The notes beneath the pieces were generated by a model, which was not told the origin of the DNA, made no database searches, and was given only the letters and a program-made list of their open reading frames with translations. The position numbers and the translations under genes were made by a program. Below are positions 1 through 64,000 of a DNA stretch of 64,000 bases, piece after piece. Origin of the DNA: Escherichia coli (GTDB lineage Bacteria > Pseudomonadota > Gammaproteobacteria > Enterobacterales > Enterobacteriaceae); NCBI RefSeq assembly GCF_013315695.1, contig NZ_CP054356.1; one strand, 5' to 3'. Numbering within the stretch: position 1 is the stretch's first letter; each line of letters opens with the position of its first letter.

Positions 1-2
1 AT

Positions 3-389
3 TATATTGATGATGAAGATTACCGCCGGCGCATTCTGACCCAGCTTAATCGGGGAGAAAGTCGCCATGCCGTTGCCAGAGCCATCTGTCACGGTCAAAA
101 AGGTGAGATAAGAAAACGATATACCGACGGTCAGGAAGATCAACTGGGCACACTGGGGCTGGTCACTAACGCCGTCGTGTTATGGAACACTATTTATATG
201 CAGGCAGCCCTGGATCATCTCCGGGCGCAGGGTGAAACACTGAATGATGAAGATATCGCACGCCTCTCCCCGCTTTGCCACGGACATATCAATATGCTCG
301 GCCATTATTCCTTCACGCTGGCAGAACTGGTGACCAAAGGACATCTGAGACCATTAAAAGAGGCGTCAGAGGCAGAAAACGTTGCTTAA
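3..389 (+). CDS. tnpA: Tn3-family transposase TnpA, C-terminal fragment (5' part lies outside window)
   Basis: Open frame from window edge to stop at 387-389; C-terminal peptide (..LWNTIYMQAALDHLRAQGETLNDEDIARL..) matches recalled Tn3 TnpA C-terminus; followed directly by the Tn3 terminal IR. Confidence 0.8.
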   Translation, partial: YIDDEDYRRRILTQLNRGESRHAVARAICHGQKGEIRKRYTDGQEDQLGTLGLVTNAVVLWNTIYMQAALDHLRAQGETLNDEDIARLSPLCHGHINMLGHYSFTLAELVTKGHLRPLKEASEAENVA

Positions 390-422
390 CGTGAGTTTTC
401 GTTCCACTGAGCGTCAGACCCC
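385..422. mobile_element. Tn3-type 38-bp terminal inverted repeat (tnpA-proximal end of transposon)
   Basis: CTTAACGTGAGTTTTCGTTCCACTGAGCGTCAGACCCC is the reverse complement of the canonical Tn3 IR GGGGTCTGACGCTCAGTGGAACGAAAACTCACGTTAAG. Confidence 0.85.
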
Positions 423-956
423 GTTTTCATTCTAATGGTGTAGTAGTTTCACGTCACGCGCACGTGCATATTCTTCGAAAGCTTCGGCGTTAGCCGGTCA
501 ACCAGGGGTTTGAGGCCCAACCGTACGAGATCGTACGCTAAGTTCATTTTTTGAGCAGAAGAGGTGAGTAAAGAAAACGAGGGTTTTATTTACTCTTCCC
601 GTCAATGCCAGTAGCCATGCGGTTTCAGGGACTTTCAGTGTTAATAAACTCGGTAATCAAATCAACGTAAACCTGCCTAACAACGCCACGACTTTATTGA
701 CTTAAAATCATATAGTTAGCTTCTTAGCGTACGTTTCCGCTCCATTGGGCTTCAAACCCCACACCCAATGACATGAGAAAAGCTGGATCTGATTCTCAAA
801 ATGCTGGGATACCCATCGAGATGGAGAACTCAGTCAATGTTCCATTCTTTCTGAAATATGTGTGGGGACACTGATCTGTCGGGAGCCGGATGCGGTAGTT
901 CCGCAGGTCCGGTTCTGAGGAGGGGCCCGTCCGGGCAACCGGCGGGTCTACTCACC

Positions 957-1520
957 TCATCCCCCTACAACCACTCCCATTCGTTTAAGTATTTTTAAAC
1001 CTGCTTCCTGTGGTATCTTTATAGATAAGATCCTGTTTATCTCAGGATTTATATCGAGACCTTCTGTCATTGAAAAATCACAGTGAGACAAATCAGAATG
1101 TCTGAACTCTGTATTATTAAACTCCGAACCAGTAAAATCAGATTTACGAAGGTCTGTTTCCTCAAATAAACAATCACGGAAGCGACAGGATAAAAAAATA
1201 GATTTCTGTAACCGTAAACTAATAAAATCAACAAATCTCAAATCACAATTTACAAGAGAAAAAGTACAGGGAAACATAATGTCTGCTGCATTTACTCCTT
1301 GTAATAAACAATCTTTGAATTCACAGTCAATAAGTTTAAAAAAATTAAGTTTTAAATTCTTTATTGAGCAGTTTACGAAGCGACATTTTTCGAACTCACA
1401 ATCGCGAAAGTTAAAGTTGTCAAGCTGTATTCGTTCAAATATACAATTGTAATAATTTACACCTGATAATTCACTTTCACTGAGGTGTCGTTTTGTGATT
1501 CTTTTTTCTATTATATCCAT
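957..1520 (-). CDS. mcbG: Microcin B17 immunity protein McbG (pentapeptide-repeat protein)
   Basis: 187 aa, runs of pentapeptide repeats (..CEFEKCRFVNCSIKNLKLNFFKLIDCEFKDC..); last gene of mcbABCDEFG order. Confidence 0.9.
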   Translation of the reverse strand: MDIIEKRITKRHLSESELSGVNYYNCIFERIQLDNFNFRDCEFEKCRFVNCSIKNLKLNFFKLIDCEFKDCLLQGVNAADIMFPCTFSLVNCDLRFVDFISLRLQKSIFLSCRFRDCLFEETDLRKSDFTGSEFNNTEFRHSDLSHCDFSMTEGLDINPEINRILSIKIPQEAGLKILKRMGVVVGG

Positions 1521-1523
1521 GTG

Positions 1524-2255
1524 TCAGTCTCCTGTTCCCATAACTTCTTTAATAAATGCCTTTTCTGGAGTTGTTTCATTATTGGATTGAATAAAATCAC
1601 TCATATCAGAATAACGATTTATACTATTTTTTGAAAGCATATAGAAGGGGATTTTATCTCTTGTTAATTCATCAAAAATATGAGTTGAGAAAAATACCGT
1701 TTTCCCGTCAGCGGTGATCTTATTTATCAGTTCCCATAACATCATTCTGTACTGAATATCAATGCCTACAGTTGGTTCATCCAGTAAAAATAAACGGGCA
1801 TTTTTGCAAAGCGTTAGCATCAAAGATATGATAAGCCAACGCTTCTCTCCATAACTTACCGTGTAAGTCCTTTTACGTCTTATTTTATCATAGCGAATGA
1901 AAAAATTATCATTCCATTTATGATTAAGCTCTGTCCATGCCTGTTTTTTAGTTAACTTATTGAAGCAGCAAATCAAATCAAGAACCTCCTCATTCCTTAG
2001 TGTACCTGAAAGATTTATGACTTGAGGTAGACTTACTAATTCTCCACCAGAGAAATTTCGCTTGAGGGTCCCTTCATAATTACTGACTCCGCCCCTGATA
2101 AGGTTAAAAAGAGTGGTCTTCCCGGCTCCATTTTCTCCAAGCAGACCTATCAACTCTCCCTGCTCAATCTTAAGCGACAGATTATTGAAAACAGGGGGTA
2201 AATTTACTTTATATGAAAAGCTCAGAGAGTTGATTTCTAAAAGAGGTATGGTCAT
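1524..2255 (-). CDS. mcbF: Microcin B17 export/immunity ABC transporter ATP-binding protein McbF
   Basis: Walker A GENGAGKTT, ABC signature-like SGGE, Walker B LFLLDEP; position in operon. Confidence 0.9.
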   Translation of the reverse strand: MTIPLLEINSLSFSYKVNLPPVFNNLSLKIEQGELIGLLGENGAGKTTLFNLIRGGVSNYEGTLKRNFSGGELVSLPQVINLSGTLRNEEVLDLICCFNKLTKKQAWTELNHKWNDNFFIRYDKIRRKRTYTVSYGEKRWLIISLMLTLCKNARLFLLDEPTVGIDIQYRMMLWELINKITADGKTVFFSTHIFDELTRDKIPFYMLSKNSINRYSDMSDFIQSNNETTPEKAFIKEVMGTGD

Positions 2256-2977
2256 TGAGAACTCCAGACTGGCTCAGTTTTGAAGGTTAGTGCTGAAATA
2301 ATACTTATGATTAACATTATACTATAGAAAAATATCGTCATCAGAGACAACTCCTGGTCTGACTGGAGTATTGTAGAATAGATGGCGATAGGATTAACCT
2401 GATTTATCCAGTAAACGATCCCCTCATTATATTTTAATGATACAATTCCTGATACCATACAGACAGTTATTAATACAGAATAGATAGTGCTGGCTGTTTG
2501 GAATGTGACTCTGAACGATGCCATGAAAGTGAGTGAAACCATCATAAATGCATTTATGTATATCGATTTTAAAATAATCATTACTATTTGATAATCTGGA
2601 CTTGCCTGGAATCCTGTTAGTACGACTAAAATGAAAAAAAACACATACAAAATAGACATGATAAGTGAGGCTATTAATTGAGAACGAATAAATAATAGTC
2701 GACCATCCATATTATGCACGAAGGTAGCAATAAAACCACTTTCTCTTCTTCCGACCAGATACAGACAGTAATTAAACAGAACAACAGAAAAAGAAATGTA
2801 GCCTACAAACCATGATATTTGTTTTCCGAGCCATGCTGTATCACCATAATGAAGTTCAATTTCATTGAAATGAAGGAAAAAGAACAACACTGTAGGTGAC
2901 ATAATTGTCCATATTAAGCTGAAAGGGGTTCTGATTTGTTCCATCAGAAAAATTATCGCCATTTTTAATGTAACCAT
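2252..2977 (-). CDS. mcbE: Microcin B17 export/immunity ABC transporter permease McbE
   Basis: 241 aa highly hydrophobic multi-TM protein, translationally coupled to mcbF. Confidence 0.85.
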   Translation of the reverse strand: MVTLKMAIIFLMEQIRTPFSLIWTIMSPTVLFFFLHFNEIELHYGDTAWLGKQISWFVGYISFSVVLFNYCLYLVGRRESGFIATFVHNMDGRLLFIRSQLIASLIMSILYVFFFILVVLTGFQASPDYQIVMIILKSIYINAFMMVSLTFMASFRVTFQTASTIYSVLITVCMVSGIVSLKYNEGIVYWINQVNPIAIYSTILQSDQELSLMTIFFYSIMLIISIISALTFKTEPVWSSQ

Positions 2978-2986
2978 TTGTTATCC

Positions 2987-4177
2987 TTATGGGAATGGTA
3001 CCATCTTTGATTCTCTGACTTTAATACCGTCCCCGGTATGGTAAATTTTATTATTAATGTTTATTGCACCTGAGTTATTCATATGAAGGAAAAAATCAGG
3101 GCTTACTATTTTTGTGTACCAGACAAGGCTGTTACTTACTCTTTCCCTGGCATAGTAAACAAAAATATTATCAGAAATTTGTTGAAGATAGTTTAATAAA
3201 TTTGTGTCTGACGTAATATTTTCCTCAAGCGTTAACTTGACATCATCAGACAGTAGTACCGTATTTTCACACAAATCCGTAAACGACTCGTACTTGTTGC
3301 ATGACATAAAGTGACGCTGGTAACTATCAATAATGTCATCATCAGTATAACCGCCAATAAGAAAGTTGTGCAGGCATATATACGATTGCCACAATTCCAC
3401 TACGGATTTACAAAGTGCTTTTTTCAGACTATTAGCATAGGATAATCCGGTACTGTATTTTATTCGACTGATTTTGTTTTTTGTGCCATACAGGGTTAGT
3501 ACTGCGTGTCCAGGAGCTCCGGGCAGGGTGATATCGAAAATCCTGATATCTCCTTCTGACCTGAGAGCCAGTAAAATCTCATCTATATGATTTATGCCTG
3601 TTACTATTTCACTGGATATTTCAGTATTGGCTTTTCCCTGTAACCAGTAAAGAAGGAGGGACTGTCTCTCCATAAATTCACACAAGGAACCTTCTATGGC
3701 ATCGTTCAAACTACCATGAAAGCTACATCCGCATGTATCTCTGTCAGGATAAAATTTCAGATCATCTGCAGCGGTTATATTGTCGAGTGCAATTATGACT
3801 GCAGGTATTTCTTGTTGTTCAAGGCTAAACAGATTAAAGGCTCTGACCGTTTTAAATTTATGGGTTATGATTTCATCGCGGGTCAGTGATGAGATCTGAA
3901 AAAATGCTTCGGTAAAAGCCTTTGCAGCAGATGGAGGCATCATCTCATATAATGTTTTCTGACCACCGGTGACTATCTCATTAAAAAAATGACGGCGTTC
4001 AAAATATTCACCTATTGCCCCCTGAATTGACTTCAGAGTTTCACCGGCCGCGCTGGCTGGTGTAATACGCTCATAGTCCCATATCTGAGAAAACGTTGGC
4101 ATATTTCTGTTCAGTTTTGGACTCATGGCCATTGTGGCCGGCCATGCGGACATAAGGTTACTGTAGACATTTATCAT
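2987..4177 (-). CDS. mcbD: Microcin B17 synthetase subunit McbD (YcaO-type cyclodehydratase)
   Basis: 396 aa, operon position between mcbC and mcbE; size matches McbD. Confidence 0.85.
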   Translation of the reverse strand: MINVYSNLMSAWPATMAMSPKLNRNMPTFSQIWDYERITPASAAGETLKSIQGAIGEYFERRHFFNEIVTGGQKTLYEMMPPSAAKAFTEAFFQISSLTRDEIITHKFKTVRAFNLFSLEQQEIPAVIIALDNITAADDLKFYPDRDTCGCSFHGSLNDAIEGSLCEFMERQSLLLYWLQGKANTEISSEIVTGINHIDEILLALRSEGDIRIFDITLPGAPGHAVLTLYGTKNKISRIKYSTGLSYANSLKKALCKSVVELWQSYICLHNFLIGGYTDDDIIDSYQRHFMSCNKYESFTDLCENTVLLSDDVKLTLEENITSDTNLLNYLQQISDNIFVYYARERVSNSLVWYTKIVSPDFFLHMNNSGAININNKIYHTGDGIKVRESKMVPFP

Positions 4178-4976
4178 CGTTTACATCTCCAAAAAACTGA
4201 ACGATCAGTGGCGCTACAGTCCTCTGATCCAGATTCATTGTTTTTGCTACGTATGAATCGGTATATCCCGCCCATACCCGGTTTTTCAGTCCTATTTGAT
4301 CTGCAACCAATACTGCGTTCTGATACATCGAACCTGTTTCCATTAAGGCCATCCGGTATCCTCTGTAGCGATATTTGAACAAAGCTTTTTCAAAAATAAT
4401 GCAATAGACGAGAGCAAAATGGGGTTTACCAAGACGTTCCGAATCCCCACCGGACAGGCTTCGGTAGAGTGACTGAGTATTACATGTAGCAACAGGTTCC
4501 AGTGCCTGACTTAGCGGCAGGTAGTGATAAACATTAGTTCCTGCCTGCCAGTTTTCTGTATTTTCAGATAATCTGCATAAAAAAACTTCAATCGGGTACA
4601 ATGCCCCCCCAGAAGGATAAGGTCTTCTTACAGAGCCAGGATCAGGTGAGCTGAATGCATTGACTAATAACTTTTCAATAGTACGAATGGAAAGTTTATT
4701 TTTGTCGCAAAAGTTTATTCCTGATGGGAGCCTTTCACGACTAAAATTATGTGATGAGGATATGTTTATTACGGAGCTGAAACCTGGCCTGAAGAGAACT
4801 TCTTTATTTTCAAATTTCTCCAGATGGGCAAGAGGTACCGCGGACACGAAAGTTCGTTCAGCAAATTCGGGGAGGGAAGCAAAGTTACCTCTGACATGAA
4901 AATCTTTAACAATGGCCAGAACTTCAGGATCTGTGTAATGCGTTACTTCCACTAAAGAGAGTTCGTGTTTTGACAT
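4158..4976 (-). CDS. mcbC: Microcin B17 synthetase subunit McbC (FMN-dependent dehydrogenase)
   Basis: 272 aa, operon position; size matches McbC. Confidence 0.85.
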   Translation of the reverse strand: MSKHELSLVEVTHYTDPEVLAIVKDFHVRGNFASLPEFAERTFVSAVPLAHLEKFENKEVLFRPGFSSVINISSSHNFSRERLPSGINFCDKNKLSIRTIEKLLVNAFSSPDPGSVRRPYPSGGALYPIEVFLCRLSENTENWQAGTNVYHYLPLSQALEPVATCNTQSLYRSLSGGDSERLGKPHFALVYCIIFEKALFKYRYRGYRMALMETGSMYQNAVLVADQIGLKNRVWAGYTDSYVAKTMNLDQRTVAPLIVQFFGDVNDDKCLQ

Positions 4977-4977
4977 G

Positions 4978-5865
4978 TTATCTCTCCAGACAGCTGCAAG
5001 CCTGCCAGTGAATTACCGGCTCTTTACATAAAATACAGGTGATTAAATCAGCGCTAACAGATGACATAAAGTTATCGACATGACTTTTAACCAGTGAAGT
5101 ACCTGTCAACTCCTGAAGTCGCCGTTTTATTAAATGATAGCTGAATCCTCTTTCTGATTCGCCTAAAGCCAATGCTGGTAGTGTCATTTGGTATTTTTTC
5201 AGTAACTGAAGTAAGTTTGCCCAGGACATTTCGTTACGTCTGAAGCTTTTTTCTTCCCTGCTCAGCCATCTCTCTATATGACAAAAATGGCAGGGAGTAC
5301 CAAGATCAGGTGAATATACTCCATCTATCCTGAATGACTCCTTTAGGTAGTAGCTTTGGATGAAGGCAACACCAGGGTTACTTTCAAATTTTGAATAGAT
5401 TCTTTTTACAATGTCTGAATGATAGTTTTCGAGATGTAACCAGATTAGTGTTGAATCGCTCACATTAATATTATTATCTTTTATATCAATGATATGAGAA
5501 ACAAAAACACCATCAGATTTCCATTGTTCCCGGGCATTACTGAAAAGATGTGGAACATCGCTTATTATGACTGAGTTTACCCAGAGAGGTGATGTTTTCG
5601 TTTTATTTATCACGCCTGTGGTAATAAGAAACTCTTTGCCCTTGTCTTTATCAATAAGCGATTCGTCCAGTAGTTTATCAAGGAGGTATTCAGAAATAAT
5701 ACCCTGTTTGGATCGTAGGCTTTCGAGTACTTTTTTCATTCCCTCATGTGTAATGTCTACTGAAGAAATGTAGGTAATAAGCAGGGTCTTTGTATTTCTG
5801 GAAATTATCTCAAACGGCAGAATATTGATCATATCTTTTCCTTTTTTAATATCAGGGAGCACCAT
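4978..5865 (-). CDS. mcbB: Microcin B17 synthetase subunit McbB (zinc-binding scaffold)
   Basis: 295 aa, Cys-rich C-terminus (CHFCH..CILC..C.C), directly downstream of mcbA. Confidence 0.85.
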   Translation of the reverse strand: MVLPDIKKGKDMINILPFEIISRNTKTLLITYISSVDITHEGMKKVLESLRSKQGIISEYLLDKLLDESLIDKDKGKEFLITTGVINKTKTSPLWVNSVIISDVPHLFSNAREQWKSDGVFVSHIIDIKDNNINVSDSTLIWLHLENYHSDIVKRIYSKFESNPGVAFIQSYYLKESFRIDGVYSPDLGTPCHFCHIERWLSREEKSFRRNEMSWANLLQLLKKYQMTLPALALGESERGFSYHLIKRRLQELTGTSLVKSHVDNFMSSVSADLITCILCKEPVIHWQACSCLER

Positions 5866-5891
5866 GCTCCCTGAACGGTTAATTCAACGTA

Positions 5892-6101
5892 TCAGATATG
5901 TGAACCACTTCCGCCGCTGCCACCGTTTCCACCACTACAACCGTTGCTGCAACCACCACAACCGCCACCTTGACCACCGCAGCTACCGCCGCCGCCGCCG
6001 CCGCCACCACCACCAATGCCAACACCTAATGGAGACTGGCGTGATAATTTAAGAGCATCAACGGACAAAACTACACCAAATTCACTCGCTTTTAATTCCA
6101 T
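5892..6101 (-). CDS. mcbA: Microcin B17 precursor peptide McbA
   Basis: 69 aa MELKASEFGVVLSVDALKLSRQSPLGVGIGGGGGGGGGGSCGGQGGGCGGCSNGCSGGNGGSGGSGSHI; matches recalled McbA with leader plus Gly/Ser/Cys core. Confidence 0.97.
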   Translation of the reverse strand: MELKASEFGVVLSVDALKLSRQSPLGVGIGGGGGGGGGGSCGGQGGGCGGCSNGCSGGNGGSGGSGSHI

Positions 6102-6320
6102 AAGGACTCCTTTTTTAAGGGAAATTAATGCTTATGACATCTGAATAGTATGTTGGCCAACACTAGTTACTTGCCGTCATTAACTATATTTTGCAATGAT
6201 AATTTGAACTAAATTTGTACGCCTGTTAAATATTTAATAATAATATCAGTTGGTTATGTTTATGCTGTTATTGTTTTTTTACAAAAATTAATATTGTGTT
6301 TACATTTTGCTTTCAGTTGC
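6102..6320 (-). promoter_or_regulatory. mcbA upstream promoter region (AT-rich; expected site of the OmpR-dependent stationary-phase Pmcb promoter)
   Basis: AT-rich 200 bp directly 5' of mcbA on the minus strand; exact -35/-10 not assigned. Confidence 0.4.
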
Positions 6321-6630
6321 TGTCAGGATGTCACACTACCCCTTTAAGCCCCCACTGGTCTGGCAGGGCCGGGGGTGGGTAAGGTGAAACCTGTCAATCA
6401 GTACCGGCTTACGCCGGTATCATATGCAACAACTGAGTGCCGCCTTCCATATCATATCATTTGCCCGTTTCCCGCCGTGCAGATCCGGTTTCCGGCTGAA
6501 GTGGATCCAGACCTGATTTGTTGCTGAGTATCGGTAAAAGAGCGGCTTATAATCTATTCTGAAACATGGCAAGTGAATCTGGGCTGTATAATTCCGGCAA
6601 GTGTCATCTGTATTTAAAGGTCGTGTGAGT

Positions 6631-7083
6631 ATGAAATTTATGGAATGTGCTGTCCGGGATGTGATTTATGGGACCAATGTCCGTATTGTCAAACCGGTCA
6701 ACATTTATGAATGTGAACTCAGGGACAATGTGTTTGTCGGCCCCTTCGTTGAGATACAGAAAGGCTGTGTCATTGGTAGTGGAAGCCGGATACAGTCGCA
6801 CACGTTTATTTGTGAGAACGTAACACTGGGGGAGAACTGCTTCATTGGTCATAACGTGACGTTCGCCAACGATCTGTTTCGTTCAGGAGCACCAGATCCG
6901 TCACCGGATAACTGGATCAGCATTACCCTGGGGGATTCGGTTACTGTTGGCAGTGGAGCCATTATTCTGTCTCCGTATATATGCAGCGGAGCTGTTATTG
7001 GTGCGGGGGCAGTTGTAGTAAAACCGATTGAGAACAAAGGCATTTATGCAGGAAACCCGGCAAGACTGATCAGAATATTATGA
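6631..7083 (+). CDS. Hexapeptide-repeat (left-handed beta-helix) acyl/acetyltransferase
   Basis: Repeated [LIV]-G-x-x-x-x hexapeptides (IGHNVTF, LGDSVTVGSGAIILS, IGAGAVVV); ORF track starts at alternative GTG 6601, ATG at 6631 more likely. Confidence 0.75.
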   Translation: MKFMECAVRDVIYGTNVRIVKPVNIYECELRDNVFVGPFVEIQKGCVIGSGSRIQSHTFICENVTLGENCFIGHNVTFANDLFRSGAPDPSPDNWISITLGDSVTVGSGAIILSPYICSGAVIGAGAVVVKPIENKGIYAGNPARLIRIL

Positions 7084-7091
7084 AAAAGAAA

Positions 7092-7116
7092 AGGGCCGTT
7101 ACTGGCCCTTTTTATC
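7092..7116 (+). terminator. Rho-independent terminator after acyltransferase gene
   Basis: GGGCCGTTACTGGCCC hairpin followed by T-run just after stop codon. Confidence 0.55.
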
Positions 7117-7485
7117 AGAGGTAGGTCTGTGAATACGGCAGGTGTACAGAAATCGACTGCCGGGGATCGATTTCCAGGGCCGCCCGGTATTCTGCGTCAG
7201 TGATATCACCTTTTTTCAGTAAATAACCGAGAGCATCGTTTCCCAGCCCTGACAGTATGCGTATTCTGGCGATCCGGACTGGCAAATAACCCATCAAAAA
7301 CGTTATTGCCAGACATTGCGAACTCACCAATTTTGATTATTGGAGCCACTTTTTCATAAGTTCCGTGAAATTATTTCATAATAACGACCCTGTTTATTTT
7401 ATGTAATGACTGGCAATAAAATAACTTGATTAAGTTCCCTTTATCCAGCCTGATAGTGGATAAAGGAAACTCAATCATAATTTAA

Positions 7486-7839
7486 TTAGTTTATTAACTT
7501 CATCGCATTCTTTTTTGTCTCCTCATCACTTTTTTGCTCCGATTGTGAAGAGGACTGAATGATTGTTGAAGAATTTAAATCGGCCATCTCTTTTGGAAAT
7601 AGCGATCTCAATATATTCACGATATCTGAAAATGTGGTTTCTTTCGTCAGCAGTTCACATAAAAGGAAAGGGGCCCTGGGATCTTGTCTGTATAAGGCCA
7701 GACCTGCCGTCAGTGCAGCCCGGTTAAGGCGGCTGCGTTCCCCTTGCGGGATACTGTCCAGTGTATCACAAACAATTTTATCTGTTTGATTTACATCTGG
7801 ATTTAGCTTAAAGGCAATGGTTCTGCGCTTGTCCATCAT
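7486..7839 (-). CDS. parR: Plasmid partition adaptor ParR (StbB)
   Basis: 117 aa [47 protein letters not shown].. matches recalled R1/R100 ParR. Confidence 0.92.
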   Translation of the reverse strand: MMDKRRTIAFKLNPDVNQTDKIVCDTLDSIPQGERSRLNRAALTAGLALYRQDPRAPFLLCELLTKETTFSDIVNILRSLFPKEMADLNSSTIIQSSSQSEQKSDEETKKNAMKLIN

Positions 7840-8801
7840 TAATTACCTATGAGATACATACCGTTAACTAAATCATATTGAGAGTTATTGGTTTTAAAAA
7901 AACGTTCATCACGAATCTGTGTGTGTTTTTTTACTGCATCGCATATTAATTCTGCGCCACCACCTATAACCATAACATGAGTATAACCAGAAAATTCATT
8001 GAGTGTATTTAATACACGTTGCTCAAGTTTACGAAGTGCTTCATTCATTGCTTCGGTGACTATTGATATTTTATTCTCATCATTAATTCGTTGCTTCAGA
8101 TAGTTATTATCTTTTCTGTGAATAATTATATCGTCAGCAAGATAGCTACTTCCTTTTGTTCTCGCAAGAGAAAGGGCATCTTTTACTGCAGATGTGACCA
8201 GAGATACACCAAGAGATGAGTCTCCGTATATTTTACTGATTCCCGATAATTTCCCCATTACCTGAGAAATATCTAATGTGGTGCCCCCGAGATCTATAAT
8301 TAATAAAGAATCTAACTCATCCAGTTCTTGTAGAACTTCATAACCTGCCGGTATAGATTCAGGCATGACTTTTACATCTTTTATTGTGAATGTATCCCCA
8401 CCATTTAATGTAATTTTTTTCCGGAAGTTTGCTTTCTTACGCTCAATATTTTCCGTATTGGGTTGGTTATTCCTGTCGTAATACTCTGTCAGAGGAAGTG
8501 TGCAAACAATATCCACTTCGCTTACCGGCAGACCACTGGTCAGTAAGGCGTGGTGCACCGCAACGACATTAACGTCGCTGTATTGCCATGCGATATTGGT
8601 TGTGACTACAGCATCCGGGCTGATTGGATCAAATGAATACTGTTCGCCGTTCAGTGTGTAGTTAAAGACCTTTTTATCACCAAAAGAAACTGCCCACTCG
8701 CGTTTGAAGCTGTTCGGGCTAATGTGCTGTTTAATTGTTCCGTCGCTTTCCTGCCACTGTAGTTTGATGTTTGTTGAACCGTCATCAATGAATACCAACA
8801 T
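7839..8801 (-). CDS. parM: Plasmid partition actin-like ATPase ParM (StbA)
   Basis: 320 aa [25 protein letters not shown].. matches recalled R1 ParM. Confidence 0.95.
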
Positions 8802-8809
8802 TTATAAAA

Positions 8810-8975
8810 CTCCTTATGGTGTTTTTTTTGGTGTTTGTTTGGGTGTGTTTTGGGTTTTAAGTGGGTTTATTTGTCAAGTTTACCCCATTTTAACTATCAA
8901 TCAATGATTATTTGTCTTGTTTTGGTGTTTTATTGGGTTTGGAGTGGGTTGTTTTTGGGTTTTGTTTGGCGGATA
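8810..8975. promoter_or_regulatory. parC: parC centromere/promoter region (iterated ~11-bp repeats)
   Basis: Directly upstream of parM: multiple direct repeats of GGGTGTGTTTT / GGGTTTTAAGT / GGTGTTTTATT type flanking an AT-rich core. Confidence 0.7.
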
Positions 8976-8980
8976 ACAAA

Positions 8981-9290
8981 AGATGTCGCCGGGCTCCTCT
9001 TTTTACTGCGCCGGCTGACGCGGCGCGGCAGGAACGCTGCCTGTGGTCAGTGTCCCGCGTCCGGCCGGGCACGGGACGGGCGCTTTTACCGCTCCCGGCT
9101 GGCGTCGGTGACAGTGTACGCCAGCCCGTCGCCCTTTTCTGATGAGCGCCCTTCAAGCCGCTTTCGCGGCATAGCCTTGCCGTCAAAAAGACGACGGCTG
9201 CGGTATTCCACGGTCGGCCTGACCCGTTACCGGGCGCGGTGAACAGCCCACAGGCAGCGGGGAACGGGCGCCACAGGGGCGCCCTCCCGA
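8981..9290 (+). repeat. Leading-region structured repeat, family A copy 1 (Frpo/ssi-like candidate ssDNA promoter)
   Basis: About 310 bp nearly identical to 10288-10598; GC-rich with nested inverted repeats; sits directly upstream of an operon start. Confidence 0.6.
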
Positions 9291-9312
9291 TGCTCCTGTG
9301 AGGATAATTCCC

Positions 9313-10239
9313 ATGCCAAACTGGTGCTCGAATCGTATGTATTTTTCTGGTGAACCGGCACAGATCGCTGAGATTAAACGACTGGCCAGCGGTGCAGTCA
9401 CACCGTTTTATCGCCGCGCCACAAATGAAGGTATTCAGCTGTTTCTGGCCGGAAGTGCCGGACTTCTGCAGACCACTGAAGATGTGCGGTTTGAACCATG
9501 CCCCGGACTGACGGCTGCCGGACGTGGTGTTTTATCGCCGGAGAATATCACGTTCACCCGCTGGCTGAAGCACCTGCAGGACGGTGTACTGCTGGATGAG
9601 CAAAACTGCCTGATGCTGCATGAACTCTGGCTGCAGAGCGGTACTGGACAGCGTCGCTGGGAAGGGTTACCGGATGATGTCAGGGAAACTATCACTGTGC
9701 ATTTCACCGCAAAAAGAGGTGACTGGTGTGACATCTGGGGTAACGAGGATGTATCGGTGTGGTGGAACCGTCTGTGTGACAACGTACTGCCGGAAAAAAC
9801 CATGCCGTTTGACCTGCTGACGGTTTTGCCGACCCGCCTGGATATTGAAGTGAATGGCTTTAACGGCGGTGTTCTGAACGGTGTTCCTTCTGCATATCAC
9901 TGGTATACAGAACGGTATGGCGTGAAGTGGCCTTGTGGGTATGACCTGAATATCAGCAGTCAGGGGGAAAACTTCATTCAGGTAGATTTCGACACGCCGT
10001 GGTGTCAGCCGGAAAGCGACGTTGTTGCAGAATTAAGCCGCCGTTTCGGCTGCACGCTGGAGCACTGGTACGCCGAACAGGGCTGCAATTTCTGTGGCTG
10101 GCAGTTGTATGAGCGCGGAGAGCTTGTTGATGTGCTGTGGGGGGAACTGGAATGGTCTTCCCCGACAGATGACGATGAGCTGCCGGAAGTCACCGGACCT
10201 GCGTGGATAGTCGACAATGTGGCGCATTATGGCGGATGA
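9313..10239 (+). CDS. Hypothetical Trp/Cys-rich leading-region protein (about 308 aa)
   Basis: ORF with SD AGGA upstream of ATG 9313 (track gives alternative GTG 9298); motifs PNWCSNRMYF, WCDIWGNEDVSVWWNRLCDN, GCNFCGWQL; no family recognised with confidence. Confidence 0.6.
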   Translation: MPNWCSNRMYFSGEPAQIAEIKRLASGAVTPFYRRATNEGIQLFLAGSAGLLQTTEDVRFEPCPGLTAAGRGVLSPENITFTRWLKHLQDGVLLDEQNCLMLHELWLQSGTGQRRWEGLPDDVRETITVHFTAKRGDWCDIWGNEDVSVWWNRLCDNVLPEKTMPFDLLTVLPTRLDIEVNGFNGGVLNGVPSAYHWYTERYGVKWPCGYDLNISSQGENFIQVDFDTPWCQPESDVVAELSRRFGCTLEHWYAEQGCNFCGWQLYERGELVDVLWGELEWSSPTDDDELPEVTGPAWIVDNVAHYGG

Positions 10240-10287
10240 AGTATGACGGAGACGGGCGGGCAACCGCCCGTTTCTTTTCCGGTAAAG

Positions 10288-10598
10288 GATGTCGCCGTGC
10301 TCCTCTTTTTACTGCGCCGGCTGACGCGGCGCGGCATAAACGCTGCCTGTGGTCAGTGTCCCGCGTCCGGTGGGCACGGGACGGGCGCTTTTACCGCTCC
10401 CGGCTGGCGTCGGTGACAGTGTACGCCAGCCTGTCGCCCTTTTCTGATGAACGCCCTTCAAGCCGCTTTCGCGGCATAGCCTTGCCGTCAGAAAGACGAC
10501 GGCTGCGGTATTCCACGGTCGGCCTGACCCGTTACCGGACGCGGTGAACAGCCCACAGGCAGCGGGGAACGGGCACCACAGGGGTGCCCTCCCGGTGC
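10288..10598 (+). repeat. Leading-region structured repeat, family A copy 2 (Frpo/ssi-like)
   Basis: Near-identical to 8981-9290; ends just before RBS of methyltransferase gene. Confidence 0.6.
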
Positions 10599-10622
10599 CC
10601 TCTGTAAGAGAAGGAGTTTTGT

Positions 10623-11306
10623 ATGTCCCGTTTTGTCCTCGGTAACTGCATCGATGTTATGGCCCGTATTCCTGATAACGCCATTGATTTCATACTGACT
10701 GACCCGCCGTACCTCGTCGGTTTCCGTGACCGTTCCGGGCGCACCATTGCCGGTGATGTTAATGATGACTGGCTGCAACCTGCCAGCAATGAGATGTACC
10801 GCGTACTCAAAAAAGACGCGCTGATGGTCAGCTTCTACGGCTGGAACCGTGTCGATCGCTTTATGGCCGCCTGGAAACGCGCCGGATTCAGCGTGGCAGG
10901 GCACCTCGTGTTCACCAAAAACTACACATCCAAATCTGCGTATGTCGCGTACCGTCACGAATGCGCTTACATCCTGGCAAAGGGCAGTCCGGCCCGGCCC
11001 CGTAACCCTCTGCCGGATGTGCTGGGCTGGAAATATTCAGGCAATCGTCATCACCCGACGGAAAAGCCCGTTACCAGCCTGCAACCACTGATTGAGAGCT
11101 TCACACATCCGAACGCGATTGTGCTGGACCCGTTTGCAGGCAGCGGCTCAACCTGCGTCGCTGCCCTCCAGTCCGGACGCCGGTATATCGGTATCGAGCT
11201 GCTTGAACAGTATCACCGTGCCGGACAGCAACGACTGGCCGCCGTGCAACGGGCCATGCAGCAGGGGGCCGCGAATGATAACTGGTTTGAACCGGAGGCT
11301 GCGTAA
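10623..11306 (+). CDS. Orphan DNA methyltransferase (N6-adenine/N4-cytosine type, beta-class)
   Basis: Motif IV TDPPY precedes motif I DPFAGSGST; 227 aa; typical leading-region orphan MTase. Confidence 0.85.
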   Translation: MSRFVLGNCIDVMARIPDNAIDFILTDPPYLVGFRDRSGRTIAGDVNDDWLQPASNEMYRVLKKDALMVSFYGWNRVDRFMAAWKRAGFSVAGHLVFTKNYTSKSAYVAYRHECAYILAKGSPARPRNPLPDVLGWKYSGNRHHPTEKPVTSLQPLIESFTHPNAIVLDPFAGSGSTCVAALQSGRRYIGIELLEQYHRAGQQRLAAVQRAMQQGAANDNWFEPEAA

Positions 11307-11528
11307 ATGAACTATGCCGGACACGAAAAACTTCGCGCCGACGTGGCGGAGGTGGCCAACACCATGTGTGACCTTCGGGCCAGGCTGAACGATATGGAGC
11401 ATCGCTGTCGCTTTGATTCCGATGTGCTTGTTGAACGCCTGACACGCCAGACGCTGTATCGCGCCAATCGCCTGTTCATGGAGGCGTATACCGAAATTCT
11501 GGAACTGGATTCCTGCTTCAAAGATTGA
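11307..11528 (+). CDS. Hypothetical small protein (73 aa)
   Basis: ATG overlaps methyltransferase stop (TAAATG); operon context only. Confidence 0.5.
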   Translation: MNYAGHEKLRADVAEVANTMCDLRARLNDMEHRCRFDSDVLVERLTRQTLYRANRLFMEAYTEILELDSCFKD

Positions 11529-11541
11529 GAAGGAGACGAGA

Positions 11542-11976
11542 ATGTACGGAACATGCGAAACGCTATGCCGGGAGCTGGCAGCAAAGTATTCGGGAGACAC
11601 GCCACTGATGCTGGTTATCTGGTCCCCGGAAGAAATTCAGGCCCTCTCTGACGGAATGGATATTGCCCTGACCGATCATGAAATCAGGACTGTCCTGGCG
11701 CGCCTGGAGGACATCCCGGAAGACCAGCGGACTGAATCCGGTATTTCTTCCGGCGTGGCGATGGAGATCATCAATAACGTGAGCGAAAACCGCCAGGTGA
11801 CTGTCCCTGCTGAACTGCTGGCGTCCCTGATTCAGACCGCTGAACAGGCATTGTGGAAACGTGAATGGGCCGCCCGGGATCATGGCCTCGCCGTCCCGGA
11901 ATGCGTCACCCGCCGTCAGGCGGTGGTTAATCAGGTCCGCATCCTGCTGAAAAACAACACACACGAAAACGACTGA
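11542..11976 (+). CDS. Hypothetical leading-region protein, paralog of 13679-14098 (possibly DUF1380-type)
   Basis: Good RBS GAGAAGGAG; shares MY(G/C)T start and R-x-VTVPA-x-LL motif with ORF 13679. Confidence 0.6.
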   Translation: MYGTCETLCRELAAKYSGDTPLMLVIWSPEEIQALSDGMDIALTDHEIRTVLARLEDIPEDQRTESGISSGVAMEIINNVSENRQVTVPAELLASLIQTAEQALWKREWAARDHGLAVPECVTRRQAVVNQVRILLKNNTHEND

Positions 11977-12020
11977 TGTTATCGCCGCCTCCGGGCGGCG
12001 ATACAGGGAGTTCATGAATT

Positions 12021-12791
12021 ATGAATGAAATGCTGAATGCACTGATTTATCGCCACGCCAGCAACCTGTTGCTGGCGCAGGGCTGGCCGGAAGAGACGGA
12101 TGTTGACCAGCGTAACCCGAAGTATCCGGGCTGGATCAGCATTTACGTGCGGCTGGATGCGCCCCGGCTGGCGACGTTACTTATCAAGCGTCACGGCGGC
12201 GTACTGCCGCCGCTCCTGGCCTCTGCCATTCAGAAACTGACCGGAACCGGAGCGGAACTTGTTCTGTCCGGCAGTCAGTGGCAGTCGCTGCCGGTACTTC
12301 CGGCAGACGGAACGCAGGTGTCTTTCCCGTATGCCGGTGAGTGGCTGGCAGAGGACGAAATCAGGGCCGTTCTTGGTGCGGTACGCGATGCAGTATGCAG
12401 TGTCAGTTACCAGGTGGCAGAAGATGCGCGGCGTATCCGTGCGGCGCTGACCACCACCGGTCAGACGTTGCTGACCCGCCAGACGCGCCGCTTTCGCCTG
12501 GTGGTGAAGGAAAGCGATCACCCCTGCTGGCTCGATGAAGACGACGAAAACCTGCCCGTGGTGCTCGATGCCATCCTGAACCGGGGCGCTCGTTTTTCGT
12601 CGGTGGAAATGTATCTGGTCAGTGAGTGTGTGGAGCATATCCTGTCCAGTGGGCTGGCCTGCGATATGCTGCGTATACCGGATGAACCGCCCCGCCGCTG
12701 GTTTGACCGTGGTGTTCTGCGGGAGGTGGTCCGGGAAGCCCGGAACGAAATCCGCAGCATGGCGGATGCCCTGGCAAAAATCCGGAAATGA
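12021..12791 (+). CDS. Hypothetical protein (256 aa)
   Basis: RBS AGGGAG 10 nt upstream; codon usage consistent with neighbours; no family recognised. Confidence 0.55.
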
Positions 12792-12847
12792 TGACGCTGG
12801 CGGGGAAAAATCTCCGCCTTTTCCAGTCGGTCCCCGGAAAGAGCAAA

Positions 12848-13200
12848 AGGATGTCGCCGCAGGCTCCTCTTTACCCGGCCATGTGGGGCATGGCCTTGTG
12901 GGTTTTCAGTTATGTGGCCTCAGCGTCGTGTGCGGGCTGTGCCGTGCCTCCATCGTAGCCGGGCTTCTGCGGGCGGGTTGCAAGGTAAGGTGAACCGCTG
13001 CGGTCACCCGGTCCCTCCTTCCCGTCTGCCGTGATTTTCCGGTCGTTCACCCGCTCAGATTTCGCGGTCTCACCCTTCAACTCCCGTCAGCCGTGCGCGT
13101 CAGGCTGCGGCTTCCCTTGCGCCCTTGCAACCCTGCAGGCCCGGCAAAGATGGAGGCACGGCACCGCCCGGTGTCGCGGAATATGTGAACAACGGAGGAA
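12848..13200 (+). repeat. Divergent family-A-related structured element upstream of klcA
   Basis: Begins with the same AAGGATGTCGCCG..GCTCCTCTTT motif as family A copies, then diverges; GC-rich with inverted repeats. Confidence 0.45.
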
Positions 13201-13206
13201 AACATC

Positions 13207-13632
13207 ATGCAATATGCGAAACCTGTCACTCTGAACGTTGAAGAGTGTGACCGTCTCTCCTTTCTGCCTTACCTGTTTGGCAACGATTTTCTGTATGCCG
13301 AGGCGTATGTGTACGCGCTGGCGCAAAAAATGATGCCGGAATATCAGGGAGGCTTCTGGCATTTCATCCGCCTGCCGGACGGTGGCGGTTACATGATGCC
13401 GGATGGCGACCGTTTTCATCTGGTCAACGGTGAAAACTGGTTTGACCGCACTGTGAGTGCTGATGCCGCAGGTATCATCCTGACTTCCCTTGTGATTAAC
13501 CGCCAGTTGTGGCTGTACCACGACAGCGGGGATGCGGGACTGACACACCTTTACCGGATGCGCGATGCGCAGTTGTGGAGCCACATCGAATTTCACCCCG
13601 AATGCAATGCGATTTACGCGGCACTTGACTGA
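13207..13632 (+). CDS. klcA: Antirestriction protein KlcA/ArdB family
   Basis: 141 aa; size, leading-region position and motifs ([21 protein letters not shown]) consistent with recalled KlcA/ArdB. Confidence 0.65.
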
Positions 13633-13678
13633 TTAACGGACGGGGCGGCGATGCCGCCCCTGTAAAGGAGACGAGAAC

Positions 13679-14098
13679 ATGTACTGTACTGTTAAAGAAA
13701 TTATCCGCGAAGTGCTGGATACAGACGTGCCGGACAGTGAATGCGTTTTTGCCGTGGTGCTGACCCGTGGGGATGTGCGTCACATAGCCCAGGACTGGAG
13801 TCTGACAGACGATGAGCTGGAAACCGTCATGCAGCGGCTGGACGATGCCTTTGAGCATGGTGCTGATGTCAGCATTGTTCACGACGTTGTTCGTGAACTG
13901 ATGGAGGAAAAGCGCGTAAACCGTCTTGTAACAGTCCCTGCGGTGCTGCTGGAAAAAGTGATGGTGATGGCTGGTAGTGAAATTTATCGCCTCCATGCTG
14001 TAGGGAGCGAGAACGGGGGCGACGGTGACGCATTTGTCAGGGAAGAACGTGAGATTATGCGGGTGATGCGTCAGGCGCTGGACGGGGAGAATGGGTAA
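13679..14098 (+). CDS. Hypothetical leading-region protein, paralog of 11542-11976
   Basis: RBS AAAGGAGA; shared motifs with ORF 11542 (VTVPAVLLEKV). Confidence 0.6.
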   Translation: MYCTVKEIIREVLDTDVPDSECVFAVVLTRGDVRHIAQDWSLTDDELETVMQRLDDAFEHGADVSIVHDVVRELMEEKRVNRLVTVPAVLLEKVMVMAGSEIYRLHAVGSENGGDGDAFVREEREIMRVMRQALDGENG

Positions 14099-14289
14099 TG
14101 AATATCAGCAAGGAAACCCGCGAAATTCTGCGTAATTACAGGGCCGTGATTAATGCGCGGCGTCGTGAAATGGGGCAGAAACCGCTCACCACCGCGCAGA
14201 TTGTTGATGAAATATGTGATTTTGTGGTGAATCAGCAGGCTGTTTTCCTCGGTGGTCACTACATCCTTCAGGGCAGCAGGCACAGGTGA
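14098..14289 (+). CDS. Hypothetical small protein (63 aa)
   Basis: ATG overlaps previous stop (TAATG); operon context. Confidence 0.45.
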   Translation: MNISKETREILRNYRAVINARRREMGQKPLTTAQIVDEICDFVVNQQAVFLGGHYILQGSRHR

Positions 14290-14490
14290 TACAGGGCAGG
14301 CGGTGGAGGCCGCCTGTCAGCCCGCGCGAAAACCCCTGGCAGGCTGGCGCCTGCCGGAAGGGAAGCGGGCCACGCTGGCGCGTCGCCCGTTACCCTTCCC
14401 GTTTGTGATGTGTCCGGAATGTTTTTTCCTGATGTTATGTTTCTGTGGTTACTGTTCTTCTTCTTCCTCTTCTTTCCGTTCCTCTCCTGT

Positions 14491-15025
14491 TTATGCCTTT
14501 TCCGGGCGTCCCCCTGGCGGGGCGGGCTGTCGTGAACGGAGCCAGCGGAGCTGTCTCCGCCCTGGCGGGCTTCCATCCCTGACGCAAAACCCCGGGTTTG
14601 CAGCGACCGGAACGGTCGCGCCACCCCTGTCGCGCCGTGGCCTGCGCTCCCGGCATCCCGGCAAAAAGACGCCGGGATGTAAGGAGCAACGCCGTTTCGC
14701 AAACCGCGCTTCACGTCGTTGCAGCGGGTCCCTGCTCATTGCCTGCCGGGTGCCACACACCCGTATGAGTCCCTGTCGCCGGGGGCATAGACAGCCACAA
14801 CCTGCCGCACTGACTGTCCAGGGTAAATGAACAGCCCACAAAATTTTTTACCTAAAACCCGGTAAAAAATTTTGCGTTCTGCCCAGGACAGGTGCGTCAG
14901 GCCGTGGCAGTGATGCCCCTTGCGGCGAAGGTTCTCAAACGGGTGAAGTTCATACCACAGGGAATACAGCAGCAGGTTCCCGCGAAACGTCAAAACCGCG
15001 GCTCCCGAAACTCAACGGGTGATGT
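14491..15025 (+). repeat. Leading-region structured repeat, family B copy 1 (Frpo/ssi-like candidate ssDNA promoter)
   Basis: About 530 bp repeated at 17774-18300 and 23191-23740; contains perfect 14-bp inverted repeat CAAAATTTTTTACC/GGTAAAAAATTTTG (about 14839-14874). Confidence 0.6.
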
Positions 15026-15256
15026 TCTTTAAAAATCAGGATTTATTTCAGGCTCCGGCAATACGCATTTATGTGTTCTGTCAGTCATCCGGCTGGCAGG
15101 TAATGAAAACGCAGGAACAGAAGGAGGAAAACACCGGAAAGCGTCAGATGCAGATATGAAAAAAAGCAGGTCAGGGACCTGCTTAATCCACGCCGTAAGA
15201 ATTGTGCGACCAATTTTGACGGCATTGTTAACCAATTTGTCATAAGGAATCCATTT

Positions 15257-15487
15257 ATGACTGTAAGCATTGTTTCACCTTCCGCAGCGGCTGTAAAGCC
15301 CCGCCGTCATCCCCGTTTCAGACGCGAAGACATCCCCGCGCCGGAACTTGACCCCGTGCTGAAAGCCTTCGGGCGACACATTGCCCGGAGTTTTCGCCGG
15401 GGGCGTGGTGTACACATCCCCGCCATGAAAAACACGGCCTTCGGGCAGGTGCTCCGCACACTCGAACTGAAACGCGCTTTTAACTGA
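15257..15487 (+). CDS. Hypothetical small basic protein (76 aa, Arg-rich)
   Basis: RBS AAGGAA; first gene after family B copy 1; RRHPRFRRED..RSFRRGRG. Confidence 0.5.
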   Translation: MTVSIVSPSAAAVKPRRHPRFRREDIPAPELDPVLKAFGRHIARSFRRGRGVHIPAMKNTAFGQVLRTLELKRAFN

Positions 15488-15538
15488 TGAGGTGAGCCGC
15501 CCCGCGAGGGGCGGCAACAGACGGAAGGAGAACATTTT

Positions 15539-16900
15539 ATGACATTAGCAGCAATCACCATGACCGCCCCGGAAGCCGCCAGCCCTGTGCAGATGTACCG
15601 CGCGACCTACTCACCGGATGACAACAAACTGCGCCTGTATGCCGTGTCACGTCTTGACCCGGAGACGTATAAAAAAGTGCATGATGCCGGTTTTCGCTGG
15701 GCACCAGAACAGGCGCTGTTTGTGGCTCCAGCCTGGACACCGGGCCGGGAAGACGTGCTCCTCTCACTTGCCGGAGAGATTGAGGATGAAGACAGCACGC
15801 TCGCTGAACGTCAGGAAGCACGGGCGGAGCGGTTTACCGGATACAGCGGAAAGCGGGCCAGTGAATCCGCACAGGCACTTGATGAAGTGGAAAGACTGGC
15901 CGCGATGATCCCGCCCGGTCAGCCCATTCTTGTGGGGCATCACAGCGAACGCCGCGCCCGTCGTGATGCGCAGCGTATTGAAAACGGCATGAAACGTGCC
16001 GTGATGCTCTTTGAACGTGCGGAATACTGGGAAGAACGTGCGCGGTCGGCACTGCTTCACGCGAAGTATAAAGAACGTCCGGACGTTCGCTGGCGTCGTA
16101 TCAAAAAAATCGAAGCTGATTTGCGCAAGGCTGAAAAGACCATCGCACAGTCGCAGAAATATCTGACGATGTGGCGGGCTGAATCGCTGGATCTGAATAT
16201 GGCAAAACTCATCAGCAGTCATGACCATATCAGCGCCTGTTTCCCGCTGGATACGTATCCGCGCCCGGCAGAAAAAAGCCAGTATGAAGGAAGTCGATCG
16301 TTATGGTCGGCCCTGGATGATGACATCATCACCACGGAGCAGGCCCGCGAAATTGCGATCCGCTGTCATGAACGGCAGATTCAGCATCAGCAACGCTGGG
16401 TTAACCACTATCAGAACCGCCTGATCTATGAGCGTGCCATGCTGGACGAAAGCGGCGGCGTGGTTACCCGGACACAGGATTTTGAGCCGGGCGGACAGGT
16501 TTTCAGCCGGGGCGAGTGGCTGACCATCATCCGCGTGAACAAAAGCAACGGGGCGGTGAGTTCAGTCACAACGCCGAATTACAGTTTTCTCGGGTACAGC
16601 GGCACGATGAAAGTGACGCCCGATCGCATCACGGACTACAAAGCACCATCGGCAGAAGAGGCTGCCGTCGCCAGCCAGGCCGCGAAGCGTCCGCCGGTAG
16701 TCAACTATCCGGGGGAAGGTTTCCGGGAAATGACAAAGGCGCAGTGGGCCGCCCTGCCCCGGGACTGTAAGGCCGTGCGCAGTGTGGCAGAGACAGAAGA
16801 CCACGGGGCATACCGCTACCGCCGCACAATGGACAATAATTTCCGCCTGGTGAATGTGTATATCACCGACATGAAAATCACGGAAATCCCGCAGAAATAA
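15539..16900 (+). CDS. Hypothetical leading-region protein (453 aa)
   Basis: Strong RBS GAAGGAGA; long ORF with Arg/Glu-rich helical central region; no family assigned with confidence. Confidence 0.65.
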   Translation: MTLAAITMTAPEAASPVQMYRATYSPDDNKLRLYAVSRLDPETYKKVHDAGFRWAPEQALFVAPAWTPGREDVLLSLAGEIEDEDSTLAERQEARAERFTGYSGKRASESAQALDEVERLAAMIPPGQPILVGHHSERRARRDAQRIENGMKRAVMLFERAEYWEERARSALLHAKYKERPDVRWRRIKKIEADLRKAEKTIAQSQKYLTMWRAESLDLNMAKLISSHDHISACFPLDTYPRPAEKSQYEGSRSLWSALDDDIITTEQAREIAIRCHERQIQHQQRWVNHYQNRLIYERAMLDESGGVVTRTQDFEPGGQVFSRGEWLTIIRVNKSNGAVSSVTTPNYSFLGYSGTMKVTPDRITDYKAPSAEEAAVASQAAKRPPVVNYPGEGFREMTKAQWAALPRDCKAVRSVAETEDHGAYRYRRTMDNNFRLVNVYITDMKITEIPQK

Positions 16901-16946
16901 GGTATATCCCCCCGGGAAATCCCCGGGGGATGACGGAGATAATGAT

Positions 16947-17510
16947 ATGCACAGTCAGTTAAAAGAACGTATCCGGCTGATGCGCGCAAGGCTGGATAAC
17001 GCCGCGCCGGTTGCTGAAATCCGGGCTGAATCTCAGCTTTTTGTGACTCCTGCCCCGGTCTGTGATCGCCTGGTGACGCTGGCGGAGATCAGCAACCGTG
17101 ATCACATTCTGGAACCCTCTGCCGGCACCGGGGCCATACTGCGGGCGATTCGTCATGTCGCGCCGGGGGCCATGTGTGATGCGGTGGAGATTAACAGCGG
17201 GCTGGTCCGGTATCTGCGGGATAATTTTAACGGTGTCAGGGTTCAGTGTGGCGACTTCATGGAATGGCAGCCGGTGCAGTATTACAGCCGGATTATCATG
17301 AATCCGCCGTTCAGTCACGGGCAGGATATCCGGCATATCCTGCGGGCTTTTTCCCTGTTGCGTCCGGGTGGTGTGCTGGTTGCCGTCTGTCTGAACGGGC
17401 CGCGCCAGCAGGAGAAGCTGTTACCGTTTTCTGATGTCCGCGAGGTGCTGCCGTGCGGCACATTTGCTTATACCCGTGTTCCGACGATGATTATTCGTCT
17501 GCGTGCCTGA
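16947..17510 (+). CDS. Small orphan SAM-dependent DNA methyltransferase (N6-adenine type)
   Basis: Motif I EPSAGTGA and motif IV NPPF; 187 aa; RBS GGAG. Confidence 0.7.
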   Translation: MHSQLKERIRLMRARLDNAAPVAEIRAESQLFVTPAPVCDRLVTLAEISNRDHILEPSAGTGAILRAIRHVAPGAMCDAVEINSGLVRYLRDNFNGVRVQCGDFMEWQPVQYYSRIIMNPPFSHGQDIRHILRAFSLLRPGGVLVAVCLNGPRQQEKLLPFSDVREVLPCGTFAYTRVPTMIIRLRA

Positions 17511-17687
17511 TGACTCCGGGCAGGCGGGAGGATAAATGCCCGTCTGCCCGCGCCGGGAAAAGACCGCGCGCCGGTGGCGCTGAAAGGGGCCGCGCTTACG
17601 CGCCGCCCCTTTCATTACGCGGACGTTCTGCTGTGGGCTTCTGTCTTTTCAGACCTGTCATTTGCCTGTTACTGATGATGTTGTTGT

Positions 17688-17722
17688 TCCTGCTACTGCT
17701 ACTGCTACTGCTACTGCTACTG
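17688..17722. repeat. Tandem hexanucleotide repeat (TGCTAC)n, about 5 units
   Basis: CTGCTACTGCTACTGCTACTGCTACTGCTACTG in pyrimidine-rich tract preceding family B copy 2. Confidence 0.8.
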
Positions 17723-17773
17723 TTCTTCTTTTTTCTGCTGCTCTGATTACTGTCTGTTTTGTTGTTCTCCTGC

Positions 17774-18300
17774 TTATGCCTTTTCCGGGCGTCCCCCTGG
17801 CGGGGCGGGCTGTCGTGAACGGAGCCAGCGGAGCTGTCTCCGCCCTGGCGGGCTTCCATCCCTGACGCAAAAACCCGGGTTTGCAGCGACCGGAACGGTC
17901 GCGCCACCCTTGTCGCGCCGTGGCCTGCGCTCCCGGCATCCCGGCAAAAGACGCCGGGATGTAAGGAGCAACGCTGTTTCGCAAACCGCGCTTCACGTCG
18001 TTGCGGCGGGTCCCTGCCCGTTGTTCTGTCCGGTGCCATTCACCTGTTTAAGCCCCTGTCGCCGGGGGCTGATACAGCCACAACCTGCCGCACTGACTGT
18101 CCAGGGTAAATGAACAGCCCACAAAATTTTTTACCCAAAACCCGGTAAAAAATTTTGCGTTCTGCCCAGGACAGGTGCGTCAGGCCGTGGCAGTGATGCC
18201 CCATGCGGCGAAGGTTCTCAAACAGGTGATGGTGAATACCGGAGGGAACAAAAGGCAGGTCCCCGCAAAACGTCAAAACCGCGGCTCCCGAAACTCAACA
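17774..18300 (+). repeat. Leading-region structured repeat, family B copy 2 (Frpo/ssi-like), upstream of ssb
   Basis: Near-identical to 14491-15025 and 23191-23740. Confidence 0.6.
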
Positions 18301-18340
18301 GATGATGGGGGCTGAAAACATCAACAGAAGGAGACACATC

Positions 18341-18868
18341 ATGGCAGTTCGTGGCATTAACAAGGTCATTCTTGTCGGTCGTCTGGGAAAAGATCCGGAA
18401 GTCCGTTACATCCCCAACGGGGGCGCAGTGGCAAACCTGCAGGTGGCCACGTCAGAAACCTGGCGCGACAAACAGACGGGGGAAATGAAGGAGCAGACGG
18501 AATGGCACCGCGTGGTGCTGTTCGGCAAGCTCGCGGAAGTGGCAGGTGAATATCTGCGTAAGGGGGCGCAGGTCTACATTGAAGGCCAGCTTCGCACCCG
18601 TAGCTGGGAAGATAACGGTATTACCCGTTACGTCACCGAAATCCTTGTTAAAACCACGGGCACCATGCAGATGCTGGGGAGTGCACCACAGCAGAACGCT
18701 CAGGTGCAACCGCAGCCTCAGCAGAATGGTCAGTCACAGAGTGCTGACGCGACGAAAAAAGGGAGCGCGAAAACGAAAGGCCGTGGACGTAAGGCTGCGC
18801 AGCCGGAGCCTCAGCCGCAACCACCGGAGGGGGAGGATTACGGGTTTTCAGACGATATCCCGTTCTGA
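18341..18868 (+). CDS. ssb: Plasmid single-stranded DNA-binding protein SSB
   Basis: [23 protein letters not shown].. OB-fold N-terminus and acidic C-terminal tail DDIPF; track ORF extended to upstream ATG 18302. Confidence 0.95.
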
Positions 18869-18886
18869 CTGGCCTGACTGTGATAA

Positions 18887-19159
<273 letters not shown>

Positions 19160-19219
19160 GAGAGGTGCCGGACGGGGATCACGTCCGGCAGACATTAACT
19201 ACACAATAAGGGGATAGTC

Positions 19220-21184
19220 ATGTCAGTAACAAAGTCTGAACCAAAATCTACCCGTAAAGCAAGCCGTAAACCTGCAAAAACGCAGGAAACTGTCCTGTCT
19301 GCCCTGCTGGCGCAGACGGAGGAAGTGAGCGTGCCGCTGGCCTCGCTGATTAAGTCACCACTGAATGTGCGCACGGTGCCGTATTCTGCGGAGTCCGTCA
19401 GCGAACTGGCTGATTCCATTAAGGGGGTCGGCCTGCTGCAGAATCTGGTTGTTCATGCCCTGCCAGGTGACCGCCACGGTGTCGCCGCAGGTGGTCGCCG
19501 ACTGGCAGCACTCAACATGCTGGCAGAGCGTGGCATCATTCCGGCTGACTGGCCTGTCCGCGTGAAAATTATTCCGCAGGAACTGGCGACGGCCGCATCG
19601 ATGACCGAGAACGGTCATCGTCGGGATATGCACCCAGCCGAACAGATTGCCGGATTCTGTGCAATGGCGCAGGAAGGCAAAACACCTGCACAAATCGGTG
19701 ATTTGCTGGGCTATTCACCCCGCCACGTTCAGCGAATGCTGAAACTGGCTGACCTTGCGCCTGTCATCCTCGATGCGCTGGCAGAAGACCTCATCACCAC
19801 CGAGCACTGTCAGGCGCTGGCGCTGGAGAACGACACCGCGCGTCAGGTGCAGGTGTTTGAAGCCGCCTGTCAGTCGGGATGGGGCGGTAAACCGGAAGTA
19901 CAGACCATTCGTCGTCTGGTGACCGAAAGTGAAGTGGCGGTGGCAGGGAACAGTAAATTCCGCTTCGTGGGGGCTGATGCCTTCTCGCCAGATGAACTGC
20001 GCACTGACCTGTTCAGCGACGACGAGGGTGGCTATGTGGACTGCGTGGCGCTCGATGCCGCCCTGCTGGAAAAACTCCAGGCTGTTGCTGAACACCTTCG
20101 GGAAGCCGAAGGCTGGGGATGGTGCGCCGGACGCATGGAGCCTGTCGGTGAGTGCCGTGAGGATGCCGGAACATACCGCTGTCTGCCGGAGCCGGAAGCG
20201 GTGCTGACGGAGGCGGAAGAAGAACGTCTGAACGAACTGATGACGCGTTACGACGCGCTGGAAAACCAGTGTGAGGAATCTGACCTGCTGGAAGCAGAAA
20301 TGAAGCTGATGCGCTGCATGGCGAAGGTCAGGGCGTGGACGCCGGAGATGCGTGCCGGAAGCGGTGTGGTGGTGTCCTGGCGTTATGGCAACGTGTGTGT
20401 CCAGCGTGGTGTGCAGTTGCGCAGCGAGGATGATGCGGCTGACGACGCTGACCGCACGGAACAGGTGCAGGAGAAAGCGCCCGTGGAGGAAATCAGTCTG
20501 CCACTGCTGACGAAAATGTCTTCCGAACGCACGCTGGCAGTCCAGGCAGCACTGATGCAGCAACCGGACAAATCCCTGGCACTGCTGGCATGGACGCTCT
20601 GCCTGAATGTGTTTGGCAGCGGAGCGTACAGTAAACCAGCACAAATCAGCCTGGAATGTAAACATTATTCGCTGACCAGCGATGCGCCATCGGGGAAGGA
20701 CGGTGCCGCATTCCTGGCGCTGATGGCAGAAAAAGCCCGTCTTGCAGCCCTGTTACCGGAGGGATGGTCACGGGATATGACGACGTTCCTGTCACTCAGC
20801 CAGGAGGTACTGTTATCCCTGCTCAGTTTCTGCACCGCGTGCAGCATCCACGGCGTTCAGACCCGCGAGCATGGTCACACGTCACGCAGTCCGCTGGACT
20901 CGCTGGAGAGCGCTATCGGATTCCACATGCGCGACTGGTGGCAGCCGACGAAAGCAAACTTCTTCGGACACCTGCAAAAGCCGCAGATTATCGATGCCCT
21001 GAATGATGCCGGACTGTCCGGTGCTGCGCGGGACGCGGAGAAAATGAAGAAAGGCGATGCCGCTGAACATGCAGAGTTCCACATGAAAGACAACCGCTGG
21101 GTGCCTGGCTGGATGTGTACACCACGTCCACAGGCAGAGACGGAAACCACGGAGTACCGTGACGACCAGGCAGAAGCCGCCTGA
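19220..21184 (+). CDS. ParB-like nuclease domain protein (leading-region ParB/Srx homolog)
   Basis: 654 aa; N-terminal ParB-type region (..GLLQNLVVH.. GGRRLAALN..); conserved position between ssb and psiB. Confidence 0.7.
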
Positions 21185-21252
21185 CCGCCAGTCATAAACC
21201 ATTTATCACGCCGCCCTGCCGGAGACGGGGCGGCAGCAAGGGAGATACCGTG

Positions 21253-21687
21253 ATGAAAACTGAACTGACCCTGAATGTATTACAGACCATGAGCGCACAG
21301 GAATATGAAGATATCCGGGCTGCCGGAAGTGATGAACGTCGTGAACTCACACATGCCGTGATGCGGGAGCTGGATGCGCCGGATAACTGGACGATGAACG
21401 GCGAGTATGGCAGCGAGTTCGGCGGCTTTTTCCCCGTCCAGGTCCGTTTCACGCCTGCCCACGAACGTTTTCACCTGGCGTTATGTTCACCGGGCGATGT
21501 CTCTCAGGTCTGGGTGCTGGTTCTGGTGAATGCCGGTGGTGAGCCGTTTGCGGTGGTTCAGGTACAGCGGCGGTTTGCACCGGAAGCCGTCAGCCATTCA
21601 CTGGCACTGGCGGCGTCACTGGACGCGCAGGGGTACAGCGTCAGTGACATCATCCATATCCTGATGGCGGAAGGAGGTCAGGCATGA
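21253..21687 (+). CDS. psiB: Plasmid SOS inhibition protein PsiB
   Basis: [40 protein letters not shown].. matches recalled PsiB; ATG at 21253 (track starts at GTG 21250). Confidence 0.95.
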
Positions 21688-22403
21688 GCGCACGTTCACA
21701 GGCACTGGTTCCCCTCAGCGCAGAGCAACAGGCCGCATGGCGGGCGGTGGCGGAGACAGAAAAACGCCGCCACCAGGGAAACACGCTGGCGGAATATCCG
21801 TATGCGGGGGCGTTTTTCCGCTGTCTGAACGGAAGCCGCAGGATATCGCTGTCTGACCTGCGATTTTTCATGCCGTCCCTGACCGCAGAAGAACTGCGCG
21901 GCAACCGTTCTCAGTGGCTGTATGCCGTCGATGTGCTGATTGAAACTCAGGGCGAGGTCTGCCTTCTTCCCCTTCCCGGCGATGCAGCAGAGCGGCTGTT
22001 CCCGTCGGTGCGGTTCCGTGTCAGGGAGCGCAGTCGCCACAAATCCGCACTGGTCATGCAAAAGTACAGCCGCCAGCAGGCGAGGGAGGCAGAGCAGAAA
22101 GCCCGTGCGTACCAGGCGCTGGTCGCTCAGGCTGAAATCGAACTGGCATTCCATTCGCCGGAAACAGTCGGAAGCTGGCATGCCCGCTGGAGTGACCGGG
22201 TGGCAGAGCATGACCTGGAAACCCTGTTCTGGCAGTGGGGTGAGCGTTTTCCGTCACTGGCCGGAATGGAACGCTGGCAGTGGCAGGATATGCCGTTCTG
22301 GCAGGTTATTGCGGAAGCCAGTCTTGCAGCAAGAGAGGCCGGTCACGCTGTCCGTGAGATGGAGCGGTGGATGGTGCCGAACAAACTCCGGGAGGCGGCG
22401 TGA
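21684..22403 (+). CDS. psiA: Plasmid SOS inhibition protein PsiA
   Basis: 239 aa immediately downstream of and overlapping psiB stop. Confidence 0.85.
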
Positions 22404-22559
22404 TGCGGCAACAATCGCACAGATTACCCGTAAACAGCCTGAATGAGCGGGTTATTTTCAGGAAAAGTGAGTGTGGTCAGCGTGCAGGTATATGGGCTAT
22501 GATGTGCCCGGCGCTTGAGGCTTTCTGCCTCATGACGTGAAGGTGGTTTGTTACCGTGT

Positions 22560-22640
22560 TGTGTGGCAGAAAGAAGATAGCCCCGTAGTAAGTTAATTTT
22601 CATTAACCACCACGAGGCATCCCTATGTCTAGTCCACATC
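22560..22640 (-). ncRNA. Putative sok/flmB-type antisense RNA (approximate)
   Basis: Inferred from hok/mok architecture: antisense to mok leader; boundaries not determined. Confidence 0.3.
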
Positions 22641-22837
22641 AGGATAGCCTCTTACCGCGCTTTGCGCAAGGAGAAGAAGGCCATGAAACTACCACGAAGT
22701 TCCCTTGTCTGGTGTGTGTTGATCGTGTGTCTCACACTGTTGATATTCACTTATCTGACACGAAAATCGCTGTGCGAGATTCGTTACAGAGACGGACACA
22801 GGGAGGTGGCGGCTTTCATGGCTTACGAATCCGGTAA
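22625..22837 (+). CDS. mok: mok-like modulator-of-killing reading frame overlapping hok
   Basis: 70-aa ORF overlapping the hok frame, as in hok/sok and flm loci. Confidence 0.6.
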
Positions 22838-22841
22838 GTAG
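22683..22841 (+). CDS. hok: Hok/Gef-family membrane toxin (FlmA/Hok-like), 52 aa; below ORF-track size cut-off
   Basis: Translation [52 protein letters not shown] matches recalled Hok; TAG stop at 22839-22841. Confidence 0.92.
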
Positions 22842-22850
22842 CAACCTGGA

Positions 22851-22872
22851 GGCGGGCGCAGGCCCGCCTTTT
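22851..22872 (+). terminator. Rho-independent terminator of hok mRNA
   Basis: GGCGGGCGCAGGCCCGCC hairpin followed by TTTT. Confidence 0.7.
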
Positions 22873-23190
22873 CAGGGCTGATGCTGGTCTGACTGCACTG
22901 AAGCGCCTTTATAAAGGGGCTGCTGGTTCGCCGGTGGCCCCTTTCTCCTTGCTGGCATTGTACGGGCATGAACAACCAGACTGCCAGGAAGGCCGTTTCC
23001 CTCCGGGAACGGGGATGAACGTGCGCCTGCGGCGCCCGTTCTTTTCCCCCGCCTTCTCTGTTTATGACTTACCAGAAATCACATCACCTTCCCTTTGATT
23101 ATTCTCTTTTTCCTCCTGCTCTGACTCTGATTACTGCTCTGACTCTGATTACTGCTGCCCTGATTATTGTCTGTTTTGTTGTTCTCCTGC

Positions 23191-23740
23191 TTATGCCTTT
23201 TCCGGGCGTCCCCCTGGCGGGGCGGGCTGTCGTGAACGGAGCCAGCGAAGCTGTCTCCGCCCTGGCGGGCTTCCATCCCTGACGCAAAACCCCCGGCTTG
23301 CAGCGACTGTTCCGGTCGCGCCGCCTCTGTCGCGCCGTGGCCTGCGCTCCTGGCATCCCGGCAAAAGGCCGCCGGGATGTAAGGCGCAACGCCGTTTCGC
23401 AAACCGCGCTTCACGTCGTTGCGGCGGGTCCCTGCCCGTTGTTGTGTCCGGTGCCATTCACCTGTTTAAGCCCTGTCGCCGGGGCTGATAGTTGATACAA
23501 CCTGCCGCACTGACTGTCCGGTAAAATGAACAGCCCACAAAATTTTTTACCCAAAACCCGGTAAAAATTTTGCGTTCTGCTCCAGACAGGTGCGTCAGGC
23601 CGTGGCAGGTGATGCCCCTGCGGCGAAGGTTCTCAAACAGGTGATGGTGAATACCGGAGGAACAAAAGGCAGGTCCCCGCAAAACGTCAAAACCGCGGCT
23701 CCCGAAACTCAACAGATGATGGGGGCTGAAAACATCAGAT
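23191..23740 (+). repeat. Leading-region structured repeat, family B copy 3 (Frpo/ssi-like)
   Basis: Near-identical to copies 1 and 2; 3' end shares the ssb leader sequence up to about 10 nt before the RBS. Confidence 0.6.
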
Positions 23741-23752
23741 ACAGGAGGAATT

Positions 23753-24049
23753 ATGAGCGCATTTTCTTTTAACACCACTTATCAGCCAACAGGCGATCAG
23801 CAGAAAGACGCAATCGCACAAATCGGGATCATGCAGAATCGTGCTGTTCAGGCAAATCTTGCATATCAGAGCTGCCGGGATTCTGGTGCACTCTTTAAGG
23901 TGCTCCACCAGGTCAATAATGAGCTGCATGACTTACTGGATAGCCTGGAGAATCATACTCCTCTTGTCAGAAAAAACGCTGATGAGTTGATCGCGCTGTT
24001 ACTGCTTTTCACTCGGCAGGTTGGTCAGTCCCGAACTGACCTGATTTGA
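23753..24049 (+). CDS. Hypothetical protein (98 aa)
   Basis: RBS AGGAGG; first gene after family B copy 3. Confidence 0.5.
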   Translation: MSAFSFNTTYQPTGDQQKDAIAQIGIMQNRAVQANLAYQSCRDSGALFKVLHQVNNELHDLLDSLENHTPLVRKNADELIALLLLFTRQVGQSRTDLI

Positions 24050-24159
24050 TGGTCCTTCCCCTCGGAATTGTTGTCTTTTTGTTAACGATAACCGAGGGGG
24101 GATGATATTAAGCGAAAAAACTTTTATTAATTTTATGCCTTCATAAAGGAGTTACTGTT

Positions 24160-24981
24160 ATGCGATTAGCTTCCCGTTTTGGTCGATATAATTCTATTCG
24201 CCGTGAGCGCCCGTTAACGGATGACGAATTAATGCAGTTTGTTCCATCTGTCTTTTCTGGTGATAAACATGAATCCCGGAGTGAGCGTTATACATATATC
24301 CCAACCATCAATATCATCAATAAGTTACGTGATGAAGGTTTCCAGCCATTCTTTGCCTGTCAGAGTCGGGTTCGTGATTTGGGACGCCGCGAATACAGTA
24401 AACATATGTTACGTCTTCGCAGGGAAGGGCATATTAACGGGAAAGAAGTTCCTGAAATTATCCTGCTTAATTCACATGATGGTTCATCCAGTTATCAGAT
24501 GATCCCAGGAATTTTTCGTTTTGTCTGCACAAATGGCCTGGTGTGTGGGAATAATTTTGGCGAAATCCGCGTTCCACATAAAGGTGATATTGTCGGGCAG
24601 GTTATTGAGGGAGCGTATGAAGTGCTCGGTGTCTTTGATAAAGTCACTGAAAATATGGAGACAATGAAAGAGATACATCTTAACAGTGACGAACAACATT
24701 TATTTGGCAGAGCTGCATTGATGGCCAGGTACGAAGATGAAAATAAAACGCCAGTGACGCCAGAACAAATAATTACTCCCCGCCGTTGGGAGGATAAACA
24801 GAACGATCTCTGGACAACCTGGCAGCGGGTTCAGGAGAATATGATAAAAGGTGGATTATCGGGGCGAAGTGCCTCCGGTAAAAATACCAGAACAAGAGCC
24901 ATTACAGGCATTGACGGTGATATCCGAATCAACAAAGCATTATGGATGATTGCCGAACAGTTCAGGGAGTGGAAGTCATGA
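24160..24981 (+). CDS. Conserved leading-region protein (DUF932-like)
   Basis: 273 aa; conserved position next to orf169/oriT in F-like plasmids; family name from memory only. Confidence 0.5.
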   Translation: MRLASRFGRYNSIRRERPLTDDELMQFVPSVFSGDKHESRSERYTYIPTINIINKLRDEGFQPFFACQSRVRDLGRREYSKHMLRLRREGHINGKEVPEIILLNSHDGSSSYQMIPGIFRFVCTNGLVCGNNFGEIRVPHKGDIVGQVIEGAYEVLGVFDKVTENMETMKEIHLNSDEQHLFGRAALMARYEDENKTPVTPEQIITPRRWEDKQNDLWTTWQRVQENMIKGGLSGRSASGKNTRTRAITGIDGDIRINKALWMIAEQFREWKS

Positions 24982-25030
24982 TAATATAAGTAAAGCCCCG
25001 AAAAATTTTTCGGGGCTTTACTTATATTAT
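24981..25030. terminator. Perfect 50-bp palindrome (bidirectional terminator candidate) between convergent genes
   Basis: ATAATATAAGTAAAGCCCCGAAAAA / TTTTTCGGGGCTTTACTTATATTAT. Confidence 0.65.
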
Positions 25031-25277
25031 CATCCTGCGGCATTGCTGTGTCGTCTGATATGCCTCAATTTCATCAACTGGCTTTTCGGTAGTCTGTAAA
25101 TATTGTGCCCGCGAAAAATGGTCTGGCAGGAGGCTGCACAGTTACCGGATATATATAAGATGGGATCCCGCTTTGCGGGGCTTCGGCCAGTCAGCATTAT
25201 CACTCATATGATATTTTTGTGTGTGGCCTTCCATGCCGCTGTCGCGGCATAACCGGTATTTGACAATGTATACAATA

Positions 25278-25787
25278 TTAATTTTTCTGCACACTGTTAA
25301 TTTGGGAAAGTGATTTCTTCGTGGTCGGAACCCGGATGCCTTTACTGCTCTTTATCCAGGTATAAATCCGGTAAACCTCTGATGCGTAGGCAAGACGTCT
25401 CTGGTTCTGGCGTTCGGTCTTCCTGAATCCGGCATTGTATGCACCAACGGCCTCCCAGGAGACGCCCCATTTTTTAAAGGCTATTGCCAGATAATAAGCA
25501 CCGGTATAAATGTTCATGCAGGGATCTGTTGTCAGATGTTCCGGCTTAATTCCATAGCGGGCCAGTTCGTTAAAATGCTGGGAATCTACCTGCATCAGTC
25601 CGCTGCCATATCCCGTTACCGGATTAATACCGATGGCATTAACCCGGTAACGGGATTCTTTCCATGATATCGCTCTCAGTAAATCCGGGTCTATTTTGTA
25701 ATCCCGACCTGCAAGATCAAAGCAATCGGCGGCTTCGCAGATCCCATTTATAAACATCAGGCAGATTGCTAACATCCATTTTTTCAT
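25278..25787 (-). CDS. Lytic transglycosylase (F orf169/gene X-like)
   Basis: 169 aa with signal peptide and transglycosylase motifs (..ISWKESRY.. GLMQV.. AYNAG..); transcribed away from oriT. Confidence 0.85.
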
Positions 25788-25789
25788 TT

Positions 25790-26195
25790 TTCCACCTCTG
25801 GTGACTTTATCCGTAAATAATTTAACCTACTCCACAAAAAGGCTCAACAGGTTGGTGGTTCTCACCACCAAAAGCACCACACCCCACGCAAAAACAATTT
25901 TTTGCTGATTTTTCTTTATAAATAGAGTGTTATGAAAAATTAGTTTCTCTTACTCTCTTTATGATATTTAAAAAAGCGGTGTCGGCGCGGCTACAACAAC
26001 GCGCCGACACCGCTTTGTAGGGGTGGTACTGACTATTTTTATAAAAAACATCATTTTATATTAGGGGCGCTGCTAGCGGCGCGGTGTGTTTTTTTATAGG
26101 ATACCGCTAGGGGCGCTGCTAGCGGTGCGTCCCTGTTTGTATTATGAATTTTAGTGTTCCGAAATTAACTTTATTTTATGTTCAAAAAAGGTAAT
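25790..26195 (-). other. oriT: Origin of transfer oriT (F/R100-type); nic predicted on minus strand near 25878/25879
   Basis: Plus strand carries reverse complement of the F nic region (..CCAAAAGCACC|ACACCCCACGC..), adjacent inverted repeat GGTGGTTCTCACCACC, A/T-rich tracts, hairpin GCGGTGTCGGCGCG..CGCGCCGACACCGC, repeated AGGGGCGCTGCTAGCGG motifs (TraM-site candidates). Confidence 0.8.
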
Positions 26196-26200
26196 CTCTA

Positions 26201-26584
26201 ATGGCTAAGGTGAACCTGTATATCAGCAATGATGCCTATGAAAAAATAAATTCGATTATTGAGAAGCGTCGACAGGAAGGGGCAAGGGAAAAAGATGTCA
26301 GTTTTTCAGCAACAGCTTCAATGCTTCTTGAACTGGGGCTTCGTGTATATGAGGCTCAGATGGAGCGTAAAGAGTCTGCATTTAATCAGACTGAGTTTAA
26401 TAAATTGCTTCTTGAATGCGTTGTAAAAACACAATCATCAGTAGCGAAAATTTTGGGTATTGAGTCTCTCAGTCCTCATGTCTCCGGAAATCCAAAGTTT
26501 GAATATGCCAATATGGTTGAAGATATCAGGGAGAAGGTATCATCTGAGATGGAACGATTTTTTCCAAAAAATGATGATGAATAA
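26201..26584 (+). CDS. traM: Relaxosome protein TraM
   Basis: 127 aa MAKVNLYISNDAYEKINSIIEKRRQEGAREKDVSFSATASMLLELGL.. matches TraM. Confidence 0.95.
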   Translation: MAKVNLYISNDAYEKINSIIEKRRQEGAREKDVSFSATASMLLELGLRVYEAQMERKESAFNQTEFNKLLLECVVKTQSSVAKILGIESLSPHVSGNPKFEYANMVEDIREKVSSEMERFFPKNDDE

Positions 26585-26692
26585 AAGAAATTTGACTTCG
26601 TTCAAATATCAGAGTTTTTATGATTTAAAAAGGTGACAGTACGAAAGATAATTAGTATATTAATTACGTGGTTAATGCCACGTTAAAATTTG

Positions 26693-26775
26693 AATTTGAA
26701 AATCGCCGATGCAGGGAGTTCTCTCCTCCCCGCATCGACTGTCCATAGAATCCTTTGTGAGGAGGTTCCTATGTA
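26693..26775 (-). ncRNA. finP: FinP antisense RNA (approximate)
   Basis: Antisense to traJ leader/RBS; two stem-loops (e.g. CGATGCAGGGAG..CTCCCCGCATCG) and minus-strand U-tail (plus GAATTTGAAAATC). Confidence 0.6.
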
Positions 26776-27460
26776 TCCGATGGATCGTATTCAACAAAAA
26801 CATGCTCGTCAAATAGATCTGCTGGAAAATCTGACGGCAGTTATTCAGGATTATCCAAATCCAGCCTGTATCAGGGACGAAACTGGAAAATTTATTTTTT
26901 GCAATACGCTGTTTCATGAGTCATTTCTTACACAAGATCAAAGTGCTGAAAAATGGCTTCTGTCGCAGAGAGATTTTTATGAATTGATCTCTGTCACAGA
27001 GATGGAAGCATACAGGAATGAGCATACGCATCTTAATCTTGTAGAGGATGTTTTTATTCAGAACAGATTCTGGACAATATCTGTCCAGTCATTTCTTAAT
27101 GGACACAGAAATATTATTCTGTGGCAATTTTATGATGCTGCTCATGTTCGTCATAAAGACAGTTATAATCAAAAAACGATTGTCAGTGATGATATCAGAA
27201 ATATAATCAGAAGAATGAGTGATGATTCTTCTGTATCATCATATGTAAATGATGTATTTTACTTATATAGCACCGGAATCAGTCATAATGCTATAGCAAG
27301 AATATTAAACATATCCATCTCCACATCAAAGAAACACGCATCTCTGATATGCGACTACTTCTCTGTTTCTAATAAAGATGAGTTAATCATCTTACTCTAC
27401 AATAAAAAGTTTATTCATTATTTATACGAGAAGGCTATGTGTATCATAAATATGCGTTAA
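26771..27460 (+). CDS. traJ: Transfer operon activator TraJ
   Basis: ATG with RBS GAGGAGG; MYPMDRIQQKHARQIDLLENL..; track ORF extends upstream to 26690. Confidence 0.85.
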   Translation: MYPMDRIQQKHARQIDLLENLTAVIQDYPNPACIRDETGKFIFCNTLFHESFLTQDQSAEKWLLSQRDFYELISVTEMEAYRNEHTHLNLVEDVFIQNRFWTISVQSFLNGHRNIILWQFYDAAHVRHKDSYNQKTIVSDDIRNIIRRMSDDSSVSSYVNDVFYLYSTGISHNAIARILNISISTSKKHASLICDYFSVSNKDELIILLYNKKFIHYLYEKAMCIINMR

Positions 27461-27558
27461 TAAAGTGTTAATAAAATATAGACTTTCCGTCTATTTACCT
27501 TTTCTGATTATTCTGCAAACATAAGTGGTAACCAGAAGATAAACAGCGGGAGGTGTTA

Positions 27559-27954
27559 TTGAAAAGATTTGGTACACGTTCTGCAACAGGTAAGATGGTA
27601 AAACTAAAATTACCTGTAGATGTGGAAAGTCTATTAATTGAGGCAAGTAACAGAAGCGGAAGAAGTCGATCGTTTGAGGCAGTAATAAGACTTAAAGATC
27701 ATCTTCACCGCTATCCAAAGTTTAACAGGGCAGGAAATATCTATGGTAAGTCGCTGGTTAAGTATCTGACAATGCGTCTGGATGATGAAACTAACCAGCT
27801 ACTTATTGCAGCAAAAAATCGTAGTGGATGGTGTAAAACAGATGAGGCTGCAGACAGAGTTATTGATCATTTGATCAAGTTTCCTGATTTTTATAACTCG
27901 GAGATATTCAGGGAGGCAGATAAAGAGGAAGATATAACATTTAATACACTCTAG
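27559..27954 (+). CDS. traY: Relaxosome accessory protein TraY
   Basis: Ribbon-helix-helix protein (..FGTRSATGKMVKLKLPVDVESLL..); probable TTG start at 27559 after RBS GGGAGG (track: 27553). Confidence 0.85.
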   Translation: MKRFGTRSATGKMVKLKLPVDVESLLIEASNRSGRSRSFEAVIRLKDHLHRYPKFNRAGNIYGKSLVKYLTMRLDDETNQLLIAAKNRSGWCKTDEAADRVIDHLIKFPDFYNSEIFREADKEEDITFNTL

Positions 27955-27986
27955 TTTTATTCATTTATCCGAAATTGAGGTAACTT

Positions 27987-28346
27987 ATGAATACTGTTTT
28001 AAGTGTTCAGGGTGCTTCTGCGCCCGTCAAAAAGAAATCGTTTTTTTCTAAATTCACTCGTCTGAATATGCTTCGCCTGGTTCGTGCAGTGATCCCGGTT
28101 GCTGTTCTGATGATGTTGTTCCCTGAGTTAGCTATGGCTGCTGGTAAAGGCGACCTGATGGCTAAAGGTAACGATACGGTTAAGGCGACCTTCGGTAAGG
28201 ACTCCAGTATCGTTAAATGGGTTGTTCTGGCTGAGGTGCTGGTCGGTGCGGTCATGTACATGATGACCAAAAACGTCAAGTTCCTGGTCGGCTTTGCCAT
28301 CATCTCTGTATTTATTGCTGTGGGTATGAGCGTCGTTGGCCTCTGA
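27987..28346 (+). CDS. traA: F-pilin precursor TraA
   Basis: 119 aa propilin with long leader and hydrophobic mature pilin. Confidence 0.9.
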
Positions 28347-28360
28347 CAGGAAATAAAACG

Positions 28361-28672
28361 ATGTCGGGAGACGAGAATAAACTTAAGAAATATCGTTTCC
28401 CGGAAACACTGACCAACCAGAGCCGCTGGTTTGGCCTGCCACTGGATGAACTGATCCCCGCAGCAATCTGTGTTGGCTGGGGTATCACAACATCGAAATA
28501 TCTGTTCGGTATTGGTGCAGCGGTTCTGGTTTATTTCGGGATTAAAAAACTGAAAAAAGGGCGGGGCAGTTCCTGGTTACGTGACCTGATTTACTGGTAT
28601 ATGCCAACAGCCCTGCTGCGCGGTATTTTTCATAATGTTCCCGATTCGTGTTTCCGGCAGTGGATTAAATAG
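28361..28672 (+). CDS. traL: Pilus assembly protein TraL
   Basis: Size and order in tra operon. Confidence 0.85.
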
Positions 28673-28693
28673 AACTGATACCAGGATTGTTAT

Positions 28694-29260
28694 ATGGAAC
28701 ACGGTGCCCGTTTAAGTACCAGTCGTGTAATGGCCATCGCCTTTATATTTATGTCAGTGCTTATTGTTCTCAGCCTCTCTGTTAACGTCATTCAGGGGGT
28801 GAATAACTACCGCCTTCAGAATGAGCAACGCACTGCCGTGACGCCAATGGGATTTAATGTGCCCTTTGCCGTGTCACAGAACAGTGCCGATGCCTCTTAT
28901 TTGCAGCAGATGGCGCTGTCATTTATTGCCCTCCGTCTGAATGTCTCACCGGAAATCGTCGATGCCTCACATCAGGCGCTTCTGCAATATATCCGCCCGG
29001 GCGCACAGAACCAGATGAAAGTTATTCTGGCTGAAGAAGCGAAACTCATTAAAAAAGATAACGTGAATTCTGCTTTTTTCCAGACCAGTGTCCGTGTCTG
29101 GCCTCAGTATGGTCGTGTGGAAATCCGTGGAATTCGGAAAACATGGATTGGTAACTCCGAACCTTTTACTGATATCAAACATTACATCCTTATTCTGAAG
29201 CGGGAAAACGGGGTGACCTGGCTGGATAATTTCGGGGAAACAGACGATGAGAAAAAATAA
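28694..29260 (+). CDS. traE: Pilus assembly protein TraE
   Basis: Size and order. Confidence 0.85.
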
Positions 29261-29975
29261 TACGGCAATAATATTCGGCGGCCTGTTTTTTTCCTGCAGC
29301 GTGATGGCCGCAAACGGTACGCTGGCCCCCACTGTGGTGCCAATGGTGAACGGTGGTCAGGCCAGTATTGCCATCAGCAATACCAGCCCGAATCTGTTTA
29401 CCGTTCCCGGTGACCGGATTATCGCCGTGAACAGTCTGGATGGTGCCCTGACCAATAATGAGCAGACCGCCTCCGGCGGTGTGGTGGTGGCCACCGTCAA
29501 CAAAAAGCCCTTTACGTTCATTCTGGAAACAGAGCGTGGTCTGAACCTTTCCATTCAGGCTGTTCCCCGTGAAGGCGCGGGGCGTACCATTCAGCTGGTC
29601 AGTGACCTGCGCGGAACCGGAGAAGAAGCCGGAGCGTGGGAAACGTCCACGCCTTACGAATCCCTGCTTGTGACCATCAGCCAGGCTGTCCGTGGCGGAA
29701 AATTACCTGCAGGCTGGTATCAGGTTCCTGTGACAAAGGAAACCCTGCAGGCCCCGGCGGGGCTGTCTTCAGTGGCAGATTCCGTATGGACGGGGAATCA
29801 CCTGAAGATGGTCCGCTTTGCCGTGGAAAATAAAACGCTGTCTGCCCTGAATATCCGGGAAAGTGATTTCTGGCAGCCGGGAACCCGTGCCGTGATGTTC
29901 AGCCAGCCTGCCAGCCAGTTACTGGCAGGTGCGCGCATGGATGTGTATGTCATCCGTGACGGGGAGGGCAACTGA
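29247..29975 (+). CDS. traK: Type IV secretion secretin-like protein TraK
   Basis: Size and order; signal peptide. Confidence 0.85.
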
Positions 29976-31426
29976 TGGCCAGTATCAATACCATTGTGAA
30001 ACGCAAGCAGTACCTGTGGCTGGGGATTGTGGTTGTCGGTGCAGCCTCCGCGATTGGTGGGGTACTGTATCTGTCTGATGTGGACATGTCCGGTAACGGT
30101 GAGGCGGTGGCTGAACAGGAGCCTGTGCCGGATATGACAGGTGTGGTGGATACGACCTTTGATGACAAGGTGCGTCAGCATGCCACCACAGAGATGCAGG
30201 TGACGGCAGCGCAGATGCAGAAGCAGTATGAGGAAATCCGTCGTGAACTGGATGTCCTGAACAAACAGCGCGGTGATGACCAGCGTCGTATTGAAAAGCT
30301 GGGACAGGACAATGCCGCCCTGGCAGAGCAGGTAAAAGCCCTGGGTGCTAATCCCGTCACGGCGACCGGTGAGCCTGTACCTCAGATGCCTGCCTCACCG
30401 CCCGGGCCGGAAGGCGAACCACAGCCAGGAAACACCCCCGTATCCTTCCCGCCGCAGGGCAGCGTTGCTGTTCCACCGCCGACGGCGTTTTATCCCGGGA
30501 ATGGTGTCACGCCACCACCACAGGTGACGTACCAGTCTGTGCCGGTGCCTAACCGGATACAGCGTAAGGTGTTTACCCGTAATGAGGGAAAACAGGGACC
30601 ATCGCTGCCGTACATTCCGTCAGGAAGTTTTGCGAAAGCCATGCTGATTGAAGGGGCGGATGCCAATGCCTCAGTCACCGGTAATGAATCCACGGTGCCG
30701 ATGCAGTTGCGTATCACCGGCCTGGTGGAAATGCCGAACAGCAAGACGTATGACGCAACGGGATGTTTTGTGGGGCTGGAAGCCTGGGGGGATGTGTCCA
30801 GTGAACGTGCCATTGTACGCACCCGCAATATCAGTTGCCTGAAGGACGGCAAAACTATTGATATGCCGATTAAGGGGCATGTCAGCTTCCGGGGTAAAAA
30901 CGGTATCAAGGGCGAAGTGGTGATGCGTAACGGCAAAATCCTCGGCTGGGCATGGGGCGCGGGATTTGTTGACGGTATCGGTCAGGGAATGGAGCGCGCC
31001 TCCCAACCGGCTGTCGGGCTGGGTGCCACAGCCGCTTACGGGGCTGGTGATGTCCTGAAAATGGGTATCGGTGGCGGCGCATCGAAAGCCGCACAGACGC
31101 TCAGTGACTACTACATCAAACGTGCCGAACAGTATCACCCGGTGATACCGATTGGTGCGGGCAACGAAGTGACCGTGGTGTTCCAGGACGGCTTCCAGCT
31201 GAAAACCGTGGAGGAAATGGCGCTGGAGCAGTCACAGAGTACAGCGGAAGAGGGTAACCCGGAAAGCCCGGTGCCGAATCCTCCCTCGGCAGAAAGCCAC
31301 CTGAACGGTTTTAACACCGACCAGATGCTGAAACAGCTGGGCAATCTGAATCCGCAGCAGTTTATGTCCGGAGACAAGAACCCGCTGGGCGGGGATGCCG
31401 GCAAGGAGGGCGGAAATGGCGGGTGA
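29975..31426 (+). CDS. traB: Type IV secretion protein TraB (VirB10-like)
   Basis: 483 aa with Pro-rich region and VirB10-like C-terminus; order. Confidence 0.85.
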   Translation: MASINTIVKRKQYLWLGIVVVGAASAIGGVLYLSDVDMSGNGEAVAEQEPVPDMTGVVDTTFDDKVRQHATTEMQVTAAQMQKQYEEIRRELDVLNKQRGDDQRRIEKLGQDNAALAEQVKALGANPVTATGEPVPQMPASPPGPEGEPQPGNTPVSFPPQGSVAVPPPTAFYPGNGVTPPPQVTYQSVPVPNRIQRKVFTRNEGKQGPSLPYIPSGSFAKAMLIEGADANASVTGNESTVPMQLRITGLVEMPNSKTYDATGCFVGLEAWGDVSSERAIVRTRNISCLKDGKTIDMPIKGHVSFRGKNGIKGEVVMRNGKILGWAWGAGFVDGIGQGMERASQPAVGLGATAAYGAGDVLKMGIGGGASKAAQTLSDYYIKRAEQYHPVIPIGAGNEVTVVFQDGFQLKTVEEMALEQSQSTAEEGNPESPVPNPPSAESHLNGFNTDQMLKQLGNLNPQQFMSGDKNPLGGDAGKEGGNGG

Positions 31427-31982
31427 TGCACTGACATTCCGTGTGGCGTTTGTCGTTCGCTGGCTGCTGTGGGTCGTCAGGTTTGTGGTTATCTGGCCGC
31501 TGGCCACAATGGCCCTGATGGCTCTGTTTGTTTTATGGAAGGACAACACCACGCCGGGGAAATTACTGGTTAAGGAGATTAACTTCGTAAGACAAACAGC
31601 ACCTGCCGGACAGTTCCCGGTCAGTGAATGCTGGTTTTCTTCCTCTGATTCTTCAGGCAGATCAGAAATACAGGATATCTGCCATTACCGCGCGGCTGAT
31701 GCTGCAGATTATGTCAGGGAGACTGACCGGTCACTGATGCAACTGGTCACCGCATTCTGGGCAACGCTGGCACTGATGTATATGTCGTTTGCGGCAGGCA
31801 CCGGGAAATATCCGATGTGGCCCGGAAAAATGAAATGTGTCCGGGTGGGAACCGCAGATGAACATCTGAAGGAAGTTTATACGGAAGACGCTTCCCTGCC
31901 GGAAAAAATCAGGAAATGCCCTGTTTATTTCCATGATGACAGAACAAACAGAAGCAACGGAGATAAAAATGAACATGCGTAA
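31416..31982 (+). CDS. traP: Conjugal transfer protein TraP
   Basis: Order after traB; MAGDALTFRV.. start inferred (track 31395). Confidence 0.7.
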   Translation: MAGDALTFRVAFVVRWLLWVVRFVVIWPLATMALMALFVLWKDNTTPGKLLVKEINFVRQTAPAGQFPVSECWFSSSDSSGRSEIQDICHYRAADAADYVRETDRSLMQLVTAFWATLALMYMSFAAGTGKYPMWPGKMKCVRVGTADEHLKEVYTEDASLPEKIRKCPVYFHDDRTNRSNGDKNEHA

Positions 31983-32286
31983 TATTAATGTTATTACTGC
32001 CCGCGCTGTGCCGGATAAAAACGTATCAGATGATTTTATGCATGCTGTTCTCAGTAACTGCACCACAAGAATCGCACTTCCTGCGCCGAAGAAATTCAGT
32101 TCTGAATCATTGCCGCACAATTTTAATATGGCTGCTGTCGGAGTGATGAAGAAGGGTATGTCGATGAGTTTATTTTCTTCTCCGGGAAATACAGTAGTCT
32201 CCGGACAACCCTGTGCAGGAAAAACAAATCTGACAGTAGAGTTAATTTCTGCTGTTGTGGAGAGTAATAAAAAAGGAGAAGGGTAA
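31969..32286 (+). CDS. Small transfer-region protein in trbD/trbG position
   Basis: ORF between traP and traV; exact equivalence to F trbD/trbG not established. Confidence 0.5.
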   Translation: MNMRNINVITARAVPDKNVSDDFMHAVLSNCTTRIALPAPKKFSSESLPHNFNMAAVGVMKKGMSMSLFSSPGNTVVSGQPCAGKTNLTVELISAVVESNKKGEG

Positions 32287-32801
32287 TGAAACAGATTTCT
32301 TTATTTATTCCTCTGCTGGGAACCTTATTACTTTCCGGCTGTGCAGGAACGAACTCTGATTTTGAGTGTGATGCCACCACGTCAGATACCTGTATGACGA
32401 TGGAGCAGGCTAATGAGAAGGCCAAAAAACTGGAGCAGTCCTCAGAAGCAAAGCCGGTTGCGGCATCACTGCCGCGCCTGGCTGAAGGGAACTTCCGGAC
32501 CACGTCGGTGCAGGCCGTTGCGGCGACAACGCCGTCCCGCAGCAGGCCTGCGGTGACAGCACATCCGGAGCAGAAACTGCTGGCACCACGCCCGCTGTTT
32601 ACCGCTGCCCGGGAAGTGAAAACGGTTGTTCCGGTCAGTTCAGTTGCGCCGGTAACACCTCCCCGTCCGCTAAGAACGGGTGAGCAGACGGCTGCATTAT
32701 GGATAGCGCCTTATATTGATAATCAGGATGTTTATCATCAGCCATCCAGTGTGTTTTTTGTTATTAAACCGTCTGCGTGGGGAAAACCACGTATTAATTA
32801 A
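32286..32801 (+). CDS. traV: Outer-membrane lipoprotein TraV
   Basis: MKQISLFIPLLGTLLLSGCAGT.. lipobox and recalled TraV sequence. Confidence 0.92.
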   Translation: MKQISLFIPLLGTLLLSGCAGTNSDFECDATTSDTCMTMEQANEKAKKLEQSSEAKPVAASLPRLAEGNFRTTSVQAVAATTPSRSRPAVTAHPEQKLLAPRPLFTAAREVKTVVPVSSVAPVTPPRPLRTGEQTAALWIAPYIDNQDVYHQPSSVFFVIKPSAWGKPRIN

Positions 32802-32935
32802 CTGGCCCTGAAGTTGTATATCAGCCGGCAATGCCGGCGGGCTTTCTGTATTCAAAATCTGCCTGTAAAACGAGTGCCCTGTGCGTGAAAAGGGATGGGC
32901 GGTAGCGTGTCAGAACATGTCGGGAGGAATATTCC

Positions 32936-33157
32936 GTGAGTGATGAAGCCGATGAAGCATATTCAGTGACAGAACAACTGACCATGACAGGAATAAACCG
33001 GATACGCCAGAAAATAAATGTTCATGGTATTCCTGTTTATCTCTGTGAAGCATGCGGAAATCCTATTCCGGAAGCCCGGAGGAAAATATTTCCCGGTGTG
33101 ACGTTGTGCGTTGAATGTCAGGCGTATCAGGAAAGGCAGAGGAAACACTATGCATAA
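32936..33157 (+). CDS. traR: TraR (DksA-like zinc-finger protein)
   Basis: 73 aa with CEACGNPIPEARRK..CVEC four-Cys motif. Confidence 0.9.
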   Translation: MSDEADEAYSVTEQLTMTGINRIRQKINVHGIPVYLCEACGNPIPEARRKIFPGVTLCVECQAYQERQRKHYA

Positions 33158-33165
33158 ATCAGAAA

Positions 33166-33627
33166 ATGAAAAAAATAGATTTTATTCTGGATGAGCATGA
33201 GCAGATATTCAGAAAACAGGGTTCTTTGTGTATGGCACTGGGTAAGGGCTTTTTAGTTATAGCTATTCTTTGTGGTGTTGCCACATTCTGTGTTTCTGGC
33301 CTGTATCTGAAATCCCTGTGCCTGTCCGTTGCCTGCTGTTGTGGGGTATTCAGTCGTATTTTTAATTATTACAGCGTACCGGAGGAATCACGCATGGTAC
33401 TCAGTCGTCAGGAATTACTCCGGCTTATGCGTCTGACTGAAGACGTACCAGATGTGAGACAGGAACTGCTTAACCGTTTGTTGTCCGGTAAAAAACTGAC
33501 TGGTCGGGATGAACAGGATATCCGGCGTCTCTGGCAGGAGAAAGTGGATGCAATGCAGGAGTCTGCCACCCGTCAGCGTGAACAGGATACTATTCGGAAG
33601 TTTACTGAAGGGAATAAATCCGAATGA
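33166..33627 (+). CDS. Hypothetical membrane protein (accessory ORF between traR and traC)
   Basis: ATG 33166 (MKKIDFIL..), TM segment, charged C-terminus; AT-rich relative to flanking tra genes. Confidence 0.5.
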   Translation: MKKIDFILDEHEQIFRKQGSLCMALGKGFLVIAILCGVATFCVSGLYLKSLCLSVACCCGVFSRIFNYYSVPEESRMVLSRQELLRLMRLTEDVPDVRQELLNRLLSGKKLTGRDEQDIRRLWQEKVDAMQESATRQREQDTIRKFTEGNKSE

Positions 33628-33706
33628 GAATCTGCAGTGTTTTATGACCTCATAAGTTAACTGAAGGGATATTCAGTGATTAATATACAAGCGGAGATAA
33701 TAAAGA

Positions 33707-33925
33707 ATGCATACCTTTATTTTTCTTGTGCTGATAAAAAATATTAACGGTGGCGGAAGCTGGAATATTACACCCATGCCAAATACGGACGTATGCGTGC
33801 AGGTTCTTCGGACAATCGAAGCACATGGCGGCAGGGGCTTTGGAAATACAGGGGAGTGTATTGAAGTTAAAACAAATGAACCTTTGAACAGCGTGATGGA
33901 AACACTAAATGGTGGTGGGCAATGA
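33707..33925 (+). CDS. Hypothetical small protein (72 aa)
   Basis: ORF with N-terminal hydrophobic segment in traR-traC insert. Confidence 0.4.
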   Translation: MHTFIFLVLIKNINGGGSWNITPMPNTDVCVQVLRTIEAHGGRGFGNTGECIEVKTNEPLNSVMETLNGGGQ

Positions 33926-34300
33926 GTGCTTACTGCTTCGAAGGAAAATGAAATGAAGTCGATATATTTAAAATCTGTTCTGGCTTTTATATTTGTTGGC
34001 GTTATGGCTATGATTGTATGTATTCCTTTTTACATCGTTTACCTTGCGCAACAACCTGCAACACCAGAACAACTGACAGAGATTTTACAGGAAACTCCCT
34101 GTGCAGCAGAAGCATTTCAGGAGACACTTAATTATCAGTCTGAACCTTTAACACTTGGTAAGGCAAATAAAATCGCATCAGAATGCAGAAAAAGAAACGA
34201 AATGGCAGAGGTGAAACGTGTAAGAGAAAATGAGCGCAATAAGATTCGCGAAAAACAAATTCAGGCATTAAATGATGCTCATTCAGTAAAGGAACGTTAA
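33926..34300 (+). CDS. Hypothetical membrane protein (124 aa)
   Basis: ORF with TM segment and Lys/Arg/Glu-rich C-terminus in traR-traC insert. Confidence 0.45.
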   Translation: MLTASKENEMKSIYLKSVLAFIFVGVMAMIVCIPFYIVYLAQQPATPEQLTEILQETPCAAEAFQETLNYQSEPLTLGKANKIASECRKRNEMAEVKRVRENERNKIREKQIQALNDAHSVKER

Positions 34301-34425
34301 TCCTGGTTTCCTGTTAAAAGCCTCCATCTCTTATTTGTGCTGTGGTTTCAGGAATGGCACTGCGTGATATATCCACGGCCACAGACTGATATTTTCCTTT
34401 TTTAAACGCACTAAGGAATACTCAT

Positions 34426-37056
34426 ATGAGTAATAACCCACTTGAGGCCGTCACTCAGGCGGTTAACTCCCTCGTCACAGCACTGAAACTGCCTGACGAA
34501 TCCGCAAAGGCCAATGAAGTTCTGGGCGAAATGAGCTTCCCGCAGTTCAGCCGTCTGCTGCCGTACCGTGATTACAACCAGGAATCCGGTCTGTTCATGA
34601 ATGACACCACGATGGGCTTTATGCTGGAAGCCATTCCCATCAATGGGGCGAATAAGTCCATTGTGGAGGCACTCGATCACATGCTGCGCACCAAACTGCC
34701 GCGCGGTATTCCGTTGTGTATCCATCTGATGTCCAGTCAGCTGGTTGGTGACAGGATTGAATACGGGCTGCGTGAGTTCTCCTGGTCAGGTGAACAGGCT
34801 GAACGGTTTAACGCCATTACCCGTGCCTATTATATGAAAGCGGCAGCGACACAGTTCCCGCTGCCGGAGGGGATGAATCTGCCCCTGACCCTGCGCCATT
34901 ACCGGGTGTTTATCTCGTACTGTTCTCCCTCGAAGAAAAAAAGCCGGGCTGACATTCTGGAAATGGAAAATCTGGTGAAAATCATCCGTGCCTCTTTTCA
35001 CGGCGCAAAAATCACCACACAGACAGTGGATGCACAGGCTTTCATCGAGATTGTCGGGGAGATGATTAACCATAATCCGGACTCTCTGTACCCGAAAAGA
35101 CGTCAGCTGGACCCGTATTCTGATCTGAATTATCAGTGTGTGGAGGACAGTTTTGACCTGAATGTCCGGGCTGATTACCTGACGCTGGGCCTGCGTGAGA
35201 ACGGCAGGAACAGCACGGCCCGCATCCTGAATTTCCATCTGGCCCGTAACCCGGAAATCGCCTTCCTGTGGAACATGGCCGACAACTACAGCAATCTGCT
35301 GAACCCGGAAATGTCCATTTCCTGCCCGTTCATCCTGACGCTGACTCTGGTGGTGGAAGACCAGGTGAAAACCCACAGCGAAGCCAACCTGAAGTACATG
35401 GACCTGGAGAAGAAGTCGAAGACCTCCTATGCCAAATGGTTTCCGTCCGTGGAGAAAGAGGCGAAGGAGTGGGGGGAACTGCGCCAGCGGCTGGGCTCCG
35501 GCCAGTCTTCTGTCGTGTCCTACTTCCTCAACATCACAGCCTTCTGCAAGGACAATAATGAAACGGCACTGGAAGTGGAGCAGGACATCCTGAACAGCTT
35601 CCGTAAAAACGGTTTTGAGCTGATTTCACCGCGCTTTAACCACATGCGCAATTTCCTGACCTGCCTGCCCTTTATGGCCGGGAAAGGGCTGTTTAAACAG
35701 CTGAAAGAGGCCGGTGTGGTTCAGCGCGCAGAGAGCTTTAATGTGGCCAACCTGATGCCGTTAGTGGCGGATAACCCCCTGACACCGGCAGGTCTGCTGG
35801 CGCCCACCTACCGTAACCAGCTGGCGTTTATCGATATCTTCTTTAAGGGGATGAATAACACCAACTACAACATGGCGGTCTGTGGCACCTCCGGGGCCGG
35901 TAAAACCGGACTGATACAGCCACTTATCCGCAGCGTGCTGGACTCCGGGGGCTTTGCCGTGGTGTTCGACATGGGGGATGGCTACAAGTCCCTGTGTGAG
36001 AACATGGGGGGCGTATATCTGGACGGTGAAACCCTGCGTTTTAACCCGTTTGCGAACATCACCGATATCGACCAGTCAGCGGAGCGTGTCCGCGACCAGT
36101 TGTCGGTGATGGCCAGCCCCAACGGTAACCTGGATGAAGTGCATGAAGGTCTGCTGCTGCAGGCGGTCAAAGCCTCCTGGCTGGCCAAAAAGAATCAGGC
36201 GCGCATTGATGATGTGGTGAATTTCCTGAAAAACGCCAGTGACAGCGAGCAGTATGCCGGGTCACCGACCATCCGCAGCCGTCTGGATGAAATGATTGTG
36301 CTGCTTGACCAGTACACTGCCAACGGCACTTATGGCCGGTATTTTAACTCTGATGAGCCGTCCCTGCGGGATGATGCCAGAATGGTGGTGCTGGAGCTGG
36401 GTGGGCTGGAAGACCGTCCGTCCCTGCTTGTTGCGGTGATGTTCTCCCTTATTATCTACATCGAGAACAGGATGTACCGCACGCCGCGTACTCTCAAGAA
36501 ACTGAACGTCATTGATGAAGGCTGGCGTCTGCTGGACTTCAAAAATCGTAAAGTCGGTGAGTTTATTCAAAAAGGTTACCGCACCTGTCGCCGCCATACC
36601 GGTGCCTATATCACCATCACACAGAACATCGTCGACTTTGACTCTGACAAGGCCTCCAGTGCGGCCCGTGCGGCATGGGGTAACTCCTCCTACAAAATTA
36701 TCCTCAAACAGAGTGCGAAGGAGTTCGCGAAATATAACCAGTTATTCCCGGATCAGTTCCAGCCACTGCAGCGCGACATGATTGGCAAGTTTGGTGCGGC
36801 CAAAGACCAGTGGTTCAGTTCCTTCCTGCTGCAGGTGGAAAACCATTCCTCCTGGCACCGTCTGTTTGTGGACCCGTTAAGCCGCGCCATGTACAGCTCT
36901 GACGGCCCGGATTTTGAGTTTGTGCAGCAGAAACGCAGGGAGGGCCTGAGTATTCATGAGGCGGTGTGGCAGCTGGCGTGGAAGAAGTCAGGGCCGGAGA
37001 TGGCTTCGCTGGAAGCCTGGCTGGAAGAACATGAGAAATACAGGAGTGTTGCATGA
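34426..37056 (+). CDS. traC: Type IV secretion ATPase TraC (VirB4-like)
   Basis: 876 aa; Walker A GTSGAGKT; order. Confidence 0.95.
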   Translation: MSNNPLEAVTQAVNSLVTALKLPDESAKANEVLGEMSFPQFSRLLPYRDYNQESGLFMNDTTMGFMLEAIPINGANKSIVEALDHMLRTKLPRGIPLCIHLMSSQLVGDRIEYGLREFSWSGEQAERFNAITRAYYMKAAATQFPLPEGMNLPLTLRHYRVFISYCSPSKKKSRADILEMENLVKIIRASFHGAKITTQTVDAQAFIEIVGEMINHNPDSLYPKRRQLDPYSDLNYQCVEDSFDLNVRADYLTLGLRENGRNSTARILNFHLARNPEIAFLWNMADNYSNLLNPEMSISCPFILTLTLVVEDQVKTHSEANLKYMDLEKKSKTSYAKWFPSVEKEAKEWGELRQRLGSGQSSVVSYFLNITAFCKDNNETALEVEQDILNSFRKNGFELISPRFNHMRNFLTCLPFMAGKGLFKQLKEAGVVQRAESFNVANLMPLVADNPLTPAGLLAPTYRNQLAFIDIFFKGMNNTNYNMAVCGTSGAGKTGLIQPLIRSVLDSGGFAVVFDMGDGYKSLCENMGGVYLDGETLRFNPFANITDIDQSAERVRDQLSVMASPNGNLDEVHEGLLLQAVKASWLAKKNQARIDDVVNFLKNASDSEQYAGSPTIRSRLDEMIVLLDQYTANGTYGRYFNSDEPSLRDDARMVVLELGGLEDRPSLLVAVMFSLIIYIENRMYRTPRTLKKLNVIDEGWRLLDFKNRKVGEFIQKGYRTCRRHTGAYITITQNIVDFDSDKASSAARAAWGNSSYKIILKQSAKEFAKYNQLFPDQFQPLQRDMIGKFGAAKDQWFSSFLLQVENHSSWHRLFVDPLSRAMYSSDGPDFEFVQQKRREGLSIHEAVWQLAWKKSGPEMASLEAWLEEHEKYRSVA

Positions 37057-37439
37057 CCACAACGCAAAAAACGACTGATGTTACAGCCCCCCGACGCAGC
37101 CACTGGTGGTGGACGGTGCCGGGATGCCTGGCAATGGTGTTACTGAACGCAGCCGTCAGTTACGGCATTGTCAGACTGAACGCACCGGTGACTGCCGCCT
37201 TCAACATGAAACAGACTGTGGATGCATTTTTTGACAGCGCCAGTCAGAAACAACTGTCAGAAGCACAGTCAAAAGCCCTTTCAGCGCGTTTTAACACGGC
37301 ACTGGAAGCCAGCCTGCAGGCGTGGCAGCAGAAACACCACGCGGTCATTCTGGTGTCGCCTGCCGTGGTACAGGGGGCTCCGGATATCACCCGGGAAATC
37401 CAGCAGGATATTGCCCGGCGAATGAGAGCGGAACCATGA
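37053..37439 (+). CDS. trbI: Conjugal transfer protein TrbI
   Basis: Size and order. Confidence 0.8.
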   Translation: MTTTQKTTDVTAPRRSHWWWTVPGCLAMVLLNAAVSYGIVRLNAPVTAAFNMKQTVDAFFDSASQKQLSEAQSKALSARFNTALEASLQAWQQKHHAVILVSPAVVQGAPDITREIQQDIARRMRAEP

Positions 37440-38068
37440 GATGCCGGGGGCTGATTGCCCTGCTGATATGGGGGCAGAGTGTGGCCGCCGCCGATCTTGG
37501 CACCTGGGGCGATCTGTGGCCGGTAAAGGAGCCGGACATGCTGACGGTGATCATGCAGCGCCTGACGGCACTGGAGCAGTCCGGTGAGATGGGCCGGAAA
37601 ATGGATGCCTTTAAGGAGCGGGTGATCCGCAACAGTCTGCGGCCCCCTGCCGTGCCCGGTATCGGACGCACGGAGAAATACGGCAGCCGGTTGTTTGACC
37701 CGTCCGTCAGACTGGCTGCGGATATCCGGGATAACGAAGGGCGGGTGTTTGCCCGTCAGGGTGAAGTGATGAATCCGCTGCAGTATGTGCCTTTTAACCA
37801 GACGCTGTATTTCATCAATGGCGATGATCCGGCGCAGGTGGCCTGGATGAAACGCCAGACGCCGCCCACACTGGAGAGCAAAATTATCCTCGTGCAGGGC
37901 AGTATCCCGGAGATGCAGAAGTCTCTGGACAGCCGTGTTTACTTTGACCAGAACGGTGTGCTCTGCCAGCGCCTCGGCATTGATCAGGTCCCGGCACGGG
38001 TGAGCGCCGTTCCCGGCGATCGCTTCCTGAAGGTGGAATTTATTCCGGCAGAGGAGGGCAGAAAATGA
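37436..38068 (+). CDS. traW: Pilus assembly protein TraW
   Basis: ATG overlapping trbI stop (ATGA); signal peptide MRCRGLIALLIWGQSVAAA; track ORF starts upstream at 37322. Confidence 0.85.
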   Translation: MRCRGLIALLIWGQSVAAADLGTWGDLWPVKEPDMLTVIMQRLTALEQSGEMGRKMDAFKERVIRNSLRPPAVPGIGRTEKYGSRLFDPSVRLAADIRDNEGRVFARQGEVMNPLQYVPFNQTLYFINGDDPAQVAWMKRQTPPTLESKIILVQGSIPEMQKSLDSRVYFDQNGVLCQRLGIDQVPARVSAVPGDRFLKVEFIPAEEGRK

Positions 38069-39057
38069 AGCGAAGCCTGTGGCTGCTGATGTTATTCCTT
38101 CTCGCCGGTCATGTCCCTGCAGCGTCTGCGGATTCTGCCTGTGAGGGGCGTTTTGTAAACCCGATCACGGATATCTGCTGGAGCTGTATTTTCCCGCTCT
38201 CGCTGGGCAGTGTCAAAGTCAGTCAGGGTAAGGTCCCCGACACGGCGAACCCGTCGATGCCCATTCAGATTTGTCCGGCACCGCCGCCGCTGTTCAGGCG
38301 TATCGGGCTGGCCATTGGTTACTGGGAGCCGATGGCGCTGACGGACGTCACCCGGTCACCGGGATGCATGGTTAACCTGGGCTTCAGCCTGCCGGCTTTT
38401 GGTAAAACGGCACAGGGAACGGCGAAAAAGGATGAGAAGCAGGTGAACGGGGCGTTCTATCACGTTCACTGGTACAAATACCCGCTGACGTACTGGCTGA
38501 ACATCATCACATCGCTGGGCTGTCTGGAAGGTGGTGACCTGGATATCGCTTATCTTTCTGAAATTGACCCCACCTGGACGGACAGCAGCCTGACCACCAT
38601 TCTCAATCCGGAAGCTGTCATCTTTGCCAATCCGATAGCACAGGGGGCCTGTGCAGCAGATGCCATTGCCAGCGCCTTTAATATGCCTCTCGATGTTCTG
38701 TTCTGGTGTGCCGGTTCGCAGGGAAGTATGTACCCGTTCAATGGCTGGGTGAGTAATGAGTCCAGTCCGTTGCAGTCCTCCCTGCTGGTCAGTGAACGCA
38801 TGGCGTTCAAACTACACCGTCAGGGCATGATTATGGAAACCATCGGGAAAAATAACGCCGTCTGTAATGAATATCCGTCCCCAATCCTGCCCAAAGAACG
38901 CTGGCGTTATCAGATGGTGAATATGTATCCGGACAGCGGGCAGTGCCATCCGTTCGGGCGCAGTGTGATGCGCTGGGAGACGGGAAAAAATCCGCCCAAC
39001 ACAAAGAAAAACTTCGGCTACCTGATGTGGCGTAAACGTAACTGTGTATTCCTGTAA
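38065..39057 (+). CDS. traU: Pilus assembly protein TraU
   Basis: 330 aa with signal peptide; order. Confidence 0.9.
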   Translation: MKRSLWLLMLFLLAGHVPAASADSACEGRFVNPITDICWSCIFPLSLGSVKVSQGKVPDTANPSMPIQICPAPPPLFRRIGLAIGYWEPMALTDVTRSPGCMVNLGFSLPAFGKTAQGTAKKDEKQVNGAFYHVHWYKYPLTYWLNIITSLGCLEGGDLDIAYLSEIDPTWTDSSLTTILNPEAVIFANPIAQGACAADAIASAFNMPLDVLFWCAGSQGSMYPFNGWVSNESSPLQSSLLVSERMAFKLHRQGMIMETIGKNNAVCNEYPSPILPKERWRYQMVNMYPDSGQCHPFGRSVMRWETGKNPPNTKKNFGYLMWRKRNCVFL

Positions 39058-39080
39058 ATCATTTTAATGAATAAGAGGAA

Positions 39081-39392
39081 ATGAAAATGGCAACAATGGA
39101 CAGTAAATATATTCAGCACCTCAGGAAAATAAGTGCTGTGCTGCTCAGGCTGATAAGCAGAACATTAAAATTATTTCCTTTTGGTCTTGTAATGGTGCCC
39201 GTTATATTATTTTATTTTGCACCTGACAGTTTTCTCGCTGAAATTATTCATGAATGGAAGAAGGCAGATATATCAGAACAAGTGACACTTGTCAGATTAT
39301 ATCTGAAGGTGACATTTACATGTGCGTTTATGGCTGTTTTTCTCAATTATCTTTTTTCTGATGAGTTCATGCCTGTAAATAGCAGAAAGTGA
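39081..39392 (+). CDS. Hypothetical small membrane protein between traU and trbC
   Basis: 103 aa, RBS AGAGGAAATGAAA, two hydrophobic segments. Confidence 0.45.
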   Translation: MKMATMDSKYIQHLRKISAVLLRLISRTLKLFPFGLVMVPVILFYFAPDSFLAEIIHEWKKADISEQVTLVRLYLKVTFTCAFMAVFLNYLFSDEFMPVNSRK

Positions 39393-40039
39393 GAAATATC
39401 ATGAACCGGAAAATATTTGCACTTTTTGCTCTGACAGCAGGGATGCATCTTGCTGTTCATGCTTCAGAAAATGTGAACACACCTGAAAACCGCCAGTTCC
39501 TGAAGCAGCAGGAAAATTTAAGCAGACAACTGCGAGAGAAACCTGACCATCAGCTGAAAGCCTGGGCGGAGAAACAGGTGCTGGAAAACCCCCTTCAGCG
39601 TTCAGATAACCATTTTCTGGATGAGCTGGTTCGTAAACAGCAGGCTTCGCAGGACGGGAAACCCCGGCAGGGTGCCCTGTATTTTGTGTCGTTTTCCATT
39701 CCCGAAGAGGGGCTGAAACGGATGCTGGGCGAAACCCGGCACTACGGTATTCCGGCCACACTGCGGGGCATGGTGAACAATGACCTGAAGACCACCGCTG
39801 AAGCCGTGCTGTCCCTGGTGAAAGACGGCGCGACTGATGGTGTTCAGATCGACCCGACGCTGTTTTCACAGTACGGCATTCGCAGTGTACCGGCACTGGT
39901 GGTGTTCTGCAGTCAGGGATACGACATCATCCGGGGAAACCTGCGGGTCGGCCTGGCGCTGGAGAAAGTGGCCGCCACGGGTGACTGCCGGCAGGTGGCT
40001 CATGATTTACTGGCAGGGAAAGGAGATTCCGGGAAATGA
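39389..40039 (+). CDS. trbC: Pilus assembly protein TrbC
   Basis: Size, signal peptide, order. Confidence 0.85.
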   Translation: MRNIMNRKIFALFALTAGMHLAVHASENVNTPENRQFLKQQENLSRQLREKPDHQLKAWAEKQVLENPLQRSDNHFLDELVRKQQASQDGKPRQGALYFVSFSIPEEGLKRMLGETRHYGIPATLRGMVNNDLKTTAEAVLSLVKDGATDGVQIDPTLFSQYGIRSVPALVVFCSQGYDIIRGNLRVGLALEKVAATGDCRQVAHDLLAGKGDSGK

Positions 40040-41886
40040 AACGTATTTTACCTCTGATACTGGCTCTGGTTGCCGGCATGGCACAGGCTGACAGCAACAG
40101 TGATTACCGGGCCGGTTCTGATTTTGCCCGTCAGATTCAGGGGCAGGGTACAGGCAGTATTCAGGGCTTTAAGCCACAGGAGAGTATCCCCAGCTATAAC
40201 GCGAATCCGGACGAGACAAAATATTACGGTGGCGTGACTGCCGGCGGGGATGGCGGCCTGAAAAATGACGGCACCACGGAATGGGCGACCGGTGAAACCG
40301 GAAAAACCATCACAGAGTCCTTCATGAACAAGCCGAAAGACATTCTGTCACCGGATGCACCGTTCATTCAGACCGGCAGGGATGTGGTGAACCGGGCTGA
40401 CAGCATTGTGGGAAACACCGGGCAGCAGTGCAGTGCGCAGCAGATAAACCGCAGTGAGTTCACAAACTATACCTGTGAGCGGGACACGATGGTGGAGGAG
40501 TACTGCACACGGACTGCCAGTATCACCGGGGACTGGAAATACACGGATGAATATCGTGAAGTGACGATACCGCACTCACAGTTCCGGTTCAGTATGAACG
40601 GGCTGAAACTGGTGTTCAGTGTCACGGCTCCGGTAACCGGTACAGTGGAAAGTGCATCATTGTCTGTATACGCCGCTTTTTTCTTCCTGAACTCCCGTTA
40701 TACCTTCATGAATACAACCTTTAATGTCGGCCTGGCAAACGGGCAGTCGGATACTTACCCCCTGTCCGGGGCGACAGGTTTGCAGGTGACACAGGGGCAG
40801 GTTCTGACCGGTAGTGGCTGTACTGCTAACGGTAATTGCCTCCCGCACGGGAATGGTGACAGGAAAGTCTATGAATCGCTTGTCAGTGGTGCTTCCACCT
40901 TTACGCTGAAACTCAGGATGAAGGTCCGTGATAAAGAATGGGTTCCCCGGGTGGAGTGGGTGGAGAGTTGTCCGTTTAATAAAGCGGATGGCGTGCTGAC
41001 AGGCACTGAGTGTTCAGAGCCGGGTGGTACGAAAACCGGAGTGATGGAAGGTAAACCCTGGAACATCACACAGGCATGCTGGGCATACCGGGATAAATAT
41101 GTCACTCAGTCCGCAGATAACGGCACCTGTCAGAAATATGTCGATAATCCGGCCTGTACGCTGGCCTCACGTCAGTGCGCGTTTTATTCCGATGAGGGAA
41201 CCTGTCTGCATGAGTACGCCACGTACTCCTGCGAGTCCAGAACATCAGGAAAAGTGATGGTCTGTGGTGGTGATGTCTTCTGCCTTGACGGTGAATGCGA
41301 TAAGGCACAGAGCGGAAAAAACAGTGATTTTGGTGAAGCAGTATCACAGCTGGCTGCGCTTGCCGCCGCAGGTAAGGATGTTGCCGCCCTGAATGGTGTG
41401 GATGTCAGGGCTTTCACGGGTGAGGCGAAATTCTGCCGTAAGGCCGCAGCCGGCTTCAGTAACTGCTGTAAGGATGGCGGCTGGGGTCAGGATGTGGGGC
41501 TGGCGAAGTGCAACAGTGAAGAAAAGGCGCTGGGAAAGGCAAAGGACAACAAACTGACGGTGAGTGTGGGCGAGTTCTGCTCCCGGAAAGTGCTGGGTGT
41601 CTGTCTGCAGAAAAAGCGCAGCTACTGCCAGTTTGATTCGAAGCTGGCGCAGATAGTCCAGCAGCAGGGGCGTAACGGGCAGTTGCGTATCAGTTTTGGC
41701 AGTGCGAAGCATCCTGACTGTCGGGGGATTACGGTTGATGAGCTGCAGAAAATTCAGTTCGACAGACTGGATTTCACTAACTTCTACGAAGACCTGATGA
41801 ATAACCAGAAAATCCCGGACAGTGGCGTTCTGACGCAGAAAGTGAAAGAGCAGATTGCTGACCAGCTGAAACAGGCAGGACAGTAA
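40036..41886 (+). CDS. traN: Mating-pair stabilisation protein TraN
   Basis: 616 aa Cys-rich outer-membrane protein; order. Confidence 0.9.
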   Translation: MKRILPLILALVAGMAQADSNSDYRAGSDFARQIQGQGTGSIQGFKPQESIPSYNANPDETKYYGGVTAGGDGGLKNDGTTEWATGETGKTITESFMNKPKDILSPDAPFIQTGRDVVNRADSIVGNTGQQCSAQQINRSEFTNYTCERDTMVEEYCTRTASITGDWKYTDEYREVTIPHSQFRFSMNGLKLVFSVTAPVTGTVESASLSVYAAFFFLNSRYTFMNTTFNVGLANGQSDTYPLSGATGLQVTQGQVLTGSGCTANGNCLPHGNGDRKVYESLVSGASTFTLKLRMKVRDKEWVPRVEWVESCPFNKADGVLTGTECSEPGGTKTGVMEGKPWNITQACWAYRDKYVTQSADNGTCQKYVDNPACTLASRQCAFYSDEGTCLHEYATYSCESRTSGKVMVCGGDVFCLDGECDKAQSGKNSDFGEAVSQLAALAAAGKDVAALNGVDVRAFTGEAKFCRKAAAGFSNCCKDGGWGQDVGLAKCNSEEKALGKAKDNKLTVSVGEFCSRKVLGVCLQKKRSYCQFDSKLAQIVQQQGRNGQLRISFGSAKHPDCRGITVDELQKIQFDRLDFTNFYEDLMNNQKIPDSGVLTQKVKEQIADQLKQAGQ

Positions 41887-41909
41887 GGTATGGAAAATAA
41901 CCGGGGGAA

Positions 41910-42170
41910 ATGATGAAAGTCATATTCACGTCGAACCGTTTTATTGATTTTCTTATCCGGCTTTTGATTACAGCGATTGTCATTTCCCCGGTAATTATCT
42001 GGTCGTGGGATACGGTAAAAGAAACCACTGCAGGTGAGATGCTTGCTGCTTGTTTTGTTATTTTTTACTCCGGTGTGCTCCTGTTTATTCTGTATTTTTG
42101 TTTTTCTGCCCTGACTGGCCTGCAGAAAGATGATGAAAGAAAAAATGATGAAAGGAATGAAGATGAATAA
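41910..42170 (+). CDS. trbE: Conjugal transfer protein TrbE
   Basis: 86 aa membrane protein; order. Confidence 0.8.
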   Translation: MMKVIFTSNRFIDFLIRLLITAIVISPVIIWSWDTVKETTAGEMLAACFVIFYSGVLLFILYFCFSALTGLQKDDERKNDERNEDE

Positions 42171-42906
42171 AGCATTACTGCCACTGTTACTCTGCTGCTT
42201 TATTTTTCCGGCGTCAGGGAAAGATGCAGGCTGGCAGTGGTATAACGAGAAAATAAATCCGAAGGAAAAAGAAAATAAACCTGTACCTGCAGCCCCCCGT
42301 CAGGAGCCGGATATTATGCAGAAACTGGCCGCGCTGCAGACGGCAACAAAGCGGGCGCTGTACGAAGCCATTCTGTATCCCGGCGTGGATAATTTTGTGA
42401 AATATTTCCGGCTGCAGAATTACTGGACTCAGCAGGCCGGGCTTTTCACCATGAGTGCTAAAAAGGCCATGCTGGCACATCCCGAACTGGACTATAACCT
42501 GCAGTACAGCCATTACAACGGCACGGTACGGAACCAGCTGGCGGCAGACCAGGCGCAGCAGCGACAGGCCATTGCGAAACTGGCTGAACACTACGGCATC
42601 ATGTTTTTTTACCGGGGGCAGGACCCCATCGACGGGCAACTGGCGCAGGTCATTAATGGCTTCCGGGATACGTATGGTCTGAGTGTTATTCCCGTTTCCG
42701 TGGATGGCGTGATTAATCCGCTGTTGCCGGATTCCCGGACTGACCAGGGGCAGGCGCAGCGCCTCGGCGTGAAATATTTCCCGGCCATGATGCTGGTTGA
42801 CCCGAAACAGGGCAGTGTTCGCCCGTTATCATACGGCTTTATTTCGCAGGACGACCTGGCAAAACAATTCCTGAACGTTTCTGAAGATTTTAAACCGAAT
42901 TTTTAA
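42163..42906 (+). CDS. traF: Pilus assembly protein TraF (thioredoxin-like fold)
   Basis: MNKALLPLLLCCFIFPASG signal peptide; track ORF starts upstream at 42130. Confidence 0.85.
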   Translation: MNKALLPLLLCCFIFPASGKDAGWQWYNEKINPKEKENKPVPAAPRQEPDIMQKLAALQTATKRALYEAILYPGVDNFVKYFRLQNYWTQQAGLFTMSAKKAMLAHPELDYNLQYSHYNGTVRNQLAADQAQQRQAIAKLAEHYGIMFFYRGQDPIDGQLAQVINGFRDTYGLSVIPVSVDGVINPLLPDSRTDQGQAQRLGVKYFPAMMLVDPKQGSVRPLSYGFISQDDLAKQFLNVSEDFKPNF

Positions 42907-42919
42907 CCAAAGGTTATAT

Positions 42920-43264
42920 ATGCATACAGGGGATTTGTGTTTTTTTACAGGTGCCAGCCTGTTTATCGTGGGGGTTGTTGGTTATTTCTTTACAGGACCA
43001 AATAATAAAGGAGTTTATCTGCTGAGCTCGTTTGTCTTCTTTGTAGTAAATGTCATAAGTGTATGTATGCTGCCAGATAATTTCTTGTTTCTTTGTGGTG
43101 CGGTTATGAATCAGTGTGCCGTACCGGTTGTTTCAATGGCAGTCAGTACCATACCGGTTATCACGAAGTTTGACAGTTTCAGAAGGATGTTTGTTTGTAT
43201 TATGTTGTCATCAGCATGGTCCGGAGTGATGTGGTTTTTTATAAGGGGGCTTATGACAGGCTAA
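42920..43264 (+). CDS. trbA: Conjugal transfer protein TrbA
   Basis: 114 aa membrane protein in trbA position. Confidence 0.7.
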   Translation: MHTGDLCFFTGASLFIVGVVGYFFTGPNNKGVYLLSSFVFFVVNVISVCMLPDNFLFLCGAVMNQCAVPVVSMAVSTIPVITKFDSFRRMFVCIMLSSAWSGVMWFFIRGLMTG

Positions 43265-43382
43265 GTCATATAAAACGGTAATAAAAACCATACAAAATAA
43301 TGAGGTTGATCTGATTAATATCACACAAACGCGAATATTACAGACATGAATACTCTCATGTAAATAATAACCGGAGTTTAAC

Positions 43383-43667
43383 ATGATAAGTAAACGCAGA
43401 TTCTCTTTACCACGGCTTGATATTACGGGAATGTGGGTATTTTCCCTGGGTGTCTGGTTTCATATCGTCGCCCGTCTTGTTTACAGCAAACCCTGGATGG
43501 CTTTTTTTCTGGCGGAGTTGATTGCGGCCATCCTTGTGCTGTTCGGCGCATACCAGGTGCTGGATGCATGGATTGCACGTGTCAGCCTGGAAGAGCGTGA
43601 GGCACTGGAAGCCAGGCAACAGGCCATGATGGAAGGGCAGCAGGAGGGCGGACATGTCTCTCACTAA
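43383..43667 (+). CDS. traQ: Pilin chaperone TraQ
   Basis: 94 aa membrane protein; size and order. Confidence 0.8.
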   Translation: MISKRRFSLPRLDITGMWVFSLGVWFHIVARLVYSKPWMAFFLAELIAAILVLFGAYQVLDAWIARVSLEEREALEARQQAMMEGQQEGGHVSH

Positions 43668-44199
43668 ATTACTGCCGGTCATTTTGTTGATGATGGCCAC
43701 AGGTGTGCAGGCCTCCACCCGGGATGAAATTGAACGACTCTGGAATCCGCAGGGTATGGCCGTGCAGCCTGCACAACCGGCAGCAGACACATCAGCCAGA
43801 ACAGAAAAGCCGGCTCCCCGCTGGTTCCGCCTCAGCAACGGCAGGCAGGTTAACCTGGCCGACTGGAAGGTGGTGCTGTTTATGCAGGGGCATTGCCCTT
43901 ACTGTCACCAGTTTGACCCGGTACTGAAACAGCTGGCACAGCAGTACGGCTTTTCCGTTTTTCCCTACACCCTGGATGGTCAGGGGGATACCGCCTTTCC
44001 GGAAGCATTACCGGTGCCACCGGACGTGATGCAGACCTTCTTCCCGAATATCCCGGTGGCCACACCGACCACCTTCCTGGTCAACGTCAACACACTTGAG
44101 GCATTACCGCTTTTGCAGGGGGCAACGGATGCCGCCAGTTTTATGGCGCGGATGGATACCGTTCTGCAGATGTACGGAGAGGAAAAAGGTACGAAATAA
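43654..44199 (+). CDS. trbB: Periplasmic disulfide isomerase-like TrbB
   Basis: Thioredoxin motif CPYC; signal peptide. Confidence 0.85.
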   Translation: MSLTKLLPVILLMMATGVQASTRDEIERLWNPQGMAVQPAQPAADTSARTEKPAPRWFRLSNGRQVNLADWKVVLFMQGHCPYCHQFDPVLKQLAQQYGFSVFPYTLDGQGDTAFPEALPVPPDVMQTFFPNIPVATPTTFLVNVNTLEALPLLQGATDAASFMARMDTVLQMYGEEKGTK

Positions 44200-44203
44200 G
44201 CAG

Positions 44204-44476
44204 GTGGTGTTACTCATTGCCGGAATATCCGGCATCGCGACGGGAATAATCGTCAGCCTGAATATCCCCTTTATCCGTCAGGGGCTTTTTTATCCCGCCA
44301 GCCCTGTGGAAATTGTCGTTTCGCTGTGTCTTACCTTTTCTGTTTCTGTTGTGTTTTTTGTGGGGGCAATTGTGGGATGGATTTCGGTGTCTGAAATATA
44401 TTACAGCCGCATGAACGGCCTGAATGAATCATCGGAAATATCAGAGGAAACTTATAATGAAAGAAAAAAGAAATGA
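44204..44476 (+). CDS. trbJ: Conjugal transfer protein TrbJ
   Basis: Probable GTG start just after trbB stop; about 90 aa membrane protein; track ORF 44096 is in the same frame. Confidence 0.6.
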   Translation: MVLLIAGISGIATGIIVSLNIPFIRQGLFYPASPVEIVVSLCLTFSVSVVFFVGAIVGWISVSEIYYSRMNGLNESSEISEETYNERKKK

Positions 44477-44849
44477 TGCGGAACTAAAAAACAGAAAAAC
44501 TAAACGGGATTATGATTATGAACGCAGGGTTTCTGATATATATTTTGATCTGTTTTTTGTGTTCGTTGCTGCCGGAACTTTTTTATGGGTGATTATGCAT
44601 AGTATTTTTGATGCCTGTATTGATTCGTGGAAAGCTGACCCGGAATTAAATAATTTTCGTTATATGTGGAACATCCTGATGTATGTCATTCCGTATACGT
44701 TATGGGCGTTTGCAGGTGGATTTCTTATCGTATACGTCAGGAACCCTTTAAATGAATTAATAAACGGGGGGATCAGAATATTCCGGCTGAAACGCCGTAT
44801 GCGCCGGGAGAACAAATTAAGGGAGGGTGGCAATAATGCTTCGCATTAA
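44457..44849 (+). CDS. trbF: Conjugal transfer protein TrbF
   Basis: ATG 44457 (MKEKRNDAEL..), membrane protein; order. Confidence 0.65.
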   Translation: MKEKRNDAELKNRKTKRDYDYERRVSDIYFDLFFVFVAAGTFLWVIMHSIFDACIDSWKADPELNNFRYMWNILMYVIPYTLWAFAGGFLIVYVRNPLNELINGGIRIFRLKRRMRRENKLREGGNNASH

Positions 44850-46209
44850 ACCTCTTCTGGTTCTTTGTGCCGCTTTACTGACGGTCACACCCGCAGCGTC
44901 AGCGGATGTGAACAGCGACATGAATCAGTTCTTTAATAAGCTGGGATTTGCTTCCAATACCACACAACCGGGCGTCTGGCAGGGGCAGGCCGCCGGGTAT
45001 GCCTATGGTGGCTCCCTGTATGCCCGCACCCAGGTCAAAAATATCCAGCTGATTTCCATGACGCTGCCGGATATCAATGCCGGATGTGGCGGCATCGACG
45101 CCTATCTCGGCTCGTTCAGTTTTATTAATGGCGATCAGTTGCAGCGTTTTGTTAAGCAGATTATGAGCAACGCTGCCGGTTACTTTTTTGACCTTGCCCT
45201 GCAGGCAACGGTGCCGGAAATCAAAACCGCAAAAGACTTCCTGCAGAAAATGGCAAGCGACATTAACAGTATGAACCTCAGCTCCTGTCAGGTGGCGCAG
45301 GGGATTGTCGGAGGATTATTTCCTCAGACTCAGGTGTCACAGCAGAAGGTCTGTCAGGACATTGCCGGTGAGAGCAATATTTTTGCTGACTGGGCCGCGT
45401 CCCGTCAGGGCTGCACGGTCGGAGGACAGTCATCGTCTGTTCGTGACAAGGCCAGTGACAAAGATAAGGAACGGGTGCTGAAGAACATCAATATCATCTG
45501 GGACTCGCTGTCCAAAAACAGGATGCTTGATGGTAACAAAGAACTGAAAGAATTTATTATGACGCTCACCGGTACGCTGATTTTTGGGGAAGACAGCGAG
45601 ATTACCCCCCTGCCGGCGCGTACCACTGACCGCGATATCCTCCGGGCGATTATGGAGGGGGGAACGGCAAAAGTTTATCACTGCAACGATTCGGACAAGT
45701 GTCTGAAGGTGGTGGCGGATGCAAATGTGACCATCGCCCGGGATAAAGCCCTGAAATCACAGATTACAAAACTGCTCACCAGTATTCAGAATAAAGCGGT
45801 GAGTGATACTCCACTGGATGACAGGGAAAAAGGCTTCATTTCCAGCACCACCGTCCCCGTCTTTAAATATCTTATTGACCCGCAGATGCTCGGTGTGTCC
45901 AGCAGCGTGGTTTACCAGCTGACGGACTATATCGGCTACGACATCATGCTCCAGTACATTCAGGAACTGCTTCAGCAGGCCCGGGCCATGATTGCCACCG
46001 GGAACTATCCACAGACCGTGCTGGACAGTGTGCTGGAGAATCTGAATCAGGCACAGCAACAGATTGCGGTTTTCCAGGGGCAGGTAAAGGTCCAGCAGGA
46101 TGCATTGCTGGTTGTTGACCGTCAGATGAGCTACATGCGCCAGCAGCTTTCCGCCCGCATGCTCAGCCGTTACCAGAACAACTATCACTTCGGAGGGAGC
46201 ACGCTGTGA
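44836..46209 (+). CDS. traH: Pilus assembly protein TraH
   Basis: MLRIKPLLVLCAALLTVTPAASA signal peptide; 457 aa. Confidence 0.9.
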   Translation: MLRIKPLLVLCAALLTVTPAASADVNSDMNQFFNKLGFASNTTQPGVWQGQAAGYAYGGSLYARTQVKNIQLISMTLPDINAGCGGIDAYLGSFSFINGDQLQRFVKQIMSNAAGYFFDLALQATVPEIKTAKDFLQKMASDINSMNLSSCQVAQGIVGGLFPQTQVSQQKVCQDIAGESNIFADWAASRQGCTVGGQSSSVRDKASDKDKERVLKNINIIWDSLSKNRMLDGNKELKEFIMTLTGTLIFGEDSEITPLPARTTDRDILRAIMEGGTAKVYHCNDSDKCLKVVADANVTIARDKALKSQITKLLTSIQNKAVSDTPLDDREKGFISSTTVPVFKYLIDPQMLGVSSSVVYQLTDYIGYDIMLQYIQELLQQARAMIATGNYPQTVLDSVLENLNQAQQQIAVFQGQVKVQQDALLVVDRQMSYMRQQLSARMLSRYQNNYHFGGSTL

Positions 46210-49028
46210 ATGAAGTCTATGTGATTGCCGGTGGTGAGTGGTTAAGCAATAACCTGAACGCCATTGCCGCCTTTATGGGGACCCGGACGTGGGATTCCAT
46301 CGAAAAAATTGCGCTCACATTGTCTGTTCTCGCGGTGGCCGTGATGTGGGTACAGCGGCACAACGTGATGGATTTGCTGGGCTGGGTGGCCGTGTTTGTG
46401 CTTATCAGCCTGCTGGTTAATGTCCGTACATCGGTGCAGATTATTGATAACAGTGACCTGGTCAAAGTTCACCGGGTGGATAATGTGCCGGTCGGACTGG
46501 CGATGCCACTTTCACTGACGACCCGTATCGGGCATGCAATGGTGGCCAGTTACGAGATGATATTCACCCAGCCGGACAGTGTCACCTACAGCAAAACGGG
46601 GATGCTGTTCGGCGCAGAACTGGTATCAAAAAGCACCGACTTTTTGTCCCGCAATCCGGAAATCGCCAATCTTTTTCAGGATTATGTGCAGAACTGTGTG
46701 ATGGGGGATATTTACCTGAACCACAAATACACGCTGGAGGAGCTGATGGCCTCCGCTGATCCCTACACGCTGATTTTTTCCCGCCCCAGTCCGCTGCGGG
46801 GCGTTTACGACAGCAATAATAATTTCGTGACCTGTAAGGACGCGTCGGTTTCGCTGAAAGACAAGCTGAATCTGGACACACAGAGTGGCGGAAAAACCTG
46901 GCATTATTATGCCCAGCAGTTATTTGGTGGTCGCCCTGATCCGAACCTGTTGTTCAGTACGCTGATTGGCGACAGTTACAGTTACTTCTATGGCTCAAGT
47001 AAATCAGCCAGCCAGATCATCCGCCAGAATGTCACCATCAATGCGCTGAAGGAGGGGATCACCAGTTATGCCGCACGTAATGGTGATTCGGCCAGCCTGG
47101 TGAATCTGGCCACCACATCATCGATGGAGAAGCAACGTCTGGCACATGTCTCCATCGGTCATGTGGCGATGCGGACACTGCCCATGACGCAGACCATCCT
47201 GACGGGGATCGCCATCGGTATTTTCCCGCTCCTGGTACTGGCGGCTGTCTTCAACAAACTGACGCTGTCCGTCCTGAAAGGCTATGTGTTTGCCCTGATG
47301 TGGTTGCAGTCATGGCCAATGTTGTACGCCATTCTGAACAGTGCCATGACATTTTATGCGAAGCAGAACGGTGCACCGGTGGTGCTCTCAGAAATTTCAC
47401 AGATACAGCTGAAATACTCCGATCTGGCTTCCACTGCCGGGTATCTTTCCATGATGATCCCGCCATTATCCTGGATGATGGTCAGGGGACTCGGGGCCGG
47501 ATTTTCCAGTGTGTACAGCCATTTCGCTTCCTCTGCTATCAGCCCGACCGCCAGTGCGGCAGGCAGTGTGGTTGACGGTAATTACTCCTACGGCAACATG
47601 CAGACGGAAAACGTGAACGGCTTCAGCTGGAGCACCAACAGCACCACGTCGTTTGGTCAGATGATGTACCAGACCGGCAGTGGCGCAACTGCCACACAGA
47701 CCCGTGACGGTAATATGGTGATGGATGCGAGCGGGGCGATGTCCCGGTTACCGGTTGGTATCAATGCAACGCGTCAGATTGCAGCGGCACAACAGGAAAT
47801 GGCCCGGGAGGCGTCGAACAGAGCAGAAAGCGCCCTGCATGGGTTCAGCAGCAGTATTGCCAGTGCCTGGAACTCGCTCAGCCAGTTTGGTTCTAACCGG
47901 GGGAGCAGTGATTCTGTCACAGGTGGTGCTGACAGCACGATGAGCGCACAGGACTCCATGATGGCCAGCCGTATGCGCAGTGCAGTGGAAAGCTATGCGA
48001 AGGCGCATAATATCAGTAATGAGCAGGCGACTCAGGAACTGGCATCCAGAAGTACGAGAACTTCTGCCGGGATGTATGGAGATGCTCATGCTGAATGGGG
48101 GGTTAAACCTAAAATTCTTGGTGTTGGTGGAGGATTAGGCGTTAGAGGTGGTGGTCGGGCTGGTATTGATTGGGAAGATAATGATGCGCATACGGCAAGT
48201 AGTAATACTCAGTCGAGCCATAATGCTCGTCATGATATCGATGCCAGAGCTACACAAGACTTTAAAGAGGCCAGCGATTACTTTACCAGTCGCAAGGTCA
48301 GTGAGTCCGGCAGCCATACTGACAATAATGCTGATTCCCGTGTGGATCAGTTGTCTGCAGCCCTGAATTCAGCGAAGCAGAGTTACGACCAGTACACGAC
48401 GAATATGACCCGCAGCCATGAATATGCTGAAATGGCATCCCGTACTGAAAGCATGAGTGGGCAGATGAGTGAAGACCTGTCGCAACAGTTTGCACAGTAT
48501 GTAATGAAACACGCGCCACAGGATGCAGAAGCTATTCTGACAAACACCAGTTCACCGGAGATTGCAGAACGTCGTCGGGCGATGGCCTGGTCTTTTGTGC
48601 AGGAACAGGTACAGCCTGGTGTTGATAATGCCTGGCGGGAATCCCGTGGTGATATTGGTAAAGGAATGGAGAGCGTACCTTCGGGTGGTGGCAGTCAGGA
48701 TATTATTGCTGACCATCAGGGACATCAGGCCATTATTGAGCAAAGAACGCAGGACAGTAATATCCGTAATGATGTAAAACATCAGGTTGATAATATGGTC
48801 ACAGAATATAAAGGGAATATAGGTGATACTCAGAACAGCGTACGTGGCGAGGAAAATATTGTAAGAGGACAGTATTCTGAACTGCAGAATCACCATAAAA
48901 CAGAGGCATTATCTCAGAATAATAAATATAATGAAGAAAAGTCGGCTCAGGAAAGAATGCCCGGGGCTGACAGTCCACAGGAACTTATGAAAAGGGCAAA
49001 GGAATATCAGGATAAGTATAAGCAATAA
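46206..49028 (+). CDS. traG: Mating-pair stabilisation / entry-exclusion protein TraG
   Basis: 940 aa, N-terminal multi-TM domain and large periplasmic domain. Confidence 0.92.
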   Translation: MNEVYVIAGGEWLSNNLNAIAAFMGTRTWDSIEKIALTLSVLAVAVMWVQRHNVMDLLGWVAVFVLISLLVNVRTSVQIIDNSDLVKVHRVDNVPVGLAMPLSLTTRIGHAMVASYEMIFTQPDSVTYSKTGMLFGAELVSKSTDFLSRNPEIANLFQDYVQNCVMGDIYLNHKYTLEELMASADPYTLIFSRPSPLRGVYDSNNNFVTCKDASVSLKDKLNLDTQSGGKTWHYYAQQLFGGRPDPNLLFSTLIGDSYSYFYGSSKSASQIIRQNVTINALKEGITSYAARNGDSASLVNLATTSSMEKQRLAHVSIGHVAMRTLPMTQTILTGIAIGIFPLLVLAAVFNKLTLSVLKGYVFALMWLQSWPMLYAILNSAMTFYAKQNGAPVVLSEISQIQLKYSDLASTAGYLSMMIPPLSWMMVRGLGAGFSSVYSHFASSAISPTASAAGSVVDGNYSYGNMQTENVNGFSWSTNSTTSFGQMMYQTGSGATATQTRDGNMVMDASGAMSRLPVGINATRQIAAAQQEMAREASNRAESALHGFSSSIASAWNSLSQFGSNRGSSDSVTGGADSTMSAQDSMMASRMRSAVESYAKAHNISNEQATQELASRSTRTSAGMYGDAHAEWGVKPKILGVGGGLGVRGGGRAGIDWEDNDAHTASSNTQSSHNARHDIDARATQDFKEASDYFTSRKVSESGSHTDNNADSRVDQLSAALNSAKQSYDQYTTNMTRSHEYAEMASRTESMSGQMSEDLSQQFAQYVMKHAPQDAEAILTNTSSPEIAERRRAMAWSFVQEQVQPGVDNAWRESRGDIGKGMESVPSGGGSQDIIADHQGHQAIIEQRTQDSNIRNDVKHQVDNMVTEYKGNIGDTQNSVRGEENIVRGQYSELQNHHKTEALSQNNKYNEEKSAQERMPGADSPQELMKRAKEYQDKYKQ

Positions 49029-49043
49029 TGCTGTTTTTGGGAG

Positions 49044-49529
49044 ATGATAATGAGATGTTTAACCCATATTACTCTGGTAACGGTGATACAGTTTATCGCC
49101 TGTTATCTGGCTGGTTGGGGGAATGCCGAAACAATTTTTATGCTGTTCTTCATAGTACTATGGCAGGGACTGTTTATATGGTTGTTCTCTCAAATACGAA
49201 AAAAACGGAATGTGTCGGATGAGTTTAAGTTTAGTAAAGGCGTTTGGTATATAACGATGCCAGTATCTTCCTTACTCTCTCCATTATTAAGCCTGATGGT
49301 TTTTATCATTGGTACACTATACGAATTAAGGCGAGTTAGTGGTTGTGTAAGCGTAAGAGAATGGATGCAATCTCAGGTAAATGAACAAACTAATGAAGAT
49401 TTGCATCTGGATTTTGATAATATGGATTTTCATCGTACTAATCCTGCAACAGGGTTACCTATGTCAGGTATTGGTGTGGATATCGGTGGTAATTCATATG
49501 GTTATAGTTCAAAACGATATGATGAGTGA
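49044..49529 (+). CDS. traS: Entry exclusion protein TraS
   Basis: Hydrophobic inner-membrane protein directly after traG. Confidence 0.75.
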   Translation: MIMRCLTHITLVTVIQFIACYLAGWGNAETIFMLFFIVLWQGLFIWLFSQIRKKRNVSDEFKFSKGVWYITMPVSSLLSPLLSLMVFIIGTLYELRRVSGCVSVREWMQSQVNEQTNEDLHLDFDNMDFHRTNPATGLPMSGIGVDIGGNSYGYSSKRYDE

Positions 49530-49574
49530 ATCTTAATTTGTATATTATGACGTTTTATTCAATATGAAGGAACA

Positions 49575-50309
49575 TTGATGAAAATGAAAAAATTGATGAT
49601 GGTTGCACTGGTCAGTTCCACTCTGGCCCTTTCAGGGTGTGGTGCGATGAGCACAGCAATCAAGAAGCGTAACCTTGAGGTGAAGACTCAGATGAGTGAG
49701 ACCATCTGGCTTGAACCCGCCAGCGAACGCACGGTATTTCTGCAGATCAAAAACACGTCTGATAAAGACATGAGTGGGCTGCAGGGCAAAATTGCTGATG
49801 CTGTGAAAGCAAAAGGATATCAGGTGGTGACTTCTCCGGATAAAGCCTACTACTGGATTCAGGCGAATGTGCTGAAGGCTGATAAGATGGATCTGCGGGA
49901 GTCTCAGGGATGGCTGAACCGTGGTTATGAAGGCGCAGCTGTTGGTGCAGCGTTAGGTGCCGGTATTACCGGCTATAACTCAAATTCTGCCGGTGCCACA
50001 CTCGGTGTAGGCCTTGCTGCTGGTCTGGTGGGTATGGCTGCAGATGCGATGGTGGAAGATGTGAACTATACCATGATCACGGATGTACAGATTGCAGAGC
50101 GTACTAAGGCAACGGTGACAACGGATAATGTTGCCGCCCTGCGTCAGGGCACATCAGGTGCGAAAATTCAGACCAGTACTGAAACAGGTAACCAGCATAA
50201 ATACCAGACCCGTGTGGTTTCAAATGCGAACAAGGTTAACCTGAAATTTGAAGAGGCGAAGCCTGTTCTCGAAGACCAACTGGCCAAATCAATCGCAAAT
50301 ATTCTCTGA
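49575..50309 (+). CDS. traT: Surface exclusion / serum-resistance lipoprotein TraT
   Basis: [21 protein letters not shown] lipobox; matches TraT. Confidence 0.95.
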
Positions 50310-50511
50310 ACCTCGTCAGGAGGCTGATCTGACCGGCCTCCTTGCTGACGCCTCGCGTTGCTCGTTGTCCAACCCCGGGATGTAACAAAATAAATTTTGT
50401 CACCTCCCGGCGTTTCCGAAATAAATATGAAAACACTGAGCGGTTGTGCAAATTCTTTGTGCGACCGTGAAGTGTTGCCGGCGAAGCCGGGATCTTCCGG
50501 AGAAAGTCATT

Positions 50512-51249
50512 ATGACATCAGACAATATCGCTGAATATGTTGGTGAGAATAATCAATTTACTGAGAAGCCTGTAACTGAATACCCCCCGGTGATACAGGA
50601 TAATACAGTGACCACTAAAGACTATCTGTACAGCAATAATATTGATACTGACCTTTTAGTGGTTATCGGAGGGCTTATTGTTATATTGTTTCTCATGATG
50701 CTTATCATGTACTTTATTAATTCTCTCAGGCATAAGGAATTAACTGAAATACTGGAAAAAATATCTTTTCCTGAAAAATCCGGGAGCAATTTGCTTAAAC
50801 CGGAGGCGGTCAGCTGTAATTTGTTGTCCCTGTGTGTGCTGGCACCGGTACTCTGTACACCCAGAAAGCTGGCAGAAGTCTCCAGGGAGATCATCGTGGC
50901 GAGTGCGCAGGAAATTGCATGGACGCCGGGGAGCAGTCGTATTGATGGTCATCAGGGCGAAAATATTACCTGGTCTCTGTCATCGCAGTCTCCTGCCGAT
51001 AAGTATGATCTCATCAATAAAACCTCCCGTGTTTCTCCTGACAGTGGCCGTTTTTATGAACCGGACACAGTTCTGGATCACCGTGAACGGGTACGCCTTT
51101 TTATTCAGATCCAGTTTCCGCACGGGAGTGACTGGTCTGAAGTATTGCGACTGACTGACATTGTTACAGAGAAGGTCTCTTCCGGCAGGGCTGCAGGCGG
51201 GTATCACCACCGGCATACAGGGTACACCTGGTCTGTTTCTGTGAATTAA
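50512..51249 (+). CDS. Hypothetical membrane-anchored protein inserted between traT and traD
   Basis: RBS GGAG before ATG 50512; one TM helix ([22 protein letters not shown]); AT-rich. Confidence 0.5.
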
Positions 51250-51299
51250 CCCCACATCATCCTTTTCTGCCCTGTTCCAGATTTTCCCGGAGTTTCATC

Positions 51300-53525
51300 A
51301 TGAGTTTTAACGCAAAGGATATGACCCAGGGCGGTCAGATTGCGTCCATGCGTATCCGCATGTTCAGCCAGATCGCCAATATCATGCTTTACTGCCTGTT
51401 TATTTTTTTCTGGATACTCGTTGGTCTGATTTTATGGGTAAAAATAAGCTGGCAGACGTTTGTGAACGGCTGTATTTACTGGTGGTGTACCACGCTGGAA
51501 GGCATGCGGGATTTAATCAAGTCCCAGCCAGTATATGAGATCCAGTATTACGGCAAAACCTTCCGGATGAACGCTGCCCAGGTACTGCATGATAAATATA
51601 TGATCTGGTGCGGAGAGCAGCTATGGTCCGCATTCGTTCTGGCCACAGTTGTGGCACTGGTTATTTGCCTGATCACCTTCTTTGTTGTCTCCTGGATTCT
51701 GGGGCGTCAGGGTAAACAACAGAGCGAAAATGAAGTCACAGGTGGTCGTCAGCTGACAGACAATCCGAAAGACGTTGCCCGGATGCTGAAAAAAGACGGC
51801 AAGGACTCCGATATCCGGATTGGCGACCTGCCGATTATCCGGGATTCCGAAATCCAGAACTTCTGTCTGCACGGCACGGTCGGGGCCGGTAAGTCGGAGG
51901 TTATCCGTCGTCTGGCCAACTATGCCCGTCAGCGCGGTGATATGGTGGTGATTTATGACCGTTCAGGGGAATTTGTTAAAAGTTACTATGATCCCTCCAT
52001 CGATAAAATCCTGAATCCGCTGGATGCCCGCTGTGCCGCATGGGATTTGTGGAAGGAGTGCCTGACACAGCCGGATTTTGATAATACCGCAAATACTCTG
52101 ATCCCTATGGGTACAAAAGAGGACCCGTTCTGGCAGGGTTCAGGACGTACCATTTTTGCGGAAGCGGCGTACCTGATGCGTAATGACCCCAACCGCAGCT
52201 ACAGCAAACTGGTGGACACACTGCTTTCCATCAAAATTGAAAAACTGCGTACCTTCCTGCGTAATTCACCGGCAGCCAACCTGGTGGAAGAGAAAATTGA
52301 GAAAACGGCGATTTCCATCCGTGCTGTGCTGACCAACTACGTGAAAGCCATCCGTTACCTGCAGGGGATTGAGCATAACGGTGATCCCTTCACCATCCGT
52401 GACTGGATGCGTGGTGTCCGGGAAGATCAGAAAAACGGCTGGCTGTTTATTTCGTCGAACGCCGACACCCATGCCTCCCTGAAGCCTGTGATCTCCATGT
52501 GGCTGTCCATTGCCATTCGTGGTCTGCTGGCAATGGGAGAAAACCGTAACCGTCGTGTGTGGTTTTTCTGTGATGAGTTACCCACGTTACACAAACTGCC
52601 GGATCTGGTGGAGATCCTGCCGGAAGCCCGTAAGTTCGGTGGCTGTTATGTGTTTGGTATCCAGTCCTATGCCCAGCTGGAAGATATCTACGGTGAGAAA
52701 GCGGCGGCCACGCTGTTTGACGTCATGAACACCCGTGCTTTTTTCCGTTCCCCGAGCCATAAGATTGCAGAGTTCGCTGCCGGTGAGATTGGTGAGAAAG
52801 AGCACCTGAAAGCCAGCGAGCAGTATTCCTACGGTGCTGACCCGGTACGTGACGGGGTATCGACCGGTAAGGATATGGAGCGTCAGACGCTGGTCAGTTA
52901 TTCCGACATTCAGTCTCTGCCGGATCTGACCTGCTATGTCACTCTGCCCGGACCGTATCCGGCAGTCAAACTCTCTCTGAAATATCAGGCACGACCGAAG
53001 GTCGCTCCGGAGTTTATTCCGCGTGACATCAACCCGGAAATGGAGAACCGTCTGAGTGCCGTACTTGCCGCAAGGGAAGCAGAAGGTCGTCAGATGGCCA
53101 GCCTCTTTGAACCGGAGGTTGCCTCCGGAGAAGATGTGACTCAGGCTGAACAGCCACAACAGCCACAACAGCCACAACAGCCACAACAGCCACAACAGCC
53201 ACAACAGCCACAACAGCCACAACAGCCACAACAGCCACAACAGCCAGTGTCTTCTGTCATCAATGATAAGAAGTCAGATGCAGGTGTGAGTGTTCCGGCA
53301 GGGGGGATCGAGCAGGAGCTGAAAATGAAACCGGAAGAAGAGATGGAACAGCAACTGCCACCCGGGATCAGTGAATCCGGTGAAGTGGTGGATATGGCCG
53401 CTTATGAGGCATGGCAACAGGAAAATCATCCGGACATCCAGCAGCATATGCAGCGTCGTGAAGAGGTGAACATTAATGTGCACCGGGAGCGCGGGGAGGA
53501 TGTTGAGCCGGGAGATGATTTCTGA
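51300..53525 (+). CDS. traD: Type IV coupling protein TraD
   Basis: 741 aa; Walker A GTVGAGKS; C-terminal QPQ repeats. Confidence 0.95.
53151..53246 (+). repeat. Tandem 9-bp repeat (CAGCCACAA)x10 encoding (QPQ)n in TraD C-terminal tail
   Basis: Ten perfect tandem units visible at 53151-53240. Confidence 0.9.
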
Positions 53526-56500
53526 TGTTGAGTTTCAGCGTTGTTAAATCGGCAGGCAGTGCCGGAAACTATTACACCGACAAGGATAATTACTATGTGC
53601 TGGGCAGCATGGGAGAACGCTGGGCTGGTCAGGGGGCTGAACAGCTTGGGCTGCAGGGCAGCGTCGATAAGGATGTTTTTACCCGTCTTCTGGAGGGCAG
53701 GCTGCCGGACGGGGCGGATTTAAGCCGCATGCAGGATGGCAGTAATAAGCATCGTCCCGGCTACGACCTGACCTTCTCCGCCCCCAAAAGTGTCTCCATG
53801 ATGGCCATGCTCGGGGGGGATAAACGTCTTATTGATGCACATAACCAGGCCGTGGATTTTGCTGTCCGTCAGGTGGAGGCGCTGGCTTCCACACGGGTGA
53901 TGACGGACGGACAGTCAGAAACGGTGCTGACCGGTAATCTGGTGATGGCACTGTTTAACCATGACACCAGTCGCGATCAGGACCCACAGTTACACACGCA
54001 TGTAGTGGTGGCTAATGTCACGCAGCATAACGGCGAGTGGAAGACACTGAGCAGTGACAAAGTGGGGAAAACCGGATTTTCCGAGAACGTGCTAGCGAAC
54101 CGGATTGCGTTCGGGAAAATATATCAGAGTGAGTTACGTCAGCGCGTTGAGGCGCTGGGTTATGAAACCGAAGTGGTCGGTAAGCACGGTATGTGGGAGA
54201 TGCCGGGCGTACCGGTGGAGGCCTTTTCCAGTCGTTCACAGGCTATCAGGGAGGCCGTCGGTGAAGACGCCTCGCTGAAATCCCGGGATGTGGCGGCACT
54301 GGATACGCGAAAATCCAAACAGCACGTCGATCCGGAAATCAGAATGGCTGAATGGATGCAGACGCTGAAGGAAACCGGGTTCGACATCCGGGCATATCGT
54401 GACGCGGCGGATCAGCGTGCGGAGATCCGCACGCAGGCGCCCGGGCCTGCTTCACAGGACGGGCCGGATGTGCAGCAGGCGGTGACACAGGCGATTGCCG
54501 GATTAAGTGAACGAAAAGTGCAGTTCACGTATACGGACGTGCTGGCCAGGACGGTCGGCATACTGCCGCCGGAAAATGGTGTGATTGAACGGGCACGCGC
54601 CGGTATCGATGAGGCCATCAGCCGTGAGCAGCTTATCCCCCTCGACCGTGAGAAGGGGCTGTTCACATCAGGAATTCATGTGCTCGATGAGCTGTCCGTC
54701 CGGGCACTCAGTCGTGACATCATGAAACAGAACCGGGTGACCGTACATCCGGAGAAAAGTGTCCCCCGGACGGCTGGTTACAGCGATGCGGTCAGTGTTC
54801 TGGCACAGGACCGTCCGTCGCTGGCCATTGTGTCCGGGCAGGGCGGTGCAGCCGGGCAGCGTGAGCGGGTGGCTGAACTGGTCATGATGGCCCGGGAGCA
54901 GGGGCGGGAGGTGCAGATTATCGCTGCTGACCGTCGCTCGCAGATGAACCTGAAGCAGGATGAACGGCTGTCCGGTGAGCTGATAACCGGACGTCGTCAG
55001 CTGCAGGAGGGCATGGTCTTCACGCCGGGCAGTACTGTTATCGTCGACCAGGGCGAAAAACTCTCCCTGAAAGAGACGTTAACCCTGCTGGACGGTGCCG
55101 CACGTCATAACGTACAGGTCCTGATAACCGACAGCGGGCAGCGAACCGGTACAGGCAGTGCGCTGATGGCCATGAAGGATACCGGGGTGAACACGTATCG
55201 CTGGCAGGGCGGAGAACAGCGACCGGCAACCATCATCAGTGAACCGGACCGGAATGTCCGCTATGACCGGCTGGCCGGAGATTTTGCGGCCAGCGTGAAA
55301 GCCGGAGAAGAGAGCGTGGCACAGGTCAGCGGGGTACGGGAACAGGCCATACTGACACAGGCCATTCGCAGTGAGCTGAAAACACAGGGCGTGCTCGGAC
55401 ACCCGGAGGTGACCATGACCGCCCTGTCACCGGTCTGGCTGGACAGCCGGAGCCGTTATCTGCGGGATATGTACCGACCGGGGATGGTGATGGAGCAGTG
55501 GAACCCGGAGACACGCAGTCATGACCGCTATGTTATCGACCGGGTGACGGCGCAGAGTCACAGCCTGACCCTGCGGGATGCGCAGGGCGAAACGCAGGTG
55601 GTGCGTATTTCCTCCCTGGACAGCAGCTGGTCGCTGTTCCGGCCGGAAAAAATGCCGGTGGCAGACGGCGAGCGACTGAGGGTGACAGGGAAAATTCCCG
55701 GACTCCGCGTCTCCGGCGGTGACCGCCTGCAGGTGGCATCCGTCAGTGAAGATGCGATGACGGTTGTTGTGCCGGGGCGGGCTGAACCGGCCACCCTGCC
55801 TGTGGCTGATTCACCGTTCACGGCACTGAAGCTGGAGAACGGCTGGGTGGAAACGCCCGGGCATTCCGTCAGTGACAGTGCGACGGTGTTTGCCTCCGTC
55901 ACACAGATGGCAATGGACAACGCCACCCTGAACGGTCTGGCCCGCAGCGGTCGTGATGTCCGGCTGTATTCCTCACTGGATGAAACCCGTACTGCGGAAA
56001 AACTTGCCCGCCATCCCTCCTTTACGGTGGTTTCTGAGCAGATAAAGGCGCGGGCCGGTGAGACATCGCTGGAAACCGCTATCAGTCTGCAGAAAACCGG
56101 GCTGCACACGCCGGCACAGCAGGCCATTCATCTGGCCCTTCCTGTGCTGGAAAGTAAAAACCTGGCCTTCAGCATGGTGGACCTGCTGACAGAGGCGAAG
56201 TCGTTTGCTGCAGAAGGAACCGGTTTTACTGAACTGGGAGGGGAAATCAATGCGCAGATAAAACGCGGTGACTTACTGTATGTGGATGTGGCAAAAGGCT
56301 ATGGCACAGGCCTGCTGGTTTCCCGTGCGTCGTATGAGGCAGAAAAAAGTATTCTTCGCCATATTCTCGAAGGTAAGGAGGCGGTCACGCCGCTGATGGA
56401 GAGAGTACCCGGCGAACTCATGGAGACGTTAACGTCGGGACAGCGTGCCGCCACCCGTATGATACTGGAAACGTCCGACCGTTTCACGGTGGTACAGGGT

Positions 56501-58795
56501 TATGCCGGTGTGGGTAAGACCACACAGTTCCGGGCGGTGATGTCAGCCGTGAACATGCTGCCGGCGAGTGAGCGTCCCCGAGTTGTGGGGCTGGGGCCCA
56601 CGCACCGTGCGGTCGGTGAGATGCGCAGCGCCGGCGTGGATGCACAGACGCTGGCGTCCTTTCTGCATGACACGCAGCTGCAGCAGCGCAGCGGAGAAAC
56701 GCCGGATTTCAGCAACACGCTGTTCCTGCTCGATGAGAGCTCAATGGTGGGCAATACCGACATGGCACGGGCATACGCCCTGATTGCGGCCGGTGGCGGT
56801 CGTGCCGTGGCCAGTGGTGACACGGACCAGCTGCAGGCCATCGCGCCCGGTCAGCCTTTCCGTCTCCAGCAGACGCGCAGTGCTGCCGATGTGGTCATCA
56901 TGAAGGAGATTGTGCGTCAGACGCCGGAACTGCGGGAGGCGGTATACAGCCTGATTAACCGGGATGTGGAAAGGGCACTGTCCGGGCTTGAGAGTGTGAA
57001 ACCGTCTCAGGTTCCCCGTCAGGAGGGCGCATGGGCACCGGAGCACTCCGTGACGGAGTTCAGTCACAGCCAGGAAGCGAAACTGGCAGAAGCGCAGCAG
57101 AAGGCGATGCTGAAAGGTGAGACTTTTCCGGATGTCCCCATGACACTGTATGAAGCCATTGTCCGCGACTATACCGGCAGGACACCGGAAGCACGGGAGC
57201 AGACGCTGATTGTCACGCACCTGAATGAGGACCGGCGCGTACTGAACAGCATGATTCATGATGCACGGGAAAAGGCCGGTGAGCTGGGGAAAGAGCAGGT
57301 CATGGTGCCTGTCCTGAACACAGCGAATATACGTGACGGGGAGCTGCGTCGTCTCTCCACCTGGGAGAATAACCCGGATGCCCTTGCCCTGGTGGATAGT
57401 GTGTATCACCGGATTGCCGGTATCAGCAAGGATGACGGGCTGATAACCCTGGAGGATGCGGAAGGTAACACGCGGCTGATTTCGCCCCGGGAGGCGGTGG
57501 CTGAAGGTGTCACACTGTACACCCCGGACAAAATCCGGGTGGGGACCGGCGACCGGATGCGCTTCACGAAGAGTGACCGGGAGCGCGGTTATGTGGCCAA
57601 CAGCGTCTGGACGGTGACAGCGGTTTCCGGTGACAGTGTCACGCTGTCAGACGGACAGCAGACCCGGGTGATTCGCCCCGGCCAGGAGCGGGCAGAGCAA
57701 CATATTGACCTGGCTTATGCCATCACCGCCCACGGTGCGCAGGGGGCGAGTGAAACCTTTGCCATCGCGCTTGAAGGCACGGAAGGTAACCGGAAACTGA
57801 TGGCCGGCTTTGAGTCAGCCTACGTGGCCCTGTCGCGTATGAAGCAGCATGTGCAGGTGTACACCGATAACCGTCAGGGCTGGACGGATGCCATTAACAA
57901 TGCCGTACAGAAAGGAACTGCCCACGATGTGCTGGAGCCGAAACCGGACCGGGAGGTCATGAATGCGCAGCGGCTGTTCAGTACGGCACGGGAACTGCGG
58001 GACGTGGCGGCAGGCCGTGCCGTTCTCCGTCAGGCAGGGCTGGCCGGGGGAGACAGCCCTGCACGGTTTATTGCACCGGGACGTAAATATCCGCAGCCGT
58101 ATGTGGCACTGCCGGCGTTTGACCGTAACGGCAAGTCAGCTGGTATCTGGCTGAACCCACTGACCACGGATGACGGAAACGGGCTGCGGGGATTCAGTGG
58201 TGAAGGACGGGTGAAAGGCAGCGGGGATGCGCAGTTCGTGGCCCTGCAGGGCAGCCGTAACGGAGAGAGCCTGCTGGCTGATAATATGCAGGATGGCGTC
58301 CGGATTGCCCGTGATAATCCTGACAGCGGTGTGGTGGTGAGAATTGCCGGTGAAGGTCGTCCGTGGAATCCCGGTGCCATCACCGGTGGCCGCGTGTGGG
58401 GGGATATCCCGGATAACAGCGTCCAGCCGGGGGCCGGAAATGGCGAACCGGTCACGGCAGAGGTACTGGCACAGCGGCAGGCTGAAGAGGCCATCCGCCG
58501 TGAAACGGAACGCCGCGCAGATGAAATTGTCAGGAAAATGGCAGAGAACAAACCTGACCTGCCGGATGGCAAAACAGAGCTGGCTGTCAGGGATATTGCC
58601 GGACAGGAGCGTGACCGGTCTGCCATATCTGAACGGGAAACCGCACTGCCGGAGAGTGTGCTGCGTGAATCACAACGGGAGCGGGAAGCGGTCCGGGAGG
58701 TTGCCCGGGAAAATCTGCTGCAGGAGCGTCTGCAGCAGATGGAGCGGGATATGGTTCGTGACCTGCAGAAAGAGAAAACCCTGGGCGGAGACTGA
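53525..58795 (+). CDS. traI: Relaxase/helicase TraI
   Basis: 1756 aa; N-terminal relaxase (..SAGSAGNYYTDKDNYYVLGS.. HTHVVVANV), helicase Walker A GYAGVGKT; matches recalled F TraI. Confidence 0.97.
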   Translation: MLSFSVVKSAGSAGNYYTDKDNYYVLGSMGERWAGQGAEQLGLQGSVDKDVFTRLLEGRLPDGADLSRMQDGSNKHRPGYDLTFSAPKSVSMMAMLGGDKRLIDAHNQAVDFAVRQVEALASTRVMTDGQSETVLTGNLVMALFNHDTSRDQDPQLHTHVVVANVTQHNGEWKTLSSDKVGKTGFSENVLANRIAFGKIYQSELRQRVEALGYETEVVGKHGMWEMPGVPVEAFSSRSQAIREAVGEDASLKSRDVAALDTRKSKQHVDPEIRMAEWMQTLKETGFDIRAYRDAADQRAEIRTQAPGPASQDGPDVQQAVTQAIAGLSERKVQFTYTDVLARTVGILPPENGVIERARAGIDEAISREQLIPLDREKGLFTSGIHVLDELSVRALSRDIMKQNRVTVHPEKSVPRTAGYSDAVSVLAQDRPSLAIVSGQGGAAGQRERVAELVMMAREQGREVQIIAADRRSQMNLKQDERLSGELITGRRQLQEGMVFTPGSTVIVDQGEKLSLKETLTLLDGAARHNVQVLITDSGQRTGTGSALMAMKDTGVNTYRWQGGEQRPATIISEPDRNVRYDRLAGDFAASVKAGEESVAQVSGVREQAILTQAIRSELKTQGVLGHPEVTMTALSPVWLDSRSRYLRDMYRPGMVMEQWNPETRSHDRYVIDRVTAQSHSLTLRDAQGETQVVRISSLDSSWSLFRPEKMPVADGERLRVTGKIPGLRVSGGDRLQVASVSEDAMTVVVPGRAEPATLPVADSPFTALKLENGWVETPGHSVSDSATVFASVTQMAMDNATLNGLARSGRDVRLYSSLDETRTAEKLARHPSFTVVSEQIKARAGETSLETAISLQKTGLHTPAQQAIHLALPVLESKNLAFSMVDLLTEAKSFAAEGTGFTELGGEINAQIKRGDLLYVDVAKGYGTGLLVSRASYEAEKSILRHILEGKEAVTPLMERVPGELMETLTSGQRAATRMILETSDRFTVVQGYAGVGKTTQFRAVMSAVNMLPASERPRVVGLGPTHRAVGEMRSAGVDAQTLASFLHDTQLQQRSGETPDFSNTLFLLDESSMVGNTDMARAYALIAAGGGRAVASGDTDQLQAIAPGQPFRLQQTRSAADVVIMKEIVRQTPELREAVYSLINRDVERALSGLESVKPSQVPRQEGAWAPEHSVTEFSHSQEAKLAEAQQKAMLKGETFPDVPMTLYEAIVRDYTGRTPEAREQTLIVTHLNEDRRVLNSMIHDAREKAGELGKEQVMVPVLNTANIRDGELRRLSTWENNPDALALVDSVYHRIAGISKDDGLITLEDAEGNTRLISPREAVAEGVTLYTPDKIRVGTGDRMRFTKSDRERGYVANSVWTVTAVSGDSVTLSDGQQTRVIRPGQERAEQHIDLAYAITAHGAQGASETFAIALEGTEGNRKLMAGFESAYVALSRMKQHVQVYTDNRQGWTDAINNAVQKGTAHDVLEPKPDREVMNAQRLFSTARELRDVAAGRAVLRQAGLAGGDSPARFIAPGRKYPQPYVALPAFDRNGKSAGIWLNPLTTDDGNGLRGFSGEGRVKGSGDAQFVALQGSRNGESLLADNMQDGVRIARDNPDSGVVVRIAGEGRPWNPGAITGGRVWGDIPDNSVQPGAGNGEPVTAEVLAQRQAEEAIRRETERRADEIVRKMAENKPDLPDGKTELAVRDIAGQERDRSAISERETALPESVLRESQREREAVREVARENLLQERLQQMERDMVRDLQKEKTLGGD

Positions 58796-58814
58796 TACAG
58801 GAAGACAAACACTG

Positions 58815-59561
58815 ATGACAACGGATAACACGAACACGACACGTAACGATTCACTGGCTGCACGGACCGATACCTGGTTGCAGTCGTTTCTGGTCTGGTC
58901 ACCCGGACAGCGGGATATCATCAAAACGGTGGCGCTGGTGCTGATGGTACTGGACCACATCAATCTGATATTCCAGCTGAAGCAGGAATGGATGTTTCTG
59001 GCCGGGCGAGGAGCCTTTCCGCTGTTTGCCCTGGTGTGGGGGCTGAATCTGTCCCGTCATGCGCATATCCGGCAACCGGCCATTAACCGGCTGTGGGGAT
59101 GGGGAATTATTGCCCAGTTCGCATATTATCTGGCCGGCTTTCCCTGGTATGAGGGGAATATCCTGTTTGCCTTTGCAGTGGCGGCACAGGTGCTGACGTG
59201 GTGTGAAACGCGCAGTGGGTGGCGTACAGCAGCGGCCATTCTTCTGATGGCCCTGTGGGGGCCTTTGTCCGGCACCAGTTACGGCATTGCCGGGCTGCTG
59301 ATGCTGGCGGTCAGTTACCGACTGTACCGGGCGGAAGACAGAGCGGAACGTCTGGCGCTGGTCGCCTGCCTGCTGGCTGTTATTCCGGCGCTTAACCTTG
59401 CCACCAGTGATGCAGCGGCGGTGGCTGGTCTTGTGATGACGGTGCTGACCGTTGGTCTGGTGTCCTGTGCAGGAAAATCATTACCCCGTTTCTGGCCCGG
59501 GGATTTTTTCCCGGTATTCTACGCCTGTCATCTGGCTGTGCTGGGCGTTCTGGCGCTGTGA
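58815..59561 (+). CDS. traX: Pilin N-acetylase TraX
   Basis: ATG 58815 (MTTDNTNTTRNDSL..), multi-TM protein; track ORF begins upstream inside traI. Confidence 0.85.
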   Translation: MTTDNTNTTRNDSLAARTDTWLQSFLVWSPGQRDIIKTVALVLMVLDHINLIFQLKQEWMFLAGRGAFPLFALVWGLNLSRHAHIRQPAINRLWGWGIIAQFAYYLAGFPWYEGNILFAFAVAAQVLTWCETRSGWRTAAAILLMALWGPLSGTSYGIAGLLMLAVSYRLYRAEDRAERLALVACLLAVIPALNLATSDAAAVAGLVMTVLTVGLVSCAGKSLPRFWPGDFFPVFYACHLAVLGVLAL

Positions 59562-59615
59562 CGGGTGTGGTATCTTTGACCGTAACAGGATGATTCGTCA
59601 GAGGCAGAACACAGC

Positions 59616-60173
59616 ATGACAGAGCAGAAGCGACCGGTACTGACACTGAAGCGGAAAACGGAAGGGGAGACGCCTGTCCGCAGGCGGAAAACCATCATCA
59701 ATGTCACCACGCCACCAAAGTGGAAGGTGAAAAAGCAGAAGCTGGCCGAGAAAGCAGCCCGGGAAGCGGAGCTGGCGGCAAAAAAAGCGCAGGCCAGACA
59801 GGCGCTGTCCATTTATCTGACGCTGCCCTCGCTGGATGAGGCGGTGAACACTCTGAAACCCTGGTGGCCGGGATTGTTTGACGGTAACACGCCCAGGCTT
59901 CTTGCCTGTGGTATCCGGGAGGTTTTACTGGATGAGGTGTTTCAGCGGAATATCCCGCTCTCTCATAAAAAACTCAGCCGGGCGCTGAAAGCTATCACCC
60001 GTTCGGAAAGTTATCTGTGTGCAATGAAAGCCGGCGCCTGCCGCTATGATACGGAAGGCTATGTGACAGAACATATCACACAGGAAGAAGAACAGTATGC
60101 GCAGGCGCGCCTGGAAAAGGTGCGCAGACAGAACCGGATCAAGGATGAGCTGCGGGCGATCCTGGCGGAATAA
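59616..60173 (+). CDS. finO: Fertility inhibition RNA chaperone FinO (apparently intact)
   Basis: 185 aa basic protein [59 protein letters not shown].. Confidence 0.92.
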
Positions 60174-60324
60174 AAGAGCCCTCTGTATGACAGAGGGCAA
60201 CAGCGAGAAAAAATCGGGAAAACAGAAATCCAGAGTTTTGATGGAGAAAACACCCAACCGTTCAGGGATGTTTCAGAATGTTTCTGACATAATCCGGGAG
60301 CCGGGTCAAGAGGGGGGATAAAAA

Positions 60325-60528
60325 ATGGCTGTATCCAGTGGATTATCTGAGCACAGCGGTATTTATCGCTATCAGCGCGTGGGGCGTCATGCCGTCCGTC
60401 AGGAGATTCGTGGTTTTTTCAGGGAAGCCGCTGAGGCCTGGCAGAATGCGGCCCGGCTGGCACCCTGTGAAGCATGGCGGGATTTTGCCCTGAAGAGGGC
60501 ATCTGCATGCCGGTGTAAGTGCCGATAA
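60325..60528 (+). CDS. Hypothetical small protein (67 aa)
   Basis: ORF with RBS AGAGGGGGGA; no family assigned. Confidence 0.35.
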   Translation: MAVSSGLSEHSGIYRYQRVGRHAVRQEIRGFFREAAEAWQNAARLAPCEAWRDFALKRASACRCKCR

Positions 60529-61269
60529 AAATAACCCCCGTCGCGGAGCTCCGGGGGATCAGGCTTATATGGCAGATCGTTATTATTATAGTGGTGTAAG
60601 AAGGAGTTGCCCTGTCTTTCAAACGGACATCACAGAGTTAACATATTTCACATCCCGGGTAAGCCAGCAGGGATAAAAAATGTGATGAATTTCAAGAAGC
60701 AGAAGGTGACAGTAGCATGCATAACAGTACGGTTATGTCCGGTGAATCTGACAGACAGCCGGGCTGTATTCGCGGCAGGATAAAGAAAAACCGGGAGATG
60801 ACTCTCCCGGTCCGTCTTATCGCTAATCCCCTGAGCAGGGCATGTATGACTTATCTATGACCGTTATATTCAGCGCCACATCCGGTAGCCTGCGATATAA
60901 CACAGTTATCCTATCAGTAAGAGCAGGTATGATGAATACACGGAGATTAAAAATATAATCTCCGTCACATGTTACCCCCGGAAACCGGTAACGCCGTCAC
61001 GGGAAATACGTGACAGAAAAAGCAGCCTCCGTTACTCCAGGTATCAGAAGGCTGAATAATGCATGAGACTTTGTTTCTTATGTGTCTGGTCAGGCTGGCT
61101 GACCAGCGTTTTTAGTAACACATAGCCATATGTGTATTAAGCCACCTCATCTTATTTTGTCGAATTGATCACAATTCAACGGTTTATTTTTGGCGTGATA
61201 CGTGAGCCGTTATTCATCCCGGCATGGAATTCATGCAATCACGAAAAGTAATCAGTGACGGAGAGTAAA

Positions 61270-61731
61270 ATGAAGAAATATATACCAGTGGTATTATTTG
61301 TTTTTTCATGTCAGGTATTTTCTGCTGATATTCATGGACGGGTTGTGCGTGTTCTGGATGGTGATACCATTGACGTCATGTTATCTCAGCATCCGGTGCG
61401 TGTCCGTCTTGTTAATATTGATGCACCTGAAAAGAAACAGGACTATGGCCGGTGGTCTGAAAAAATAATGAAATCTCTGATTGCGGGAAAAACGGTTACT
61501 GTCACATATTTTCAGCGAGATCGTTATGGTCGTATTCTCGGGCAGGTTTATGCACCAGACGGAATGAATGTTAATCATTTTATGGTCCGTGCAGGCGCTG
61601 CATGGGTTTATGAGCAGTACAACACCGATCCTGTTCTTCCCGTCCTGCAGGGAGAAGCACGACAGCAGAAACGTGGTCTGTGGGCAGACAGCGCTCCTGT
61701 TCCGCCCTGGGTATGGCGCTCACGGAAATAA
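61270..61731 (+). CDS. nuc: Secreted thermonuclease-family (SNase-like) endonuclease
   Basis: Signal peptide MKKYIPVVLFVFSCQVFSA; motifs VRVLDGDTIDV, VRLVNIDAPE, RYGRILGQV, GLW typical of SNase fold. Confidence 0.85.
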   Translation: MKKYIPVVLFVFSCQVFSADIHGRVVRVLDGDTIDVMLSQHPVRVRLVNIDAPEKKQDYGRWSEKIMKSLIAGKTVTVTYFQRDRYGRILGQVYAPDGMNVNHFMVRAGAAWVYEQYNTDPVLPVLQGEARQQKRGLWADSAPVPPWVWRSRK

Positions 61732-61818
61732 TGATATTTCTGTGGCTATTGAGTTCTCATTGAAATGCGATATTTAAAAGCATGAAGCATATTACATTAT
61801 TAACTTATTTCTCTGTTA

Positions 61819-62218
61819 ATGAAAGGTGAACAAATGAACTATCAGGCAGTATCAGAATTAATCACATCGTCTAATCATAATGTTCTTATAGTGTGGGACT
61901 CAGCTTCTGAAGTTGATGGTTTTTTAAATAAACTGAATATCACTGATTATAAGTATTATGATTTCAGCCAGATTTACAGTTGTTCTGACAGAACATTAAA
62001 TGATTATGCGGTTATTTTTTATCAGGGATGCACTGAACGCCAGTGAGCATATTATTATTTTAAATTGTACAGGATGGCCTGATTTGAATAATGAATCTGC
62101 CGTCATGCAGTTTGCCAGAGTGGCACGAAAATCAGGAAAACAACTGATAGTCGCAGTAAGAGAACAGGATATGAAAAAAATGGAAGCAGAGTCTGGAAGG
62201 ATCATAAAAATCCACTGA
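61819..62218 (+). pseudogene. Frameshifted paralog of ORF 62371-62808 (two overlapping ORF fragments 61819-62046 and 62000-62218)
   Basis: Fragment 1 aligns to N-terminal half and fragment 2 to C-terminal half of the intact paralog (..SEHIIILNCTGWPDLNNESAVMQFARVARKSGKQLIVAV..); frame change near T-run around 62020. Confidence 0.6.
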
Positions 62219-62370
62219 CGCCTTCGCGTTGCTCAGTTGTCCAACCCCGGGGACGGGAAAAAGCAAGTTTTCCCCGTCCCCGGCGTTTCTGAATAAAAAC
62301 CGGGAAATGGTGGCACAGGGGGAAAGCCGGAACCACCTGTATCCAGATTTTATCTCATAATGGTGAATAT

Positions 62371-62808
62371 ATGAAATATGATGATGTGTCAGAATTGATG
62401 ATTAAATGTGAACACAACATTCTTATTGTTGGTAATACTTACTCCCGAGTTGATAATTTTTTTAAGGGGTATTCTGTACCAGATTCTAAATATTATGATT
62501 TCACTCAGATTAACAGTGATTCAGATGCAGAGAGAAATGATCATGCCGTCTCCTTTATCAGGGATGCAATGAATAGTGAAGAGCATATAATTATTTTTAA
62601 TTGTGTTGGGTGGCCTGATTTAGGTGGTGGATCAGCAGTATCGCAGTTTGCAATGATGGCCAGAAAATTTGGTAAACAACTTATTGTCGCTGTAAGTGAA
62701 AAGGATGCCATAAAATTAAAAGACAACTTTAATATTATTGGAACGTTGTCATATGGTAAAGAAAATTTTATTGCCATGAGCCATACGAAAAGCGAGTTCT
62801 GTAGTTAA
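62371..62808 (+). CDS. Hypothetical protein (145 aa), intact paralog of the upstream frameshifted gene
   Basis: ORF with conserved ..IIIFNCVGWPDLGGGSAVSQFAMMARKFGKQLIVAV.. core; AT-rich. Confidence 0.6.
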   Translation: MKYDDVSELMIKCEHNILIVGNTYSRVDNFFKGYSVPDSKYYDFTQINSDSDAERNDHAVSFIRDAMNSEEHIIIFNCVGWPDLGGGSAVSQFAMMARKFGKQLIVAVSEKDAIKLKDNFNIIGTLSYGKENFIAMSHTKSEFCS

Positions 62809-62950
62809 AAGCGGGAAATGGAGGTAATGGTCAGCAACAGGGAATGTGGTATTATCGCGGCGGGTGTCTGAGCCTTTCTGGTTCAGGCAAGACGCAGGTA
62901 CCAGAAATGCGAAGACCCCACTTGTTAATCCATTAACTCGTGAGGCCTGC

Positions 62951-63010
62951 ATGAAGTACGTAGCACTACTGATTGTAGCCTCTTCCTTGCAGAGAGGTCA
63001 AAGTTTATGA
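62951..63010 (+). CDS. pndC/mok-like leader reading frame (19 aa) translationally coupled to toxin gene
   Basis: ATG 62951; stop TGA overlaps toxin ATG (ATGA); architecture as in pnd/srnB loci. Confidence 0.5.
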   Translation: MKYVALLIVASSLQRGQSL

Positions 63011-63156
63011 CGAAATATACCCTTATCGGGTTGCTCGCCGTGTGCGCCACGGTGTTGTGTTTTTCACTGATATTCAGGGAACGGTTATGTGAGCTGAATA
63101 TTCACAGGGGAAATACAGTGGTGCAGGTAACTCTGGCCTACGAAGCACGGAAGTAA
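63007..63156 (+). CDS. pndA: Hok-family toxin PndA/SrnB-like, 49 aa; below ORF-track size cut-off
   Basis: Translation MTKYTLIGLLAVCATVLCFSLIFRERLCELNIHRGNTVVQVTLAYEARK; matches recalled PndA/SrnB core. Confidence 0.88.
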   Translation: MTKYTLIGLLAVCATVLCFSLIFRERLCELNIHRGNTVVQVTLAYEARK

Positions 63157-63440
63157 GCTGCCGGGCGGGGGCGGAAGTCCCCGCTTTCCGGAAGTGTGGG
63201 GTATTTCAGGGGCAGACACCCGACATGCCAGAAACCGCCGGTCCCGCCCGGGGCCGGCACACAGGTTAAGGCATTTCCTGTTTTTTCAGCCATTTCGCAA
63301 CAAAAATCACATTAAACAACAGTAATCAGACATGATTTGTGCGCCAACACAGATCTTCGTCACAATTCTCAAGTCGCTGATTTCAAAAAACTGTAGTATC
63401 CTCTGCGAAACGATCCCTGTCTGAGAAGAGAGGAGGCGAG

Positions 63441-63698
63441 ATGTCGCAGACAGTAAATGCAGAGACTTCCTCATCGGGAAAAAAACGACCTTACAGAAGG
63501 GGTAATCCTGTTCCTGCGAGAGAACGACAAAAAGCGTCTCTTGCAAGAAGGAGTGCCACTCATAAAGCGTTTCATGCCGTCATTCAGCTTCGACTGAAAG
63601 AAAAGTTAAGTGAGCTTGCTGATGAAGACGGGATCACTCAGGCACAGATGCTTGAGTGGCTGATAGAGTCAGAGGTTAAGCGCAGAAAATCTTTGTGA
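63441..63698 (+). CDS. copB: RepFII copy-number repressor CopB (RepA2)
   Basis: 85 aa [37 protein letters not shown].. resembles recalled CopB/RepA2. Confidence 0.85.
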
Positions 63699-63792
63699 AT
63701 ATTTGCGTTTCTTGCTGTTTCAGTGATGAGATGTTAGATTGCTGATCGTTTTAAGGAATTTTGTGGCTGGCCACGCCGTAAGGTGGCAGGGA

Positions 63793-63885
63793 ACTGGTTC
63801 TGATGTGGATTTACAGGAGCCAGAAAAGCAAAAACCCCGATAATCTTCTTCAACTTTGGCGAGTACGAAAAGATTACCGGGGCCC
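63793..63885 (-). ncRNA. copA: CopA antisense RNA of RepFII replicon (approximate)
   Basis: Target stem-loop on plus strand CCCCGATAATCTTCTTCAACTTTGGCGAGTACGAAAAGATTACCGGGG in repA leader; boundaries approximate. Confidence 0.5.
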
Positions 63886-63933
63886 ACTTAAACCGTATAG
63901 CCAACAATTCAGCTATGCGGGGAGTATAGTTAT

Positions 63934-64000
63934 ATGCCCGGAAAAGTTCAAGACTTCTTTCTGTGCTCGCTCCTTCTGCGCATTGTAAGTGCAGGATGGT
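63934..64000 (+). CDS. tap: RepA leader peptide Tap, 5' part (continues beyond window)
   Basis: ATG 63934; [22 protein letters not shown].. matches recalled R1/R100 tap. Confidence 0.7.

Follow-up and report, generated by a model that had tools for sequence, protein, structure and literature searches.

The locus at about 62828-63286 of the window (the 64,000-nucleotide stretch of Escherichia coli DNA analysed here), adjacent to the replicon, is very probably an intact member of the srnB/srnC type of hok-family type I toxin-antitoxin systems. This assignment draws on homology, gene order, promoters that match the consensus, predicted RNA pairings and their covariation. Neither the family, nor its mechanism, nor the exact sequence of the locus is new, all being present already in the literature and in databases: srnB-srnC of F, flm of F and pndA-pndB of R483 have been described as hok/sok homologues with a consistent arrangement, killing activity and mode of regulation (PMC4147584; bioRxiv 10.1101/2025.08.07.668861).

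The toxin gene and its placement in the hok family

The toxin gene and its ribosome-binding site are as follows.

63007-63156, plus strand: toxin gene, 49 aa, Hok/Gef family, SrnB type, MTKYTLIGLLAVCATVLCFSLIFRERLCELNIHRGNTVVQVTLAYEARK (from Pfam PF01848 and identity with F)
62992-62997, plus strand: toxin Shine-Dalgarno sequence GAGAGG, 9 nt before the ATG (from the sequence)

The encoded peptide matches the Pfam profile HOK_GEF (PF01848) with 36.3 bits against a cut-off of 22 (E 4.1e-9), covering profile positions 2-42 of 42, and has a charged stretch after its hydrophobic N-terminal helix. Residues C13, R24, C28 and G35 (toxin numbering) form invariant columns in a six-sequence alignment of the window toxin, F SrnB, the IncI toxins and Hok.

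Within this family, the protein is identical to that of F at 48 of 49 residues (98%; T5 here, A5 in F), as against only 43-45% identity to the IncI toxins found at the pnd position and 35% to the R1-type Hok encoded elsewhere in the window. The similarity to F extends over the whole unit: from 62832 on, the two loci share ~97% DNA identity, with an alignment that is near-perfect from 62832 to repA2 and gives way to unrelated DNA upstream of 62832, a position that falls within the -35 box of the toxin promoter. Gene order is likewise shared, in that repA2-tap-repA lies downstream of the toxin locus and the toxin gene in the F plasmid record is directly upstream of repA2-tap (RepFIC). Near-identity to F over the entire unit, together with the common position upstream of repA2, places the locus in the srnB subfamily; and because a 98% protein and ~97% DNA match to F stands against 43-45% to the IncI toxins, the type is srnB/srnC and not pnd, and the antisense RNA of this locus should be called SrnC and not PndB. 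The first-pass annotation had matched the 49-aa peptide to PndA/SrnB, a match that a lack of homology to Hok, Pnd and SrnB would have overturned. The PF01848 match (E 4e-9) upholds Hok/Gef membership; the SrnB half of the label is retained and the pnd half, at 43-45% identity, is withdrawn.

The toxin mRNA and its predicted long-range pairing

The features of the toxin mRNA are listed in order of position.

62828-62855, plus strand: toxin promoter, -35 TGGTCA, 16-nt spacer, TG-extended -10 TATTAT (promoter scan, alignment with F)
62862-63286, plus strand: toxin (srnB-type) mRNA (promoter and Rfam start; exact primary 3' end uncertain)
62862-62870, plus strand: tac element, the mRNA 5'-terminal GGGUGUCUG (MFE fold, duplex search, compensatory changes)
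62913-62919, plus strand: ucb-like box AGACCCC, predicted alternative partner of the mRNA 5' end (fold of truncated RNA 62862-63200)
63161-63191, plus strand: GC-rich 3' stem-loop after the toxin stop (folds)
63213-63221, plus strand: fbi element CAGACACCC, complementary to the mRNA 5' end (MFE fold, duplex search)

The promoter scan returned two sites, against ~0.8 expected by chance, and both occupy the positions given by the family model. The plus-strand promoter puts the start of the mRNA at ~62862, the same base on which the match to Rfam RF01794 begins (62862-63017, plus strand; 93.1 bits against a gathering score of 59, full-length model). This Rfam family is named 'sok antitoxin', and it matches the sense strand in every locus tested, i.e., both loci in the window and those in L002, L004, L005, L006 and L009, beginning at the 5' end of the toxin mRNA and extending as far as the toxin ATG. 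Because it lies on the sense strand, the match is evidence that the mRNA leader is homologous, and not a marker of the antitoxin gene; automatic annotation from RF01794 would give the antitoxin the wrong strand and the wrong length, the antisense gene being ~65 nt.

The plus-strand RNA from 62862 to 63288 has a minimum free energy of -178.8 kcal/mol (z -5.2). In this fold the 5'-terminal tac element pairs with fbi, which begins 57 nt after the toxin stop and ends 360 nt from the mRNA 5' end, and in the duplex search pairings as good arose in 8 of 300 shuffled controls. Pairing between the 5' and 3' ends, at a spacing of 359-400 nt, recurs in four subtypes whose sequences differ and are nonetheless complementary:

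srnB (window and F): 5' GGGUGUCUG, 3' CAGACACCC
L005 (intermediate, toxin 61% identical): 5' GGGUGCUUG, 3' CAAGCACCC
hok (window): 5' GGCGCUU, 3' AAGCGCC
IncI pnd-position: 5' GGGCGC, 3' GCGCCC

Complementarity that is kept while the sequences change indicates compensatory change and not merely shared ancestry of sequence, and the tac/fbi fold-back is the defining interaction in the published tac/fbi/ucb/dcb model of hok-family mRNAs (PMC9841398).

Folding of an RNA truncated at its 3' end (62862-63200) predicts a new pairing of the 5' end, with 62913-62919, in agreement with the published tac/ucb switch. By analogy with hok (PMC9841398), the stem-loop at 63161-63191 is a candidate for the hairpin that would shield the 3' end of the mRNA after processing to its active state. 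Neither the full-length nor the truncated RNA gave an MFE fold with the pairing of Shine-Dalgarno sequence and ucb that marks the published closed form, and in both the leader Shine-Dalgarno sequence pairs with a downstream box; we make no claim for the closed-form step for this reason, and it would have to be taken over from the family. The terminator scan found no canonical terminator for the toxin mRNA or for the antisense RNA. Candidate 3' end features of the toxin mRNA are a GC hairpin at 63237-63258 and a T-run at 63281-63286. Another hairpin, at 63036-63054 inside the toxin ORF, was considered as a terminator and is treated as a chance occurrence (~0.9 expected).

The leader frame and the predicted antisense RNA

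Upstream of the toxin, a short leader frame lies beneath a predicted antisense RNA.

62942-62945, plus strand: leader Shine-Dalgarno sequence GAGG (sequence, local folds, Rfam consensus stem)
62951-63010, plus strand: leader (mok-analogous) frame, 19 codons, MKYVALLIVASSLQRGQSL, ATG at -56 from the toxin ATG
62972-63001, minus strand: antisense (SrnC-type) promoter, -35 TTGACC (63001-62996), 18-nt spacer, -10 TACAAT (62977-62972) (promoter scan, 10/12 matches)
62903-62965, minus strand: predicted antisense antitoxin RNA, ~63 nt, start ~62965 (fold and promoter; both ends predicted)

The leader TGA (63008-63010) overlaps the toxin ATG (63007-63009) as ATGA, and the predicted target hairpin joins the leader GAGG to GCCUC (62978-62982). 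A 19-codon frame could, on its own, arise by chance; its significance comes from a start position equivalent to those in F, hok and pnd, and from its location under the predicted antisense RNA. The start relative to the toxin ATG is -56 in the window, -57 in F and -58 in both hok and pnd. The frame nevertheless differs from the canonical forms in its phase and in its length (19 codons with an ATGA end): the F-type leader is in frame with srnB and yields a 68-aa reading in all seven of the other srnB alleles, and the hok and pnd leaders, of 70 and 67 codons, are both in the +1 frame. Thus, the position of the leader start is conserved, yet all three frames occur in the family, which is consistent with the view that in hok it is the translation of the leader that matters and not its product (PMC9841398). 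Our literature search found no account of the srnB leader frame.

The fold of the predicted antisense RNA (-25.1 kcal/mol, z -3.6) leaves ~17 nt at the 5' end (62965-62949) single-stranded, and this tail is complementary to the start codon of the leader and the codons just after it; a hairpin (62948-62913) follows, and the RNA runs out in a U-rich 3' tail near 62903. Its promoter is kept in seven F-type alleles, and the decayed copy L013 differs at 62996, where the antisense -35 becomes the consensus TTGACA. Both features had been anticipated in the first-pass annotation, which described a 19-aa leader whose stop overlaps the toxin ATG and suggested looking for an antisense RNA on the minus strand at ~62890-62965; the leader was recovered exactly as described (ATG at 62951, 19 codons, TGA at 63008-63010), and the predicted promoter (TTGACC-18-TACAAT), the start at ~62965, the hairpin and the tail to ~62903 fit the proposed antisense RNA, under the name SrnC.

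Features that set this allele apart

To compare alleles, we aligned the window locus with seven srnB alleles drawn from diverse plasmids (L002 and L007-L012) and with the decayed copy L013, making nine sequences. The window allele carries a private cluster of changes at 62958-62963, consisting of a 1-nt deletion, T>G and A>G. The 1-nt deletion moves the leader start from -57 to -56, and the in-frame 68-aa reading thereby becomes a 19-codon uORF ending in ATGA. The apical loop of the antisense target hairpin is also altered, from CCUUAACAC in F, which contains a YUNR motif, to CGUAGCAC in the window. The motif is absent from this loop in the window and present in every other locus examined, the unpaired versions being CUUA/UUAA in the F-type alleles, UUUA in L013, UUCG and CUCA in the pnd-position loci, and CUAG in hok. 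YUNR is an accessory kinetic feature and not a criterion of membership in the family; however, because it has been reported to be decisive for rapid Sok binding in hok (PMC6562991) and has been lost here, regulation of this allele may have changed or become weaker. The antisense 5' tail begins with bases other than those of F, at a cost of ~10-12 kcal/mol in heterologous tail pairing, and the remaining ~57 nt of the antisense RNA are fully complementary between the window and F alleles.

The exact 83-nt leader of the window allele occurs in 98 PLSDB records, compared with 173 exact and 2,143 near matches for the F form. Given these 98 exact records, and given that the identical 461 bp around the locus are found in plasmids from several sources, the allele is a genuine, persisting minority form and not an assembly error. 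As judged from the sequence alone, the changes at 62958-62963 may alter kinetics or specificity, or may be simply tolerated. Diversifying selection acting on the antisense target was considered, but we make no general claim for it: the 18 variable transcript sites among eight alleles are spread out, and only the private changes of the window cluster.

Distribution and annotation in public plasmids

The identical 461 bp (100% identity) occur in ~100 PLSDB plasmids, with relatives in 2,814 records; the plasmids that carry the identical segment are 42-212 kb in size, reside in E. coli and Klebsiella, and come from humans, mouse and river water. The toxin CDS is annotated in public RefSeq/GenBank records, and the exact protein is present on at least 1000 public contigs. 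In all 25 of the records listed, the CDS is called 'Hok/Gef family protein' or 'type I toxin-antitoxin system Hok family toxin'. The exact protein also goes by 'protein HokE' in some database entries, a label assigned automatically. The chromosomal hokA-E genes of E. coli belong to the same Pfam family as the window toxin, but the window locus is plasmid-borne and is an orthologue of F srnB, and the chromosomal hok copies have been reported to be mostly inactive for post-segregational killing (bioRxiv 10.1101/2025.08.07.668861).

Several other records bear on annotation of the family. Most annotate the 49-aa form of the toxin, but in L012 (CP057601.1, 344-550) the 68-aa in-frame reading, from the leader ATG through srnB, is annotated as the toxin CDS, and annotation of the start codon across the family is inconsistent. 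L013 (NZ_CP035468.1, 5236-6167) is a decayed srnB copy in which the promoter region and the first ~40 nt of the mRNA have been replaced and a deletion of 2 nt cuts the toxin short at residue 44; it has no Rfam leader match and is still called 'Hok/Gef family protein' in RefSeq. An intermediate member of the hok family occurs in L005 (NZ_CP046026.1, MOBH plasmid pT82A, 1360-1718), where the toxin has 46 aa and 61% identity with that of the window and the tac/fbi pairing is intact; this locus adjoins a mazEF pair, and no ATG- or GTG-initiated leader frame occurs within 90 nt before its toxin. In the IncI plasmids, further type I toxin-antitoxin material is found within 1 kb of the pnd-position locus, at 2312-2453 (plus strand) and 2485-2572 (minus strand) of L004 and at 2110-2197 (minus strand) and 2459-2554 (plus strand) of L006: a second, weaker RF01794 match is present in L004, and AgrB-family antisense matches lie by a DinQ-like toxin (dqlB) in both.

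Comparison with known systems

The closest point of reference is srnB/srnC of F (NC_002483, 2780-3141, by RepFIC repA2), with which the window locus shares its position, promoter, tac/fbi pairing, antisense promoter and 3' stem-loop, and from which it differs in the leader frame, the target-loop YUNR, the antisense 5' tail and the DNA upstream of 62832. The hok/sok/mok system of R1 (flm of F) resembles it in having a ~50-aa toxin, a leader that starts 56-58 nt before the toxin and has a Shine-Dalgarno sequence to itself, a 5'-3' fold-back over ~360-400 nt and the same Rfam leader model. In contrast, its toxin is only 35% identical to that of the window srnB locus, its mok has 70 codons, is read in the +1 frame and overlaps hok throughout, its tac and fbi sequences are different (hence the covariation), its loop YUNR is CUAG, and the hok copy in the window sits in the leading region after psiA and not by the replicon. 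The pndA/pndB/pndC systems of R483 and R16, represented here by the IncI-gamma/K1 plasmids L004 and L006, belong to the same family, with an Rfam leader match of 132 bits, tac/fbi pairing and a YUNR loop, but their toxins are 43-45% identical to that of the window, their leaders have 67 codons starting at -58, and they adjoin trbA or finQ in an IncI backbone.

Plasmid context

The plasmid is F-like and has an IncFII/FIC-type replicon, and the locus occupies the usual place of srnB in it, after the tra region ends and before repA2. The related maintenance and replicon features of the window are the following.

7486-7839, minus strand: ParR/StbB
7839-8801, minus strand: ParM
21684-22403: psiA, leading region (PF06952)
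22509-22908: hok/mok/sok locus of R1 type, directly after psiA
22509-22685, plus strand: second Rfam RF01794 leader match
22625-22837: mok, 70 codons, overlapping hok
22683-22841: second Hok (PF01848, E 1e-21)
63441-63698: repA2/copB (PF10723)
63826-63916: CopA RNA (Rfam)

The initial description of the locus as lying next to the replicon agrees with the start of repA2 at 63441 and with CopA RNA at 63826-63916. It had also credited the plasmid with two hok-family killing loci in addition to parMR, and all of the components were found (the second Hok at 22683-22841 with mok after psiA, ParM and ParR/StbB), with killing by the hok-family loci presumed from homology. The combination of parMR, a leading-region hok/sok and a replicon-side srnB/srnC is the normal arrangement in F-like plasmids.

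The abrupt start of F homology at 62832 makes the toxin-antitoxin and replicon block look like a recombination module with a sharp left edge. Directly upstream is a 145-aa AT-rich ORF (62371-62808, plus strand), which is a 'hypothetical protein' in RefSeq and gave no Pfam or PADLOC match. At the other end of the window, there is a Tn3-family transposase fragment at the start, and the segment 957-6101 (minus strand) is annotated in near-identical plasmids as a complete microcin B17 operon, with a TOMM precursor, McbB, a SagB-type dehydrogenase, YcaO, McbE and McbF for immunity/export, and the pentapeptide-repeat McbG. The other Rfam matches at gathering score are AS-pc01 (15161-15262, minus strand), AS-traG (46925-47010, minus strand), AS-traI (56374-56450, minus strand) and AS-pc02 (60951-61093, minus strand), which are antisense RNAs described from pHK01, and the FinP/traJ 5' UTR pair (26666-26777); all are ordinary for an F-like backbone.

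Discussion

If the locus operates according to the hok/sok paradigm, from which we take the mechanism (reviews; PMC9841398; PMC4147584), a stable toxin mRNA would be made from the promoter at 62828-62855, and the pairing of tac (62862-62870) with fbi (63213-63221) in the full-length transcript would keep it closed and untranslatable. Slow trimming from the 3' end would remove fbi, allowing the 5' end to re-pair with 62913-62919 and exposing the leader start region. Ribosomes finishing the 19-codon leader would then be left at the start codon of the toxin (ATGA) and would thereby turn on synthesis of the 49-aa membrane toxin. So long as the plasmid is present, the unstable antisense RNA of ~63 nt (62965 to 62903, minus strand) would pair over the leader Shine-Dalgarno sequence and start codon, blocking the leader and hence the toxin, and the duplex would be marked for RNase III. 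Upon loss of the plasmid, the antisense RNA would decay first and the toxin would kill the cell. Here, mRNA processing, translational coupling, RNase III cleavage and killing are transferred by analogy from the hok family, and it is by homology that we infer post-segregational killing for the srnB/srnC locus in the window.

Two accounts that deny the identity of the locus carry almost no weight. The pnd label, under which this would be a pndA/pndB/pndC locus of the IncI/IncB kind, had been proposed in the first-pass annotation and draws on the shared Pfam family and overall architecture; but the toxin is only 43-45% identical to the IncI toxins by trbA as opposed to 98% to the F protein, the leader of pnd-position loci has 67 codons and starts at -58 in the +1 frame, and the flanking genes (finO, nuclease, repA2) are of F type and not IncI. 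The toxin identities suffice to refute it, and we regard it as extremely improbable. Small ORFs are certainly plentiful in this region, where 25 of at least 20 aa overlap 62400-64000, and a functionless one might be mistaken for a gene; yet the Pfam and Rfam matches, the synteny, the identity with the F plasmid and the covariation of tac with fbi refute such an origin for the toxin frame, the chance of which we consider negligible.

The remaining alternatives accept that the locus is of srnB/srnC type and concern what its differences from F signify. It is conceivable, though we hold it rather unlikely, that this is a distinct regulatory srnB/srnC allele, with a uORF that acts by termination-reinitiation coupling, a lost U-turn (YUNR) loop and a re-specified antisense tail; if so, it would have changed activation kinetics, or partial immunity to cross-repression by the F-type SrnC of a co-resident or competing plasmid. 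The same changes could instead mark an attenuated or decaying allele, in which the 1-nt deletion abolishes or changes the coupling of leader and toxin, loss of YUNR slows antisense binding, and little plasmid maintenance results. The out-of-frame leader start (-56, against -57 and in frame in 7/7 other srnB alleles), a target loop without the motif that every other locus examined has kept, the minority status of the form (98 records match it exactly, where the F form has 173 such and 2,143 near matches) and the existence of a clearly decayed relative (L013, with its 5' region replaced, its toxin truncated and no Rfam match) all point in this direction. Nonetheless, there is no damage to the toxin ORF, to either promoter or Shine-Dalgarno sequence, or to the tac/fbi pairing, the ATGA overlap is a classic arrangement for translational coupling, work on hok points to the translation and not the product of the leader as what counts (PMC9841398), and the identical allele persists in 42-212 kb plasmids of E. 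coli and Klebsiella from varied sources, such that we view attenuation as unlikely. A further suggestion is that the device is the same but that its main benefit is not segregational stability, lying instead in plasmid-plasmid competition or in abortive infection of phage. Phage exclusion by hok/sok has been reported, three maintenance modules (parMR, the second hok and srnB) are present within one 64-kb stretch, and the antisense 5' tail differs from that of F at a cost of ~10-12 kcal/mol in heterologous pairing; but nothing in the sequence bears on this benefit, and the other ~57 antisense nt are fully complementary between the alleles. Moreover, srnB of F reportedly mediates plasmid maintenance by killing plasmid-free segregants, as the title of the 1991 paper by Nielsen et al. 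has it, and a primary role in competition or phage defense appears improbable to us.

For the srnB/srnC locus identified here, the value of the analysis lies in correct annotation, and in little beyond that: neither toxins of ~50 aa nor the leader frames and antisense RNAs that go with them reach the thresholds of ORF tracks. At the level of the plasmid, three stacked maintenance devices help explain the difficulty of losing such plasmids. For the hok family, the differences in leader frame and in YUNR amount to a small natural experiment on the weight of both features.
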